DNA of 64,000 nt from an uncultured Alphaproteobacteria bacterium (GTDB lineage: Bacteria; Pseudomonadota; Alphaproteobacteria; Rhizobiales; Xanthobacteraceae), in the NCBI GenBank assembly GCA_963783115.1, contig CAWAMK010000036.1, forward strand, positions 98,703 to 162,702, read 5' to 3'. Each line of letters begins with the position of its first letter. The stretch's first letter is position 1. This document shows, piece after piece, positions 1 to 64,000 of this stretch. The notes below the pieces were generated by a model. It ran no database searches. It worked only from the letters and a program-made list of their open reading frames with translations, and was not told the origin of the DNA. Made by a program: the position numbers and the translations under genes.

Positions 1-585
1 CCCGCTGCCGTGCTGCTGCAGCAGTTGCAGCGGCACGAACAGCTGCCGCCGCGCGGCATCGAACGGCAGCGTTGCGATCACCTGCGCGATGCCCTGGGCC
101 AGCCCGGCATGACGCGCGAGATGATCGATCACGGCCGAGGGCGGCGCTGCGATCCGCGCGCCGAGCGAGAACAGCGCCGAGGAGGTTTCGGTCGCATAGC
201 CTTCCAGCGCCGCCATCGACGGCATCGGATCGTTGTAGAGGTCGAACTGGTGCTCCTCGATCAGCCGCGTCAGAGGCTCGACCGGCAGGCGGAATTCGCC
301 GATGGTCTGCCGCAGTTCGGCGGCGACCGGATTGCCCTCGACGCCGCCATGGGCGGTGCCCGCCAGCATGTCGGTCCACCATTGCAGCCGCATTTCGCCG
401 GGCAGCGGCTGGCTGACCTGCTCGCGCACGCGCGATATCTCGACATTGAAGGCATAGACCGACAGCAGCGCGCGGCGCTGGACGTGCGGCAGGAACAGCG
501 TCGCGGCATAGCGGGCAAAATCGTGCGTGCGCACCAGATCGGCGCAGAACGCGGAAGATTCCTTCGACGTCGCCGCCCCGCTCAT
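1..585 (-). CDS. Squalene/phytoene synthase-family protein (NDUFAF6-like), truncated by window start
   Basis: Own translation from ATG 585: MSGAATSKESSAFCADLVRTHDFARYAATLFLP...YAFNVEISRVREQVSQPLPGEMRLQWW; ATGA overlap with the upstream gene. Confidence 0.85.
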   Translation of the reverse strand, partial: MSGAATSKESSAFCADLVRTHDFARYAATLFLPHVQRRALLSVYAFNVEISRVREQVSQPLPGEMRLQWWTDMLAGTAHGGVEGNPVAAELRQTIGEFRLPVEPLTRLIEEHQFDLYNDPMPSMAALEGYATETSSALFSLGARIAAPPSAVIDHLARHAGLAQGIAQVIATLPFDAARRQLFVPLQLLQQHGSG

Positions 586-966
586 GGCACCGCGATCAGC
601 GCCGCCGCGACCCGCCGCCGTTCGCCCAGCATGATGTTGTAGGTGCGGATCGCGGGTCCCGTCTGCATCGCATCGAGCACCACGCGCGACGGCGCGCAGC
701 GCCTCGCGCAGGCCGCGCGGCGGCAGCCAGACGTCGGTGCCGGTGCCGACGATCAGCGTGTCGATGGAATTGGCGGCCTTGAAGACGCGATCGAGCGAAT
801 ATTCGTCGATTTGGGATGGCTGCGTCACCTGCCAGGCCCAGATCGCATCCGGCAGGCACAACAGCGAGCCGCGATGCGACATGTCATCAAAGGCGAAGCC
901 GCCCTTGCCGTAGGCCTCGATCGGCGCCGACCTCGGAAGATGGGGAGCCTCCGGGGAACTGGCCAT
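582..966 (-). CDS. Mth938-like/NDUFAF3-family protein (one apparent frameshift)
   Basis: Own translation: PIEAYGKGGFAFDDMSHRGSLLCLP...MQTGPAIRTYNIMLGERRRVAAALIAVP; length 385 bp is not a multiple of 3; usual position downstream of secF. Confidence 0.85.
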
Positions 967-972
967 AGGCAA

Positions 973-1976
973 CTACTTCTTCGCTGGCTTATCCGGCGCG
1001 TCGCGGTGCTCGCCGACGCCGAGATAGATCAGGATCGGCGCGGCGATGAAGATCGAGGTGTAGGTGCCGACCAGCACCACGCCGAACATCATGACCGCCG
1101 TGAAGCTGTGAATCGCATGGCCGCCGAACACGAGCAGCGCGAGCAACGCCAGCGTCACCGTGACGTGGGTGATGATCGAACGCGACAATGTCGAATTGAT
1201 CGGATTCGTTCAAGAAGCTGCGGCATCGGCATTTTCTTGTAGCGACGCAGCATTTCCCGGATCCGGTCGTAGATCACGACGGTGTCGTTCAGGGAGTAGC
1301 CGAGAATGGTCAGCAGCGCCGCGATACTGGTGAGGTCGAAATCGACCTGCGAGATCGACATGAAGCCGATCGTCAGCACGATGTCGTGGACGTTGGCGAT
1401 CATGGCGCCCAGTGCGAACTGCCATTCGAACCGGAACCAGAGATAGATCAGGATCGCGAAGATCGCGAGCATCAGGCCGAGCATGCCGTAGGCCAGCAAT
1501 TCGCCGGAAACGCGCGGGCCGACCACTTCGACGCGGCGATAATCGACGCTGTCGCCGAGCGCGCCGCGAACCTTGGTCACCGCCGCCTGCTGCGCGGCGT
1601 CGCCGCCGGGCTGTTCGGCGACGCGGATCAGCACGTCGTTGGGACCGCCGAACTGCTGCAGCTGAATGTCGCCGAGCCCGAGCGTGCTCAACTTCGCGCG
1701 CATCTCGCCGATGTCGGCGGGTCCGGCCTTGTTCTGCACTTCCAGCAGCGTGCCGCCCCGGAAGTCGATGCCGAAGTTCAGCCCGTGGGTGAAGAACAGC
1801 ACGATCGCCAGAATCGAAAGCGCCGCCGAGATCGGAAAGCTGATGCGGCGAAACCGCGTGAAATCGAAATGCGTATCGTCGGGAACGATGCGCAGCGGCG
1901 GCAGCAGATCGAACACGGCGACCACGGTCAGCACGGCGATCAGAATGCCAAGCCCGATGAGAACGAATTGAGTCAC
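973..1976 (-). CDS. secF: Protein translocase subunit SecF (frameshift near 1200)
   Basis: [27 protein letters not shown], and C-terminal GTYTSIFIA in a second frame. Confidence 0.95.
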
Positions 1977-1986
1977 GATGAGATCC

Positions 1987-3586
1987 CTAGATCGGCACGG
2001 TCTTCGGCCGTTTCCATCGCACCCAGCCGGCGACGATCAGGCTGGTGAGGGTAAAGGCGGTGAAGACGGTCGTGATGATGCCAATGCCGAGCGTAACGGC
2101 GAAGCCGCGCACCGGGCCGGTGCCGATATAGAACAGCACCGCGGCGGCGATGAAGGTGGTGATGTTGGAATCCAGAATGGTCGACAGCGCGCGCCTGAAG
2201 CCGGCGTCGATCGCCGAAATCGCGTTGCGTCCGCCGCGCAACTCCTCGCGGATGCGCTCATAGATCAGCACGTTGGAATCGACCGCGATGCCGACCGTCA
2301 GCACGATGCCGGCGATGCCGGGCAGCGTCAGCGTGGCGTTGAGCAGCGACAGGATGCCGAAGATCATCGCGACGTTGATGGCGACCGCGATGTTGGCGAA
2401 CACGCCGAACAGGCGGTAGGTCAGCAGCATGAACACGATGACCAGGATGGAGCCGACATAGGCCGCGAGTTCGCCCTTTTCGATCGAAGTCCTGGCCGAG
2501 GCCCGGACCGACGGTCCGCTCCTCGATCACGGTCAGCGGCGCCGGCAGCGCGCCGGCCCGCATCAGCAGCGCGAGCTCGTTGGCCCCCTGCACGGTGAAG
2601 CTGCCGGAGATCTGACCCTGGCCGCCGGTGATCGGCTCGCGGATCACGGGCGCGGAAATCACCTTGTTATCGAGGATGATCGCAAATGGCACGCCGACGT
2701 TCTCCGACGTCGCCTGCGCGAATTTGCGCGAGCCCGAGCTGTTGAACTTGAAGTTGACGATCGGCTCATTGGTGCGCTGGTCGAAACCCGGCTGCGCATC
2801 GGTGAGGTCGGCGCCCGAAACCAGCACCTGCGTCTTGACGACGTACGGCACCTTCGGTGACGCCTCGCTCATCAGGACTTCCGAGCCGGCCGGCACGCGT
2901 CCTTGCTGGGCCTGATCCGGCGAGATCGACGGATCGACCATGCGGAATTCCATCTTGGCGGTCGTGCCAAGAATGCGCTTCAGCTCGGTCGGATCCTGCA
3001 AGCCCGGCACCTGAACCAGGATGCGGTCGGTGCCCTGGCGCTGGATCAGCGGCTCGACCGTGCCGAGCTGGTTGATGCGGCGCTCGACGATCTGGATCGA
3101 TTGTTCGATGGTCTGACGGATGCGGTCGGTGATGGCGGCCTGCGGCACCGTGAGACGGATCAATCCGCCGCCGGCATCGGAGACTTCGAGGCTGCGCTGC
3201 CCGGAGGAACCAAGCAGGCCGCCGAGCGGCTGCGACAGTTCACGCAGCTTGGGCAGCGCCGCCTGCAGGTCGGTATCCTTGACGCGGACTTCGACCGCAT
3301 CGGCGCGCGCGGAAAGGCCGGTGTAGCCGATCTTGGCCTCGCGCAGCACGCGACGGACCTCGTCGCGGACCTGATCGAGCTTTTCCTTCTTCACGTAGTT
3401 GGAATCGACTTCGAGCAGCAGATACGAACCGCCCTGCAAATCGAGGCCGAGCACGATGTGGCGCTGCGCCCAGACCGGCCAGGTCTTCACCCGTTCCTGG
3501 GGAAAGAAGTTCGGAACCGCGAACAGGCAGACCAGAAGCGCGGTCAGAATGATCGCCAGCGCCTTCCACCGCGTGAAATACAACAT
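1987..3586 (-). CDS. secD: Protein translocase subunit SecD (frameshift near 2490)
   Basis: LGLDLQGG, RINQLGTVEP, LTLPGIAGIVLTVGIAVDSNVLIYERIREE. Confidence 0.95.
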
Positions 3587-3639
3587 CGAGTAGACCCGTC
3601 AGATCCAGGAAAAAGCGCCGGGCAAGCGGCGCGGAAAAC

Positions 3640-4029
3640 TCAGCTCGCGGACGTCTCGTCCTTGTCAGCCTTTTCCTTGTCCTTTTCCTTGGCCTCGCCC
3701 TTCTCCTTGGCCGGCTCGCCCTTGGTGCGGACGCCCGAGATCATCTGCCGCATCTGGCGCACGCGGACGCCGTCCGAGATCTCGAATTCGATCTGGTCGT
3801 CGTCGACCACCTTGGTGACCTTGCCGACCAGGCCGCCAGAGGTGATGACGGTGTCGCCGCGGCGGATGTTTTTGACCAGCTCGGCATGATCCTTCACCTT
3901 CTTCTGCTGCGGACGCAGAATCAGGAAGTACATGATCACGAAGATCAGCGCGAACGGCAGCAGCGACATCAACATGCTGTTGGCATCGCCACCGGCCGCA
4001 GCCTGGGCGTACGCAGGGGTAATCAGCAT
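3640..4029 (-). CDS. yajC: Preprotein translocase subunit YajC
   Basis: IMYFLILRPQQKK...GDTVITSGGLVGKV; upstream of secD. Confidence 0.95.
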   Translation of the reverse strand: MLITPAYAQAAAGGDANSMLMSLLPFALIFVIMYFLILRPQQKKVKDHAELVKNIRRGDTVITSGGLVGKVTKVVDDDQIEFEISDGVRVRQMRQMISGVRTKGEPAKEKGEAKEKDKEKADKDETSAS

Positions 4030-4224
4030 TCGAACAATCCTCGTGAGAAGGAAAAGAACCGGCGCATGCCTGGGCTTAGCACCTTGGCAAATCGCCCGGT
4101 CCGGGCAAATTCGCGCGGACTATAGCGGCGGCCCGCCCAATTGCAACGTGGCCGAACCCCTCATTTAGGCCGCTTGCGGGAGCTTCCAAGGCCCGTTAAG
4201 GCTGCGCGGTCAGGAACTGCGAAA

Positions 4225-5197
4225 ATGTCAAAAAAAGCCAAGAAAACAACGGCCCGCAGCCGCCCCCAAAGCCACCTCTCGAGCCGCTGCAAAAACCGCG
4301 ACAAAACGTCCGGCAAGCGCGCTCGACGGCGCCACCGCGGAGCGGATCGCCATCGCGCTGGAAGCCATCGCCGGCCATCTTTCGGCGGCCTCTCCGGCCG
4401 CGGCTACCGTCGAGTCGTTCGGCGCGGCCGACGCCTTTGTCTGGCATCCGGACGGACGGCTTTCGCCGGTGCCGCGCGTCAGCCGCGTCGACCTCGGCCT
4501 GCTCAAGGGCATCGACCGGATGCGCGACATCCTGATCGAAAACACCGAGCGCTTTGCCGACGGCCTGCCCGCCAACAACGCGCTGCTGTGGGGCGCGCGC
4601 GGCATGGGCAAGTCGTCGCTGGTCAAGGCCACCCATGCCAATATCAACGTCGACCGCAAGCCGGCCGACCGGCTCAAGCTGATCGAGATTCATCGCGAGG
4701 ACATCGAGAGCCTGCCGGGCCTGATGGACCTGCTGCGCAGCTCCGATTTCCGCTTCATCGTGTTCTGCGACGATCTCTCCTTCGACGGCAACGACGCCTC
4801 CTACAAATCGCTCAAGGCGGTGCTGGAAGGCGGTATCGAGGGACGCCCCGACAACGTCATCCTCTACGCCACCTCGAACCGGCGGCATTTGCTGGCGCGC
4901 GAGATGATCGAGAACGAACGCTCGACCGCGATCAATCCGGGCGAAGCGGTCGAGGAGAAGGTGTCGCTGTCGGACCGCTTTGGCCTGTGGCTCGGCTTCC
5001 ATCGCTGCAGCCAGGACGAATACCTCGCCATGGTGCGCGGCTATTGCGGCCATTTCGGCATCAAGATGGATGACGAGGCGCTGGAGCGCGAGGCGCTGGA
5101 ATGGTCGACCACGCGCGGCTCGCGGTCCGGCCGCGTGGCCTGGCAGTTCACGCAGGAACTGGCGGGACGATTGGGCGTGAGGTTGTCGGGGAAGTAG
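4225..5197 (+). CDS. DUF815-family AAA+ ATP-binding protein (frameshift in N-terminal part)
   Basis: Walker A WGARGMGKSS, FCDDLSF, YATSNRRHL, EEKVSLSDRFGL, RSGRVAWQF. Confidence 0.88.
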
Positions 5198-5234
5198 GCG
5201 CGATGTGAGGCGCGCTGAACGCCAAGCACTCCGC

Positions 5235-5444
5235 CGTCATCCTCCGCGAAAGCGGGGGATCCAGTACGCCGCGGCTTCTCGGCTCAATCTCAACTGCTCG
5301 GAGTACTGGGTCGCCCGGTCCTGAGTGCGCAATTGCGCACAAGGCCGGGCGATGACATTTGTGGGTGTCGCAGTTCGTAGCCTGCATGAGCGCCAGCGAT
5401 ATGCGGGACAACTCCCCGGGGTCGCTTCGCTCGCCCGGGCTACG
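5235..5444. repeat. Composite REP cluster: CGTC-type palindrome (5235-5357) plus GTAG-type palindrome (5376-5444)
   Basis: CGTCAT...ATGACA ends with internal hairpins; CGTAGCC...GGGCTACG; lies between convergent genes. Confidence 0.8.
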
Positions 5445-5450
5445 GTCGCC

Positions 5451-6855
5451 TCACGCCCCGTTCAGGAATTGCAGCGGGTCAACCGGCGAAGATCCCTTGC
5501 GGATCTCGAAGTGGAGCTGCGGCGAACCCACCTCGCCCGATTGACCCGACTTGGCAATGATCTGGCCGCGCTTGATCGGGTCACCGCGCTTCACCAGCAG
5601 TTCACTCGCATGGGCATATGCGGTGACGTAACCGTTGGAGTGCCGCACCAGAACCAGATTGCCGTAACCCTTGAGCTCGTTGCCGGAATAGGCGACCACG
5701 CCGTCTTCCGCCGCCTTCACCGGCGTGCCTTCCGGCACCGCCAGGTTGATGCCGTCATTGGACTTGCCGTTGGTCTTGGCGCCGTAGGTCGTGATGACCT
5801 TGCCGCGCACCGGCCAGCGGAAGGTCGGCAGCGCGCCGGTGGCTTCGCTGGGCTTGACCGCGGCCGGCTCGGCGACGGGCTTTTCTTCCGTGACATTGGT
5901 GGTGGCGGAGGCCAGCCGCGCAGCCTGCGGCGGACCGCCAACTGAAGCCATCTTGGTCGCCGGCACGGCAACCACGGCAGCCGGCTGCGCGGGCGCAACG
6001 GCGACAGCGGCGGGCTGAGCGACCGGAGCCGCGGCAGCGGCCGCGGATTTCGAACCGGGCACGGTAAGCTTCATGCCGAGGCTGAGCCTGGCGGTCTGGT
6101 CGAGATTGTTGGCCCTGGCGAGTTCGCCGACCGGGACGTTGTTGCGGCGCGCGATGCTCATCAGCGTGTCGCCGCGATTGACGACATGGACGCTCGACGG
6201 CGCTGCGCCGACGGCGACCGGCCTGCTGGCCGCGGGTGCCAGCGACGGCGCGGCAGCCACGGCCGTCGTCTTCGGAATGATCAGTTGCTGGCCGGGCGAC
6301 AGCACGCGCGGGCCCCTGTAGCCATTGGCCTGCAGGATCGCGGCGGTGGAAACGTTGTAGCGCTTCGCCAGACCATCGAGCGTGTCGCTGGTGCCGACGA
6401 TGATCGTGGAGCCGTTATGCGCGACGGGGTGCGCTGCAGCGACCGGGCGAGCAGCAGCCACCGAGCGCGGCGGCACCGTGGCGGTGGTCTCGATCGGCGA
6501 CTGGGACGGCGGCGCGTAGGACGAGATCCCGCGCCCTCCTCCCGAGATGCCGCCCGAACTGGCGGGATAAGCCGGCTGGCGCTACGGCCGCGGGCGGCGG
6601 CAAGGCCTGGGACTGGAATTGCGGTGCGGGGGATGCCTGCGGCCGGGCGTATTGCGGCGGCTCGCGGCGCTCGGCGACCGGCGCGCGCACCGAACCGGTG
6701 GCGTCAGGCTGCGATGCAAAGGGGTTTGAAAACGAGCTGTCGGAAAGGCGCGTCTGCATATCGGCGCTGCAGCCGGCAAAGCCGACCGACATCAGCGTCA
6801 GCACCGCGACCTGCGGCACCCGACGCGAGCGAAGCAACTCGACAATACGGGACAT
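5451..6855 (-). CDS. LysM/M23 peptidase-domain lipoprotein (NlpD/DipM-like; frameshift near 6575)
   Basis: Lipobox FAGC, two LysM domains (DTLDGLAKRYNVS; GDTLMSIARRNNV), M23 domain FRWPVRG...NDGIN...YAH...LHFEIR. Confidence 0.9.
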
Positions 6856-6907
6856 GGTTACTCACTCGTACGCAACAAAATACTGTTTTGAGTAAACACG
6901 TGCCGAG

Positions 6908-6923
6908 TAAATAAGCGCTTAAC
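6908..6923. promoter_or_regulatory. CtrA-like box upstream of the nlpD/dipM-like gene
   Basis: TAAA-taagcgc-TTAAC, one mismatch to TTAA-N7-TTAAC. Confidence 0.5.
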
Positions 6924-6963
6924 CCTTCAAATAAGATGTTGGGCGGAACCGGCAATCCGGTTT

Positions 6964-7608
6964 TTACAGTTCGCGCGCAATTCCGGGCAGCGCCGGCACG
7001 AAGCGGACATCGACCAATTCCTTGCGCTCGAAACCGCTGTCGGTGCGGGTCACCCTCACCAGCGTCTGGGTGCCGTGATGAGGGCCGACCGGCGCGACCA
7101 GGATGCCGCGCGGCAGCAGCCGCTCCTGCAACTTTTCCGGAATCTGCTCCATCGCCGCCGTCACGATGATGCGGTCGAAATCGCCGGCGCCCACCGGCAC
7201 GTCGAAGCCGTCGCCGAGCATCACCTCGATGTTGAAATAGCCGAGCGCTTCGAGCCGGTCGCGCGCCGTGTCGGCCAACGTACGGTAGCGCTCGATCGTC
7301 AGCACGTGTGCACATAGCCGCGACAGCACCGCGGCCTGATAGCCGGAGCCGGTGCCGATCTCGAGCACCTTGTGGCTCTTCTGCAGCTGCAACTGCTCGG
7401 TCATGTAGGCCACCACGAAGGGCTGGCTGATGGTCTGCCCGCAGGCGATGCCGAGCGCGCTGTCGCGGTAGGCATGGACGCGATCGCCTGATGCCACGAA
7501 CACCTCCCGCGGCACCTCTTCCATGGCGCGCAGTACCGCCTGGTCGCTGATCCCCCGCCGCCGCAGGGCGAGCTGAAACATCATCTTCTCAGGCGGTTCT
7601 TGCGACAT
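6964..7608 (-). CDS. pcm: Protein-L-isoaspartate O-methyltransferase
   Basis: [31 protein letters not shown]. Confidence 0.95.
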
Positions 7609-7718
7609 TGCGGTCTCGCAGCGGGGCCTGCCGCCAATCCAGTGCTCGGGCCACGCGAGATGTAATAGCCCCTGCGCGTTTAAGGAAGAATTTCCTCGAG
7701 ATTTTGGTTCCGGCGCCG

Positions 7719-7743
7719 GGAACCAAGGGTACCTCCCGGCGTT
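7719..7743 (+). promoter_or_regulatory. Sigma-EcfG (general stress response) promoter
   Basis: GGAAC-N16-CGTT, matching the EcfG consensus, upstream of a FATGY response regulator. Confidence 0.75.
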
Positions 7744-7770
7744 AGGGCACGGAAATCCGCGAGGGAGCCC

Positions 7771-7808
7771 TGCCTCGGGGGAGACTTGCCTTGGGGGAGA
7801 CTTGCCTC
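7771..7808 (+). repeat. 16-bp tandem repeat TGCCTYGGGGGAGACT (about 2.4 copies)
   Basis: tgcctcgggggagact tgccttgggggagact tgcctc. Confidence 0.85.
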
Positions 7809-7888
7809 AAAGCGCGCCGATCCACCTCGACGTTGCACCAAGAGGTGTTTTTTGCGAACCTCAAATCTCTGGAAGGGCAAGGATACCC

Positions 7889-8266
7889 ATGATGGCGACA
7901 CGGCCGGCAGGCTGTTCTGTATTCCTCGTTGAAGACGAGGTGATGATCCGGATGATGGTCGCCGACATGCTGGAAGAGCTGGGCCACACGGTCGCTGCCG
8001 AGGCCGGCGAAATCGGCGAAGCCCTCAAGCTCGCGCAATCGACCGAATTCGATCTCGCCATCCTCGACGTCAACGTCAACGGCAAGGTCATCACGCCGGT
8101 GGCCGAGCTGATCACGGCGCGCAACCGCCCGTTCATCTTCGCGACCGGCTACGGCTCGTCCGGCCTGCCCCCGGAATACCGCGACCGCCCCGCGCTGCAG
8201 AAGCCGTTCCAGCTGGAAACGCTGGCTCAGGTGATCGCGGCCACGATGAAGAGTGCGACGGTTTAG
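7889..8266 (+). CDS. Single-domain response regulator, PFxFATGY ('FAT GUY'; SdrG/MrrA-like) family
   Basis: LVEDE, AILDVN, RPFIFATGYG, LQKPF; no output domain. Confidence 0.9.
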   Translation: MMATRPAGCSVFLVEDEVMIRMMVADMLEELGHTVAAEAGEIGEALKLAQSTEFDLAILDVNVNGKVITPVAELITARNRPFIFATGYGSSGLPPEYRDRPALQKPFQLETLAQVIAATMKSATV

Positions 8267-8273
8267 ATCGCTG

Positions 8274-8372
8274 CGTAGCCCGGATGAGCGCAGCGACATC
8301 CGGGAATGCTTCGGCGTAGACCGGCCCCGGATATCGCTGCGCTCATCCGGGCTACTTCGTCGCCGGGCTACG
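8274..8372. repeat. GTAG-type REP palindrome pair
   Basis: CGTAGCCCGGATGAGCGCAGCGACATCCGGG and its inverted copy ...GCTCATCCGGGCTAC. Confidence 0.85.
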
Positions 8373-8375
8373 GCG

Positions 8376-9143
8376 TCACTTCAGCGTCGTCGTCAGCGCT
8401 TCCGAGAACGCCTCGTCCGTGCGATCGAGCCGCAGCGGCGTCACCGAGACGTAGCGCGCCGCAAGTGCTGCGAGATCGGTGCCTTCGGCCGGCGTATCCA
8501 TCATCGCCGCGCGCTCAAAGCCGATCCAGAAATACGGATTGCCGCGGCCATCGTGGCGCTTGTCGACCTTGAGGAAGCCGAGGTTGCGCTTGCCCTGGCG
8601 CGTCACGCGAACGCCCTGGACCAGGTCGGGCGTGCAGGCGGGGAAATTGACGTTGATCACCGTGTTCTTCGGTACGCCCGCATCGATCACCTTGCGCAGG
8701 ATATCGGGACCGAATTTCAGCGCGGTGTCCCACAGCGGCGCGTGGCGGGTCTCGATGGAAAATTCCTGGCTCAGCGCGAATGACGGGATGCCCAGGATCG
8801 TACCTTCGAGGGCACCGGCGATGGTGCCGGAATAGACCACGTCTTCGGCGACGTTGCGGCCTCGGTTGACGCCCGACAGCACCAGATCGGGCCCCTTGTC
8901 GCCGAGGATGTGGCGCGAGCCCATGATCACGCAATCGGTCGGCGTGCCCCTTACCGCGAAATGGCGCGGACCGACCTCGCGCAGCCGCAACGGATCGTTC
9001 AGCGACAGCGAATGCGAGACGCCGGATTGATCCATCTCCGGCGCCACGACCCAGACGTCGTCGGACAGCCCGCGCGCGATCTCTTCGACGATCTTCAAGC
9101 CGGGCGCATGGATGCCGTCATCGTTGGTGCAGAGAATTCGCAT
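8376..9143 (-). CDS. surE: 5'/3'-nucleotidase SurE
   Basis: [32 protein letters not shown]. Confidence 0.96.
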
Positions 9144-9238
9144 CCGTCAAAATGCCTTCTGGTTGGGATCGAGGGGCGCATGTCCCTTGGCGCCGTCTTA
9201 TCCGGCTATCGCAATGGAGGCAAACCGGCCCGGTTTCC

Positions 9239-9686
9239 TTATGTTTTCTTCATCCAGACCCGCCACGGACGCGCGAATTTGGCGCCGCCGTCGATTTTGA
9301 TGTGGAGGTCAGGCAATTCCGGCTTTGGCGGCTCGACGAGGGAGAGGCTGCGGGGTCGCGGCCTCCAGTGACACCGGAGGAGGCGGCGGCAGCTCAACGG
9401 ACGCGGGCGGCTCCAGCTTCGGCGGCGCGAGAGGTTCGACCGCTGGAGTCGCAGCTGCCGGTACTGATCCCACGGGATAGCGCGTTCGCGCCACCGCCAG
9501 CCCCTTGTCGAAATCATCGGCCTTGAGCCACGCCTTGGCACGCAAGCTCTCGACGAGATCGTCATCCCACAGCCGGATCACTTCGATGTCGAAGGCGCCC
9601 TCCAGCCGCTGGTCGATCAATTGCATGCCGTGGCCGGTAACGGCCCATTGCCTCCCGATCCAAAGGATGTCGCGATGCAATGCCAT
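9239..9686 (-). CDS. Hypothetical protein with Pro-rich linker (probable frameshift near 9360)
   Basis: MALHRDILWIGRQWAVTGHG...; C-terminus LHIKIDGGAKFARPWRV in a second frame; starts just after serS. Confidence 0.6.
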
Positions 9687-9698
9687 ATCTGCCTTGCG

Positions 9699-11081
<1,383 letters not shown>

Positions 11082-11092
11082 GGCTCATTTCC

Positions 11093-11181
11093 CGTCATGG
11101 CCGGGCTTGTCCCGGCCATCCACGTCTTCGTCGCACGGTCTGTAAAAGACGTGGATGCCCGGGACAAGCCCGGGCATGACG
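11093..11181. repeat. CGTC-type REP palindrome pair
   Basis: CGTCATGGCCGGGCTTGTCCCGGCCATCCAC...GTGGATGCCCGGGACAAGCCCGGGCATGACG. Confidence 0.88.
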
Positions 11182-11230
11182 AATCATGGGCAGCATGGCC
11201 GATGATAGGGAAAATGCGGCCGCTAGCGCC

Positions 11231-12052
11231 CTATTCCGCCGGATTGCCCTCCGGGGGCGGGCTGGCGGGCGGCGTGCCGGACGCGGCCTGGGCGGCCGCC
11301 TTCTTTTCCACCATGCGGACCGCGATGATGGCGCCCTCGTAGAGCACCAGCAGCGGGATCGCCAGCGAGGCCTGGCTGATGACGTCGGGCGGCGTCAGCA
11401 CGGCGGCGATCACGAAGGCGATGACGATGAAATAGCGCCGCTTCTCGCGCAGCATCTTTGAGGTGACGATGCCGATCCGCCCCAGCAGCGTCAGGATGAC
11501 AGGCAGCTGGAACGCGATGCCGAAGGCGAAGATCAGCGACATCATCAGCGACAGGTACTCGCCGACCTTCGGCAACAGCTCGATCTTTGCGGTATCGTCG
11601 CCGCCGAGCTGCTGCATGCCGAGCGAGAATTTCGCCAGCATCGGGAACACGACGAAATAGACCAGCGCCGCGCCCAGCACGAAGAAGAACGGCGTCGCGA
11701 CCAAATACGGCAGGAAGGCGTGGCGCTCGTGCTTGTAGAGCCCGGGCGCCACGAACATGTAGATCTGCCCCGCCACGATCGGGAACGAGATGAAGGCCGC
11801 GCCGAACATCGCCAGCTTCAACTGGGTCAGGAAATATTCCAGGAACGCGGTGTAGATCAGCTTGGCGTTTCCGCCTTCACCAACGGCCAGGACATAGGGC
11901 CACACCAGCACGTTGAAGATCTGCTTGGCGAAGAAGAAGCAGAAGATGAAGGCTATACCGAACGCCAACAGCGCCTTGATCAGCCGCGAGCGCAGCTCGA
12001 TCAGATGATCCATCAACGGCGCCTTGCTGGCCTCGATGTCCTCGACGGTCAT
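11231..12052 (-). CDS. tatC: Twin-arginine translocase TatC
   Basis: [28 protein letters not shown]. Confidence 0.96.
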
Positions 12053-12564
12053 GACGCTTTGGCGTCCTTGAGCACGTCAGGCGCCGCGGGTGCGGTGTCC
12101 TGCGGCACGGCCTGAACTTCACGGGTGATCGCGAGCGGCTCGGAGGCCGCTGGATGCGCCTCGGCTTCGACGAAGGTTTCAGGCGTCGGCGCTACCGGTG
12201 TCGTCGGCGTGACGGGCTCGCCGATCGCGGCCGCCACCTGGGCATCGTTGGCCGTGACCGCAGGCTTGTCGATGTCGCCGATCTGCATGGCGTCGCTGAC
12301 GTCCTTCTGCAGCGAGGTCATGACGTTGGCCGGGGAAAGGCCCGTCGCCACATCCTTGACCTCGTCAAAGCTCTTCTTGAGGTCGGCCATTTCGGCCTCG
12401 CGCATCGCTTCCTGGAACTGGCCCTGGAATTCGGCTGCCATCTTGCGGGCCTTGCCCATCCACTGGCCGACCATGCGCAGCACGCCCGGCAGCTCTTTCG
12501 GGCCGATGGCGATCAGCGCGACGACCGCGATGACGACCAGTTCACTCCACCCGATGTCGAACAT
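12049..12564 (-). CDS. tatB: Twin-arginine translocase TatB
   Basis: [26 protein letters not shown]. Confidence 0.95.
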
Positions 12565-12680
12565 GAATTCTTCCGCTCGCGCGAGACGTCCGCGCCCAAA
12601 TCCTATCTAGCAGATTTGGGGCTGCCCGCGTCTTTTCTCAACCGGCGTCCTTCGACGGACCCCGGTCCGGGATGCCTGGA

Positions 12681-12926
12681 TCAGACAGCCTTGCTGCCGA
12701 CATCCGTCCGGGCCGCCGTCGGCGCCGGCGCTGCGGTGTGATCGATGGTTTTCACCGGCTCGGCGGGCTTTTCGGCGGCCGTCTTGTCGTCGTCCTGCAT
12801 GCCCTTCTTGAAGGCCTTGATGCCCTGCGCGACGTCGCCCATCAGGTCGGAAATCTTGCCGCGGCCGAACAACAGCAGGACCACTGCGATCACGACGATC
12901 CAGTGCCAAATGCTAAGCGAACCCAT
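12681..12926 (-). CDS. tatA: Twin-arginine translocase TatA
   Basis: [12 protein letters not shown]...[17 protein letters not shown]. Confidence 0.95.
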
Positions 12927-13073
12927 CCTGCAACCCTCCAAAAAGAGACGGCCGGATACCGGCCAAGCTTTGGCGGAAGGTAGGCCCGGGAGGTGTCAAA
13001 AACAAGGACCCATGCCGCGGCAAATCGCTGTCGCGGCTACGTATTACGGCTATCATTAACCCCGCTTGCGGGG

Positions 13074-13925
13074 CTAGCCGGCAGAGCCCTCGGAACCATT
13101 TCCGCCGGTTTCATCGGGCTCGACGCGCGGCTCTTCCGGCTCGACGGACAGCTCTTCCGGCTCGGCAGCCGGTTCTTCCGGTTCTCCGGCCGGCTCTTCC
13201 GGTTCTGCGGCCGGCGCCAGCAGCAGTTCCAAGGTGTCGCCGGCTTCCAGCGGATCTTCATCCTCGCGCAGCGCGACGTCGTCGGACGGCGTCGGCACGC
13301 TGAAGCCGGAAGGCAGCCGCGAATCCAGCAGTCCCGTACCCTTCAGCTCTTCCAGGCCCGGCAGGTCACCGAGCGCTTCCAGGCTGAACTGCGACAGGAA
13401 CGCTTCCGTCGTACCGAAGGTGAGCGGCCGGCCCGGCGTCTTGCGGCGGCCGCGGGGGCGGATCCATCCGGTTTCCAGCAGCACGTCGAGCGTTCCCTTT
13501 GACGTGATCACGCCGCGGATGTCCTCGATCTCGGCGCGCGTCACCGGCTGGTGGTAGGCGATGATCGCAAGCACTTCGATGGCGGCGCGCGACAGCCGAC
13601 GCGTCTCCGTGCTCTCGCGCGTCATCAGCCAAGACAGATCGCCGGCGGTGCGAAAGGTCCATTTGTTGGCGACGCGCACCAGATTGACGCCGCGCGGGGC
13701 ATATTCCGCCTGCAGTTGCGCCAGCGCCGCCTTGACGTCGACGCCGTCGGGCATGCGCTTGGCGAGCGTCGCCTGGTCGATCGGCTCGGCGGAAGCGAAC
13801 AGCAGCGCTTCGAGCAGCCGTAATTCCTCCGGCCGCGCCTCAACTTCGGGATTCTGGACTTCGGTGTTCTGGTCGATGGGATGATCCTCGGCATCTTCCA
13901 TGCGTTTTTCCGCCAGGCTTGCCAT
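13074..13925 (-). CDS. scpB: SMC-Scp complex subunit ScpB
   Basis: LEALLFAS, LSRAAIEVLAIIAYHQPVTRAEIEDIRGV, GRPLTFGTT. Confidence 0.94.
   Translation of the reverse strand: MASLAEKRMEDAEDHPIDQNTEVQNPEVEARPEELRLLEALLFASAEPIDQATLAKRMPDGVDVKAALAQLQAEYAPRGVNLVRVANKWTFRTAGDLSWLMTRESTETRRLSRAAIEVLAIIAYHQPVTRAEIEDIRGVITSKGTLDVLLETGWIRPRGRRKTPGRPLTFGTTEAFLSQFSLEALGDLPGLEELKGTGLLDSRLPSGFSVPTPSDDVALREDEDPLEAGDTLELLLAPAAEPEEPAGEPEEPAAEPEELSVEPEEPRVEPDETGGNGSEGSAG
13109..13213 (-). repeat. In-frame 21-bp tandem repeat (5 units, xxxEPEE) in the ScpB C-terminal tail
   Basis: PAAEPEE PAGEPEE PAAEPEE LSVEPEE PRVEPDE. Confidence 0.85.
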
Positions 13926-13942
13926 GGCTGGGTCTCCTTCCA

Positions 13943-14770
13943 CTACTCGACCGTCATATCCGGCGCGGGCATCGCTGCCTGCGGCGGACGCTTACGAAAA
14001 TACAGCGGCGCGAACGCCTCTTTCTGGTTCAGTTCCATCTCGCCTTCCCGCACCAGTTCGAGCGCCGCGGCAAAGCTCGACGCAAACACCGTCGCCTTCT
14101 GCGAGGGATCGACGACGTAACTGAGCAGGAAATCGTCGAGGCAGCTCCAGTCTTCGGCCTCGGTCATGCCGACCAGCCGCTCCAGAGAGGCGCGCGCTTC
14201 CGCGAGCGACCACACCGTGCGCTTGGCCAGATGCACCGTCGCCAGCACGCGCTGCTGTCGCTGCACGGAATAGGCGGTGAGCAGGTCGAACAGCGTCGCG
14301 GTGAATTTGGGATGCCTGATTTCGGCGATCGATTCCGGATTGCCGCGCGGAAAGATATCGCGCTGGAACTGCGGCCGGTTCATCAGCCGGTTGGCAGCTT
14401 CGCGGATCGCCTCGAGCCGGCGCAGCCGGTTGGCGAGCGCGGTGGCCATTTCCTCGGCGCTCGGGCCGTCCGGCGTGGGTGGCTCGGGCAGCAGCAGCCG
14501 CGATTTCAGGTAGGCGAGCCAGGCCGCCATCACGAGGTAATCGGCCGCGAGCTCCAGGCGGATCTTTCGCGCGGCCTCGATGAAGGTCAGATACTGATCG
14601 GCCAGCGCCAGGATCGAGATCTTGGCGAGATCGACCTTCTGTTGCCGCGCCAGCGTCAGCAGCAGGTCGAGCGGGCCTTCATAGCCCTCGACGTCGACCA
14701 CCAGCGCCGCCTCGCCTTCGGTGACTTCGGCGGGCCGTCCGGTTTCAAACGATAGAATCTCCGCCGTCAT
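13943..14770 (-). CDS. scpA: Segregation/condensation protein ScpA
   Basis: YEGPLDLLLTL, AADYLVMAAWLAYLKSRLLLP. Confidence 0.95.
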   Translation of the reverse strand: MTAEILSFETGRPAEVTEGEAALVVDVEGYEGPLDLLLTLARQQKVDLAKISILALADQYLTFIEAARKIRLELAADYLVMAAWLAYLKSRLLLPEPPTPDGPSAEEMATALANRLRRLEAIREAANRLMNRPQFQRDIFPRGNPESIAEIRHPKFTATLFDLLTAYSVQRQQRVLATVHLAKRTVWSLAEARASLERLVGMTEAEDWSCLDDFLLSYVVDPSQKATVFASSFAAALELVREGEMELNQKEAFAPLYFRKRPPQAAMPAPDMTVE

Positions 14771-15789
14771 GCCGTTCCTACCCGATTCATCAACGTCTCA
14801 AGTTCAGCCCGCGCCGCCTGCCGGTCGAACGGTTTTGGCGGCTTTCGCGAGGCCAGCGCCCGTCTGGCGCGATCCAGCGCCTCGCCGGCCAGTTCCGGCG
14901 TCTCGCGCGCGACGTCGCGCATCTCGTCCAGCTTGCCGTTGCAATGCAGGACCATGTCGCAGCCGGCGTTGACGATGGCGCGGGTCCGCTCGGCGATCGA
15001 TCCCGCCAGGGCATTCATCGACACGTCGTCACTCATCAACAAACCCTGGAACCCAATTCCGCCGCGAATCACCTGCCGGACGATTGTCGCAGAAGTCGTC
15101 GCCGGTTGGGCGGGGTCCAGCGCGCTAAACACAACATGTGCGGTCATGGCCATCGGCAGGTCCGCCAGCGGTTGAAAGGCCGCGAAATCGGTCCGTTCCA
15201 GCTCATTTAGCGGCGTATCGACGGTCGGGAGCCCGAAATGGCTATCGGCGGTGGCCCTGCCGTGGCCGGGGATGTGCTTCAGGACGGGCAGCACCCCACC
15301 CTCCTCCAGCCCCCCGGTGACCGCCCGGGCAATCGCCGCAACCTTCGCCGGTTCGGTTCCATAGGCCCGGTTGCCGATCACGGCATCCGCGCCGGCCACC
15401 GGCACGTCCGCCAGCGGCAGGCAGTCGACGGTGATCCCGAGGTCGATCAGGTCGGCCGCGATCAGCCGCGAGGAGAGCCACGCGGCCCGCAGCCCCAGCG
15501 CCTTGTCGGCGTCGTAGAGCGCCCCGAAGGTCGCGCCAGGCGGATAGACCGGCCAATGCGGCGGCCCCAGCCGAGCCACCCGCCCGCCTTCCTGGTCGAT
15601 CAGAACCGGGGCGTCGTCCTGACCCAGGCAGTTCCGCAAATCCCTAACGAGCGAAGATACTTGATCCGGCGTATCGACATTGCGTTTGAACAGGATGAAG
15701 CCCCACGGGCGCGTCTCAGCGATGAACTGACGCTCCGCGGCGTCAAGTTCCAGTCCCGATACGCCCGTGATGAATGCCCGGTTGCTCAT
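14767..15789 (-). CDS. nagZ: Beta-N-acetylhexosaminidase (GH3)
   Basis: IDQEGGRV, KHIPGHGRATADSH, SDDVSM. Confidence 0.95.
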   Translation of the reverse strand: MSNRAFITGVSGLELDAAERQFIAETRPWGFILFKRNVDTPDQVSSLVRDLRNCLGQDDAPVLIDQEGGRVARLGPPHWPVYPPGATFGALYDADKALGLRAAWLSSRLIAADLIDLGITVDCLPLADVPVAGADAVIGNRAYGTEPAKVAAIARAVTGGLEEGGVLPVLKHIPGHGRATADSHFGLPTVDTPLNELERTDFAAFQPLADLPMAMTAHVVFSALDPAQPATTSATIVRQVIRGGIGFQGLLMSDDVSMNALAGSIAERTRAIVNAGCDMVLHCNGKLDEMRDVARETPELAGEALDRARRALASRKPPKPFDRQAARAELETLMNRVGTA

Positions 15790-15843
15790 GAGGGGCCGAT
15801 TAGGCCCGTCATAGCCCCGGGGTCAAGGAAACCGCAGATAATT

Positions 15844-17346
15844 CTACGGGATAAAGCACTGCCCGCCGGCTGCCTTCAGCTCGCTACAGAACGCAACGGC
15901 CTCCTGCCGGGTTCGATAGGGCCCGACCATCGCGCGGTACTTGGTCTTGCCGTCGGCCAGATTCACTTGCCGGATCACCGGCGAGCGCGAGCCGAGCACC
16001 GAGGCGTACTTGCCTTGCACGGCGCGGAATGACTCCCGGGCGGCAGCCTCGCTGTCCTGCGACGTCACCGAGACCAGGAAAGTGCCCCCACCATCGGACG
16101 GCGCCGCCGGCGCACTCTGCGTCGGATTGGTTGCGGCTACGCGGGCCTGCGGCTCCGCTTCGGCGGCTTGCGGCACGAGCGCCATCGGCGAATTGGCACT
16201 GGCATTGGCCGATGCCGGATTGCGCGCCGGCGCGGCGGGAGACGGGGCAGCCGTGACATTTCGGGTCGTCGGCGCCGGCCGTGGCGGCGGCGCGTTGGCG
16301 CCGGCCGGGATGCCGCCATTGTCGGCAGCGTCGCCCTTGATGGGGAGCGTCCTGATCCTACGCGGCTCGTTGTTCGGCATCGTGCCGTTGGCCGCAGAGG
16401 TCATCGGCGCCGACGGCGAAACGCTGGCGGCCGGCGGCGGATTGGCGTTCTGGTTCAGCGGCGGAAATACCACGCGCGGTACGCCGGACCGCGAATTGAC
16501 GTCGACCGGCGTCTCTTCACGCGACACCAGCCGCTCGCCGCCATCGCTCGACAGCAGGCGGTCAGGCGTCTTGGCAGCGCCGCCGTCGGCCGGCGCCGGC
16601 AGCACCTTGGTCGGGCTGTTGTCGGCCCGGATGATCGGCGGCTCGCCGGACCGCGGCGAACCGATAAAGGTGCGATACGCAAAGGCCGCACCGGTGCCGA
16701 TCACGGCGAGCGCCAGCACGGCGGCCACCGTCATCAGGCCCTTGGAGCGCTTCTTCGGCGCGGGCTCTTCCTCATATTCCTCGCCCTGATAGGCGTAGGG
16801 ATCGTCCGGATAGGCCGGATCGCGCTGATAATCGTGCTCGCCGGTCTCCAGCCGCCCATACAGCGCGTCGTCATAGCGCGACGCGTCCTGCTGCTGCGGC
16901 TCGTCGGCATATTGCTGCGGTTCCTCGTAATAGTCCTGCTCAGGCTCCTGATAGTCCTGCACGGGTGCGCGCGGCAGTGGTGGCGGAGCCGGCGGAGCCG
17001 AATAGCGGTGCAGGGGATGCACCGGCGCCGGCTGCTCGTATTCCGGTTCCGGCTCGTCGTCGTATGCCTGCGGCAGCGGCGGCGGCGGCAGCGGTGTTTC
17101 GTGGCGCGCACGCTGCATCCAGGACGGCGGGCTCGGCGGCGCGGCGGGCTCATCCTCGTCCGGCAGATCGTATTGCTGTGGCCGGACATTGGCTCGCGAC
17201 TGCAGCGGGCGCGGCGCCGGCTTGGCACCGGCGGCCCCGTTCGGATCATTCTGCCCGATCAGCCTTGCCAGCTCGGCAAGTGGATCAGCCTCGCCGCGAC
17301 CCTGGTCGGCGGAGGGAAAAGGTCGGTCCTGATAACGATCAGCCAT
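15844..17346 (-). CDS. SPOR-domain membrane protein (FtsN-like)
   Basis: DPLAELARLIG N-terminus, single TM helix, Pro-rich linker, C-terminal SPOR (YRAMVGP...FCSELKAAGGQC); lies between argS and nagZ. Confidence 0.85.
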   Translation of the reverse strand: MADRYQDRPFPSADQGRGEADPLAELARLIGQNDPNGAAGAKPAPRPLQSRANVRPQQYDLPDEDEPAAPPSPPSWMQRARHETPLPPPPLPQAYDDEPEPEYEQPAPVHPLHRYSAPPAPPPLPRAPVQDYQEPEQDYYEEPQQYADEPQQQDASRYDDALYGRLETGEHDYQRDPAYPDDPYAYQGEEYEEEPAPKKRSKGLMTVAAVLALAVIGTGAAFAYRTFIGSPRSGEPPIIRADNSPTKVLPAPADGGAAKTPDRLLSSDGGERLVSREETPVDVNSRSGVPRVVFPPLNQNANPPPAASVSPSAPMTSAANGTMPNNEPRRIRTLPIKGDAADNGGIPAGANAPPPRPAPTTRNVTAAPSPAAPARNPASANASANSPMALVPQAAEAEPQARVAATNPTQSAPAAPSDGGGTFLVSVTSQDSEAAARESFRAVQGKYASVLGSRSPVIRQVNLADGKTKYRAMVGPYRTRQEAVAFCSELKAAGGQCFIP

Positions 17347-17463
17347 CGTGATGATGCATCCCATTCGGGACAGCGCCAAACCCGCCATGTCATTCAAACC
17401 ATGACGAGCGTGGCCCCTGCCAGATACCCTACGGACCCCCATCCGTAAGGCCTTCGCCCCTGC

Positions 17464-19259
17464 CTACCGCATCTCGGTCGGAGCATGGACGCCGAGAACG
17501 GCTAAGCCCGATGCCAGAACCGAGACGACGCCCTGGACCATAGCCAGTCGCGCCCTCGTGATCTCTGCATCATTAGTCATAATGAAGCGTAAATAGGGCA
17601 AATCCCGCCCTTTCGTCCATAACGCATGAAATTCACTGGCCAAATCATATAGATAAAAGGCGATTCGGTGAGGCTCATGCGCCACGGCCGCCGACTCGAT
17701 CATTCTGGGATAGAGCGCCAGCCGTTTCAAGAGGTCGAGTTCCGCCGGGTCGGTCAGCCGCTCAACCGGCGCCGAACCCAGCCAGGCCGACCGGGCGGCA
17801 TCGTCCTCCGGCAGTTCGGGAACCACCTCGCGGGCGTTCTTGAAGATCGAATGGCCGCGGGCATGCCCATACTGGACGTAGAAGACCGGGTTGTCCTTCG
17901 ATTGCTCGCGCACCTTGGCGAGATCGAAATCGAGCACGGCGTCGTTCTTGCGGAACAGCATCATGAACCGCACGGCGTCGGAACCGACTTCGTCGACCAC
18001 CTCGCGCAGCGTGACGAAATCGCCGGAGCGCTTCGACATCTTCACGGGCTCGCCGTTGCGCAGCAGCCGGACGAGTTGAACAATCTTGACGTCGAGCGCG
18101 GCCTTGCCCGCGGTGACGCGCCTTGACCGCCGCCTGCACGCGCTTGATGTAGCCGCCGTGATCGGCGCCCCACACATCGATCAAATCGTGGAAGCCGCGA
18201 TCATACTTGTTCTTGTGATAGGCGATGTCGGAGGCGAAATAAGTGTAGCTGCCGTCCGACTTGATCAGCGGACGATCGACATCGTCGCCATAGGCGGTGG
18301 CGCGGAACAGGGTCTGGATACGGTCTTCGTAATCGTCGACCGGCTTGCCCTTCGGCGGCGGCAGATTGCCTTCGTAGATGTCGCCCTTGGCGCGCAGGAA
18401 ATCGATGGTCTCGGTGACCTTGTTGTTGCCGGTCTCGATCAGCGAGCGCTCCGAGAAGAACACCTCATGCTTGATGTTCAGCGCGGCGAGATCGCCCTTG
18501 ATCATGTCCATCATCATGGCGATCGATTTGGCGCGCACGATCGGCAGCCATGCCGTCTCCGGCATCGCCTTCAGCTTGTCGCCATGCTCGGCCGCCAGCG
18601 CCTGCCCGACCGGCACGAGATAATCGCCGGGATAGAGCCCTTCCGGAATCTCGCCGATGACCTCGCCGAGCGCTTCGCGGTAACGCAGATAGGCCGAGCG
18701 CGCGAGCACGTCGACCTGCGCGCCGGCATCGTTGATGTAGTATTCGCGCGTGACACCGTAGCCGGCAAAATCGAGCAGGCCGCACAGCGCATCGCCGAAC
18801 ACCGCGCCCCGGCAGTGGCCGACATGCATCGGCCCGGTCGGGTTGGCGGAGACGTATTCGACGTTGACCTTGGCGCCGTGGCCGATCGCGCTTTTGCCGT
18901 AGGACGCAGCCTTCGCGCAGCATGACGCGCAGCTCGTCCGCCCAGACCTGCGGTTTCAGGGTGAGGTTGATGAAGCCGGGGCCGGCGACGTCGACCGAAG
19001 CCACCAGATCGTCGGCGCGCAGTTTTTCCGCAATCTTGTCGGCGAGTTCGCGCGGCTTCGCCTTGGCGTCCTTGGCCAGCACCATCGCGGCATTGGTCGC
19101 CATGTCGCCATGGCTGGAATCGCGCGGCGGCTCGACCACGACACGGGAGAAATCGATGCCGGCGGGCCATTGGCCCTCGGCCGCGAGCGCGGCGCAGATC
19201 GCCTGCACGCGGGCCAGCACGTTGGCAAACAGGTGGTGGGAAGTCGGCTTGTCGGACAT
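17464..19259 (-). CDS. argS: Arginine--tRNA ligase (two frameshifts)
   Basis: [15 protein letters not shown] motif, [21 protein letters not shown]. Confidence 0.96.
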
Positions 19260-19268
19260 GGCCGCCGC

Positions 19269-20478
19269 CTAACGCAAATCCGGGGTCGAGTCAAAAAGCC
19301 TCTGGTGCTCAATTAAGGCGAAACGGTCGGTCATTCCGGCGATGAAATTGCCGATCCGGCGCGCCCGTTCCGCTTCGCTCTCGCGCTCCGTGCCCTCGAT
19401 CCATTCCGGCGGCAGGTCGCCCGGCGAGGTCTGGTAGCGTGCGAACAGGTCGAACAGGATGCCTTCCGCCTCACCCATCACCCGCATGACTCTGACGTGG
19501 CGGTACATGTGCTGGTAGAGAAACGCCTTGATCGCGGCTTCCTCCGCCGCAACCTCCGGCGGAAACGCGACCAGCGGCTGATGGTGGTGACGCACATCAT
19601 GCGCCGATTGCGGTTTTGCCGCGGCAAGCCGCCGGCCCGCTTCCGACATCACCGCCCCGATCATGTAGGATATCAGCTCGCGCACCAGCTCCGCGCCGCG
19701 CCTGGCGTCGTCGAGCCCGGGATAATGGGCGTCGATCTCGGCGATGAAGGCGGCCATCAGCGGCATCGCCTTGAGGTCATCGACACCAAACAGGCCGGCG
19801 CGCAGGCCATCGTCGATGTCGTGGGCGTCATAGGCAATGTCGTCGGCGAAGCGCCGCGACCTGCGCCTCCAGCGAAGCGTAGCTCCACAGTTCCAGGTCG
19901 AATTTTTGATTGAAATCGGCGATGCCGACAGGAATGCCGCGCTCGCGATAGGGCCCGATTGGGGCTCCGTCGCGCCCGGTCAGCGGGCCATTGTGCTTGA
20001 CGATGCCTTCCAGCGATTCCCAGGTCAGGTTCAGCCCGTCGAACTCGGGATAGCGGTGCTCCAGCGAGGTCACCACCCGCAGCGCCTGCGCGTTGTGGTC
20101 GAAGCCGCCATGGTCGGCGAGGCATTTGTCGAGCGCCCGCTCGCCGGCATGGCCGAACGGCGGATGGCCGAGGTCATGCGCCAGCGCCAGCGTCTCGGTG
20201 AGGTCCTCATCGAGGCCGAGCTGGCGGGCCAGCGCGCGGGCAATCTGCGCCACTTCCAGCGAATGGGTCAGCCGGGTGCGGTAATGGTCGCCCTCGTGAA
20301 ACACGAATACCTGCGTCTTGTGCTTCAGCCGGCGGAACGCCGTGGAATGGATCACCCGGTCGCAATCGCGCCGGAACGGGCTGCGGGTCCGGCTCGGCGG
20401 CTCCGCAAACAGCCGTCCGCGGCCGGAATCGGGGTCGCAGCCATAGAGCGCACGGGGGGCAGCCATTCCGACCGACAC
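19269..20478 (-). CDS. dgt: dGTP triphosphohydrolase (HD domain; frameshift near 19850)
   Basis: [43 protein letters not shown]. Confidence 0.93.
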
Positions 20479-20580
20479 GATTTTTTAGTCCTTATCCATT
20501 TGATTCCGCGAGATTACGCACTTAACTATGTCCCACGCCCCATACCAAATGAATTGGGCATGACGGGCCGGAGAGATGCC

Positions 20581-20910
20581 ATGACCACTGCCATCACCGT
20601 CAGCGAGCGGGCCGCCCGCCGCATCGGACAAATCCTCAAGAGCGAAGGCGACGGCGCCATGCTGCGCATCTCCGTCGAGGGCGGCGGCTGCTCCGGCTTC
20701 CAGTACAAATTCGACGTCGACCATGACAAGGCCGAGGATGATCTGGTGATCGCGCGCGAGGGCGCGGTGGTGCTGGTCGACCCGGCCTCGGTGCCGTTCC
20801 TCGCCGGCTCCGAAGTGGATTTCGTCGACGATCTGATCGGCGCGTCGTTCCGCGTGGTCAATCCGAACGCCACGGCGTCGTGTGGCTGCGGGACCAGTTT
20901 TTCGATCTGA
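20581..20910 (+). CDS. erpA: A-type Fe-S carrier ErpA/HesB
   Basis: GGGCSG and NPNATASCGCGTSF. Confidence 0.92.
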   Translation: MTTAITVSERAARRIGQILKSEGDGAMLRISVEGGGCSGFQYKFDVDHDKAEDDLVIAREGAVVLVDPASVPFLAGSEVDFVDDLIGASFRVVNPNATASCGCGTSFSI

Positions 20911-20925
20911 GATTTTCGACGCTGC

Positions 20926-21019
20926 CGTAGGGTGGGCAAAGCGCAGCGTGCCCACCATCTTGCAGCGCATTCGTTGACGGATGGTGGGCACGTCGCTCCG
21001 CTCCTTTGCCCACCCTACG
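20926..21019. repeat. GTAG-type REP palindrome pair
   Basis: CGTAGGGTGGGCAAAGC...GTGCCCACCATC / GATGGTGGGCAC...TTTGCCCACCCTACG. Confidence 0.88.
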
Positions 21020-21026
21020 AGATCTC

Positions 21027-21931
21027 CTACGCCTCCCTGGCATAGCGCGGCAGATCGGCTTTCAGCATTTCCAGCACGTCATCCCTCACCGGATCGCGGG
21101 TGCCGCGGGTAAAGGCGGCCGCCAGCGGCAGCTTGTTCATGTCTGTAGATGCCAGGCGGATGAAGCGGACGCCGCGGGTTGCCATGCGCGAGGTCCAGCG
21201 CGGGACGATGGCGACGCCGAGCCCCGCCGAGACCAGGTTGACGATGGTCTGCTTCTCGTCGGCGATTTGCGCCACGCGCGCCTCGCGCCGGCCTCGGCGA
21301 ACAGTTTCATGGTGAGGTCGTGGCTGTGCGGACGCGAGCGGCGTTCGGGCACGATCAGCGGCGCGTTGTCGAGGTCGGCGATGGTGACGCGCTTGCGCTG
21401 TGAGAGCGGATGCCGCTCGGCGACCGCGACGACGGCGGTCTCGTGCAGCAGGAACAGAAACTCCAGCCGCTTGTCGGGCCGTTCCGGCGGGCGCACGAAG
21501 GCGAGATCGAGCCGGCCGGACAACAGCCGCGGCAACAGACGCACCGACTTGTCTTCGGCCAGTTGCACCGTGACATCGGGCCGGCGTTTGCGGAAATCAT
21601 GCAGCAGGCGCGGCAACAGCCCGGCGGCGGCGCTGTCGATGGCGCCGATGCGAATGACCGCGGCGCGCTTGCGGCCCTTGGTGCGGAACCGGCCGGCCAG
21701 CGCGTCGGCCTGCGCCAATAGCGCCCTCGCCTCCTTCAGCAACGCGGCGCCGTCGTCGGTCAGCGCGACGCTGCGCGTCGTGCGCGTCATCAGCCGCGTG
21801 CCGAGATCGTCTTCGAGCAGCCGGATGAAGCGGCCGAGCGCCGACGGCAGCATGTCGAGCCGCTGTGCCGCCCGGCCGAAATGCAATTCCTCGGCGGCCG
21901 CCACGAAGCAGCGCAGATGATGCAGGTCCAT
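21027..21931 (-). CDS. LysR-family transcriptional regulator (frameshift near 21280)
   Basis: [54 protein letters not shown]. Confidence 0.92.
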
Positions 21932-21950
21932 CGATCCTCCCGGATCCGAT

Positions 21951-21969
21951 TATATCAATTTTTTGTATA
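21951..21969. promoter_or_regulatory. Putative LysR recognition site
   Basis: AT-rich dyad TATATCAATTTTTTGTATA between the divergent LysR and dehydrogenase genes. Confidence 0.55.
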
Positions 21970-22053
21970 AATGCGAGGCGATTGCCTCTTGCGTGCTGTG
22001 GCCGCAAGCTGCGTCGAGACCATCAAAGGCTAAGAAAACCACGGGGAAGAAAC

Positions 22054-23128
22054 ATGCGGGAATATTCCATCGCGGCCATTCCGGCCGACGGCATCGGCCC
22101 CGAGGTGATCGCCGCCGGCGTGCAGGCGCTCGAGGCGCTGCAGAAGCGGCTCGGCGACGTGAAATTCAACGTCGAAACCTTCGACTGGGGTTCCGACTAT
22201 TATCGCAAGCACGGCGTCATGATGCCGGCCGACGGCCTCGCCACGCTGAAGAAATTCGACGCGATCTATTTTGGCGCGGTCGGCGCGCCCGACGTTCCCG
22301 ACCACATCACGCTGTGGGGCCTGCGGCTGCCGATCTGCCAGGGTTTCGACCAATACGCCAACGTGCGGCCGACGCGAGATTCTGCCCGGCATCACCTCGC
22401 CGCTGCGCCATGTCGGTCCCGGCGACCTCGACTGGGTGATCGTGCGGGAAAACTCCGAGGGCGAATATGCCGGCCGCGGCGGCCGGGTGCATCGGGGCTT
22501 GCCGGAAGAAGTCGGCACGGAGGTCGCGATCTTCACCCGCGTCGGCGTCCAGCGCATCATGCGCTACGCCTTCAAGCTGGCGCAGTCGCGCCCGCGCAAG
22601 CTGCTGTGCGTCGTGACCAAGTCGAACGCGCAGCGCCACGGCATGGTGATGTGGGACGAGATCGCCGAGGAGGTCTCGAAGGAGTTCCCCGACGTCACCT
22701 GGGACAAGATGCTGGTCGATGCGATGACGGTGCGGATGACGCTGAAGCCGCAGAGCCTCGACACCATCGTGGCGACCAATCTGCACGCCGACATCCTGTC
22801 CGACCTCGCCGGCGCGCTGGCCGGCAGCCTCGGCGTCGCGCCGACGGCGAACATCGATCCGGAACGGCGCTTTCCCTCGATGTTCGAGCCGATCCATGGC
22901 TCGGCCTTCGACATCACCGGCAAGGGCATCGCCAACCCGGTCGCCAGTTTCTGGACCGCGTCGCAGATGCTCGATCATCTCGGCGAGGCCGAGGCTTCAG
23001 CCCGGCTGATGCGCGCCGTCGAGCAGGTCACGGGCGACGGCGTCACGACACCCGATGTCGGCGGCACCGCGACGACAAAGGATGTCACCGCGGCCGTGGT
23101 CGAGGCGATCCATAGCTCCAACGTGTGA
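22054..23128 (+). CDS. Tartrate dehydrogenase/D-malate dehydrogenase (decarboxylating) family (frameshift near 22375)
   Basis: DGIGPEV, VPDHITLWGL, RENSEGEY, TKSNAQRHGM, FEPIHGSAFDI. Confidence 0.9.
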
Positions 23129-23186
23129 CGGCCGCCGCGAAGCCAAAAGGCTCGCGAGACAAAAGACAAAACTCAGGGAAACGCCG

Positions 23187-24161
23187 ATGCAGATCAAGAA
23201 GACAGCCGCCGTTGCGCTCGCGTTCGCCATGGTCAGCACCGCCGGCCTCGCGCAAAGCTATCCGAACCGGGCGATCACGCTGCTGGTGCCGTTCGCCGCC
23301 GGCGGCGCCACCGATACGGTGGCGCGGGTGACGGCGCAGACGATGTCAAAGCTGCTGGGCCAGCCCATCGTGATCGAGAACGCACTCGGCGCCGGCGGCA
23401 CGATCGCGGCGACGCGGGCCTCGCGCGCCGAGCCGGACGGCTATACGCTGCTGATCCACCACATCGGTATCTCGACGGCCGCCACGCTGTACCGCAAGCT
23501 GCCCTACGACACCAAGACCGCGTTCGCGCCGATCGGTCTCGTGACCAACGCGCCGATGACGATCATCGGACGGCCCGACCTGCCGCCGAACACGCTGGCC
23601 GAACTGATCACCTACATCAAGGCCAACGGCGACAAGATGACCTTTGGCAATGCCGGTCTCGGCGCCGCTTCCCACCTCTGCGGCATGCTGTTCATGACCG
23701 CGGTCGGCAAGGAAGTCCTCACCGTGCCCTACAAGGGCAATGCGCCGATCATGAACGATCTGATCGGCAAGCAGATCGACCTCTCCTGCGACCAGACCAC
23801 CAACACCACGGCGCCGATCGCCTCAAAGCTGATCAAGAGCTACGCCATCACGACCAAGACCCGGCTCGCATCGATGCCGGACCTTCCGACCGCGGACGAA
23901 GCGGGATTGAAGGGCTTTGAGGTCGGTGCGTGGCACGGCATCTATGCGCCAAAGGGCACGCCCGATGACATCGTCCAGAAGCTGTCCAAGACGCTGCAGG
24001 AAGCGTTGCGCGACCCGGATCTGGTGAAGCGTTTCAACGACATCAACACCGAACCCGTGCCGCAGGATCAGGCCACGCCCGAAGCGCTGAAGGCGCAATT
24101 GAACAGCGAGGTCGATCGGTGGGCGCCGCTGATCAAGGCGGCCGGTCAGTTTGCGGATTGA
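23187..24161 (+). CDS. Tripartite tricarboxylate transporter substrate-binding protein (Bug/TctC)
   Basis: Signal peptide; YPNRAITLLVPFAAGGATD, VPYKG. Confidence 0.92.
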   Translation: MQIKKTAAVALAFAMVSTAGLAQSYPNRAITLLVPFAAGGATDTVARVTAQTMSKLLGQPIVIENALGAGGTIAATRASRAEPDGYTLLIHHIGISTAATLYRKLPYDTKTAFAPIGLVTNAPMTIIGRPDLPPNTLAELITYIKANGDKMTFGNAGLGAASHLCGMLFMTAVGKEVLTVPYKGNAPIMNDLIGKQIDLSCDQTTNTTAPIASKLIKSYAITTKTRLASMPDLPTADEAGLKGFEVGAWHGIYAPKGTPDDIVQKLSKTLQEALRDPDLVKRFNDINTEPVPQDQATPEALKAQLNSEVDRWAPLIKAAGQFAD

Positions 24162-24167
24162 GGCGTC

Positions 24168-25025
24168 TCAGCGCTCGCTGCCGAACAGCGCCCGCGCATT
24201 GCCGTGCGCGATCTGCGTAGCGGTCTTCGGCGGCAGCTGCGCGAGCCACGCCCGATAGCCGGCCATGATGTCGCCGTAGCTCTGCCAGCGCTCGTTGATC
24301 CAGGTATCGGAGCCGAGCAGGAAGCGATCGGGATAGCGCTCGAACAGGGCGCGCCATTCGGCCGTCAGCTTGCCGCCGCCGTCGACGATGCCGCTGCGGT
24401 AAGACAGCTCGCCCCACAGCTTTGGATATTTCGACAGCATTTCCGCGACGCGGTCGGTCGACAGGCCGAAACCGGTATGGGCCCAGATGATGCGGGCGCG
24501 CGGATTGTGGCGCATCAGGATCTCGACGGCGATGTCGTCGGCATGGGCGTGCAGATAGAGGTCGTGCTCGACTGCGAAATCGACGGTCTTTTTCACCCAC
24601 TCGCCTTCGGCGGCCTTGCCCGAGATGTGGAATTCGCCGATGCCGCGGTAATAGCCGCGTTTGAATTCGTCCTGTACGAGGTCGAAGATGAAGGGATCGC
24701 CGAACCAGGTCTGGATGTCGGCGCGCACGCGATAGGGCCGGATGAAGGGGACGATCTGCAGGCCCGGCGGCTTGGCATCCATCAGCGCATGCGTGCCGGT
24801 GTTCGGGCGGCTGGTGGCGAGGATGCCGGTGACGCGGTGCTTTTTGAACAGCGCCAGCACTTCGTCGACGCTGTAATAGGGCTTTGGCTCCCAATTGTAG
24901 TGCATATGGGCGTCGAAGATTTCGATCGGCTCGTCGGCACGGGCCGGGCCGGCGATGAACGCCAGCGCCGCCAGTATCGCCGCGCCGCGCGCGACGAGCC
25001 GCATCGCGCGCCCGAACGCCGTCAT
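24168..25025 (-). CDS. Exported amidohydrolase-superfamily metalloprotein
   Basis: Signal peptide ending ARA|DE; DAHMHY, IGEFH, LHAH, WAHTG, LGSD; ATGA overlap with the RND stop. Confidence 0.82.
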   Translation of the reverse strand: MTAFGRAMRLVARGAAILAALAFIAGPARADEPIEIFDAHMHYNWEPKPYYSVDEVLALFKKHRVTGILATSRPNTGTHALMDAKPPGLQIVPFIRPYRVRADIQTWFGDPFIFDLVQDEFKRGYYRGIGEFHISGKAAEGEWVKKTVDFAVEHDLYLHAHADDIAVEILMRHNPRARIIWAHTGFGLSTDRVAEMLSKYPKLWGELSYRSGIVDGGGKLTAEWRALFERYPDRFLLGSDTWINERWQSYGDIMAGYRAWLAQLPPKTATQIAHGNARALFGSER

Positions 25026-28000
25026 TCGGCGGCGACGACGTGCGGCCGCTCGCCCTCGCCGGTTTCTTCCAGTTGCGGTTCGAGCTTGCGCTTCAGGCGG
25101 CGGTCGATGCGGTCGAGATAGATGTAGATCACGGGCGTGATGTAGAGCGTCAGCAGTTGCGACAGGCAGAGGCCGCCGACCACGGCGATGCCGAGCGGCT
25201 GGCGCAATTCGGCGCCGGCACCCGCGCCGAGCGCGATCGGCAGCGTGCCGAAGATCGCCGCGAACGTCGTCATCATGATCGGGCGGAAACGCAGCAGCGC
25301 CGCTTCGCGGATCGCGTGCTCGGCGCTCAGGCCGACGCGGCGGCGCTCCAGCGCGAAGTCGACCATCATGATGGCGTTCTTCTTGACGATGCCGACCAGC
25401 ATCACGATGCCGATCATGGCGATGACGGACATCTCCATCCCGAACAGCATCAGCGTCAGGATCGCGCCGATGCCGGCCGACGGCAGGCCGGAGATGATGG
25501 TGATCGGGTGGATGAAGCTCTCGTAGAGAATGCCGAGAATGACGAAGGCGGCGAACACGGCGGCGAGGATCAGGACGCCCTGCCCGCGCAGCGAATCCTG
25601 GAACACCTGCGCGGTGCCGGAGAAGCCGGTGGCGATGGTCGCCGGCAAGTTCGAGTTCTGCTCGAGCTCGGTGATCTTGTCGACCGCATAGCCCAGCGAA
25701 TAGCCGGGCGCGAGGTTGAACGAGATCGTCACCGCCGGCTGCTGCGCCTGATGGTTGATCTGCAGCGGACCGACGGTCGGCACCAGCTTCGCCACCGCCG
25801 ACAGCGGGATGGTCTGCGTTGTTCTGGGTCTTCATGTAGAGCTTGGACAGATCGGACGGATCGACGCGGAACTGCGGCTGCACTTCCAGGATGATCTGGT
25901 AGTCGTTCGACGGCATGTAGATGGTGCCGACCTGGCGCGAGCCATAGGCGTTGTAGAGCTGGTTGCGGACCTGATCGACGGTGACGCCGTAGACCGCGGC
26001 CTTCTCGCGGTCGATATCGACCGTCATCTGCGGGTTCTTGATGTAGAGATCGGTGGTGACGTCGAGCAGGCCCGGCAGCTTCTCGATCTTGTCGCGCATC
26101 TCGGGCGCGAGCCGGTACAGCGACTCGGTGTCGCCGCTCTGCATCACATACTGATACTGGCTCTTGGAGATCCGGCCGCCGATATTGAGGTTCTGGATCG
26201 GCTGGAAGAACGCCTGCATGCCCGGAATCTGGCGCGCCTTGGCGCGCAGCCGCCCGATGATCGCGTTGAGGCTGTCGCGCTCCTTTTTCGGCTTCAGCGC
26301 AATGAACAGGCGTCCGTAATTCGCGGTGGTGTTCGGGCCGCCGGCACCGACGGTGGAGTTGATGTATTCGATCGCCGGATCGGATTTCAGCACCTCGACC
26401 AGCGCCTGCTGCCGCTCCTTCATCGCGTCGAAGGAGGTGTCGGTGGCGGCCTCGGTGACGCCGATCAGGAAGCCGGTGTCCTCCTGCGGGAAGAAGCCCT
26501 TCGGCACGATCATGTAGAGGTAGACGGTGCCGCCGAGCGTCGCCAGCGTCACCATCAGCATCAGGAATTTCCGGGCCAGCACCCAGTCGAGCGTCCATTC
26601 ATAGGCGCGCAGCCAGGAATTGAACATCGCCTCGAAACGCGCGAAACACGATATTCGGCCGCTTGGTCGCGTCGTGCGCCCGCAGCACGCGCGCGCACAG
26701 CATCGGCGTCAGCGTCAGCGAGACGAATCCGGACACGATGATCGCGACCGATACCGTGACGGCGAATTCGCGGAACACGCGGCCGACGATGCCGCCCATC
26801 AGCAGCACCGGAATGAACACGGCGATCAGCGAGAAGGTGATCGAGATGATCGTAAAGCCGATCTCGCGCGCGCCCTTCAGCGCGGCCTCGAACGGCCGCA
26901 TGCCGTTCTCGATGTGGCGGACGATGTTTTCCAGCATGACGATGGCGTCGTCGACCACGAAGCCGACCGACAGCGTCAGCGCCAGCAGCGTCATGTTGTT
27001 GATGGAATAGTCGAGCGCGTACATCACCGCGCAGGTGCCGAACAGCGAGATCGGAACCGCCAGCGCCGGAATGAAGGTCGCGGACGCCGAGCGCAGGAAC
27101 AGGAAGATCACCAGGATGACCAGCCCGACCGCGATCAGCAGCGTCTCCTCGACGTCGGCCACCGCCTGACGAATGGAGACCGAGCGGTCCATCAGCACGT
27201 TGATCGAGACCGACGGCGGGATCTGCGCCCGCAGCACCGGCAGTTTGGCCAGAATGGAATCGACCACCGCCACCGTGTTGGCGTCCGGCTGCTTCTGGAT
27301 GGCGAGCACGATGGAACGGTCGCCGTTCAGCCAGGTCGCGATCTTGTCGTTCTCGACGCTGTCGTAGATCTGCGCGACCTCGTCGAGCTTGACCGGCGAG
27401 CCGTTGCGCCAGGCCACCACGATCTGGCGATAGTCCATCGCCTTGTCCATCTGGCCGGAGGCCTGCAGCGCCACGTCCTGCTTCGGCCCGTTCAGCGTGC
27501 CGACCGGCGTCGAGGAATTGGCGGCCGACACCGCGGTACGGATGTCTTCGAGCGACAGCCCGCGCGCCGCGGCGGCTTCCGGATCGGCCTGGACGCGAAT
27601 GGCGAATTTCTGCGCGCCGTAGACGCTGACCTGGGCGACGCCCGGAATTTGCGACAGGGTCTGCCCGATGGTGATCTCGCCATACTCGTTGACCGCCGAC
27701 AGCGGCAGCGTCGACGAGCCGAGCACGACGAACAGCACCGGGAAGTCGGCCGGGTTCACTTTCCGGAAACTCGGCGGAATCCTCATTTCGATCGGCAACC
27801 GCCGCTGCGCGATCGTCAGCGCGGTCTGCACATCGAGCGCGGCGGCATCGATGTTGCGGTTGAGATCGAACTGGATGGTGATCAGGCTGGTGCCCTGCGA
27901 GGAGTTCGACGACATCGACGAGATGCCGGCGATGGTCGAGAGCTGGCGCTCGATGACGCCGGCGACCGAGGACGCCATGGTGTCCGCGCTCGCGCCCGGC

Positions 28001-28152
28001 AAGGTCGCGGTCACGGCAATGGTCGGGAAATCGACCCGCGGCAGCGCCGATACCGGCAGCAGGCGGAAGCCGAAGATGCCGAACGCGATGATCGACGCCG
28101 TGATCAGCGTCGTCATGACCGGCCGGCGGATACAGAGTTCGGAGAGCGTCAT
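25022..28152 (-). CDS. RND efflux permease, MdtB/C-like (frameshifts near 25815 and 26640)
   Basis: CIRRPVMTTL, GFVVDDAIVMLEN, GIVKKNAIMMVDFA, RFRPIMMTT. Confidence 0.92.
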
Positions 28153-28155
28153 CGG

Positions 28156-29287
28156 TTAGGCTCCGGCCTTCTTGGCCCGCGGCTCGACCCGCGTTCCGTC
28201 CGACAGCAGCAACTGGCCGTCGACGACGACGCTCTCGCCGCCGGCAAGTCCCTCCGAAATCACCGACATGCCCTGCGAGGTGCGGTCGACCTTGACGGGC
28301 TGGACCTTGGCAGCGCCGTCCTTGACCACGAAGACGAAATTGCCGCTCTGGCTGCGCTGCACGGCGACCGTCGGCACCACGATCGCATCTTCGCTGCGGA
28401 TGACGAGCTTGGTCGCAACCAGGGTGCCCGGCCACAACGTCTCGTTCTCGTTGTTCATGATGCCGCGCACGGTGACCATGCCGGTGGTCGCGTCCACGGT
28501 GTTTTCGACCATCGCGACCTTGCCGGTCTCGGAGCGCTGATGGCCCGGGATGGTCGCGGTGACGCTGGAGGCGCCCTTCGCCATCGACTCGCGCAGATCG
28601 ACCAGCACGCGCTGCGGAACCGCGAAGGTCACATAGACCGGCGCCATCTGGTTGATGACGGCAAGCGGCGTGGTATCGGCCGGGCGCACGAAATTGCCGA
28701 CCTTCACATTGGCGACGCTGATCCGCCCCGAGAACGGCGCGCGGATCATGGTGTAGCTTTTCTGGACCTTCAGATTGTCGAGCGCAGCCTGATCGGCCTT
28801 GATGGTGCCGGTCAGGATGTCGGACTGCGTCCTGGCGTTGTCGACATTGACCTGCGTGGTCGCGCCCTTGGCGACCAGATCGTTGAAGCGGCGGAGGTCG
28901 CGCTGGGCGCCCTCGAGCTGCGCCTGATCGCTGGGCCAGCACGCCCTCGGCCTGTTCGATCTGCGCGTCGATCTGGCGGCTGTCGAGCGTGAACAGCAGA
29001 TCGCCTTCATTGACCTTGGCGCCGTCCTCGAAATGCACCGCGACGATGGTGGTTTCCAGCCGCGATTTCAGCGCCACGCTGGAGATCGGCGTCACCATGC
29101 CGTTGGCGTCGACATCGACGGGCACGGATTTGCGCTCGGCCTTGGCGAGTTCGACCGAAACGATCCGCGGCCGCTGCGGACCCTGGGCATTGCTGCTGCC
29201 GCCCATCCACGAGGAGCGGGTAATGAAGCCGGCCGCAGCTGCGATGCCGACGACGCCGACAAGAAGTATCAAGGTACGTTTTTTCAT
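28156..29287 (-). CDS. RND periplasmic adaptor (MFP), MdtA-like (frameshift near 28930)
   Basis: N-terminal anchor, GDLLFTLD, IRAPFSGR, LWPG, GLAGGESVVVDGQ. Confidence 0.9.
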
Positions 29288-29384
29288 AATTTTTCACGGC
29301 TCGCCGGCCCTTGCAACGGGACAGTCTACTTGCCCCTTGACGGCGACTTTCTCGCCTTATTTCTAAACGGTTATCACAGCCTCC

Positions 29385-29400
29385 TGCACATGGTATGCCA
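29385..29400 (-). promoter_or_regulatory. Possible sigma54 -24/-12 promoter for the MFP-RND-amidohydrolase operon
   Basis: Minus strand TGGCAT-ACCAT-GTGCA: correct GG-N10-GC spacing, but GTGC instead of TTGC. Confidence 0.35.
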
Positions 29401-29438
29401 CTGCCGGAAAATGTGTAGTTACAATCCGGATAGATTTC

Positions 29439-30230
29439 ATGCGAATCGCCACGTGGAACGTCAATTCGGTCCGGCAGCGGCTCGAACATCTCCTGACCTG
29501 GCTCAAGGAGTGCTCGCCGGACATCGTCTGCCTGCAGGAAATCAAATGCGTCGACGAGGCGTTCCCGCGGCTGGAGATCGAGGCGCTCGGCTACAACGTC
29601 GTCACCCACGGCCAGAAGACCTTCAACGGCGTGGCGCTGCTCTCAAAACTGCCGTTCGAAGAGACCAAATCGGGCCTCGCCGGCGACGACGCCGACGCCC
29701 ACGCCAGGTTCCTCGAAGGCGTGGTGACGCTGAAGAGCGGCGTGATGCGGATCGCCTGCCTCTATCTGCCCAACGGAAACCCGCCGGATACGGACAAATA
29801 TCCCTATAAGCTCAAATGGATGTCGCGCCTTCTTGAGTATTCGAAGGAGCGGCTCAAGGCGGAGGAACCGCTGGTGCTCGCAGGCGACTTCAACGTCATC
29901 CCCGCCGCCTGCGACGTCTATAACCCCGCCGCCTGGGCCAACGACGCATTGTTCCGCCCGGAAACCCGCGAGGCTTTCCAGTCGTTGCTCGGCCTCGGTC
30001 TCACGGACGCGCTACGCGCGGTGACTGAAGAGCCGAACCTCTACACGTTCTGGGATTATCAGGCGGGCGCCTGGCAGAAGAACTGGGGCATCCGAATCGA
30101 CCACTTGCTGCTGTCGCCGCAGGCCAGCGACCGGCTCACCAATGTCGGCATCGACAGCTATGTCCGCGCCTGGGAGAAGCCGTCGGACCACGTGCCGGTG
30201 TGGGCGGATTTCGATCTGGAGACGGCGTAG
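29439..30230 (+). CDS. xth: Exodeoxyribonuclease III
   Basis: MRIATWNVNS, CLQEIK, GDFNV, RIDH, SDHVPV. Confidence 0.96.
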   Translation: MRIATWNVNSVRQRLEHLLTWLKECSPDIVCLQEIKCVDEAFPRLEIEALGYNVVTHGQKTFNGVALLSKLPFEETKSGLAGDDADAHARFLEGVVTLKSGVMRIACLYLPNGNPPDTDKYPYKLKWMSRLLEYSKERLKAEEPLVLAGDFNVIPAACDVYNPAAWANDALFRPETREAFQSLLGLGLTDALRAVTEEPNLYTFWDYQAGAWQKNWGIRIDHLLLSPQASDRLTNVGIDSYVRAWEKPSDHVPVWADFDLETA

Positions 30231-30255
30231 GCGAAGACGCGAGGCAACGCTCCAT

Positions 30256-30469
30256 CGTCGTCCCTGCGAACGCAGGGACCCATACGCCGCGGCCCCTCAA
30301 TGGAGCACTGACGGCAGACTCCTTCAGCAACAGATGACCGGGATTATGGGTCCCTGCGTTCGCAGGGACGACGAGGATCTCGTCGGGTGAGCAAAGCGAA
30401 GCGAGCCCACCATCTCGCGATCGACGAGGATGGTGGGCACGTCGCTTGCGCGCCTTTGCCCACCCTACG
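30256..30469. repeat. Composite REP cluster: CGTC-type (30256-30373) plus GTAG-type (30381-30469)
   Basis: CGTCGTCCCTGCGAACGCAGGGACCCATA and inverted copy; second unit similar to 20926-21019. Confidence 0.85.
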
Positions 30470-30486
30470 GCACCGGAGTCGGCGCC

Positions 30487-31338
30487 TCAGTCCCGCTTGC
30501 CCTGCACCCAGTGCTCGAGCATCTGCAGCGCGGAGGCGCGGTCCTCGTCGGAGGCCTTGGTGAACGCGCGGTTGTAGCTTTCGCGGATCCAGGTCTCGTC
30601 GGGAGCGGCGTTGTCGCGCGCCAGGGTCAGCCACATCAGGCCGCGGGCGGCCTGCCGCGGCAGGCGGTCGCCGTTGAACAGCATCTGGCCGAGCATGGCC
30701 TGCGCCTGATGCTGGCCCTTCTGGGCCGCCAGACCCAGCCAGCGCGCGCCGTAGCGGAAATCGTCCCGCGAGGCGTCCGGCGTCTTCAGATAGAGCCGCG
30801 CCAGATCGTATTGCGCGTCGGCGTTGCCGAAATAGGACGCGGCATAGGAGAACATCTCCCGGGCGCGGTCGGAGTCCGGCTTGATCTTCGAATTCGGGAT
30901 GCCGTTGAGATAGTAGCGTCCCAGCGCCACGAAGGCGTTGGCGACGACCGTCGCCTGCGGCGCCGACGGGCTGTCCTCGGCATGCGCGTTGGCGACGCGG
31001 CTGAAATATTCGAACGCGCGCAGATCGTCCTGAACGACGCCGTCGCCGTCGGCATACATCCGTCCCAGCTTCCACTGGGCGATCGGATGGCCGCCTTCGG
31101 CCTGGTATTGCAGCGACGTCAGCGAGGGCGCGGCAACCGCGGTCGCGGCCGGCGCAGACCCCGCCGGCGGAACCTTCTTCAGCGCCTGCGCGGTGACGGC
31201 CGCAGCAGCAGAGGGCTGGTTACCCATGGGAATCGTCGCGTCCGGCTTCACCGGCGCGCCATCGAATGCGAAGCCGGGAGCGGCCATCGGCGTGGCCCCC
31301 AGCATCAACGCGAATATGATACGCCTAGATGTCCGCAT
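30487..31338 (-). CDS. exoR: Sel1-repeat periplasmic regulator, ExoR-like
   Basis: Signal peptide; [28 protein letters not shown]; xth-exoR-ilvD synteny as in rhizobia. Confidence 0.8.
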
Positions 31339-33049
31339 AGCATTGCTTCTCGTGCGCACCACCCGGATGGGTCACAGCCCCATCCACCGCCGGCCCAACT
31401 TGTTGGGCATATTTCCACAGCGCACCCGATGTGTGGTTAGTCTCTCGGGGTGCCCATTTGGTTTTGCGATCGGCAAGTTCGGAGTCGGTCAATTTCACGT
31501 TAAGAGTACCGGCTTCGGCGTCGATCTCGATAATGTCACCATTCTGCAACAGCGCGATTGGGCCGCCCACCGCCGCCTCCGGCCCGACATGGCCGATGCA
31601 GAACCCGCGGGTGGCGCCGGAGAACCGGCCATCGGTGATCAAGGCGATCTTGCCGCCCATGCCCTGCCCGGTCAGCGCCGCCGTGGTCGAGAGCATCTCC
31701 CGCATCCCCGGACCGCCGCGCGGCCCCTCGTAGCGGATCACGATGACCTCGCCCTCCTGGTAGGTCCGTTTCTGGACCAACTCGAACGCGTCTTCTTCCC
31801 GATCGAAGCAGCGGGCAGGACCTGTAAATTTCAGCTTCGACATGCCCGCGACCTTCACGATCGCACCCTCCGGAGCGAGATTACCCTTCAGACCGACGAC
31901 CCCTCCCGTGACGGTGATCGGGTTGTCGGCGGACCGCACCACATCCTGGTGCGGATTCCATTTTACGCTCTTGAGGTTTTCGGCGATCGTCCGGCCCGTG
32001 ACGGTGAGGCAATCTCCGTGCAAATGGCCATTATCGAGCAGCGTCTTCATCAGAAGCGGTATGCCACCAACCTCGAACATGTCTTTGGCAACATAACGGC
32101 CCCCTGGCTTCAAATCCGCGACATACGGTGTCTTTTTGAAGATTTCGGCCACGTCGAATAAGTCAAACTTAATGCCGCACTCATGCGCGATGGCCGGCAG
32201 GTGCAGCGCAGCATTGGTCGACCCGCCGGAGGCGGCAACGACGGCGGCGGCGTTTTCCAGCGAGCGGCGGGTGACGATGTCGCGCGGCCGGATGTTAGCT
32301 GCGATCAGCTCCATAACCTTCTCGCCGGCGGCGGAGCAAAACGCGTCGCGGATTTCGTAAGGCGCTGGCGCCCCGGCCGAATATGGCAGGGCCAGGCCGA
32401 TCGCCTCGGACACCGTCGCCATCGTGTTGGCGGTGAATTGTGCGCCGCACGCGCCCGCCGAGGGGCAGGCCACCCGCTCGATTTCGTCGAGGTCCTCGTC
32501 CGACATTTCGCCGACCGAGTGCTTGCCGACGGCCTCGAACATGTCCTGCACCGTGACCTGCTGGCCACGGAAATTGCCCGGCAGGATCGAGCCGCCATAA
32601 ATGAAGACCGAGGGCACGTTGAGCCGGACCATCGCCATCATCATGCCCGGCAGCGACTTGTCGCAGCCGGCAAGCCCGACCAGGCCGTCATAGGCGTGGC
32701 CGCGAACGGTCAGCTCGACCGAATCGGCGATGCATTCCCTCGAAGGCAGCGACGAGCGCATGCCGTCATGGCCCATGGCGATGCCGTCGGTGACGGTGAT
32801 GGTACAGAATTCGCGCGGGGTGCCGCCGGCAGCCGCAACGCCCTTCTTGACCGCCTGCGCCTGGCGCATCAGCGAGATGTTGCAGGGGGCGGCCTCGTTC
32901 CAGCAGGACGCGACGCCGACGAAAGGCTGGTGGATCTGCTGGGTGGTCAGCCCCATCGCGTAGAGGTACGACCGATGCGGCGCGCGCTCGGGCCCCTCCG
33001 TCACGTGACGGCTCGGCAACCTCTTCTTGATGTCGGTCTTGGCGTCCAT
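31325..33049 (-). CDS. ilvD: Dihydroxy-acid dehydratase
   Basis: [39 protein letters not shown]. Confidence 0.96.
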
Positions 33050-33931
33050 CCGCGGAACCTGTCTTCCCAGCCATTTCCTTGATCGGTCTCGGGAGCAATT
33101 TCCCGTCGCCGTCGTCGGCCCTGAGGCCAAATCAACTGAAAGAAATGGTGTCGTGCAGGGGTGTGGCTAAATAGCGGCGCAGGCAAGTGGTGGACGGTGC
33201 CGTTAACCAAATGTTCGGTTACTGTTGCGGCCTCGCAACATTCGTGGCGCAGCGGCAACCATCGTTTGCACGTATTCGATCCCGCGTGCTGCCCTGCTCG
33301 CCCGAACCTGCCTTCGCATTACTCTCTCGGTGCAAAATCGCGACACGAAAATCGATAGCGGAATTTCCTCCCGGCGGAATCGCTTTGCACGATCTCGGCG
33401 ATCTATTGAGAGGCAAGAACGCGCGTTGCCGAGCGGCGGACAACACGATTCGCCCAGCCTGATAGCGTGGGGTCTTCGATTTCCGACAGTTACTCGCGGC
33501 AGGTTACGACGTTGGGCGTCCCCGCTGTTCGAAACAGATCGCGACATTTTTGTGCGGCCGGCACTTTTTGCGCGCGTTTTCGTCACGCCATGACGCCGTC
33601 GCAGCTGACGTCGTCGATAACGGATTCGCCTTTCCTGCTAGGCCGAAACACGGCTTGCGCGGTTTGCCGGAGGCATTTTTGATCGTCGCCGGAAATGAGG
33701 CACGCGCCTCGAGATCGGCCGCACGAATGCCTTTCGCGTCACCATATTGCCCCTGCCGCGCGCAAATCCGCCGCCTGCACGTCCAGCCCCGGACCCGTTT
33801 GGCTGTTCATCCTTCGATGCGGGTGAGGGAATCCTGCCTCACGTTCTCCCCGCGCGCATCACCTCATGATTCCCAAAATCCATGGTGGTCGTTTTTATTT
33901 CGTGAGGCCTCTGAGTAAGAGGTTTGAATAA

Positions 33932-34889
33932 ATGGCACGCTTCAATCTGAACGGCTTCCTCGACAATAGCCGCTTCGAGGATATGTTAGCCAGGTTCACA
34001 GGCGGCAGCTCCGACCATGATCACCTGAACGGAACGACGGGCAGCAACACCTTGTTCGGCGGCGCGCAAGGAAGACACGCTCGCCGGCATGGCCGGCAAC
34101 GACATGCTCAACGGCGGCTCCGGCGCTGACAAGGTGTGGGGCGGCTCGGGCAACGACAATCTCTCCGGCGGCACCGGCGACGATCTTCTGGTCGGCGGCT
34201 TCGGCGCTGACCGGGTGGACGGCGGCAGCGGCAACGACACGTTGCTCAGCCGCTCGGACTGCGGGCGAAATGGTCGCAGCCCAGGACGGCTCGACCATCA
34301 TCTTCGGTGCCGAAATCGGCTGCGTTCAAGGCGGTCAACGACACGATGACCGGCGGCTCTGGCGCCGACACCTTCCGCTTCGAACTTCAGGTCAACGCCA
34401 AGGACGAGATCGTCGCCAAGCACGTCAATGGCGACGGCACCATCGACTGGGTCGGCGTCACCGGCGAGAACAATGCCACTCACGACCACTGGGTCGACGG
34501 ATTCGGCAACGATGTGATCCGCGACTTCAACCGCGCCCAGGGCGACAAGATCGAAATCTCGGCGCACACCGGCGAGGTCCAGTCGATCGTGCACAAGGAC
34601 AGCAACGGCGACGGCAGGAACGACTACAGCGTGATCACCGTCATCAGCCAGCAGGGCAACGCCGGCGCGCATGACGAGGATCTGCTCGGCACCATCACCG
34701 TCTACGGCAATCTCGTGAAGCAAAGCGATATCGTCACCGACCAGACCGTGTATGGCGCCTACGAGAAGGTCGACTTGCTCGGCCGACGGCGTCCACTTCC
34801 AACTGGAAGACGACGGCGTGCTGGCCGGTGGCGGCACCGACGGCGGCCACCACAACGAAGCGACCGCCATGGCCAACATGCACATGTAA
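33932..34889 (+). CDS. RTX/hemolysin-type Ca-binding repeat protein (several frameshifts)
   Basis: Nonapeptide repeats [45 protein letters not shown]; [13 protein letters not shown]; stop TAA 34887-34889. Confidence 0.8.
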
Positions 34890-34915
34890 GCCAACAACAA
34901 CAAGACACGATCACC

Positions 34916-34942
34916 GACAAGGGCCGCCTCCCGGCCCTTGTC
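34916..34942 (+). terminator. 11-bp stem-loop with CCTCC loop after the RTX gene
   Basis: GACAAGGGCCG-cctcc-CGGCCCTTGTC; no clear U tract. Confidence 0.45.
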
Positions 34943-35210
34943 CTCCAGCGTCCGGTGCCGATTCATTCGTCGCCGGGCGCTGAAGTTCGTTTCGCGGCAG
35001 GCCGCGCAGACAGGCTCATAATCCGAATTTCATACCTGCGCCGGGAACTTTCTTGGGTTCCATCGGCCTCATTTTGCGCGCCTTTGTTGTTCAGACGTGA
35101 CAATTGCACCTCGTGCGTTGTGCTATCTGTCGAGCCGTTGGGGCCGCGCCTCACGCGACGTTCTGGTTCCGACAGTGTTTGTGACGTGGGTTTCGCAGGG
35201 GGACCATGGA

Positions 35211-37442
35211 ATGAACCGGCGCTTACATTCGCTGTCGTGTTTTTTCACGATAGCCGGCCTCGCCCTCTTCTCGACGGATGCGACCGCGCGGACCAGCCAT
35301 AAGCCGCAAGCGAAGGCGCACGCAGCACCCAAGAAGGCGCACGTGGTGAAAGAGGCCCGCTCCCCTCGCCACGTCGCGCCGGGAAAAAGCCGGCCCACCA
35401 AACACGCTACCGCACAACGCAAGGCGAAGACGGCGAAGGCTCCGGCCGCCGCCAAGCAAGCCGCTGCTCCCAAGGAAACCGCCCCGCCGCTGACCGGCGA
35501 TCTGGCGCTGGTGAAGGAAGCCATCGAATTCGCGCGCAAGGCAAAGACGCAGGAGGCGACGGACGTCAGGAACAGGATCGCGGACCCGGCCGCACAAAAG
35601 CTCGTCGAGTGGTACATCCTGCGTCATCCGGAAACGATCGCGCCTTTCAGCCGCTACGCGGCGTTCCTTGCGGCCAATCCGGAATGGCCGAGCGCGGCAT
35701 TGCTGCGCCGGCGCGCCGAAGCACGGCTGTGGGAGCAGCGCAGCGATGCGGCGACGGTTCGCGCCTTCACCGGCGAGCGGCCCGTCAGCGCCAAGGGCAA
35801 GCTGGCGCTGGCGCGCGTGCTGCTCGCGGAAGGCGATCGCGACGGCGCGGCGCGGCTGGCGCGCGACGCATGGCGATCGGACGAATTGTCGGAGCGCCTG
35901 GAGACCGACGTCGTCGAGACGTTCCGCGACCTTCTCACCCGCGATGACCACCGTGCGCGCATGGACCGGCGCATCGGCGCCAAGGATCTCGCCGGCGCCA
36001 AGCGCGCCGCGCAACGCCTTGGCAGCGACGAGCTTGCGATCGTAAAGGCCTGCGCCGCGGTCAGGGGAAAGGCCGACAAGGCCAAGGATCTGCTCGACGA
36101 TGTCGCGATCGAGGCGCGGCAGGACCTCGGCTACACGCTCTGCCGCATCCAGTTCATGGTCGCCAAGGACCAGATCGACGAGGCCGCCCGCCTGATGGTG
36201 GCGGCAGCGCCGCAGACGATGGCGCTGCAGGACACCGATCAATGGTGGCGCGAGCGGCGTTCGCTGGCCCGCAAGCTGCTCGACCAGGGCAAGTTCCAGA
36301 CCGCCTACGATGTCGTGCGTCCGGCCGCAACGCCGGCCAATGAATATTACCGGGCCGACGTCCACTTCATGTGCGGCTGGATCGCGCTCCGCTACCTCGA
36401 CAATCCCAAGACCGCCGCCACCCATTTCGCCCGCATCGACGAAGGCGCGAGCAATCCGACCGTGCTCTCCCGAGCGAACTACTGGCGCGGACGCGCCGCC
36501 GAAGCCCTTGGCCAGGCGGATGCGATGCGTGCGAGCTACGAAGCCGCAGCCCGCCATCCGACCGCCTATTACGGGCAACTCGCACGCGCCAGGCTCGGCC
36601 GTGGCGAGATCGAGCTGCGCGCGCCGCTGCCCGATCTCGCGTCCGCGGAAGCACCGGTCACGGACGAACGCCTGCGCGCCGCCGACATGCTCTACGAGAT
36701 CGGCGAACGCGATGTCGTGCTGTACTTTGCCGCCGATCTCGGCCAGCAAAGCCCGAATATCGTCCTGCTCGAAGCGCTCGGCGACCTGACCGGCCGCCGC
36801 AACGACGCCCGCGCGATGCTGCAGGTCGGAAAGCCCTCGCTCGGCCGCGGTCTGCCGCTCGACCATTACGCGTTTCCGACCATCGGCATCCCGCCGCACC
36901 GTCAGCTCGCCCCCGAAATCGAGCACAGCATGATCTATTCGGTAGCGCGCACCGAGAGCGCGTTCGACCAGCGCGACAAGTCCGCGGCCAATGCCGTCGG
37001 CCTGATGCAGGTGACGCCGGAAGCGGCGCGCGATACCGCAAAACGATTCAAGATCGAGTATGACTGGGACCGGATGGTCTCCGACCCCGTCTACAACACG
37101 CAGATCGGCGCGGCCGAACTGAGCGCGCTGCTCTCGGAATACAAGGGCAATCACATCATGACCTTTGCCGGCTACAACGCCGGCCGGGGCCGCGTGCGCG
37201 ACTGGGTCAAGGCCTATGGCGATCCGCGCGATCCCAAGGTCGATCCGGTCGACTGGGTCGAGCGCATTCCGTTTTCCGAAACGCGAAACTATGTCCAGCG
37301 CGTGATCGAGAATCTCGCGGTGTACCGCGTCCGTTTCGACGACGGCACGACCGCGACGGCAACAGCGGCGACGAAAACCGGCGCGCGGGTCGTCACGCGG
37401 GAGACCAGCGCAGCGCCCGGGCCGGCAAACGCCGCACCGTAG
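35211..37442 (+). CDS. Soluble lytic murein transglycosylase (Slt70-like)
   Basis: Signal peptide, superhelical domain, catalytic motifs RTESAF, GLMQ, YNAG, ETRNYV. Confidence 0.92.
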   Translation: MNRRLHSLSCFFTIAGLALFSTDATARTSHKPQAKAHAAPKKAHVVKEARSPRHVAPGKSRPTKHATAQRKAKTAKAPAAAKQAAAPKETAPPLTGDLALVKEAIEFARKAKTQEATDVRNRIADPAAQKLVEWYILRHPETIAPFSRYAAFLAANPEWPSAALLRRRAEARLWEQRSDAATVRAFTGERPVSAKGKLALARVLLAEGDRDGAARLARDAWRSDELSERLETDVVETFRDLLTRDDHRARMDRRIGAKDLAGAKRAAQRLGSDELAIVKACAAVRGKADKAKDLLDDVAIEARQDLGYTLCRIQFMVAKDQIDEAARLMVAAAPQTMALQDTDQWWRERRSLARKLLDQGKFQTAYDVVRPAATPANEYYRADVHFMCGWIALRYLDNPKTAATHFARIDEGASNPTVLSRANYWRGRAAEALGQADAMRASYEAAARHPTAYYGQLARARLGRGEIELRAPLPDLASAEAPVTDERLRAADMLYEIGERDVVLYFAADLGQQSPNIVLLEALGDLTGRRNDARAMLQVGKPSLGRGLPLDHYAFPTIGIPPHRQLAPEIEHSMIYSVARTESAFDQRDKSAANAVGLMQVTPEAARDTAKRFKIEYDWDRMVSDPVYNTQIGAAELSALLSEYKGNHIMTFAGYNAGRGRVRDWVKAYGDPRDPKVDPVDWVERIPFSETRNYVQRVIENLAVYRVRFDDGTTATATAATKTGARVVTRETSAAPGPANAAP

Positions 37443-37481
37443 ATTCCCCGCGCCCGAGGACGTATCCGCGGTCTGCCGCCG

Positions 37482-40400
37482 TTAATGCGCTGCAGCCTCA
37501 TGCATCCCGGTATCCTTGAACGTCGGCATCCATAGCCTCGCCATCACCGGGATCACCAGCAGGCTGCAGATCGGCGACAGCAGCATGCCGCCGACGATGA
37601 CGCACGCCAGCGGCTGCTGGACCTGCGAGCCGATCCCGGTCGAGATCGCCGCGGGGACCAGGCCGATACACGCCGACAGGCCCGTCATGAAGATCTGCCG
37701 CATCCGTGTTTCGGAAGCGCGGATGATGGCGTCCTCCGTCCCCAGACCCTCCTCGATCTCGCGGCGGATATAGGAGATCAGGAGGATGCCATCCATCGCC
37801 GAGACGCCGAACAGCGAGATGAAGCCGACCGCGGCCGAAACGCTGAAATTCAGCCCGGCGACATAGAGCCCGAGGATTCCGCCGGCCACCGCAAACGGAA
37901 TGCCTGACAGCGCCAGCAGGCTGTCCCGTATTGAATTGAACAGGCTGTAGAGCAGCATCAGAATCAAGAGCAGGCTCAATGGCACGATCAGCGCCAGCCG
38001 TTTCTTGGCGTCCTGGAGCGCACCGTATTCGCCCGACCATTCCAGCGCATAGCCCTGGGGCAGCGGAACGCTCTTCTGAACCCGCTCCTGGGCCTCGACC
38101 ACGGTGGACCCGAGATCGCGGTCGCGGACGCTGTATTTCAGCGGGATGAAACGCTGGCTGTTCTCGCGATAGATATAGGCCGCGCCGCTGACCAGCTTGA
38201 TCTCGCCGAGATCGCCGAGCCGGATATAGGCGGTCGGCGACTTCGGGTCGGAGTTTGGCAGCGCGACCGGTATCGCTCTGATAGCGTCGACGTCCCTGCG
38301 GTACTCCGGCGCGAGGCGCACCGTCAGCGCAAAGATCATCTCGCCTTCATAGACCTTGGAAACCTCCTGGCCGCCGATCGCGGCCTGCACCACGGCATTG
38401 ATGTCGCTGATCGAAAAACCGTAGCGCGCGGTCTTGGCGCGATCGATCTGGATGATCAAATTGGGTTGGCCGAGCAGATTGAAGCCGGCGGGATCGGCGA
38501 CGCCGCGCACGCCCGAAAGTTCGGTCTTCACCTGACTTGGACAGCCGTTCCAGCTCGTTGAGGTCCCGTGCCAAAGATCTTGATCGAGTTCTCGCCTTTC
38601 ACGCCGGAGACCGCCTCCTCCATGTTGTCCTGGATGTACTGCGAGAAGTTGAAATCGATGCCGACGAATTCGCGGTTGAGCTTCTCGCTCATCTGCTTGA
38701 CCATCTGCTCCTTGGTCAGGCCCGCGGGCCAGGTGTCGGCCGGCTTGAGCGGAACGAAGAACTCGGCGAGAAACGAGCCGTCGGGATCGGTGCCTTCGTC
38801 GCCGCGGCCCTGCTCGGAGAACACGGTCTGGACCGGGGGATAGCTTGCGATGATGGCGCGGATCTTCGCCACCGTTTCCATCCCGGCCTCCAGCGTGATG
38901 GTCGGCGGCATCACGGCGCGGATCCAGAGATTGCCCTCCTCCAGCTTGGGCAGAAACTCGGTGCCGAGCCGCAATCCCAGACTGAGGCACAGCACCAGGA
39001 ACACCGCGGCGATGACTGCGGCGCGGCGATAGTGGCGGACCGCCTTCGCCAGAATAGGCTGGTAGATCTTTCGGATATGGCGGACCACGAAGGTTTCGAC
39101 TTCCTGCACGTCGGCCGGCAGCAGGTAGGAGGCCAGCACCGGCGTGATCGTGAAGGTCGCGATCACGGCGCCGAGCAGCGCGTAGGCATAGGTTCGCGCC
39201 ATCGGCCCGAAGATCTGGCCCTCCACCCCCTGCATCGTGAACAGCGGCAGGAATGCCGCGATGGTGATGATGACCGAAAAGAGGATCGCCTTGTCGACCT
39301 CGACCGCGCCGGTCAGGATCCAGCTGAGTTTGTCACTCAGCTTGGGGCTGCGTCCCGGCGGCATCCGCGGCGCGTGATGGGCGATCTGGCGGAAGATGTT
39401 TTCCACCATGATGACGGTGCCGTCGACGATGATGCCGAGATCGATCGCGCCGACCGACAGCAGGTTCGCGGACTCGCCCCGCATCACCGTGATCATCACC
39501 GCCAGCAGCAGCGCCACCGGGATCGTGGCGGCGACGATCAGCGCGCAGCGCAGGTCGCCGAGAAACACCCACTGGATGAGAAAGATCAGCGCGATGCCGA
39601 ACACCAGATTGTGCAGAACGGTCCGCACCGTGATCGCCACGAGATCGCCGCGGTCATAGAACGGCACGATCTTGACGCCGGCCGGCAGCGACCCGTCGGA
39701 ATTGATCCGCTCCACCGCCTCGCGCACCCGCTTGACCACGTCCATGGTGCGTTCGAGTTTCTGCATCAGCACGATGCCGGTCACCACGTCGGTTCGGTCG
39801 TCGCGGCCGGCGAGGCCGAGCCGGGGCGCATAGCCGATCTGGACTTTTGCAACGTCGGACACCAGCACCGGCACGCCGCCCTGCTGGGTCAATACGATAT
39901 TGCCGATGTCGTCGATCGAGGTGACGACGCCGATGCTGCGGACGTTGACCGATTGCTCGCCGATCGCGATGGTGCGGCCGCCGACATTGGAATTGCTGCC
40001 CGAAATCGCGGTCATGATCTGCGGCAGCGTCAGCCCAAAGGCCATCATGCGGTCGAGGTTGATCTCGGCCTGGAATTCCCGGGTCTTGCCGCCGAGCACC
40101 GCGACGTCGGCGACCCCGGGCACGATGCGCAGCTTGCGCTCGACCACCCAGTCCTGCAGCGTCTTGAGCTTCATGACGTCCATGCCCGGAGGCCCGACGA
40201 GCTCGTAACGAAAGATCTCGCTGATGCCGCCGGCCGGCGAGATCACCGGCAGCACGCCGGCCGGCAGCACCGCATCCTTCAGCCGGTTGATGGTCTGCTG
40301 GCGGACGAAATGATAGTCGCGGCCGTATTCGAACTGCAGGCGGATGAAGCCTAATCCGTAGACGGTATTCGAGCGGATGAATTTCAGGCCGGGCGTGCTG

Positions 40401-40621
40401 GCGACCGCGATCTCGATCGGGATCGTGATGTAACGCTCCACCTCCTCCGGCGACTGGCCCTGCTGCTGGGCGATGATCTCGATGATCGGCGGCGCCGGAT
40501 CGGGATAGGCCTCGATGTTCAGCGCCAGGAAAGCAACGCTGCCAATGCCGATGAAGGCCACGAACGCGACCATCACCAGCAACCGCCGCGAGAGGCAGAA
40601 GGCGATCAGACTACGCAGCAT
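37482..40621 (-). CDS. CusA/CzcA-family (HME) RND permease (frameshifts near 38540-38570)
   Basis: LNIEAYPD, LQDWVVE, AIDLGIIVDGTVIMVEN, QGVEGQIFGPMA, GIGSQVQQPLA. Confidence 0.9.
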
Positions 40622-40642
40622 CGATGGCCCCAACCCGTCCCG

Positions 40643-41824
40643 TCATTGACGCCACTCGTTGTCGACGAAGATCGCCCCGTGGGCGACCACCTGTTCGCCG
40701 ACCTCGAGGCCGCTGCGAATCTGCGTCAGGCCATCCTGCTGGATGCCGATGTCGACCGCGCGGCGCTTGAACAGAAGCGGCTCGGTCTCGACCCAGACGG
40801 TGGCCACGTCCCCCTCGCGGATCACCGCGTTGGTCGGCACCGCCGGGCTTACCGACCCGTCGTCGATGTTGATCTTGAACATCGCAAACATCTCGGCCCT
40901 GAGCAGGCCGTCCGTATTCTGGATCTCGGAACGGACGACGACGCGGCGCGTCGTCAGGTCCGAGGCCGAGTTGATGGCATCGATGCGCGCCTTGAAGATC
41001 TTGTCGGGCACGGCGGAAACCCTGGCCTCGATCTCCTGGCCGACACGGACCTGCGCGATGTCCTGCTCGAAGATCTGCGCCTTCAACCACATCGTCGAGA
41101 GATCGGCGATCGTATACAGGGCGTCCCCGGAATCGGCTTTGACGTGTTGTCCTGGCCCTACCTTGCGCGAGACGACGGTGCCGGCGATCGGCGCGGTGAT
41201 CGTGGTCACGCGGCTGAGCATGCCGGTCTGCTCGAGTTTCTGGATTTCCTCATCGGTACGACCGAGAATCCGCAGCCGTGCGCGAGCGGCCTCGAATGCC
41301 GTATCCGCCGACCGCAGATCATTTTCCGCTGCCGCAAGTTGCGCCTCGGCCTGCTGCAAATCCTTGGACGGCGCGGCCTTCCCCTCATGAAGGTCGCGAA
41401 CGCGCCGCTCGCCGATTTGCGCCATATTGTGTTGGGAGCCTGCTTTTCTTCTCGCAGCCTGCGCTGCGATGAAGTCGTTCTGCTGGGCGAACTGCTCGGG
41501 GCTGTCGATTTCCAGCAGCGGATCCCCCTTCTTGACCTGATCGCCGGGCTTGGCAATCAAACGGGTAACCCGGCCGGAGAAGGGCGTCAGAACGACCGTG
41601 CTGGCATCCTCATTGTATCCGATCTGCCCGATGGCCGAGGTTTGCGCGCGGAAGGGATAGCCTTTCACCTTCACGATCTGCAGCTGGTGCAGTTGATCCG
41701 GGACGACGCGCAGGAAGTCCGGCCCCTTCATGGTGCCTTCGGCCACGGCGAGCGATGCCATCAGCGTCCCGCCGAACAGCGGGGCCAGCAGGCCGAGCAA
41801 AAGCGCTTTCGCGGTCATTGACAT
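40643..41824 (-). CDS. RND periplasmic adaptor (CzcB/CusB-like)
   Basis: PFSGRVTRL..GDQVKKGDPL, ITAPIAGTV, LYTIADLSTMW. Confidence 0.9.
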   Translation of the reverse strand: MSMTAKALLLGLLAPLFGGTLMASLAVAEGTMKGPDFLRVVPDQLHQLQIVKVKGYPFRAQTSAIGQIGYNEDASTVVLTPFSGRVTRLIAKPGDQVKKGDPLLEIDSPEQFAQQNDFIAAQAARRKAGSQHNMAQIGERRVRDLHEGKAAPSKDLQQAEAQLAAAENDLRSADTAFEAARARLRILGRTDEEIQKLEQTGMLSRVTTITAPIAGTVVSRKVGPGQHVKADSGDALYTIADLSTMWLKAQIFEQDIAQVRVGQEIEARVSAVPDKIFKARIDAINSASDLTTRRVVVRSEIQNTDGLLRAEMFAMFKINIDDGSVSPAVPTNAVIREGDVATVWVETEPLLFKRRAVDIGIQQDGLTQIRSGLEVGEQVVAHGAIFVDNEWRQ

Positions 41825-41986
41825 GTCTCAGAGATACCCCTGCCGCGCGATCCAACACAAAGGAAATCGCGCGGTCCCCGCCGGCCCGTGAAGCCGATCC
41901 GGGCCAGACTTCATGCAAAGAGATCAAAGCATGCGGGTCGAGTCGCAACCAGAGGCCACGACGAGCATACCGTCCGTAATGCCCGT

Positions 41987-42962
41987 TCAATCCACCTTGA
42001 CGTTGGCGGCCTTGATCATCGGCCACCATTTTGCGATTTCGGCCTTCTGCCAGGCACCCAGCGCTGCAGGTGTGAGCTGGTCCTTCGGCGGCATCTGCAA
42101 GCCGAGATTTTCGAGCTGCTTGCGCACGGCGGGATCGTTCAGGGCGTCGACCGCCGCCGCGTTCAGCTTTGCGATGACGTCCTTCGGCGTGTCCTTGGGC
42201 ACCCAGAGCCCGGACCACAGCGTCATGTGGAATCCAGGCAGGCCCGCTTCGTCGACGGTCGGAACGTCGGGCGCCGACTCGACGCGCTTGCGAATCGGTG
42301 ATGGCATAGGCGCGGATGTTGCCCGCGCGCACCTGGGTGATCGAGTTCGAGGTCTGGTCGACGATCAGGTCGATCTGGCCGGCGACGAGATCGTTCATTG
42401 CGGGACCGGTGCCGCGATACGGCACGTATTGCAGCTTGATGCCGGCGGCGCTCTCGAAATAGAGCCCGGCGATGTGGCTTCCGGAGCCCGCGCCCGCGGT
42501 GCCCGCCGTCGGCGGCGACGGCTGCGCCTTCAGCCAGGCGATCAATTCCTTCAGCGAGGTGGCCGGGACTTCTTTCTTGCTGACGATGATCATCGGGTTG
42601 CTCGGCAGCAACGCTACCGGTTCGAGATCGGTGACGAGGTCGTAGCCGAGCTTGTAGATCGCGCCGTTGGCGACGTGGGTACCGAGATGGCCAAAACTGA
42701 TCGTGTAGCCGTCGGGCGGCGACCGCACCGCGCGGCCGACGCCGACCGAGCCGCCCGCCCCCGTCACGTTCTCGACCAGCAACGCTTCGCCGAGCGTGGT
42801 CTTCATCCGCTCGGCCAGGATCCGCGCCATCGCATCCGACGGACCGCCGGCGGAGAACGGCACGATGATGGTGACGGGGCGCGATGGAAAGTTCTGGGCG
42901 AATGCCTGGCCGCCGAGGCGTCAATACCGCCAACGCGGCCCAGATAGCCTTGCGCAAGACAT
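41987..42962 (-). CDS. Bug/TctC substrate-binding protein (frameshifts)
   Basis: PFSAGGPSD, ENVTGAGG, VPYRGTGPA, EIAKWWPMIK. Confidence 0.88.
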
Positions 42963-43001
42963 TCCTCCCTGAATCTGCTTCCTCCTACGCGCAATTTCAG
43001 A

Positions 43002-43102
43002 CCTCATGGTGAGGAGCGCGGCAAGCCGCCGTCTCACCATGCAGAGCCACTGGCGCCGCTCATCCTTCGACACGCACGCTTCGCGCGCTCCTCAGGATGA
43101 GG
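43002..43102. repeat. REP-like palindrome (CCTCA...TGAGG ends) overlapping the threonine synthase stop
   Basis: CCTCATGGTGAGGAGCGCG and inverted GCGCGCTCCTCAGGATGAGG. Confidence 0.7.
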
Positions 43103-44348
43103 ACCTACAGAATTGCGCGTAGTCGATCGGCTTGTGACGATCGAGCGTGCGCGTGACCGGCGGCAGCGGATATTTAAGCCCTGTCGCGCAATTGAACAGC
43201 ATGACGCGATCGTTTTTCGTCACGCGGCCGTCGGCGAGGCTCTGCTGGTAGGCAGCATAGGTCGCCGCCCCTTCCGGACACAACAACAGGCCCTCCTCGC
43301 GCGCCACTTCGTTCAGCGCAGCAGAAATCTTCTCATCCGGCACCGCAATGGCAAAACCCTTGCTCTCGCGGACCGCGCGCAGGATCAGAAAATCTCCGAC
43401 CGCCTGCGGCACACGGATGCCGGATGCGATGGTGTGGGCGTCCTCCCAGCGCGGCGCGTGCTCGGTGCCTGCTTCAAAAGCACGCACCATCGGCGCACAG
43501 CCCGAGGCCTGCACCGCGACCATCCGCGGGCGCTTGGCGCCGATGAAGCCGATCTTCTCCAGCTCATCAAACGCCTTCCACATCCCGATCAGGCCGGTGC
43601 CGCCACCGGTCGGGTAGAAGATCACGTCGGGCACCTCCCAGCCGAGCTGTTCGGCGAGTTCGAGGCCCATCGTCTTCTTGCCTTCGATCCGGTACGGCTC
43701 CTTCAGCGTCGAGGTATCGAACCAGCCGGCTTTGGCTTTCCCTTCGCCGACGATCTTGCCGCAATCGTCGATCAGCCCGTTGACGCGATAGACGGTGGCG
43801 CCCTGCAGCTCGATCTCGCTGACGTTCACCTCCGGCGTATCGGCCGGGCAGAAGATCGTGGTCTTGATGCCGCAGGACGTCGCGTAGGCCGCCAGCGCCG
43901 CGCCGGCATTGCCGTTGGTCGGCATCGCCATGTGCTTGATGCCGAGCGCCTTGCCCATCGACACCGCCATGACGAGGCCGCGGGCCTTGAACGAGCCGGT
44001 GGGAAGACGTCCCTCGTCCTTGACGATGATCTCACCGCCGCCGAGTTTCTTCGCGAGCTTCGGCAGACGGATGAGCGGCGTCATGACCTCGCCGAGGCTG
44101 ACGATGTCGGAAACTTTTCGGACCGGCAGCAGTTCGCGGTAGCGCCACATGTCGGCGGGCCGCTGCGCCAGCGCGTCCTTGGTCAGCGCCTTCTTCACGC
44201 CGGCCAGGTCGTAGCGCACCAGCAGCGGCTTGCCGGCCTTGGAGAGGTTGTGGATCTGGTCGGCGGGATAATGATCGCCTTCCATCGCGCATTCGAGATG
44301 GGTCACGAACGTCGGACGTTCGATGGTCAGATTGTCGTTGTCTTTCAC
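43092..44348 (-). CDS. Threonine synthase-like PLP enzyme (fold II)
   Basis: PTGSFKARG (PLP lysine), TNGNAG, EGKKTM, YPTGGG; GTG start. Confidence 0.85.
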   Translation of the reverse strand: MKDNDNLTIERPTFVTHLECAMEGDHYPADQIHNLSKAGKPLLVRYDLAGVKKALTKDALAQRPADMWRYRELLPVRKVSDIVSLGEVMTPLIRLPKLAKKLGGGEIIVKDEGRLPTGSFKARGLVMAVSMGKALGIKHMAMPTNGNAGAALAAYATSCGIKTTIFCPADTPEVNVSEIELQGATVYRVNGLIDDCGKIVGEGKAKAGWFDTSTLKEPYRIEGKKTMGLELAEQLGWEVPDVIFYPTGGGTGLIGMWKAFDELEKIGFIGAKRPRMVAVQASGCAPMVRAFEAGTEHAPRWEDAHTIASGIRVPQAVGDFLILRAVRESKGFAIAVPDEKISAALNEVAREEGLLLCPEGAATYAAYQQSLADGRVTKNDRVMLFNCATGLKYPLPPVTRTLDRHKPIDYAQFCRSSS

Positions 44349-44368
44349 AATTGTTCTTTCTGGTTTCT

Positions 44369-44455
44369 TGTCATTGCCGGGCTTGACCCGGCAATCCATC
44401 TCTTCGCAGATCTCGTGAAGCGTGATGGATGCGCGGGTCAAGCCCGCGCATGACG
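44369..44455. repeat. CGTC-type REP palindrome pair
   Basis: GTCATTGCCGGGCTTGACCCGGCAATCCAT...ATGGATGCGCGGGTCAAGCCCGCGCATGACG. Confidence 0.85.
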
Positions 44456-44466
44456 GTTGGGACTAG

Positions 44467-45886
44467 CTACATGTTCAGCACACGCCCATAGGCGTCCAGC
44501 ACCGCTTCCTTCATCATCTCCGACAGCGTCGGATGCGGGAAGATCGTGTGCATCAGCTCTTCTTCGGTGGTCTCCAGGTTCATCGCGACCACGTAGCCCT
44601 GGATCAGTTCGGTCACTTCCGCGCCGATCATGTGCGCGCCGAGCAGTTGTCCGGTCTTCTTGTCGAAGATCACCTTGACCAGGCCCTGGTCCTCGCCGAG
44701 CGCGATCGCCTTGCCGTTGCCGACGAACGGGAAGCGGCCGACGCGGATCTCGCGGCCGCCCTCCTTCGCTTTCGCCTCGGTCAGTCCGACGGAAGCGATC
44801 TGCGGGTGGCAATAGGTGCAGCCGGGAATCAGGTTCTTGTCCATGGCGTGCGGATGCAGGCCCTTGATCGCCTCGATGCAGACCACGCCTTCGTGCTCGG
44901 CCTTGTGCGCCAGCATCGGCGGGCCCGCGACGTCGCCGATGGCGTAGATGCCGGGAACGTTGGTCTTGCCGTAGCCGTCGATCACGACGCAGCCGCGGTC
45001 GGTCTTGACGCCGAGCTTCTCGAGGCCGAGGCCCTCGATATTGCCGACCACGCCGACCGCCGAGATCACCCGCTCGAACTCGACCGTCTGCGGCTTCTTG
45101 CCGTCGTCGATGGTGGCGACGACGCTGTCGGCCTTCTTCTCGAGTTTCGTGACCTTGGTGCTCGAGAGGATCTTGATGCCCTGCTTCTCGAAACGCTTGC
45201 GCGCCAGGCCGGCGATCTCGGCGTCCTCGACCGGGCAGGATCTGCGGCAGCACCTCGACCACGGTGACGTCGGCGCCCATGGTGTGGAAGAACGACGCGA
45301 ACTCGATGCCGATCGCGCCGGAGCCGACCACCAGCAGCGATTTCGGCATCCGCTCCGGCACCATCGCCTCGAAATAGGTCCAGATCAGCTTCTTGTCGGG
45401 CTCGAGCCCCGGCAGCACGCGCGGCCGGGCGCCGGTCGCGACGATGATGTGCTTGGCCTGATAGGCGCCCTCGCCCAGCACGCCCTTCGGCGCCTCGACG
45501 GCGGACTTCTTCACGGTGACCTTGCCGGGCGCGTCGATCGACGCCTCGCCCCAGATCACCGTGACCTTGTTCTTCTTCATCAGGAAGCCGACGCCGTCAT
45601 TGAGGCGCTTTGAAACGCCGCGCGAGCGCGCCACCACGGCCTTCGGATCGAACGAGACGTTTTCGGCGGAGAGCCCGTAATCCTTGGCGTGCTGCATGTA
45701 GTGATAGATTTCCGCCGAGCGCAGCAGCGCCTTGGTCGGGATGCAGCCCCAGTTCAGGCAGATGCCGCCGAGATAGGATTTTTCGACGATCGCGGTCTTG
45801 AAGCCGAGCTGGGCGGCGCGGATCGCGGTGACGTAGCCGCCGGGGCCGGAGCCGATGATGATGACGTCGAAGGATGTGTCGGCCAT
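44467..45886 (-). CDS. lpdA: Dihydrolipoyl dehydrogenase E3 (frameshift near 45232)
   Basis: GSGPGG, GGICLNWGCIPTK, HPTLSE. Confidence 0.96.
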
Positions 45887-45910
45887 GGCGGCTCCCGTTC
45901 ATCTTACTAT

Positions 45911-46002
45911 CGTCAGGGTTCGTCAAAGCGAAGCGTGCCCACCGCCTTCCAACGCTATGAAATAAGGTGGGCACGGCGCCTTGCGCCTTTGCCCACCCTA
46001 CG
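45911..46002. repeat. GTAG-type REP pair (left end degenerate)
   Basis: AAAGCGAAGCGTGCCCACC...GGTGGGCAC...TTTGCCCACCCTACG. Confidence 0.8.
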
Positions 46003-46019
46003 TATTCACCGTCCTCGTC

Positions 46020-47366
46020 TCACACCATCATCATCACGGGGTTTTCGATCAGCCGCCTGAACGCGCCGATCAGCTCCGCGCCGAGCGCGCCGTCGATGGC
46101 GCGGTGATCGCAGGACAGCGTCACGCTCATGATGTGCGCGGCCTCGATCTTGCCGTTCCGCACCACCGCCCGCTCCTCGCTGGCGCCGACCGCGAGGATG
46201 GTCGACTGCGGCGGGTTGATGACGGCGGTGAAGTGGCTGATGCCGAACATGCCGAGGTTGGAAACCGACGACGTGCCGCCCTGATATTCCTGCGGCTTGA
46301 GTTTTCGCGTCCGCGCGCGGGCCGCCAGGTCCTTCATCTCGTTGGAAATGGTCGACAGCGACTTGCTCTCGGCGTTGCGGATGATCGGCGTGATCAGCCC
46401 GCCGGGCATGGCGACGGCGACGCCGATGTCGGAATGCTTGTGCTTGACCATGCCGGCCTCGGTCCAGCTGACATTGCAGTCCGGCACCTGCTGCAACGCG
46501 ACCGCGAGCGCCTTGATGACGAAGTCGTTGACCGAGAGCTTGTAGAGCGGCTTCTTCTCCTTGTCCTTCGGTGCGGCGGCATTGATCTGCTCGCGCGCGT
46601 CGAGCAGCCGGCCGATGTCGCAGTCGATGGTGAGGTAGAAGGTCGGAACGCTCTGCGTCGCCGCCGTCAGGCGCTGCGCGATGGTGCGGCGCATGCCGTC
46701 GTGCGGCACGATCTCGTAGGAGCCTTCCTCGAACAGCGAAAGGATCTGCTTGTCCGACATCGCCGGCGCGATCGCAGGCGCTGCACCGGGTGCCGCGGCC
46801 GGCGCCTTCAGGCCCTTGCCGGACTTGGCGCCCTCGACGTCGCGGGCGACGATGCGGCCATGCGGGCCGGAGCCGTTGATGCGCGCGATGTCGATGCCGG
46901 CTTCCTTGGCGAGGCGGCGGGCGAGCGGCGACGAGAAGACGCGCGCGTGGCCATTGGTCTTGGCAGGTGCAGCGGCAGCCTGAGGCGCCGGTGCGGGTGC
47001 TGCTGCGGGCGCGGGTGCCGGCGTTGGGGCCGCTGGCGCAGGCGCAGCAGCGGGCTTCGGGGCTTCGGCGGCCTTCGGTGCGGGCGCGGCCCCCGCGCCT
47101 GCGCCGGCCGCCTTCACGTCCTCGCCGTCGCCGGCCAGGACCGCGATGATATCGTTGACCGGAACATCCTGCGTGCCTTCGGGCACCAGGATCTTCGCGA
47201 TCGTGCCCTCGTCGACGGCTTCGACTTCCATCGTCGCCTTGTCGGTCTCGATCTCCGCGATCACGTCGCCGGACTTGACCTTGTCGCCCTCTTTCTTGAG
47301 CCACTTGGCAAGGTTGCCCTTTTCCATCGTGGGCGACAGCGCGGGCATCAAAATGTTGATCGGCAT
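46020..47366 (-). CDS. pdhC: Pyruvate dehydrogenase E2, dihydrolipoamide acetyltransferase
   Basis: Lipoyl [25 protein letters not shown]. Confidence 0.95.
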
Positions 47367-47368
47367 TG

Positions 47369-47674
47369 TCAGTGACCTTGTTGCGACCGGGGCATGGTGG
47401 AGCCGATATCGGTCGGCCGGTTGATTTCGGCTTCGAACATGTCGACGATACGCGTCAGCGCCTCGTCCTCGGTGTAGCCGCTCTCGCGTGAATAGGCGCG
47501 GGCGGCGTGGCGCGCGATATCGACCAGCAGCATGCCCCACATGTCAGGCTCCTCGAAGGCGCGCTGGAACGCGATCGAGAGCCCGCCGTCGACCACGAAG
47601 GCGCGCAGCACCTCGACGGCATCCTCGCGGCCGATGACGTCGGGCGGCAATGGCTGTTCGCTGGGACCGGGCAT
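47369..47674 (-). CDS. DUF5076-like small protein within the pdh operon
   Basis: [12 protein letters not shown]...EVLRAF...[13 protein letters not shown] (101 aa). Confidence 0.75.
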
Positions 47675-47682
47675 GAGTCGGC

Positions 47683-49090
<1,408 letters not shown>

Positions 49091-49191
49091 ATCGGCTCCC
49101 GAAATCGTCAGTCAGTTTGTTCTGCGCTCGTTTGGTTTGTACGTAGCGAGGGGCGCAAAACCTGTCGCGGCTTTGCGTAATATTGGTTGGA

Positions 49192-50212
49192 TTACCGGTA
49201 GACGTCGGTCCAGAGCTCGGACGCATCGGGCTCGGGATCGCGCTGGGCGAAATCCGCCGACGCGTTGACGATCTCGCGCACCTCGGCGTCGATGGCCTTC
49301 AATTCCTGCTCGCTGACCTTTGCTGCCAGCAGGCGGTTGCGAACCTGCTCGATCGGGTCCTGATCGTGGCGGATCTTCTCGACCTCCTCGCGGGTCCGGT
49401 ACTTTGCCGGATCGGACATCGAGTGGCCGCGGTAGCGGTAGGTCTGCATTTCCAGGATGAACGGCCCCTTGCCGGCGCGGCACCAGGCGACCGCCTCGTC
49501 GCCCGCGGCCTTGACGGCGCGGACGTCCATGCCGTCGACCTGCTGGCCCGGAATGTTGAAGGAGATGCCGCGCTTGGAGAAATCGGTCTGCGCCGAGGAG
49601 CGCGTCACCGACGTGCCCATGGCGTAGCGGTTGTTCTCGATCACGTAGATCACCGGGAGCTTCCACAGCTCCGCCATGTTGAAGCTCTCGTAGACCTGGC
49701 CCTGGTTGGACGCGCCGTCGCCGAAATAGGCGACGCTGACGAAATCATTGCCGCGGTAGCGGTTGGCGAAGGCCAGCCCCGTCCCGAGCGAGACCTGGGC
49801 GCCGACGATGCCGTGGCCGCCGTAGAAATTCTTCTCCATGCTGAACATGTGCATGGAGCCGCCCTTGCCCTTGGAATAGCCGCCGCGGCGCCCGGTGAGT
49901 TCGGCCATCACGCCGTTGGCTTCCATCCCGCAGGCCAGCATGTGGCCGTGGTCGCGGTATCCGGTGATGACCTGATCGCCCTGCTTCAGGGCCATCTGCA
50001 TGCCGACGACGACGGCTTCCTGGCCGATATAGAGATGGCAGAAACCGCCGATCGCACCCATGCCGTAGAGCTGGCCGGCCTTCTCCTCGAAGCGGCGGAT
50101 CAGCAGCATGTCCCGCAGCGCGGCCAGTTCCTGCGCCTTGGTGAATTCCGGTGGAGACCCGTTTGCCTTTCTGCCCTGATTCCTTGTCGACGCTTTTCTT
50201 GGGTGCGGCCAT
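49192..50212 (-). CDS. pdhA: Pyruvate dehydrogenase E1 alpha (frameshift near N-terminus)
   Basis: GFCHLYIGQE, GDGASNQG..N ThDP motif, RYRGHSMSD. Confidence 0.96.
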
Positions 50213-50422
50213 GGCAAATCCGGATGAGAGAGACGGTCAACCCTCTCTATCCCAACTCAAACCCCCGCGAAAGGATTGCCTGCGCTGCAGGAAAATAATG
50301 CTATGCCGCAGTGCAGCGCGGCGCGACATTTTCGAAACTGATTTTGCGTTTTTTTGAAATTTGCGGACCGGCGAGCCGGCGCCGGCTCGGCGTAACCGGC
50401 GTGCGTGACAGCGGCCTGAAAA

Positions 50423-50740
50423 TCAGTTCGGCTTCAGCGTCCGGATCAGGTCGCGCGGATTGGCGTAGTCGAGCTGGTAGCGTGCCCGCTCGTCCAGCAT
50501 GTCGGGGTCGACCCGGTTGGAGCGCAGCAGCGAAACCCGCTGCTCGCCCTCCGCCCGCTCCCGCTTCAGCCGCGCCAGTTCCGAGGTCAGCGCGATGATC
50601 TCCTGATCGAGTTCCTGGCGCGCGTTCAGCCCGTATTTGCCGGTATAGGCGTTGATACCGAAATAGCCGACCATCAGCGCCGCCATCGTGTAGAGGGCGA
50701 GGCCGGTCAGGATGGATTTCAGGCGCGTGCGGGAGACCAT
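50423..50740 (-). CDS. ftsB: Septum formation initiator FtsB/DivIC
   Basis: TM helix, coiled coil, DPDMLDERAR; eno-ftsB-pdhA context. Confidence 0.85.
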   Translation of the reverse strand: MVSRTRLKSILTGLALYTMAALMVGYFGINAYTGKYGLNARQELDQEIIALTSELARLKRERAEGEQRVSLLRSNRVDPDMLDERARYQLDYANPRDLIRTLKPN

Positions 50741-50762
50741 GGGCCCAAGATGCGACGGCCGG

Positions 50763-50778
50763 GTTAATGGAATCCTAA
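50763..50778 (-). promoter_or_regulatory. CtrA-like box upstream of ftsB
   Basis: Minus strand TTAG-gattcca-TTAAC, one mismatch to TTAA-N7-TTAAC. Confidence 0.5.
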
Positions 50779-50835
50779 AACGCCCGATGGGGGCACGGGT
50801 CCCCCACCGTTATTGCCGGGCGGCCGTGAGCCCGT

Positions 50836-51390
50836 CTACCTGTTCTGCTTCTCGACGAACGCCGCATAGGCGTCGATATATTGCTGCAGCACCTTCTGCA
50901 GGGCTTCCTTGGTGAGCTGGCCTTTGTCGTCGAAGGCGTCGCCGACGCCGTTCAGGTAGATTTCGGGCTGGCCCATGATCGGACCGGAAATGCCCGGCAA
51001 GATGTTCTGCAGCGTCTTGGCCGCGCTGACGCCACCGAGCGGCCCGGGAGAGTTGCTGACGATGCCGATCGGCTTGCCGAGGAACGAGCTCTTGCCGTAA
51101 GGGCGCGAGGCGACGTCGATGGCGTTCTTCAACACGCCGGGGATCGCGCGGTTGTATTCGGGGGTCACGAACAGCACGCCATCCGACTTCTGCAGCTTTT
51201 CGCGGAACGCCAGCCAGTCGGCCGGGGGATTGGCTTCCAGATCCTGGTTGAAGAAGGAAATCCCTTCGAGCGTCGTCACGTCGAGCTTCAGCGAAGCCGG
51301 CGCCAGCTTTGCCAGCGCATTGGCGATCTTGAGCGAAAAGCTCTCCTTGCGAAGCGAGCCTACGATCGTGACGATGGTATGGGTGGCCAT
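50836..51390 (-). CDS. NAD(P)H-dependent FMN reductase (ChrR/YieF-like)
   Basis: GSLRKES, TPEYN, LKNAID.ASRPYG. Confidence 0.92.
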   Translation of the reverse strand: MATHTIVTIVGSLRKESFSLKIANALAKLAPASLKLDVTTLEGISFFNQDLEANPPADWLAFREKLQKSDGVLFVTPEYNRAIPGVLKNAIDVASRPYGKSSFLGKPIGIVSNSPGPLGGVSAAKTLQNILPGISGPIMGQPEIYLNGVGDAFDDKGQLTKEALQKVLQQYIDAYAAFVEKQNR

Positions 51391-51568
51391 GGATTATCCC
51401 TTTTGAAGCAAAAGCGCCTGCGCTCTCTTAAGCCGGATCGGCGGAAAGATGCAAGTGCATGAACAGCGACAGTTCCGGAAACGCATGCGTTTGCTTCGGG
51501 AGTATCATGCCGAACGAAGCAGGCCGCCCGCGCGGACCGCCTGCCCCGTCCGCATGCCGGTCGATGCG

Positions 51569-52706
51569 TCAGCCCTTGCTCGGGTTGATCAAGAACTTCT
51601 CGCCGGTGGAGCGCTTGTTGTAGACCGCGATGTTGGAGAGCTGCAGCGCCTCCTGCAGCGACACCACCTGCGTGTAGTGGCTGGCGAATGTCGTCTTGAG
51701 TTCGCTCGCCACGCGCTGGCGCAGGCGGCCGATTTCGGCGGGGCCGATCTTCTGCAGGAACGGCGTCAGCAGCCAGCCGCCAACCGCCCAGGTCAGACCG
51801 AAAGCACGGCTCAACTCGGTCGGACCCGTATTCGAGACTGCCATAGATATAGACCTGCTTGAACACGTTGGAGCCGTAGCGGCTGTATTCCTTGGCGGTC
51901 TTGTTGGCCGCGACCTCCATGCAGGTGAGGATCTGGCCCGCCAGCTTGCCGCCGCCGATGGCGTCGAACGCGATCGTGGCGCCGGTTTCCACCAGCGCGG
52001 CGGTCAGATCGTCCATGAAGGTATCAGCGCTGGAATCGACGACATATTTGGCGCCGATCTTGTGCAGGATGTCGGCCTGCTCCTTGCTGCGCACGATGTT
52101 GACGAGGCCGATGCCGTCCTTGATGCAGATCTTGTTGAGCATCTGCCCGAGGTTCGAGGCGGCGGCGGTGTGCACCAGCGCCTTGTGGTTTTCGCGCCGC
52201 ATGGTCTCGGTCATGCCGAGCGCGGTCAGCGGATTGACGAACCATGACGCGCCGTCGGCGGGCGTGGCGCCCGCCGGGATCTCCATCACATCCCGCACCT
52301 TCACGGTGCGGTACTGCGTATACATCGCGCCGCCGATCATCGAGACGTTCTTGCCCATCAGCGCCTTCGCAGCATCCGAGGCCCCGGTCCGGATCACGAC
52401 GCCGGCGCCCTCGTTGCCGACCGGGAGCGACTGGTCGAGCCGCCCCGCCATCATCCGCATGGCCGCATCGGGCATTTTGGCGGTGACCACGGGCGCGTCC
52501 TTGCCGCCGGAAACCTTGGCGGTCGACATGTCGGCCGGGCCGATCAGGAGCCCGAGATCGGACGGGTTGATCGGCGTCGCCTCGACGCGGACCACGACCT
52601 CGTCGTCGGCCGGCTCAGGCGTCGGAATGTTCACCAGCGACAGTTCGAGTTCGCCGCTCTTCTTGAGCAGCGAACGCAGTTGAAGCCCGCTCTTGCCGTC
52701 GCTCAT
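51569..52706 (-). CDS. MDR-family (quinone oxidoreductase-like) dehydrogenase (frameshift near 51835)
   Basis: PINPSDL, GNEGAG, VNPLTA, HTAAASNLG. Confidence 0.8.
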
Positions 52707-52736
52707 CGCACGTCTCCCCCAATTTTGTGTTGGTTA

Positions 52737-54798
<2,062 letters not shown>

Positions 54799-55155
54799 AC
54801 CATCCGATGGTCCCTGCCCTCATGTCCGGTCGGCACCTCGCCAAGGCGCGCCATCACGGGATCAGAAGTCAGGGTTACACCAGAAATGCGTCCGATAAAT
54901 CGGTCAGATTGTCGATGACCCGAGCGGTGCAGCGGCCGCCGGTGATGCGCTATGACGCGGCCAGTCTGGCGGCCGTGCTCGGTCCGCGGTTTCGGCTGCT
55001 GGCAAGCCGTGTAGAGGAGCACCGGACGCCCTGGGATGCCTCCCAGATTTTCCAGTTCAGCAGGTTTTCATTTGCCGCTGCGAGCGCGGAAGCTGGTCCT
55101 TCCCGCGCCTGACCAAGCCAGATCTTCGTCAAAGTATTGCGACGTTGTCACGGTC

Positions 55156-56388
55156 TCAGTGCCCGCTCAGCACCAGCGTCTTGATCGGCAGCAGCAGCGC
55201 CTGAATGCGCAGCAGCATCGCGTGGACAAGCCCAGTCGCATCGACGACATGCAACCCGAAGCTCTTGAACGTGCTGAGTTTGCCCGACGCGATCAGCTCG
55301 TGATTGCTGGTGTAGGCGTTGGCGATACAACTGCTGCCGGGCGTCACGCCCTCCAGCCCGCCCTTGAAGATCGGCTCCATGAAAACGAGAATGGTGCCCG
55401 GACGCGCGGTGTTTTGCACCTCGAGCAGCTGCTCGCCGCCCCTGAACTGGCCCGCCGCGATGTAATCCTGCACGTCGGTGATCACCATCGGAATGATTGT
55501 CCACGGCTTGGAAATGCAGGTAGCCTCGGCCACCATTCCGACTTTCATGACCTGTCGTCGATCTGGCCGAATCCCGCCGAAGTGAGCGTCGCCCGGCACC
55601 TTCGGGAATCAGTACGCCGGCGGATCGTATCATGGGATTGACGATGTCGCCCGGCCGCAGCAGGAATTGCTCGACACGGCCATCCACGCCGGCGCGAATG
55701 AAGGTCTTGTCGAGATCGACCTGCGCTTCGGCGAGCGCTGCTTCTGCGCTTGCCTTCTCTGCGGGGAGAAGCGCGCTCAGCCGCGTCGTCGCGGATTGTT
55801 TGGAAGCGGTCGCGGCGTCGAGGGAGCCCTGACGGCCCGCGACGGCCACTTCGAGCTTTTCGATATCGCGCTGCGGCACGATGCCCGGATTGCGCTTCTG
55901 CAGTTCGCGCTTGACGTCGAGTTCGTCGTTAGCCTGCTGCAGCGAGCTCTTGGCTTCCTGAAGCTGGCCTTCCGCCTTCAGGATATCGGCCTGTGCTGCC
56001 AGCATCGATGCGTCGACTTCGGCGATCTTGCGCCTGGCCGTCTCCAGCGACGCCTGCTGCTTGGAATTGTCCAGCCTGAAGATCACGTCGCCTTTCTTCA
56101 CCGGCGCGCTGAAATCGACGTGAACTTCCGCAACCCGGCCGATGGTCTCGGGGATGATCGGCACGGTACGGATAGTACAACGTCGCCGACGTGGTCGACG
56201 GGTGAAAGTAGAAGATCATCGTGATCAGCGAGACCGTGAGCATCAGGCAGGCGACGATGCCGTATCGCAGTTCGAACCAGACCGAATAGAGCGTGATTTC
56301 GTGGCCGATGCGCTTGCCCTGCCGATAGCGGCGATAGAGATAGTCCGGCAGGATCGTCAGCAGCGAACAGAGGATGCAGCTCAAGCAT
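55156..56388 (-). CDS. HlyD-family membrane fusion protein (YibH-like; frameshifts)
   Basis: N-terminal TMs, GRVAEVHV...VKKGDVIF, coiled coil, IRAGVDGRV. Confidence 0.8.
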
Positions 56389-56849
56389 GGCTGTGCACCT
56401 CGCTCTTGGCGCCAGCGGCCTTCTCGATGCGGGCCTTGGCCTCGTCGGTTGCGGCAGCGTGCGCAGCGTCGCCAACTGGCGGCTCGGTCGGGTCCTGTTC
56501 AGGCGGAACGCCGGCCATCTTCTCGACCGATCCGGCGATCCGGCGCAGCGGCGTGCTGAAGTCCGGCAGGTCGATCATGGCGAGGAACAGGCCGATCACC
56601 CAGTACAGGTGGTTGTGCGTGAACAGCGACAGCAGGCCGAGCACGGCCACGATTTCAAACTGGAACTTCTGCGACTTGTGGGCCATCCGCTCTGGCAGCG
56701 AGTGCAGGTGCAAATAGAAATTACCGACCGCGAGAACGGCAACGATCAGAAAAATGCCGACCGCGACCATCAGAACGTCGGTGTCGCCTGGCGCCGTGAT
56801 GAAGGACCGGCAGGTGATGGGGCGCGCTGGGATGAATCGACTCGCTCAG
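56381..56849 (-). CDS. DUF3302/YibI-like membrane protein (probable CTG start; frameshift near 56810)
   Basis: LHSLPERMAH, LGLLSLFTHNHLYWV; GGAGG RBS; overlaps the HlyD start. Confidence 0.65.
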
Positions 56850-57018
56850 GGCAATCCTCCGTCCTGCACGGACTAACGCATCGGGTCGATCGACGCCGCC
56901 TGATCTTTGCACAATATCGGGGCTTGGCAAGTGCCGAACGTGTCCACTGCAACGCAAGAGCGGCTGACCTCGGTCATTCGCGTTGAACCAGACGGCCCAT
57001 TACGGCAGACCACCATAC

Positions 57019-57995
57019 ATGCACAATACCTTATTCTGCCGTTCTCGGACTGATTGCCCCGCTCTGCCTCGCCGCGACGATCGCGATCGCCGCACCGCCC
57101 GCCAAGACCGCCGAAGACCGCTACATCGCCGCGCGCGACGCCGCGATCCAGAAAATCTCGGCGATCTACGATGCCGGCAACCGCGACGAAGACGCGCGCA
57201 AGGCCGAGGAAGCCGCCAGCGCCGATCTCCTGGAGCAGATGCGCGTCATTCTCAGCGAGCCCGACCGCGACGGTTTTGGTCCGGCCGAAGCTGAACGTCG
57301 ACACCTTCTCCAAAGGCGACGAAGGTTTTGGCACGCTCGACGGGCTGCGGTTCGATGCAAAGCTCGGCAGCAACGGCGAGACGGCGGGCCAGAACGGCGC
57401 CGACGGCAAGTATGTCGAGCCGAAGTCGCATATCATCATCACCACGCGATCGCTGTTCGAACGCTGGCTGCGCGCGCACAAGGACTGGTGGGGCAAGAAA
57501 ACCAAAAACGTGCCGCAGCAGATCGGCGCGGCACTGAAGGACGAGAGCTTTTACACCCAGGCGACATCGAGCGGCGCCGCGGTGGTGAATTTCAATTCGC
57601 TGCCGATCGAAAAGCCGGCCGGCGCGAGCTTCGCCCACGCCATGCTGGCCGGGCGAACCCAATCCGAACTTCCCGACGCCGCCGACCATGTGTTCGTCTC
57701 GGCGATCGCCAATGGCAAGGTCTACATCGCCTATGGATCGATCGATCCGCCGGTGCAGGTACCGGACTGCCTCGCCATCCGGAGCGACTACATCAAGAAG
57801 GCCGAACAGGCAGCAGACGACCTGAGTTCTGGAAAAATCGGCCGCAAGGCCTACGATAAACTCGGCGACATCAGACAAAAGGGCGACGACGCCTACAAGC
57901 GTTGTTTCACCCAGAATGCGCCAAATCGGCCGTTCTTCGCCGAGGCCGGGCGGCAGGCGGAGAGGTTATTGTCGGCAGCCCTCAATACGCGCTGA
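57019..57995 (+). CDS. Exported hypothetical protein (frameshifts)
   Basis: Signal-like LGLIAPLCLAATIAIAA, then EDRYIAARD; main frame KLNVDTFSKGDEGFG...SAALNTR. Confidence 0.65.
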
Positions 57996-58020
57996 GCAGG
58001 TCGACCTCGGCGTTGGCGAG
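57970..58020 (+). repeat. Left copy of the 51-bp imperfect direct repeat bounding the islet
   Basis: 45/51 identical to 61052-61102 by manual alignment; minus strand reads LANAEVDLLSAY*. Confidence 0.9.
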
Positions 58021-58083
58021 TGGCGAGACCAAGGACAATCGAAAACGTACTCCATCAGGAGCCGTGCAGGCAGGTCGATCGAC

Positions 58084-58097
58084 TTGATCTGGATCAA
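58084..58097. promoter_or_regulatory. FNR/FixK box
   Basis: Perfect TTGAT-ctgg-ATCAA about 107 bp upstream of ATG 58204. Confidence 0.85.
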
Positions 58098-58203
58098 CAC
58101 CTGTCCGCTCTACAGGAAGACTAAAAAGCCGAATACCTATGCTCGCGTAGAAGCCGTCGTCGCATCCCCGGATAGTGAGCGTTCCCTTTGTGAGCGAGTG
58201 CGC

Positions 58204-61005
58204 ATGAGCGAGGCCGACGAGAGCCAATACCGCCTTCAGGCAGTCCTCGACACGGCGGTTGACGGCATCATCACGATCGACGAGCACGGGATCATACAGA
58301 GCGCCAACCCGGCCGTGGGCAGGCTTTTCGGATTCGCGTCTGCAGCCGAACTGGTTGGCCGCAACGTCTCAATTCTCATGCCGGCCAGCCATGGCCAACA
58401 ACACGACGAATATATCGCACGCTACATACGGACGGGCGAGGCACGGGTCGTCGGGATCGGGCGCGAGCTCGAAGCTGTGCGGCGTGACGGCTCCATCTTC
58501 CCGATCGAGCTGGCCGTCAGCGAGGTGCCCGGAGACGGCGCGCGGCATTTTACCGGTATCATCCGGGACATCAGTGCACGCAAGCAGGCCGAGCAGGCCC
58601 TGCGCGAGAGCCAGGCGCGGATCCAGGCCGTTCTGAATACGGCCGTGGACGGCATCCTGACAATCGATCAGCGTGGCATCATCGAGAGCGCCAACCCGTC
58701 CGCTGGCCGCCTGTTCGGCTACGATCCGGCGGAACTCATTGGCCAAAACATATCGATGCTGATGCCGGCGGAGCATGCCAAGGCTCATGACGGCTATATC
58801 GAACGCTATCTCAGAACCGGCGAAGCACGCATTGTGGGCATCGGCCGGGAGGTGGAGGGACTGCGACGCGACGGGTCGACCTTTCCGGCAGATCTCGCGG
58901 TGAGCGAGGTGCGCTTCGGTGACCAGCTTCGTTTCACCGGCATCATCCGGGACATCACCGTTCGAAAAAATGCAGAACAGGCCCTGCTCAGGGCCGACGC
59001 CATGAAGGACGAATTTCTCGCCAATACGTCGCACGAGCTGCGGACGCCCCTCAACGGCATCATCGGGATTGGCCAATCGATGCTGGACGGGGCAACCGGC
59101 CCGCTGAGCGAAGAGCAGCAGCGCAATCTCGGTATGGTCGTCGCCAGCGGCCGGCGCCTCGCCAGCCTCGTCAATGACATCCTGGATTTCTCGAAGCTGC
59201 GTCACGAGACGGTCGAGCTGCGCCGTCGACCTACCGATATTCATGCTCTCACGGAGCTTGTTCTGGCGATTTCCCGCACCCTCGTGGGCAAACGCGCGCT
59301 GCGCCTGTTCAACCGGATCGATGCTCAGGTTCCCCTGGTCGAGGTGGACGAAGACCGCGTACAGCAGATCCTGTTCAACCTGGTCGGTAACGCGGTCAAG
59401 TTCACGCCGGCCGGCGTCGTCGAGGTCTCGGCAAAGGTGCGGGACGAATGGCTGGATTTGACGGTGAGCGACACCGGAGCCGGCATCAGCGCCGAACGGC
59501 TCGAGACGATATTCGAATCGTTTTCGCAGGGCGATGGATCCGCCGCGCGCGAACAGGGCGGCACCGGTCTTGGGTTGGCCATCAGCAGGCAGCTGGCTGA
59601 GCTTCATGGCGGAAGCATCAACGTGACATCGGCCGTCGGTGTCGGATCGCAATTTACACTTTCGCTTCCGCTAAGCCCGACCACGCGAGAGATGCTGACA
59701 CTCGAAAGCCGGCCGGACGAAGCTGTCAGCCGAATCCTTCCGGATGTTGAATTGAACCGGAGGACGGCGGGAGCCGGCGCACGATCATCCGCCGGTGCCG
59801 GCCTGCGGGTTCTGGTGGTGGACGACGAGCCGGTAAATGTTCAGGCTCTGGTGAATTTCCTGACCCTGGCAAAGTATGACGTCGTCACGGCCGCGGACGG
59901 GCAAGAGGCGCTTGATCTTCTGGCAGGGGAAAGACCGTGCGACATCGTCCTGCTCGACGTGATGATGCCGAAGCTGTCGGGCTTCGATGTCTGCCAGCGC
60001 ATTCGTGAACATTACTCGCCCGCGGAACTGCCGGTGATCCTGCTGACGGCCAAGAACCGCGTCTCGGACCTCGTCATGGGGTTCGGCGTGGGAGCAAATG
60101 ATTATCTGACCAAGCCCTTTGCCAGCGACGAACTGCTGGCCCGCGTCAGTGTCCATCTCGAACTCGCCAAGATCAGCGACAGCTATTCGAGGTTCGTACC
60201 CCGGCAGTTTCTGGAGCAACTGGGCAAGGAGCGCATCGTCGATGTTGCGCTTGGCGACCAGGTGCAGCGCGAAATGACCGTGCTTTTCTCGGACATCCGC
60301 AACTTCACCCAAATGTCGGAAGGCATGAGCCCCGCGGAAACGTTCGGATTCGTGAACCAGTATCTCGGCGCGATGGAGCCTGCCATCTCGGGCCATAGCG
60401 GGGTCATCGACAAATTTGTCGGTGACGCCGTCATGGCGCTGTTTCCTCGCCGGGCCGACGATGCCGTACAGGGAGCGCTGGACATGATCCGGCGGCTGGA
60501 GGCCTGGAATGCACAGCGGGTCGACAGAAGCGAGCCGCCGGTCAAGATCGGCATCGGTCTGCATACCGGGAGCCTGATGCTCGGTACGGTGGGTGCGCGT
60601 GACCGGATGGATACCACCGTCATCTCGGACGCGGTAAACCTCGCCTCTCGCGTCGAGGGCCTCACCAAGACCTACCGCGTTCCGCTGATCATCACCGAGG
60701 CGACCTTCCTCGCGCTGAACAATCCCGCAGACGTTTCGGTTCGCCGAATCGACCAGGTTCTCGTTCAGGGAAAATCGCAGCCTGTCGTGCTCTACGAGGT
60801 GCTGGACGCCTGCGACCTGCCAGCCCGACAGGCGAAACAGCGCGCACTGGCGGACTTCGAAAAGGGCGAGGCGCTTTACGAGGCCCGGGACTTCTCAGGC
60901 GCCATCGGTTATCTGGAGCGCGCCTTGGCTCGCAATCCATCGGACACAGTTGTCGAGGTGCTGCTCGAACGTGCTCACCGCTTCTCCGGGACAGCGGAGG
61001 AATGA
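58204..61005 (+). CDS. Hybrid sensor: PAS-PAS-HisKA-HATPase-REC-class III adenylate cyclase-TPR-like
   Basis: Two FixL-like PAS domains (HDEYI..GIGRE; HDGYI..GIGRE), H box SHELRTPL, N/G1/G2 boxes, REC DD..D..T..KP, cyclase FSDIRNFT / DKFVGDA / DAVNLASR; intact ORF. Confidence 0.92.
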   Translation: MSEADESQYRLQAVLDTAVDGIITIDEHGIIQSANPAVGRLFGFASAAELVGRNVSILMPASHGQQHDEYIARYIRTGEARVVGIGRELEAVRRDGSIFPIELAVSEVPGDGARHFTGIIRDISARKQAEQALRESQARIQAVLNTAVDGILTIDQRGIIESANPSAGRLFGYDPAELIGQNISMLMPAEHAKAHDGYIERYLRTGEARIVGIGREVEGLRRDGSTFPADLAVSEVRFGDQLRFTGIIRDITVRKNAEQALLRADAMKDEFLANTSHELRTPLNGIIGIGQSMLDGATGPLSEEQQRNLGMVVASGRRLASLVNDILDFSKLRHETVELRRRPTDIHALTELVLAISRTLVGKRALRLFNRIDAQVPLVEVDEDRVQQILFNLVGNAVKFTPAGVVEVSAKVRDEWLDLTVSDTGAGISAERLETIFESFSQGDGSAAREQGGTGLGLAISRQLAELHGGSINVTSAVGVGSQFTLSLPLSPTTREMLTLESRPDEAVSRILPDVELNRRTAGAGARSSAGAGLRVLVVDDEPVNVQALVNFLTLAKYDVVTAADGQEALDLLAGERPCDIVLLDVMMPKLSGFDVCQRIREHYSPAELPVILLTAKNRVSDLVMGFGVGANDYLTKPFASDELLARVSVHLELAKISDSYSRFVPRQFLEQLGKERIVDVALGDQVQREMTVLFSDIRNFTQMSEGMSPAETFGFVNQYLGAMEPAISGHSGVIDKFVGDAVMALFPRRADDAVQGALDMIRRLEAWNAQRVDRSEPPVKIGIGLHTGSLMLGTVGARDRMDTTVISDAVNLASRVEGLTKTYRVPLIITEATFLALNNPADVSVRRIDQVLVQGKSQPVVLYEVLDACDLPARQAKQRALADFEKGEALYEARDFSGAIGYLERALARNPSDTVVEVLLERAHRFSGTAEE

Positions 61006-61051
61006 TCTCGAAGCCTGGTCGCATCAATCCGGATTTGGCTACGTGCCAATG

Positions 61052-61102
61052 TGTCCGCGGCGCTCAATACGCGCTGAGCAGATCGACCTTGGCATTGGCG
61101 AG
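61052..61102 (+). repeat. Right copy of the 51-bp direct repeat (contains the glsA stop)
   Basis: tgtccgcggcgctcaatacgcgctgagcagatcgaccttggcattggcgag. Confidence 0.9.
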
Positions 61103-62942
61103 GATCAGGCGCCGCGCCAGCAGGCCGGACAGATTTCGCATGATCTTCATCGCGGTCTGCGGGTGCAGCCGGCGGTAGTCGTCAAAACTGTCGAGCGGCA
61201 GTTCGAGGCACGTCACCGGCGTATCGGCCCATACGTCGGCGCTGCGGTACTGCTCGATGATCGCCATCTCGCCGAATTCCATGCCGGGCCCGAGCGAGGC
61301 CAGCCGCACGCCGCTCGGCAGCTTCACGCTGACCATTCCGCTCTGCAGGAAGAACAGCGAGTTGGCGGGCTCGCCGGCGCAGACGATGCGCTGGCCGGCC
61401 TGATAGCGGCGCGCGGTCGACAGCTCGGCCAGCGCTGCGATTTCCTCCGGCGGCGAGGTCGGCCAGCAACGCCTGTTCGCCGAGGTGGCTGGTTTCCTTC
61501 GACGAGGTGAAGCCGCCATAGCGATAGATCACCTGGTCCTCCGCCCATTCGATGGCTTCATCGAGCAGCGCGAAGCGCCGCAGCCTTTGCGGCTCGGCGG
61601 TCCGCGCCCGAACCGACGTCCACACCGGCAGACGTCGCCTCGACACCGGTCAGTATCGCCGTGACGCCGGCATTGCCGAGCATGGTGAGGTTCTCGCCAA
61701 GCAGCTGCGCGCCGGCCGCGGTCAGGTCCGGCACGCGCCGGAAATCGAGAATCAGGAGCGGCGCGTTCGGCGGCTCACCGGCCAGCCGCCGCGTCACATA
61801 GTCGATCGCCGCGAAATTCAGCGCGCCGACCAGTTCGATCACCCTGATGTCGCTGTGGCGATCGTCGAGAATCTGCTGCTCGTGCGGCTGCCGGCTGCGG
61901 CGCGACGAGATGCCGAAGATGTCGTAGTCGGCGATGACGCAGGTGCGGACGTCGGCGCTTCGGTTGAGCATGTGCAGGTCGAAGCGGCCCGAAAGCGCTT
62001 CGCACACCTTCAGGCCGCGCACGCTGTTGCCATGGCTGTCGAGGCACGGCGAGAAGGTGCCGAGCCCCAATTGCGAGGGAAGTGCTGCGACGATGCCGCC
62101 GCCGACGCCGCTCTTGGCGGGAATGCCGACGCGATAGATCCACTCCCCCGCATAGTCATACATGCCCGAACTGGTCATGACCGACAGCGTGCGGGCGACG
62201 ATATTGGGTGAGATGACCTGAACGCCCGTCACCGGATTGACGCCGCGATTGGCGAGCGTCGCCGCCATGACGGCAAGATCGCGCGCGGTGACCAGGATGG
62301 CGCATTGCCGGAAATAGGTATCGAGGACGGCATCGACATCGTCCTGCAGCACCAGGTAATTGCGCAGCAGCCAGGCGATGGCGCGGTTGCGGTTGCCGGT
62401 GAGCGGCTTCCGAGGCGTGCACGGCGTCGTCGACGTCAAGCTCGCGTCCGGCGAACAGACTGAGCTTCTCGCGGATGCGCTCGAACGCGTATGCGCCAGC
62501 GGCCTCGATGGATCAGCCCCGAACAGGCGATCGCACCGGCATTGACCATCGGGTTGAACGGCCGGTTGTCGTTGGTCAGCCGGATCGAATTGAACGCCTC
62601 CCCGCTCGGCTCGACGCCGATCGCCGCCGCCACGCGCTCCTCGCCGACCATGTCGAGCGCGAGCGCAAACACGAAGGCCTTTGATACCGACTGGATGGTG
62701 AAGGGTACCCGGCTGTCGCCGACCTCATAGACGTGGCCGTCGATGGTCACGAGGCCGACGCCGAAATGCGCCGGATTGGCGCGCTTCAGCTCCGGGATGT
62801 AATCGGCGAGCGCACCGGAATCATCCGATTTGAATTCCTCGTAGCATCCCTTCAGAAAGCGCTGGAGCGGCGGCTCGTTGGCATATCCGGTATTTCCGAG
62901 GGCGAAATTGCTTTTGGCCGGGCGGCTAACTTGGGCGTCCAC
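61064..62942 (-). CDS. glsA: Glutaminase with C-terminal STAS and cNMP-binding domains (several frameshifts)
   Basis: ADYIPEL, QSVSK, NPMVNAGAI, GMYD, PAKSGVGGG; STAS LILDFRRV; cNMP cassette FGEMAI..RSADV. Confidence 0.92.
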
Positions 62943-62971
62943 ATCATCACCATGCAAATGGCGAGAACTCA

Positions 62972-62987
62972 AGCAATCCGCATGCCA
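62972..62987 (-). promoter_or_regulatory. Sigma54 -24/-12 promoter of glsA
   Basis: Minus strand TGGCAT-GCGGA-TTGCT with exact GG-N10-GC spacing, 30 bp upstream of the GTG start. Confidence 0.75.
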
Positions 62988-63050
62988 TGGGCGGCTACTT
63001 GCCGCGAAGCTATGCACCCGGCTGCACGAAAGGCATGCGTCATCCTGACG

Positions 63051-64000
63051 CTAGCCTACGCCGTTCGCGATGAAGGGCCTAGCTCGCCGGCTGGTCCGCC
63101 GGCCGCGTCTGGCGCAGCAGCCTGCGCGCAGACAATGCCGAGCGCGATCATGATCGGCCGCCGCGGTCAGCAGGGTCGGCATCTTGCCGGCATGCTGGAT
63201 GCCGAAACCATAGGCGATCGGGCCGACGGTCTGGCCCATGAAGAAGAAGAACGAATGCAGCGACAGCGCGGTCGCGCGGGCTTCGGCCGACAATTCGCTG
63301 GCGAACACCTGCAGGCAGCCGTGGATCATGTAGAAGCCCCAGCCCATGAACAGCAGGCTGACCGCATGGATCTTTACGCTGGGACCGAACGCGACGACGG
63401 CGAGGTTGCAACCCCACCAGCGTCGCGCCTGAGATCATCATGCCCTTGACGCCGAGCCACGGCAGAAATCGCGAAACGCTCAGCGTGTAGAACAGGCCGC
63501 CGACCGCAAAGCCGGCGATCACGAGGCCGGCGATCGACAGGCTGGTTTCGCCCAGCTCGAACAGAAACGCCGCGATGAAGGGAAACAGCCCGAGCACGCA
63601 GCAGCCTTCGATAAATACCGCCACGTAACAAAACGCGTTGGGGTTGGAGAAGATGGTGCGATAGCCCTGCTTGAGCGCCGCAAAATTCGTCTTCGGCGGA
63701 CGGGTCAGCGCCGCGCCGCGAAAGCCGGCGGCCACCGCGATCGAGGCCACGATGACCAGAGCCGCCGAGCACGGCCAGAACGCCGCGCCAGCCGAGAAAG
63801 TCGCCGATCAGGCCGGAGACCGAAGCGCCCAGCAGATTTCCGGTCATCGAGCCCATCAGCGTGCGCCCGATCGCGATCTGGCGCTTTTCGGGCCCGACCA
63901 GATCGCTGGTCAGACTGAGCGCGACCGGAAATACGCCGCCGGAGCCGATGCCGGCGAGGATGCGCGACGCGAACAACAGCCAGAACGAATTCGCCATCGC
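63051..64000 (-). CDS. MFS transporter (5' truncated by the window; frameshifts)
   Basis: RILAGIGSGG, GLIGDFLGWR, multiple TM helices, ARATALSLHSFFFFMGQ. Confidence 0.85.

What the first reader, a model, noticed from the sequence alone, without database searches (positions are those of the whole stretch)
57970..62990. Candidate O2 -> cAMP -> glutaminase module: FixK-boxed heme-PAS kinase-adenylate cyclase inserted tail-to-tail with a cNMP-domain glutaminase
Seen in sequence: a PAS-PAS-HK-REC-cyclase gene with a perfect FNR/FixK box ends 58 bp from the stop of a glutaminase that carries STAS and cNMP-binding domains (FGEMAI..RSA cassette) and a sigma54-type promoter. Established: in Bradyrhizobium, FixK2 activates microoxic genes including rpoN1, and cNMP domains bind cAMP or cGMP allosterically. 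Inference: the acquired cyclase makes cAMP in response to O2, and its neighbour is a cAMP-gated glutaminase, which would link oxygen status to glutamine/ammonium flux or acid resistance. I do not know of a described system of this kind, but the adjacency could be coincidental.
Basis: partly seen in the sequence, partly recalled or inferred. Interest (0 to 1): 0.85.

Follow-up and report, generated by a model that had tools for sequence, protein, structure and literature searches.

The report
Oxygen-sensor cyclase beside cyclic-nucleotide glutaminase
A gene for a likely oxygen-sensing enzyme that makes the messenger cAMP sits tail-to-tail with a glutaminase gene carrying a cAMP-type sensor; the pairing is real, but it occurs only in one small Bradyrhizobium lineage and was assembled by successive insertions, so a working oxygen-to-glutamine circuit is possible but unproven.

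Summary
These are a FixL-like PAS-PAS-kinase-receiver-cyclase gene (58204-61005), a perfect FixK/FNR box (58084-58097), a 58-bp gap to a convergent glutaminase-STAS-cNMP gene (61064-62942, minus strand) and a sigma54-type element (62973-62987).

Three corrections:
- **Broken glutaminase frame.** Four single-base insertions break it in this assembly. Most neighbouring genes are broken the same way, so assembly noise is the likely cause.
- **FixK box.** It did not arrive with the cyclase. Two relatives have the identical box at the same spot in front of a different (HAMP) adenylate cyclase.
- **Mobile cyclase.** The FixL-type cyclase is a roughly 2.9-kb unit found in several other contexts without a glutaminase.

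Only one clade has a cyclase next to this glutaminase paralog: 5 of the 30 loci inspected, plus two named MAG contigs. Those loci carry two different cyclases behind the same invariant box. That is suggestive, but it does not prove a dedicated O2 -> cAMP -> glutaminase module. I put that reading at about 0.3.

This scan has already noted cNMP-glutaminases beside cyclases on other DNA.

The parts
57213..57995 (+). Conserved hypothetical gene ('upgene') with no Pfam family. Its last codons (LSAALNTR*) lie inside the left direct repeat.
   Evidence: ORF and translation. No Pfam hit. Orthologs in G004, G146, G066, G120, G087 and G016. One frame break near 57288.
57970..58020 (.). Left copy of the 51-nt direct repeat. 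It is a duplicate of the 3' end of glsA2 together with the overlap with upgene.
   Evidence: family D4, 88% identity. (score 72 against a shuffle maximum of 28). The single-copy overlapping state is seen in G120.
58029..58083 (.). Remnant of the leader/promoter region of a lost HAMP adenylate cyclase gene (hampAC2). The 1.82-kb gene body present in G004 is missing here.
   Evidence: Junction comparison of the window, G146 and G004. Homology to the region upstream of hampAC2 in G066 and G210.
58084..58097 (.). FixK/FNR-type box TTGATCTGGATCAA.
   Evidence: Unique in the window. The 14-mer is invariant in the window (G000), G146, G004, G066 and G210 while its flanks vary. Absent upstream of both cyclases in all their other contexts. 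Consensus TTGANCNNGATCAANG is quoted in PMC4999443.
58113..61051 (+). FixL-type cyclase cassette: the stretch shared at 89-97% identity with copies in unrelated genomic contexts.
   Evidence: The cassette is 95-98% identical to G146 and G004, while the flanks are only 77-93% identical.
58204..61005 (+). Gene for the tandem FixL-like PAS hybrid histidine kinase fused to a receiver and an adenylate cyclase (933 aa, frame intact). Domains: PAS1 about 58231-58608, PAS2 about 58615-58977, HisKA 59002-59205, HATPase 59347-59676, receiver 59809-60147, cyclase 60265-60780, weak TPR 60856-60975.
   Evidence: Pfam. Matches to solved structures. Relatives 98% identical.
61006..61063 (.). 58-bp spacer between the two convergent stop codons. 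No terminator-like hairpin was found in it.
61052..61102 (.). Right copy of the 51-nt direct repeat. This is the true 3' end of glsA2.
61064..62942 (-). glsA2: glutaminase (61969-62816), STAS (61636-61863) and cNMP-binding domain (61178-61411, phosphate-binding cassette 61235-61276). GTG start at 62942. The frame is broken by +1 insertions at 62506, 62406, 61630 and 61451.
   Evidence: Pfam on the fragments. Pfam on the intact G004 ortholog. Insertions. Start codon and upstream alignment. Cassette conservation.
62973..62987 (-). Sigma54-type -24/-12 element TGGCAT-N5-TTGC, about 30 nt upstream of the GTG start.
   Evidence: Perfect TGGCAC-N5-TTGC in G004, G146, G504 and G015. Absent upstream of 8 core-paralog genes and 3 distant glsA genes.
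63148..64000 (-). MFS transporter gene upstream of glsA2 on the same strand. It is frame-broken in this assembly and runs off the window.
   Evidence: Pfam MFS_1 on the intact G004 ortholog.

Best explanation
All the parts are real, and each is probably functional. The neighbourhood, however, was assembled opportunistically. It is not a conserved module.

**The glutaminase.** glsA2 is an accessory, sigma54-dependent paralog of a glutaminase-STAS-cNMP enzyme. It was found in 44 of 201 genomes sampled from the genus. Its 3' end originally overlapped a convergent gene by 14 nt.

**History of the slot in one clade (inferred from comparisons).**
1. A FixK box plus a TarH-HAMP adenylate cyclase (hampAC2) entered, duplicating the glsA2 tail.
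2. A mobile cassette of about 2.9 kb entered the roughly 14 nt between that box and the glsA2 stop. It encodes a FixL-like double heme-PAS kinase-receiver-adenylate cyclase. It lost its own upstream region and came under the resident box.
3. In the window's lineage the HAMP cyclase body was then deleted.

**Predicted working (inferred, not shown).**
- A FixK-type regulator turns the gene on at low O2.
- O2 binding to the heme-PAS domains sets kinase activity.
- The phosphoryl group passes to the fused receiver and modulates the class IIIb cyclase, so cAMP output follows O2.
- GlsA2 probably binds a cyclic nucleotide. It would read this cAMP only as one of many inputs, because the genome has about 15 or more class III cyclases.

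Nothing shows a private line between the two genes.
For: **Domain content and catalytic or ligand motifs**
-.

**Slot history**
- G120 has the overlapping convergent genes and no insert.
- G066 and G210 have the box 14 nt past the glsA2 stop and about 142 nt upstream of hampAC2.
- G004 has both cyclases, divergent around the box.
- The window and G146 share an identical deletion junction.

**Cassette mobility**
- Five further contexts in the genus share only positions 58113 to about 61010: G004:C17, G138:C27, G093:C2 = G138:C17, G141:C17 and G194:C39.
- Some of these lie next to IS110, DDE or IS91 transposase genes.
- More distant homologs (67-79% identity) have unrelated neighbours.

**Lack of conservation**
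- glsA2 loci without a cyclase.
- G138 and G141 hold both genes on different contigs.
- The core paralog is far from all cyclases.

**Many cyclases per genome**
- 21-51 in relatives; 14 contigs of this incomplete assembly hold class III cyclase domains.

**Separate control**
- The two genes are convergent and have different promoter types: a FixK box against a sigma54 element.
Against: - Two unrelated adenylate cyclases have occupied the same slot next to a cNMP-binding enzyme. Cyclases are well under 1% of genes, so this is unlikely for random insertions.
- The FixK box is invariant in all five cyclase-bearing alleles. It occurs with neither cyclase anywhere else.
- The cassette allele appears to have moved between diverged backgrounds. 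The cassette is 95-98% identical while the flanks are 77-93% identical. The glsA2 tree pairs G000 with G210. That pattern fits selection for the arrangement.
- Outside the genus, G557 has a glutaminase-STAS-cNMP gene about 10 kb from one of only 4 cyclases in its genome.
- Earlier scan notes report similar pairings.
Confidence: 0.5

Rival explanations
1. This is a dedicated local circuit. In this clade the slot downstream of glsA2 is kept filled with an adenylate cyclase induced at low O2 through the FixK box. The cAMP it makes is the main allosteric signal for the cNMP domain of GlsA2. Glutamine hydrolysis would then follow oxygen status. Replacement of the HAMP cyclase by the FixL-type cyclase would be a functional substitution.
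For: - Two different Lys/Thr-type adenylate cyclases sit in the same slot.
- The FixK box is invariant in 5 of 5 cyclase-bearing alleles and is specific to the slot.
- In G066 and G210 hampAC2 lies about 170 nt downstream of glsA2 on the same strand, so co-transcription is possible.
- The phosphate-binding cassette of the cNMP domain is invariant.
- The cassette allele has spread across backgrounds.
- The same arrangement occurs in two named Bradyrhizobium MAG contigs.
- G557 has a comparable cluster.
Against: - All genomes with the pairing are close kin, so there are at most two insertion events.
- 25 of the 30 glsA2 loci inspected have no adjacent cyclase, and none was found near any core glsA1 locus examined.
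- Both cyclases occur mostly elsewhere.
- cAMP diffuses, and each genome has many cyclases.
- In the window the two genes are convergent and have unrelated promoters.
- There are no biochemical data on any glutaminase of this architecture: literature searches found none.
Confidence: 0.3
2. In this particular strain glsA2 is a dead gene. The four +1 insertions would be real mutations, so no glutaminase is made and any coupling is a relic.
For: - The four insertions are specific to the window and absent from five relatives.
- They are not in long homopolymer runs.
- Their density (4 in 1.9 kb) is somewhat above the local average of about 0.8 per kb of coding sequence, while the neighbouring 2.8-kb cyclase gene has none.
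Against: - Eight of the 13 genes compared with G004 across about 19 kb are frame-broken in the same way.
- So are the second glsA copy on contig C1 and the FixK-like genes on C33.
- The assembly has 46 contigs and 77.9% completeness.
- Its closest relatives are long-read MAGs by their record titles.
- Apart from the insertions the coding sequence is well kept: 91-96% nucleotide identity to G210, with intact motifs.
Confidence: 0.1
3. The FixL-like protein acts mainly as a kinase for a separate response regulator, in the manner of hFixL-FxkR or FixL-FixJ, and feeds the FixK cascade. The cyclase domain would be a side output with nothing to do with glutaminase.
For: - The PAS-kinase half matches FixL structures at E 1e-27 to 1e-32.
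- In two other contexts the gene lies next to FixK-type regulator genes: G093:C2 = G138:C17, and Bradyrhizobium sp. CCH5-F6.
Against: - No response-regulator gene lies next to it in the window.
- The receiver and cyclase are fused in frame in all full-length homologs, and the kinase-receiver-cyclase core is conserved at about 45-55% identity in cyanobacteria and other phyla. That points to an internal phosphorelay to the cyclase.
Confidence: 0.1

Closest known systems
Hybrid FixL (hFixL) of Rhizobium etli / R. leguminosarum, which signals to FxkR and FixK (PMC7888657, PMC4999443), and classical FixL of Bradyrhizobium and Sinorhizobium (PDB 1DP6, 1D06, 8JS5)
   Same: - The heme-type PAS domain aligns over its full length and keeps the proximal-His motif (HD.YI.RY ... 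GIGR).
- HisKA and HATPase domains follow, with a fused receiver as in hFixL.
   Different: - Both tandem PAS domains here carry the heme-type motif.
- The receiver is followed by a class III cyclase.
- No FixJ or FxkR gene is adjacent.
- Heme binding and O2 response are untested.
Cyanobacterial CyaC-type hybrid kinase-receiver-adenylate cyclases (catalytic domain PDB 1WC0). The family's phosphorelay biochemistry is recalled from memory and was not checked here.
   Same: - The kinase-receiver-class III cyclase chain sits on one polypeptide.
- The catalytic domain matches 1WC0 at E 4e-21.
- The kinase-receiver-cyclase core is about 45-55% identical to many cyanobacterial proteins.
   Different: The sensor module is a FixL-like PAS pair rather than GAF, 7TMR-DISM or Cache-type sensors. 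No member with this sensor has been characterised, as far as the literature searches show.
Pseudomonas aeruginosa CyaB catalytic domain (PDB 3R5G), a class IIIb adenylate cyclase
   Same: It is the best structural-sequence match for both slot cyclases. They share the metal-binding Asp contexts, the substrate Lys (IDKF/YxGD), the Thr of the Lys/Thr pair, and the Asn/Arg of VNxASR.
   Different: The regulatory modules differ (MASE2 in CyaB, from memory).
Sinorhizobium meliloti CyaD1/CyaD2/CyaK-Clr, where a cyclase gene neighbours the gene of its cNMP receptor (recalled from memory and named in earlier scan notes)
   Same: A class III cyclase gene lies next to a gene for a protein with a CAP-type cNMP-binding domain.
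   Different: The receptor here is an enzyme (glutaminase) and not a transcription factor. The adjacency is confined to one clade. No experimental link exists.
Single-domain bacterial glutaminases (GlsA family, PF04960)
   Same: The glutaminase domain matches over its full length (E 3e-114 for the intact ortholog) and has the Ser-x-x-Lys motif QSVSK.
   Different: A STAS plus cNMP-binding tail of about 300 aa follows. The same STAS-cNMP tandem is seen on a SulP permease in G557. Full-length three-domain forms were rare outside the genus: 3 of the non-genus genomes in a 400-genome sample of the phylum.

Membership tests
FixL-type heme-PAS oxygen sensor kinase | PAS domain homologous over its whole length to the FixL heme domain | tested here: met
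   PAS1 gives E 6e-32 to 5e-27 and PAS2 gives E 7e-31 to 7e-28 against 8JS5, 1DP6 and 1D06. Heme-PAS DosP follows at about 1e-14.
FixL-type heme-PAS oxygen sensor kinase | Proximal histidine and the conserved arginines of the heme pocket (His200, Arg206 and Arg220 in B. japonicum numbering, recalled from memory) | tested here: met
   In the printed alignments QQHDEYIARY...GIGR (PAS1) and KAHDGYIERY...GIGR (PAS2) align with RHDSYISRY...GIGR of FixL.
FixL-type heme-PAS oxygen sensor kinase | Binds heme, and O2 switches kinase activity | not testable with these tools
   Needs spectroscopy and kinase assays.
FixL-type heme-PAS oxygen sensor kinase | Works with a FixJ or FxkR response regulator, usually encoded nearby | tested here: not met
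   No response-regulator gene flanks the gene in the window or in its other contexts. The receiver is fused and followed by a cyclase.
Class III (IIIb) adenylate cyclase | Guanylate_cyc domain with two metal-binding Asp, the substrate-defining Lys plus Thr/Asp, and the transition-state Asn and Arg | tested here: met
   Pfam E 8e-18. FSDIRNFT, IDKFVGD, DTTVIS and VNLASR align with CyaB 3R5G. The guanylate cyclase Cya2 (2W01) has Glu where this protein has Lys.
Hybrid kinase-receiver-cyclase (CyaC type) | H-box histidine, ATPase boxes, and a receiver with the acidic pair, phospho-acceptor Asp, Thr and Lys, all in one frame with the cyclase | tested here: met
   SHELRTPLN, NAVKFT, DTGAGI, GGTGLGL, VVDDEP, LLDVMMP, LLTAK and LTKPF are read in the translation. 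Domains.
GlsA glutaminase | Full-length PF04960 domain with the Ser-x-x-Lys catalytic motif | tested here: met
   Fragments score E 5e-38 and 2e-61. The intact G004 ortholog scores 3e-114. QSVSK is present.
GlsA glutaminase | Uninterrupted reading frame in this genome | tested here: not met
   Four +1 insertions. They are probably assembly errors, but this cannot be settled without the reads.
CAP-type cyclic-nucleotide-binding domain | PF00027 match with the phosphate-binding cassette Gly-Glu ... Arg-Ser/Thr-Ala | tested here: met
   Pfam E 2e-19. FGEMA(I/L)...RSA(D/S) is invariant in 9 glsA-linked domains, down to 44% overall identity.
CAP-type cyclic-nucleotide-binding domain | Binds cAMP or cGMP and changes enzyme activity | not testable with these tools
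   Needs ITC and enzyme assays. No paper on this architecture was found.
FixK/FNR-dependent promoter | TTGAT-N4-ATCAA box upstream of the gene, conserved among relatives | tested here: met
   Perfect and unique in the window. The 14-mer is invariant in 5 genomes despite variable flanks. It ends 106 nt upstream of the ATG.
FixK/FNR-dependent promoter | Transcription depends on FixK2 or low O2 | not testable with these tools
   FixK-like genes are present in the genome on contig C33. Expression data are needed.
Sigma54-dependent promoter | GG-N10-GC (-24/-12) element close upstream of the start, conserved among orthologs | tested here: met
   TGGCAT-N5-TTGC here. A perfect TGGCAC-N5-TTGC occurs in G004, G146, G504 and G015, and none upstream of 11 other glsA genes.
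Conserved cyclase + cNMP-glutaminase gene module | Adjacency recurs in independent lineages more often than chance | tested here: inconclusive
   - Within the genus only one clade has it, but with two different cyclases.
- Core glsA1 never has it in 5 complete genomes.
- Outside the genus, 1 of 3 three-domain glsA genes has a cyclase within about 10 kb.

The most novel reading that the evidence does not exclude
A dedicated low-oxygen -> cAMP -> glutaminase circuit. In this Bradyrhizobium clade, adenylate cyclases controlled by a FixK box have been recruited twice to the 3' flank of a sigma54-dependent glutaminase that carries a cyclic-nucleotide sensor. The cAMP they make would allosterically switch glutamine hydrolysis. 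The newer cyclase would itself be a FixL-type heme sensor, making it a bacterial O2-regulated adenylate cyclase.
Probability: 0.3. Interest if true: 0.8.

Novelty: new variant of a known kind. Interest (0 to 1): 0.5.

Why it matters
**If the coupling is real.** It would be the first case in which a bacterial second messenger directly gates a central enzyme of nitrogen metabolism in response to oxygen. That matters for rhizobia, which move between aerobic soil and microoxic nodules.

**If the coupling is not real.** Two parts are still worth testing on their own:
- A FixL-type heme-PAS kinase-receiver-adenylate cyclase. No such O2-to-cAMP sensor was found in the literature searched.
- A glutaminase with a STAS-cNMP tail, whose regulation has never been measured.

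**A third point.** The locus shows cleanly how a promoterless mobile gene can capture a resident regulatory box, and how a 51-nt duplication preserves two overlapping convergent genes when DNA is inserted between them.

Tried and rejected
- **The look-up of encoding contigs.** Gene neighbourhoods were therefore worked out by hand from fetched loci.
- **Direct repeats at the other cassette copies.** I looked for flanking direct repeats around the FixL-cyclase cassette in its other contexts. None exceeded the shuffled controls; G138:C27 has a borderline 19-nt match. I saw no convincing terminal inverted repeats, so the mobilisation mechanism stays unknown.
- **Crp-family neighbours as receptors.** I first counted the Crp-family neighbours of the cassette in G093 and G138 as cNMP receptors. 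That count would have suggested enrichment. I rejected it because these genes and those in CCH5-F6 are FixK-type by sequence: DGRRQI..LPGD.FG.E, a FixK-like helix-turn-helix, and no canonical Arg-Ser/Thr-Ala cassette.
- **FixK box as part of a cyclase.** I tested whether the box travels with the FixL cassette or with hampAC2. It travels with neither.
- **Promoter and terminator scan.** The sigma70 promoter and intrinsic terminator scan of 57800-63200 gave nothing useful.
- **Base composition.** It gives no clear sign of foreign origin: GC is 0.60-0.63 in the cassette against 0.62-0.67 around it.
- **Literature searches.** Searches for cNMP/STAS glutaminases, heme-PAS adenylate cyclases and FixK2-regulated cyclases found no description. 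The FixK2 regulon paper (PMC2566219) is not held.
- **Not run.** No structure or complex prediction was run. The proposed link works through a diffusible ligand, not through protein contact.


Full report
**What is in the window.**

The large plus-strand ORF (57916-61005) has a conserved start at the ATG at 58204 and encodes 933 aa.
- Pfam finds two PAS domains, HisKA, HATPase_c, a receiver and a class III cyclase domain, all well above the cut-offs. A weak TPR signal follows at the C-terminus.
- Each PAS domain, searched alone, matches the heme domains of FixL (8JS5, 1DP6, 1D06) at E 1e-27 to 1e-32 over its full length. Heme-PAS DosP comes next, at about 1e-14.
- In the printed alignments the FixL motif around the proximal histidine (HD.YI.RY ... 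GIGR) is kept in both domains. That this His is the heme ligand is my recollection of the FixL literature.
- The cyclase domain is closest to P. aeruginosa CyaB (3R5G). It has Lys in IDKFVGD, where the guanylate cyclase Cya2 has Glu. It also has the Thr of the class IIIb Lys/Thr pair and the Asn/Arg of VNLASR. An adenylate cyclase is therefore predicted.
- The H-box, the ATPase boxes and the receiver Asp/Thr/Lys are all readable in the translation.

On the minus strand, Glutaminase, STAS and cNMP_binding domains are found.
- The stop codon is at 61064-61066, 58 bp from the cyclase stop.
- The gene is in five frame segments. Alignment with the intact 627-codon frame of the nearest relative (G004), and later with four more relatives, shows four window-specific single-base insertions at 62506, 62406, 61630 and 61451.
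- Across about 19 kb of synteny with G004, 8 of the 13 genes compared are broken in the same way, while the cyclase is intact.
- The second glsA copy on contig C1 and the FixK-like genes on C33 are also split.
- The assembly has 46 contigs and 77.9% completeness. Its relatives are long-read MAGs by their record titles.
- I therefore read the breaks as assembly noise, at about 0.85 to 0.9. Only the reads can settle it.

**Regulatory elements.**
- TTGATCTGGATCAA (58084-58097) is the only perfect FixK/FNR-type box in the 64 kb; 0.03 are expected by chance. It fits the consensus quoted in PMC4999443.
- The sigma54-type element at 62973-62987 is not statistically remarkable on its own. But a perfect TGGCAC-N5-TTGC sits at the same place in G004, G146, G504 and G015 while the surroundings vary. 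It is missing upstream of 8 core-paralog genes and 3 distant glsA genes.
- The window's glutaminase is therefore a distinct paralog, probably sigma54-dependent. I call it glsA2. It was found in 44 of 201 sampled genomes of the genus. A second, core paralog about 60% identical at protein level is in most genomes, including this one.

**Is the cyclase a partner of glsA?**

The FixL-type cyclase was found in only 7 of 201 genomes of the genus, at 9 loci.
- Only the three loci at the orthologous site (G000, G004:C16, G146:C18) adjoin glsA.
- A scan of species-representative genomes added two short Bradyrhizobium MAG contigs with the same arrangement.
- The other copies share with the window only positions 58113 to about 61010, at 89-97% identity. 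They lie in unrelated surroundings:
  - IS110 and IS91/integrase genes and a TPR gene (G138:C27);
  - a FixK-type regulator and a DDE transposase (G093:C2, with a decayed copy in G138:C17);
  - OpgC and a multiheme cytochrome/TPR gene (G004:C17);
  - argininosuccinate synthase and an OmpA-family gene (G141:C17, truncated);
  - a fragment (G194).
- More distant full-length homologs (67-79% identity) in other Alphaproteobacteria and in a Binataceae MAG have yet other neighbours.

From the glutaminase side:
- 25 of 30 glsA2 loci have no cyclase in their 1.5-kb flanks.
- G138 and G141 carry both genes on different contigs.
- In five complete genomes with 21-38 cyclase domains each, the core glsA lies more than 90 kb from the nearest one.

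**History of the slot.**

- **G120.** The upstream hypothetical gene and glsA2 converge and overlap by 14 nt, with nothing between them.
- **G066 and G210.** A TarH-HAMP-class III cyclase (hampAC2) lies directly downstream of glsA2 on the same strand (Pfam; Lys/Thr type).
  - The identical 14-mer box sits about 14 nt past the glsA2 stop and about 142 nt upstream of the hampAC2 start.
  - A duplicate of the glsA2 tail sits next to the upstream gene.
- **G004.** The FixL cassette lies between that box and the glsA2 stop, so the two cyclases diverge from the box.
- **The window and G146.** The 1.82-kb hampAC2 body is missing, with the same junction in both. Its leader remains at 58029-58083.
- **The box belongs to the slot.**
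  - The other FixL-cassette copies instead carry a different conserved stretch of about 75 nt upstream, without a box.
  - The nine other hampAC2-group copies whose upstream sequence could be read also lack the box.
- **The 51-nt direct repeat** is the duplication that lets both overlapping convergent genes keep their ends.
- **G016.** In this one further genome the slot holds a TctC-family gene instead. That statement rests on G016, an unpublished genome.

**Allele movement.**
- The glsA2 tree pairs G000 with G210 and G004 with G146, each with 100/100 support.
- The FixL cassette of G000 is nevertheless 95-98% identical to those of G146 and G004, while the flanks are only 77-93% identical. 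G000's glsA2 is closest to G210, at 91-96%.
- The cassette allele seems to have been exchanged between diverged backgrounds. I infer that this happened by recombination in the repeated glsA2-tail sequences.

**Weighing.**

For a dedicated circuit:
- Two unrelated adenylate cyclases have occupied the slot.
- The box is specific to the slot and invariant.
- The allele has spread between backgrounds.
- The cNMP cassette is invariant.
- One outside case exists: G557 has a glutaminase-STAS-cNMP gene, a SulP-STAS-cNMP gene and a cyclase-AAA16-TPR gene within about 12 kb, in a genome with only 4 cyclases.
- Earlier AI notes from this scan report cNMP-glutaminases beside cyclase operons on other DNA. 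These are leads, not evidence.

Against it:
- All cases in the genus are close kin, with at most two insertion events.
- Most glsA2 genes and all core glsA genes examined lack a neighbouring cyclase.
- Both cyclases live mostly elsewhere.
- There are many cyclases per genome: about 15 or more here and 21-51 in relatives.
- The two genes are convergent and have unrelated promoters.

My reading is that the parts are functional and the neighbourhood opportunistic, with generic coupling through the cAMP pool at most (0.5). The dedicated circuit is a serious rival (0.3).

**Novelty.**
- The protein databases already hold this cyclase architecture under generic names such as 'PAS domain S-box protein'. 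Examples are Bradyrhizobium sp. CCH5-F6 at 87% identity and Ensifer sp. ENS07 at 69%.
- The kinase-receiver-cyclase core is widespread.
- No paper describing a FixL-type adenylate cyclase or a cNMP/STAS glutaminase was found.
- I class the whole finding as a new variant of known kinds of system.

Noticed in passing
window 45000-64000 (whole assembly likely): The assembly carries frequent single-base indels. Eight of the 13 genes compared with the G004 ortholog region are frame-broken, at about 0.8 breaks per kb of coding sequence. Any pseudogene call in this genome needs read-level support.
   Followed up: partly
L012:3213-4946 (G004), L101:7580-9280 (G210), L102:7711-9441 (G066): A TarH-HAMP adenylate cyclase (hampAC2) lies directly downstream of glsA2 in three relatives. 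A core paralog of it (56-62% identical) lies 17-33 kb from glsA2 in at least 20 genomes of the genus. The slot copy may therefore derive from the same chromosomal neighbourhood.
   Followed up: partly
L065/L070 (G557:C1:1483000-1510000): In a distant member of the phylum, three genes lie within about 12 kb: a glutaminase-STAS-cNMP gene, a SulP permease with the same STAS-cNMP tail, and a cyclase-AAA_16-TPR gene. The genome has only 4 class III cyclases. This may be a cyclic-nucleotide island.
   Followed up: partly
L112:11186-14382 (Bradyrhizobium sp. CCH5-F6), L027:9451-10509 (G093), L135 (G138:C17): In two other contexts the FixL-type cyclase lies next to one or two FixK-type (Crp/FNR family) regulator genes. 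This hints that its native setting is a low-oxygen regulatory cluster.
   Followed up: partly
L028:8858-11182 (G004:C17): A second copy of the FixL-type cyclase in G004 overlaps by 4 nt (ATGA) the start of a 774-aa multiheme cytochrome c / TPR protein gene. This suggests translational coupling with a redox protein.
   Followed up: no
L027:5600-5960 (G093:C2), downstream of the cyclase: An inverted repeat of about 20 nt (GGGTCCCAGCCTGTGTGAAAAC ... its complement) brackets about 200 nt just past the cassette, like a small non-autonomous element. Transposase genes (DDE_5, IS110, IS91) are near two cassette copies.
   Followed up: no
window 61006-61063: No terminator-like structure was found between the convergent cyclase and glsA2 genes. 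Box-driven transcription of the cyclase could therefore run antisense into the part of glsA2 that codes for the cNMP domain. That would be a second, RNA-level way in which the two genes might influence each other.
   Followed up: no
window 57213-57995: The upstream gene is conserved in at least six relatives but matches no Pfam family. Its C-terminal eight codons are encoded by the antisense of the glsA2 tail.
   Followed up: partly
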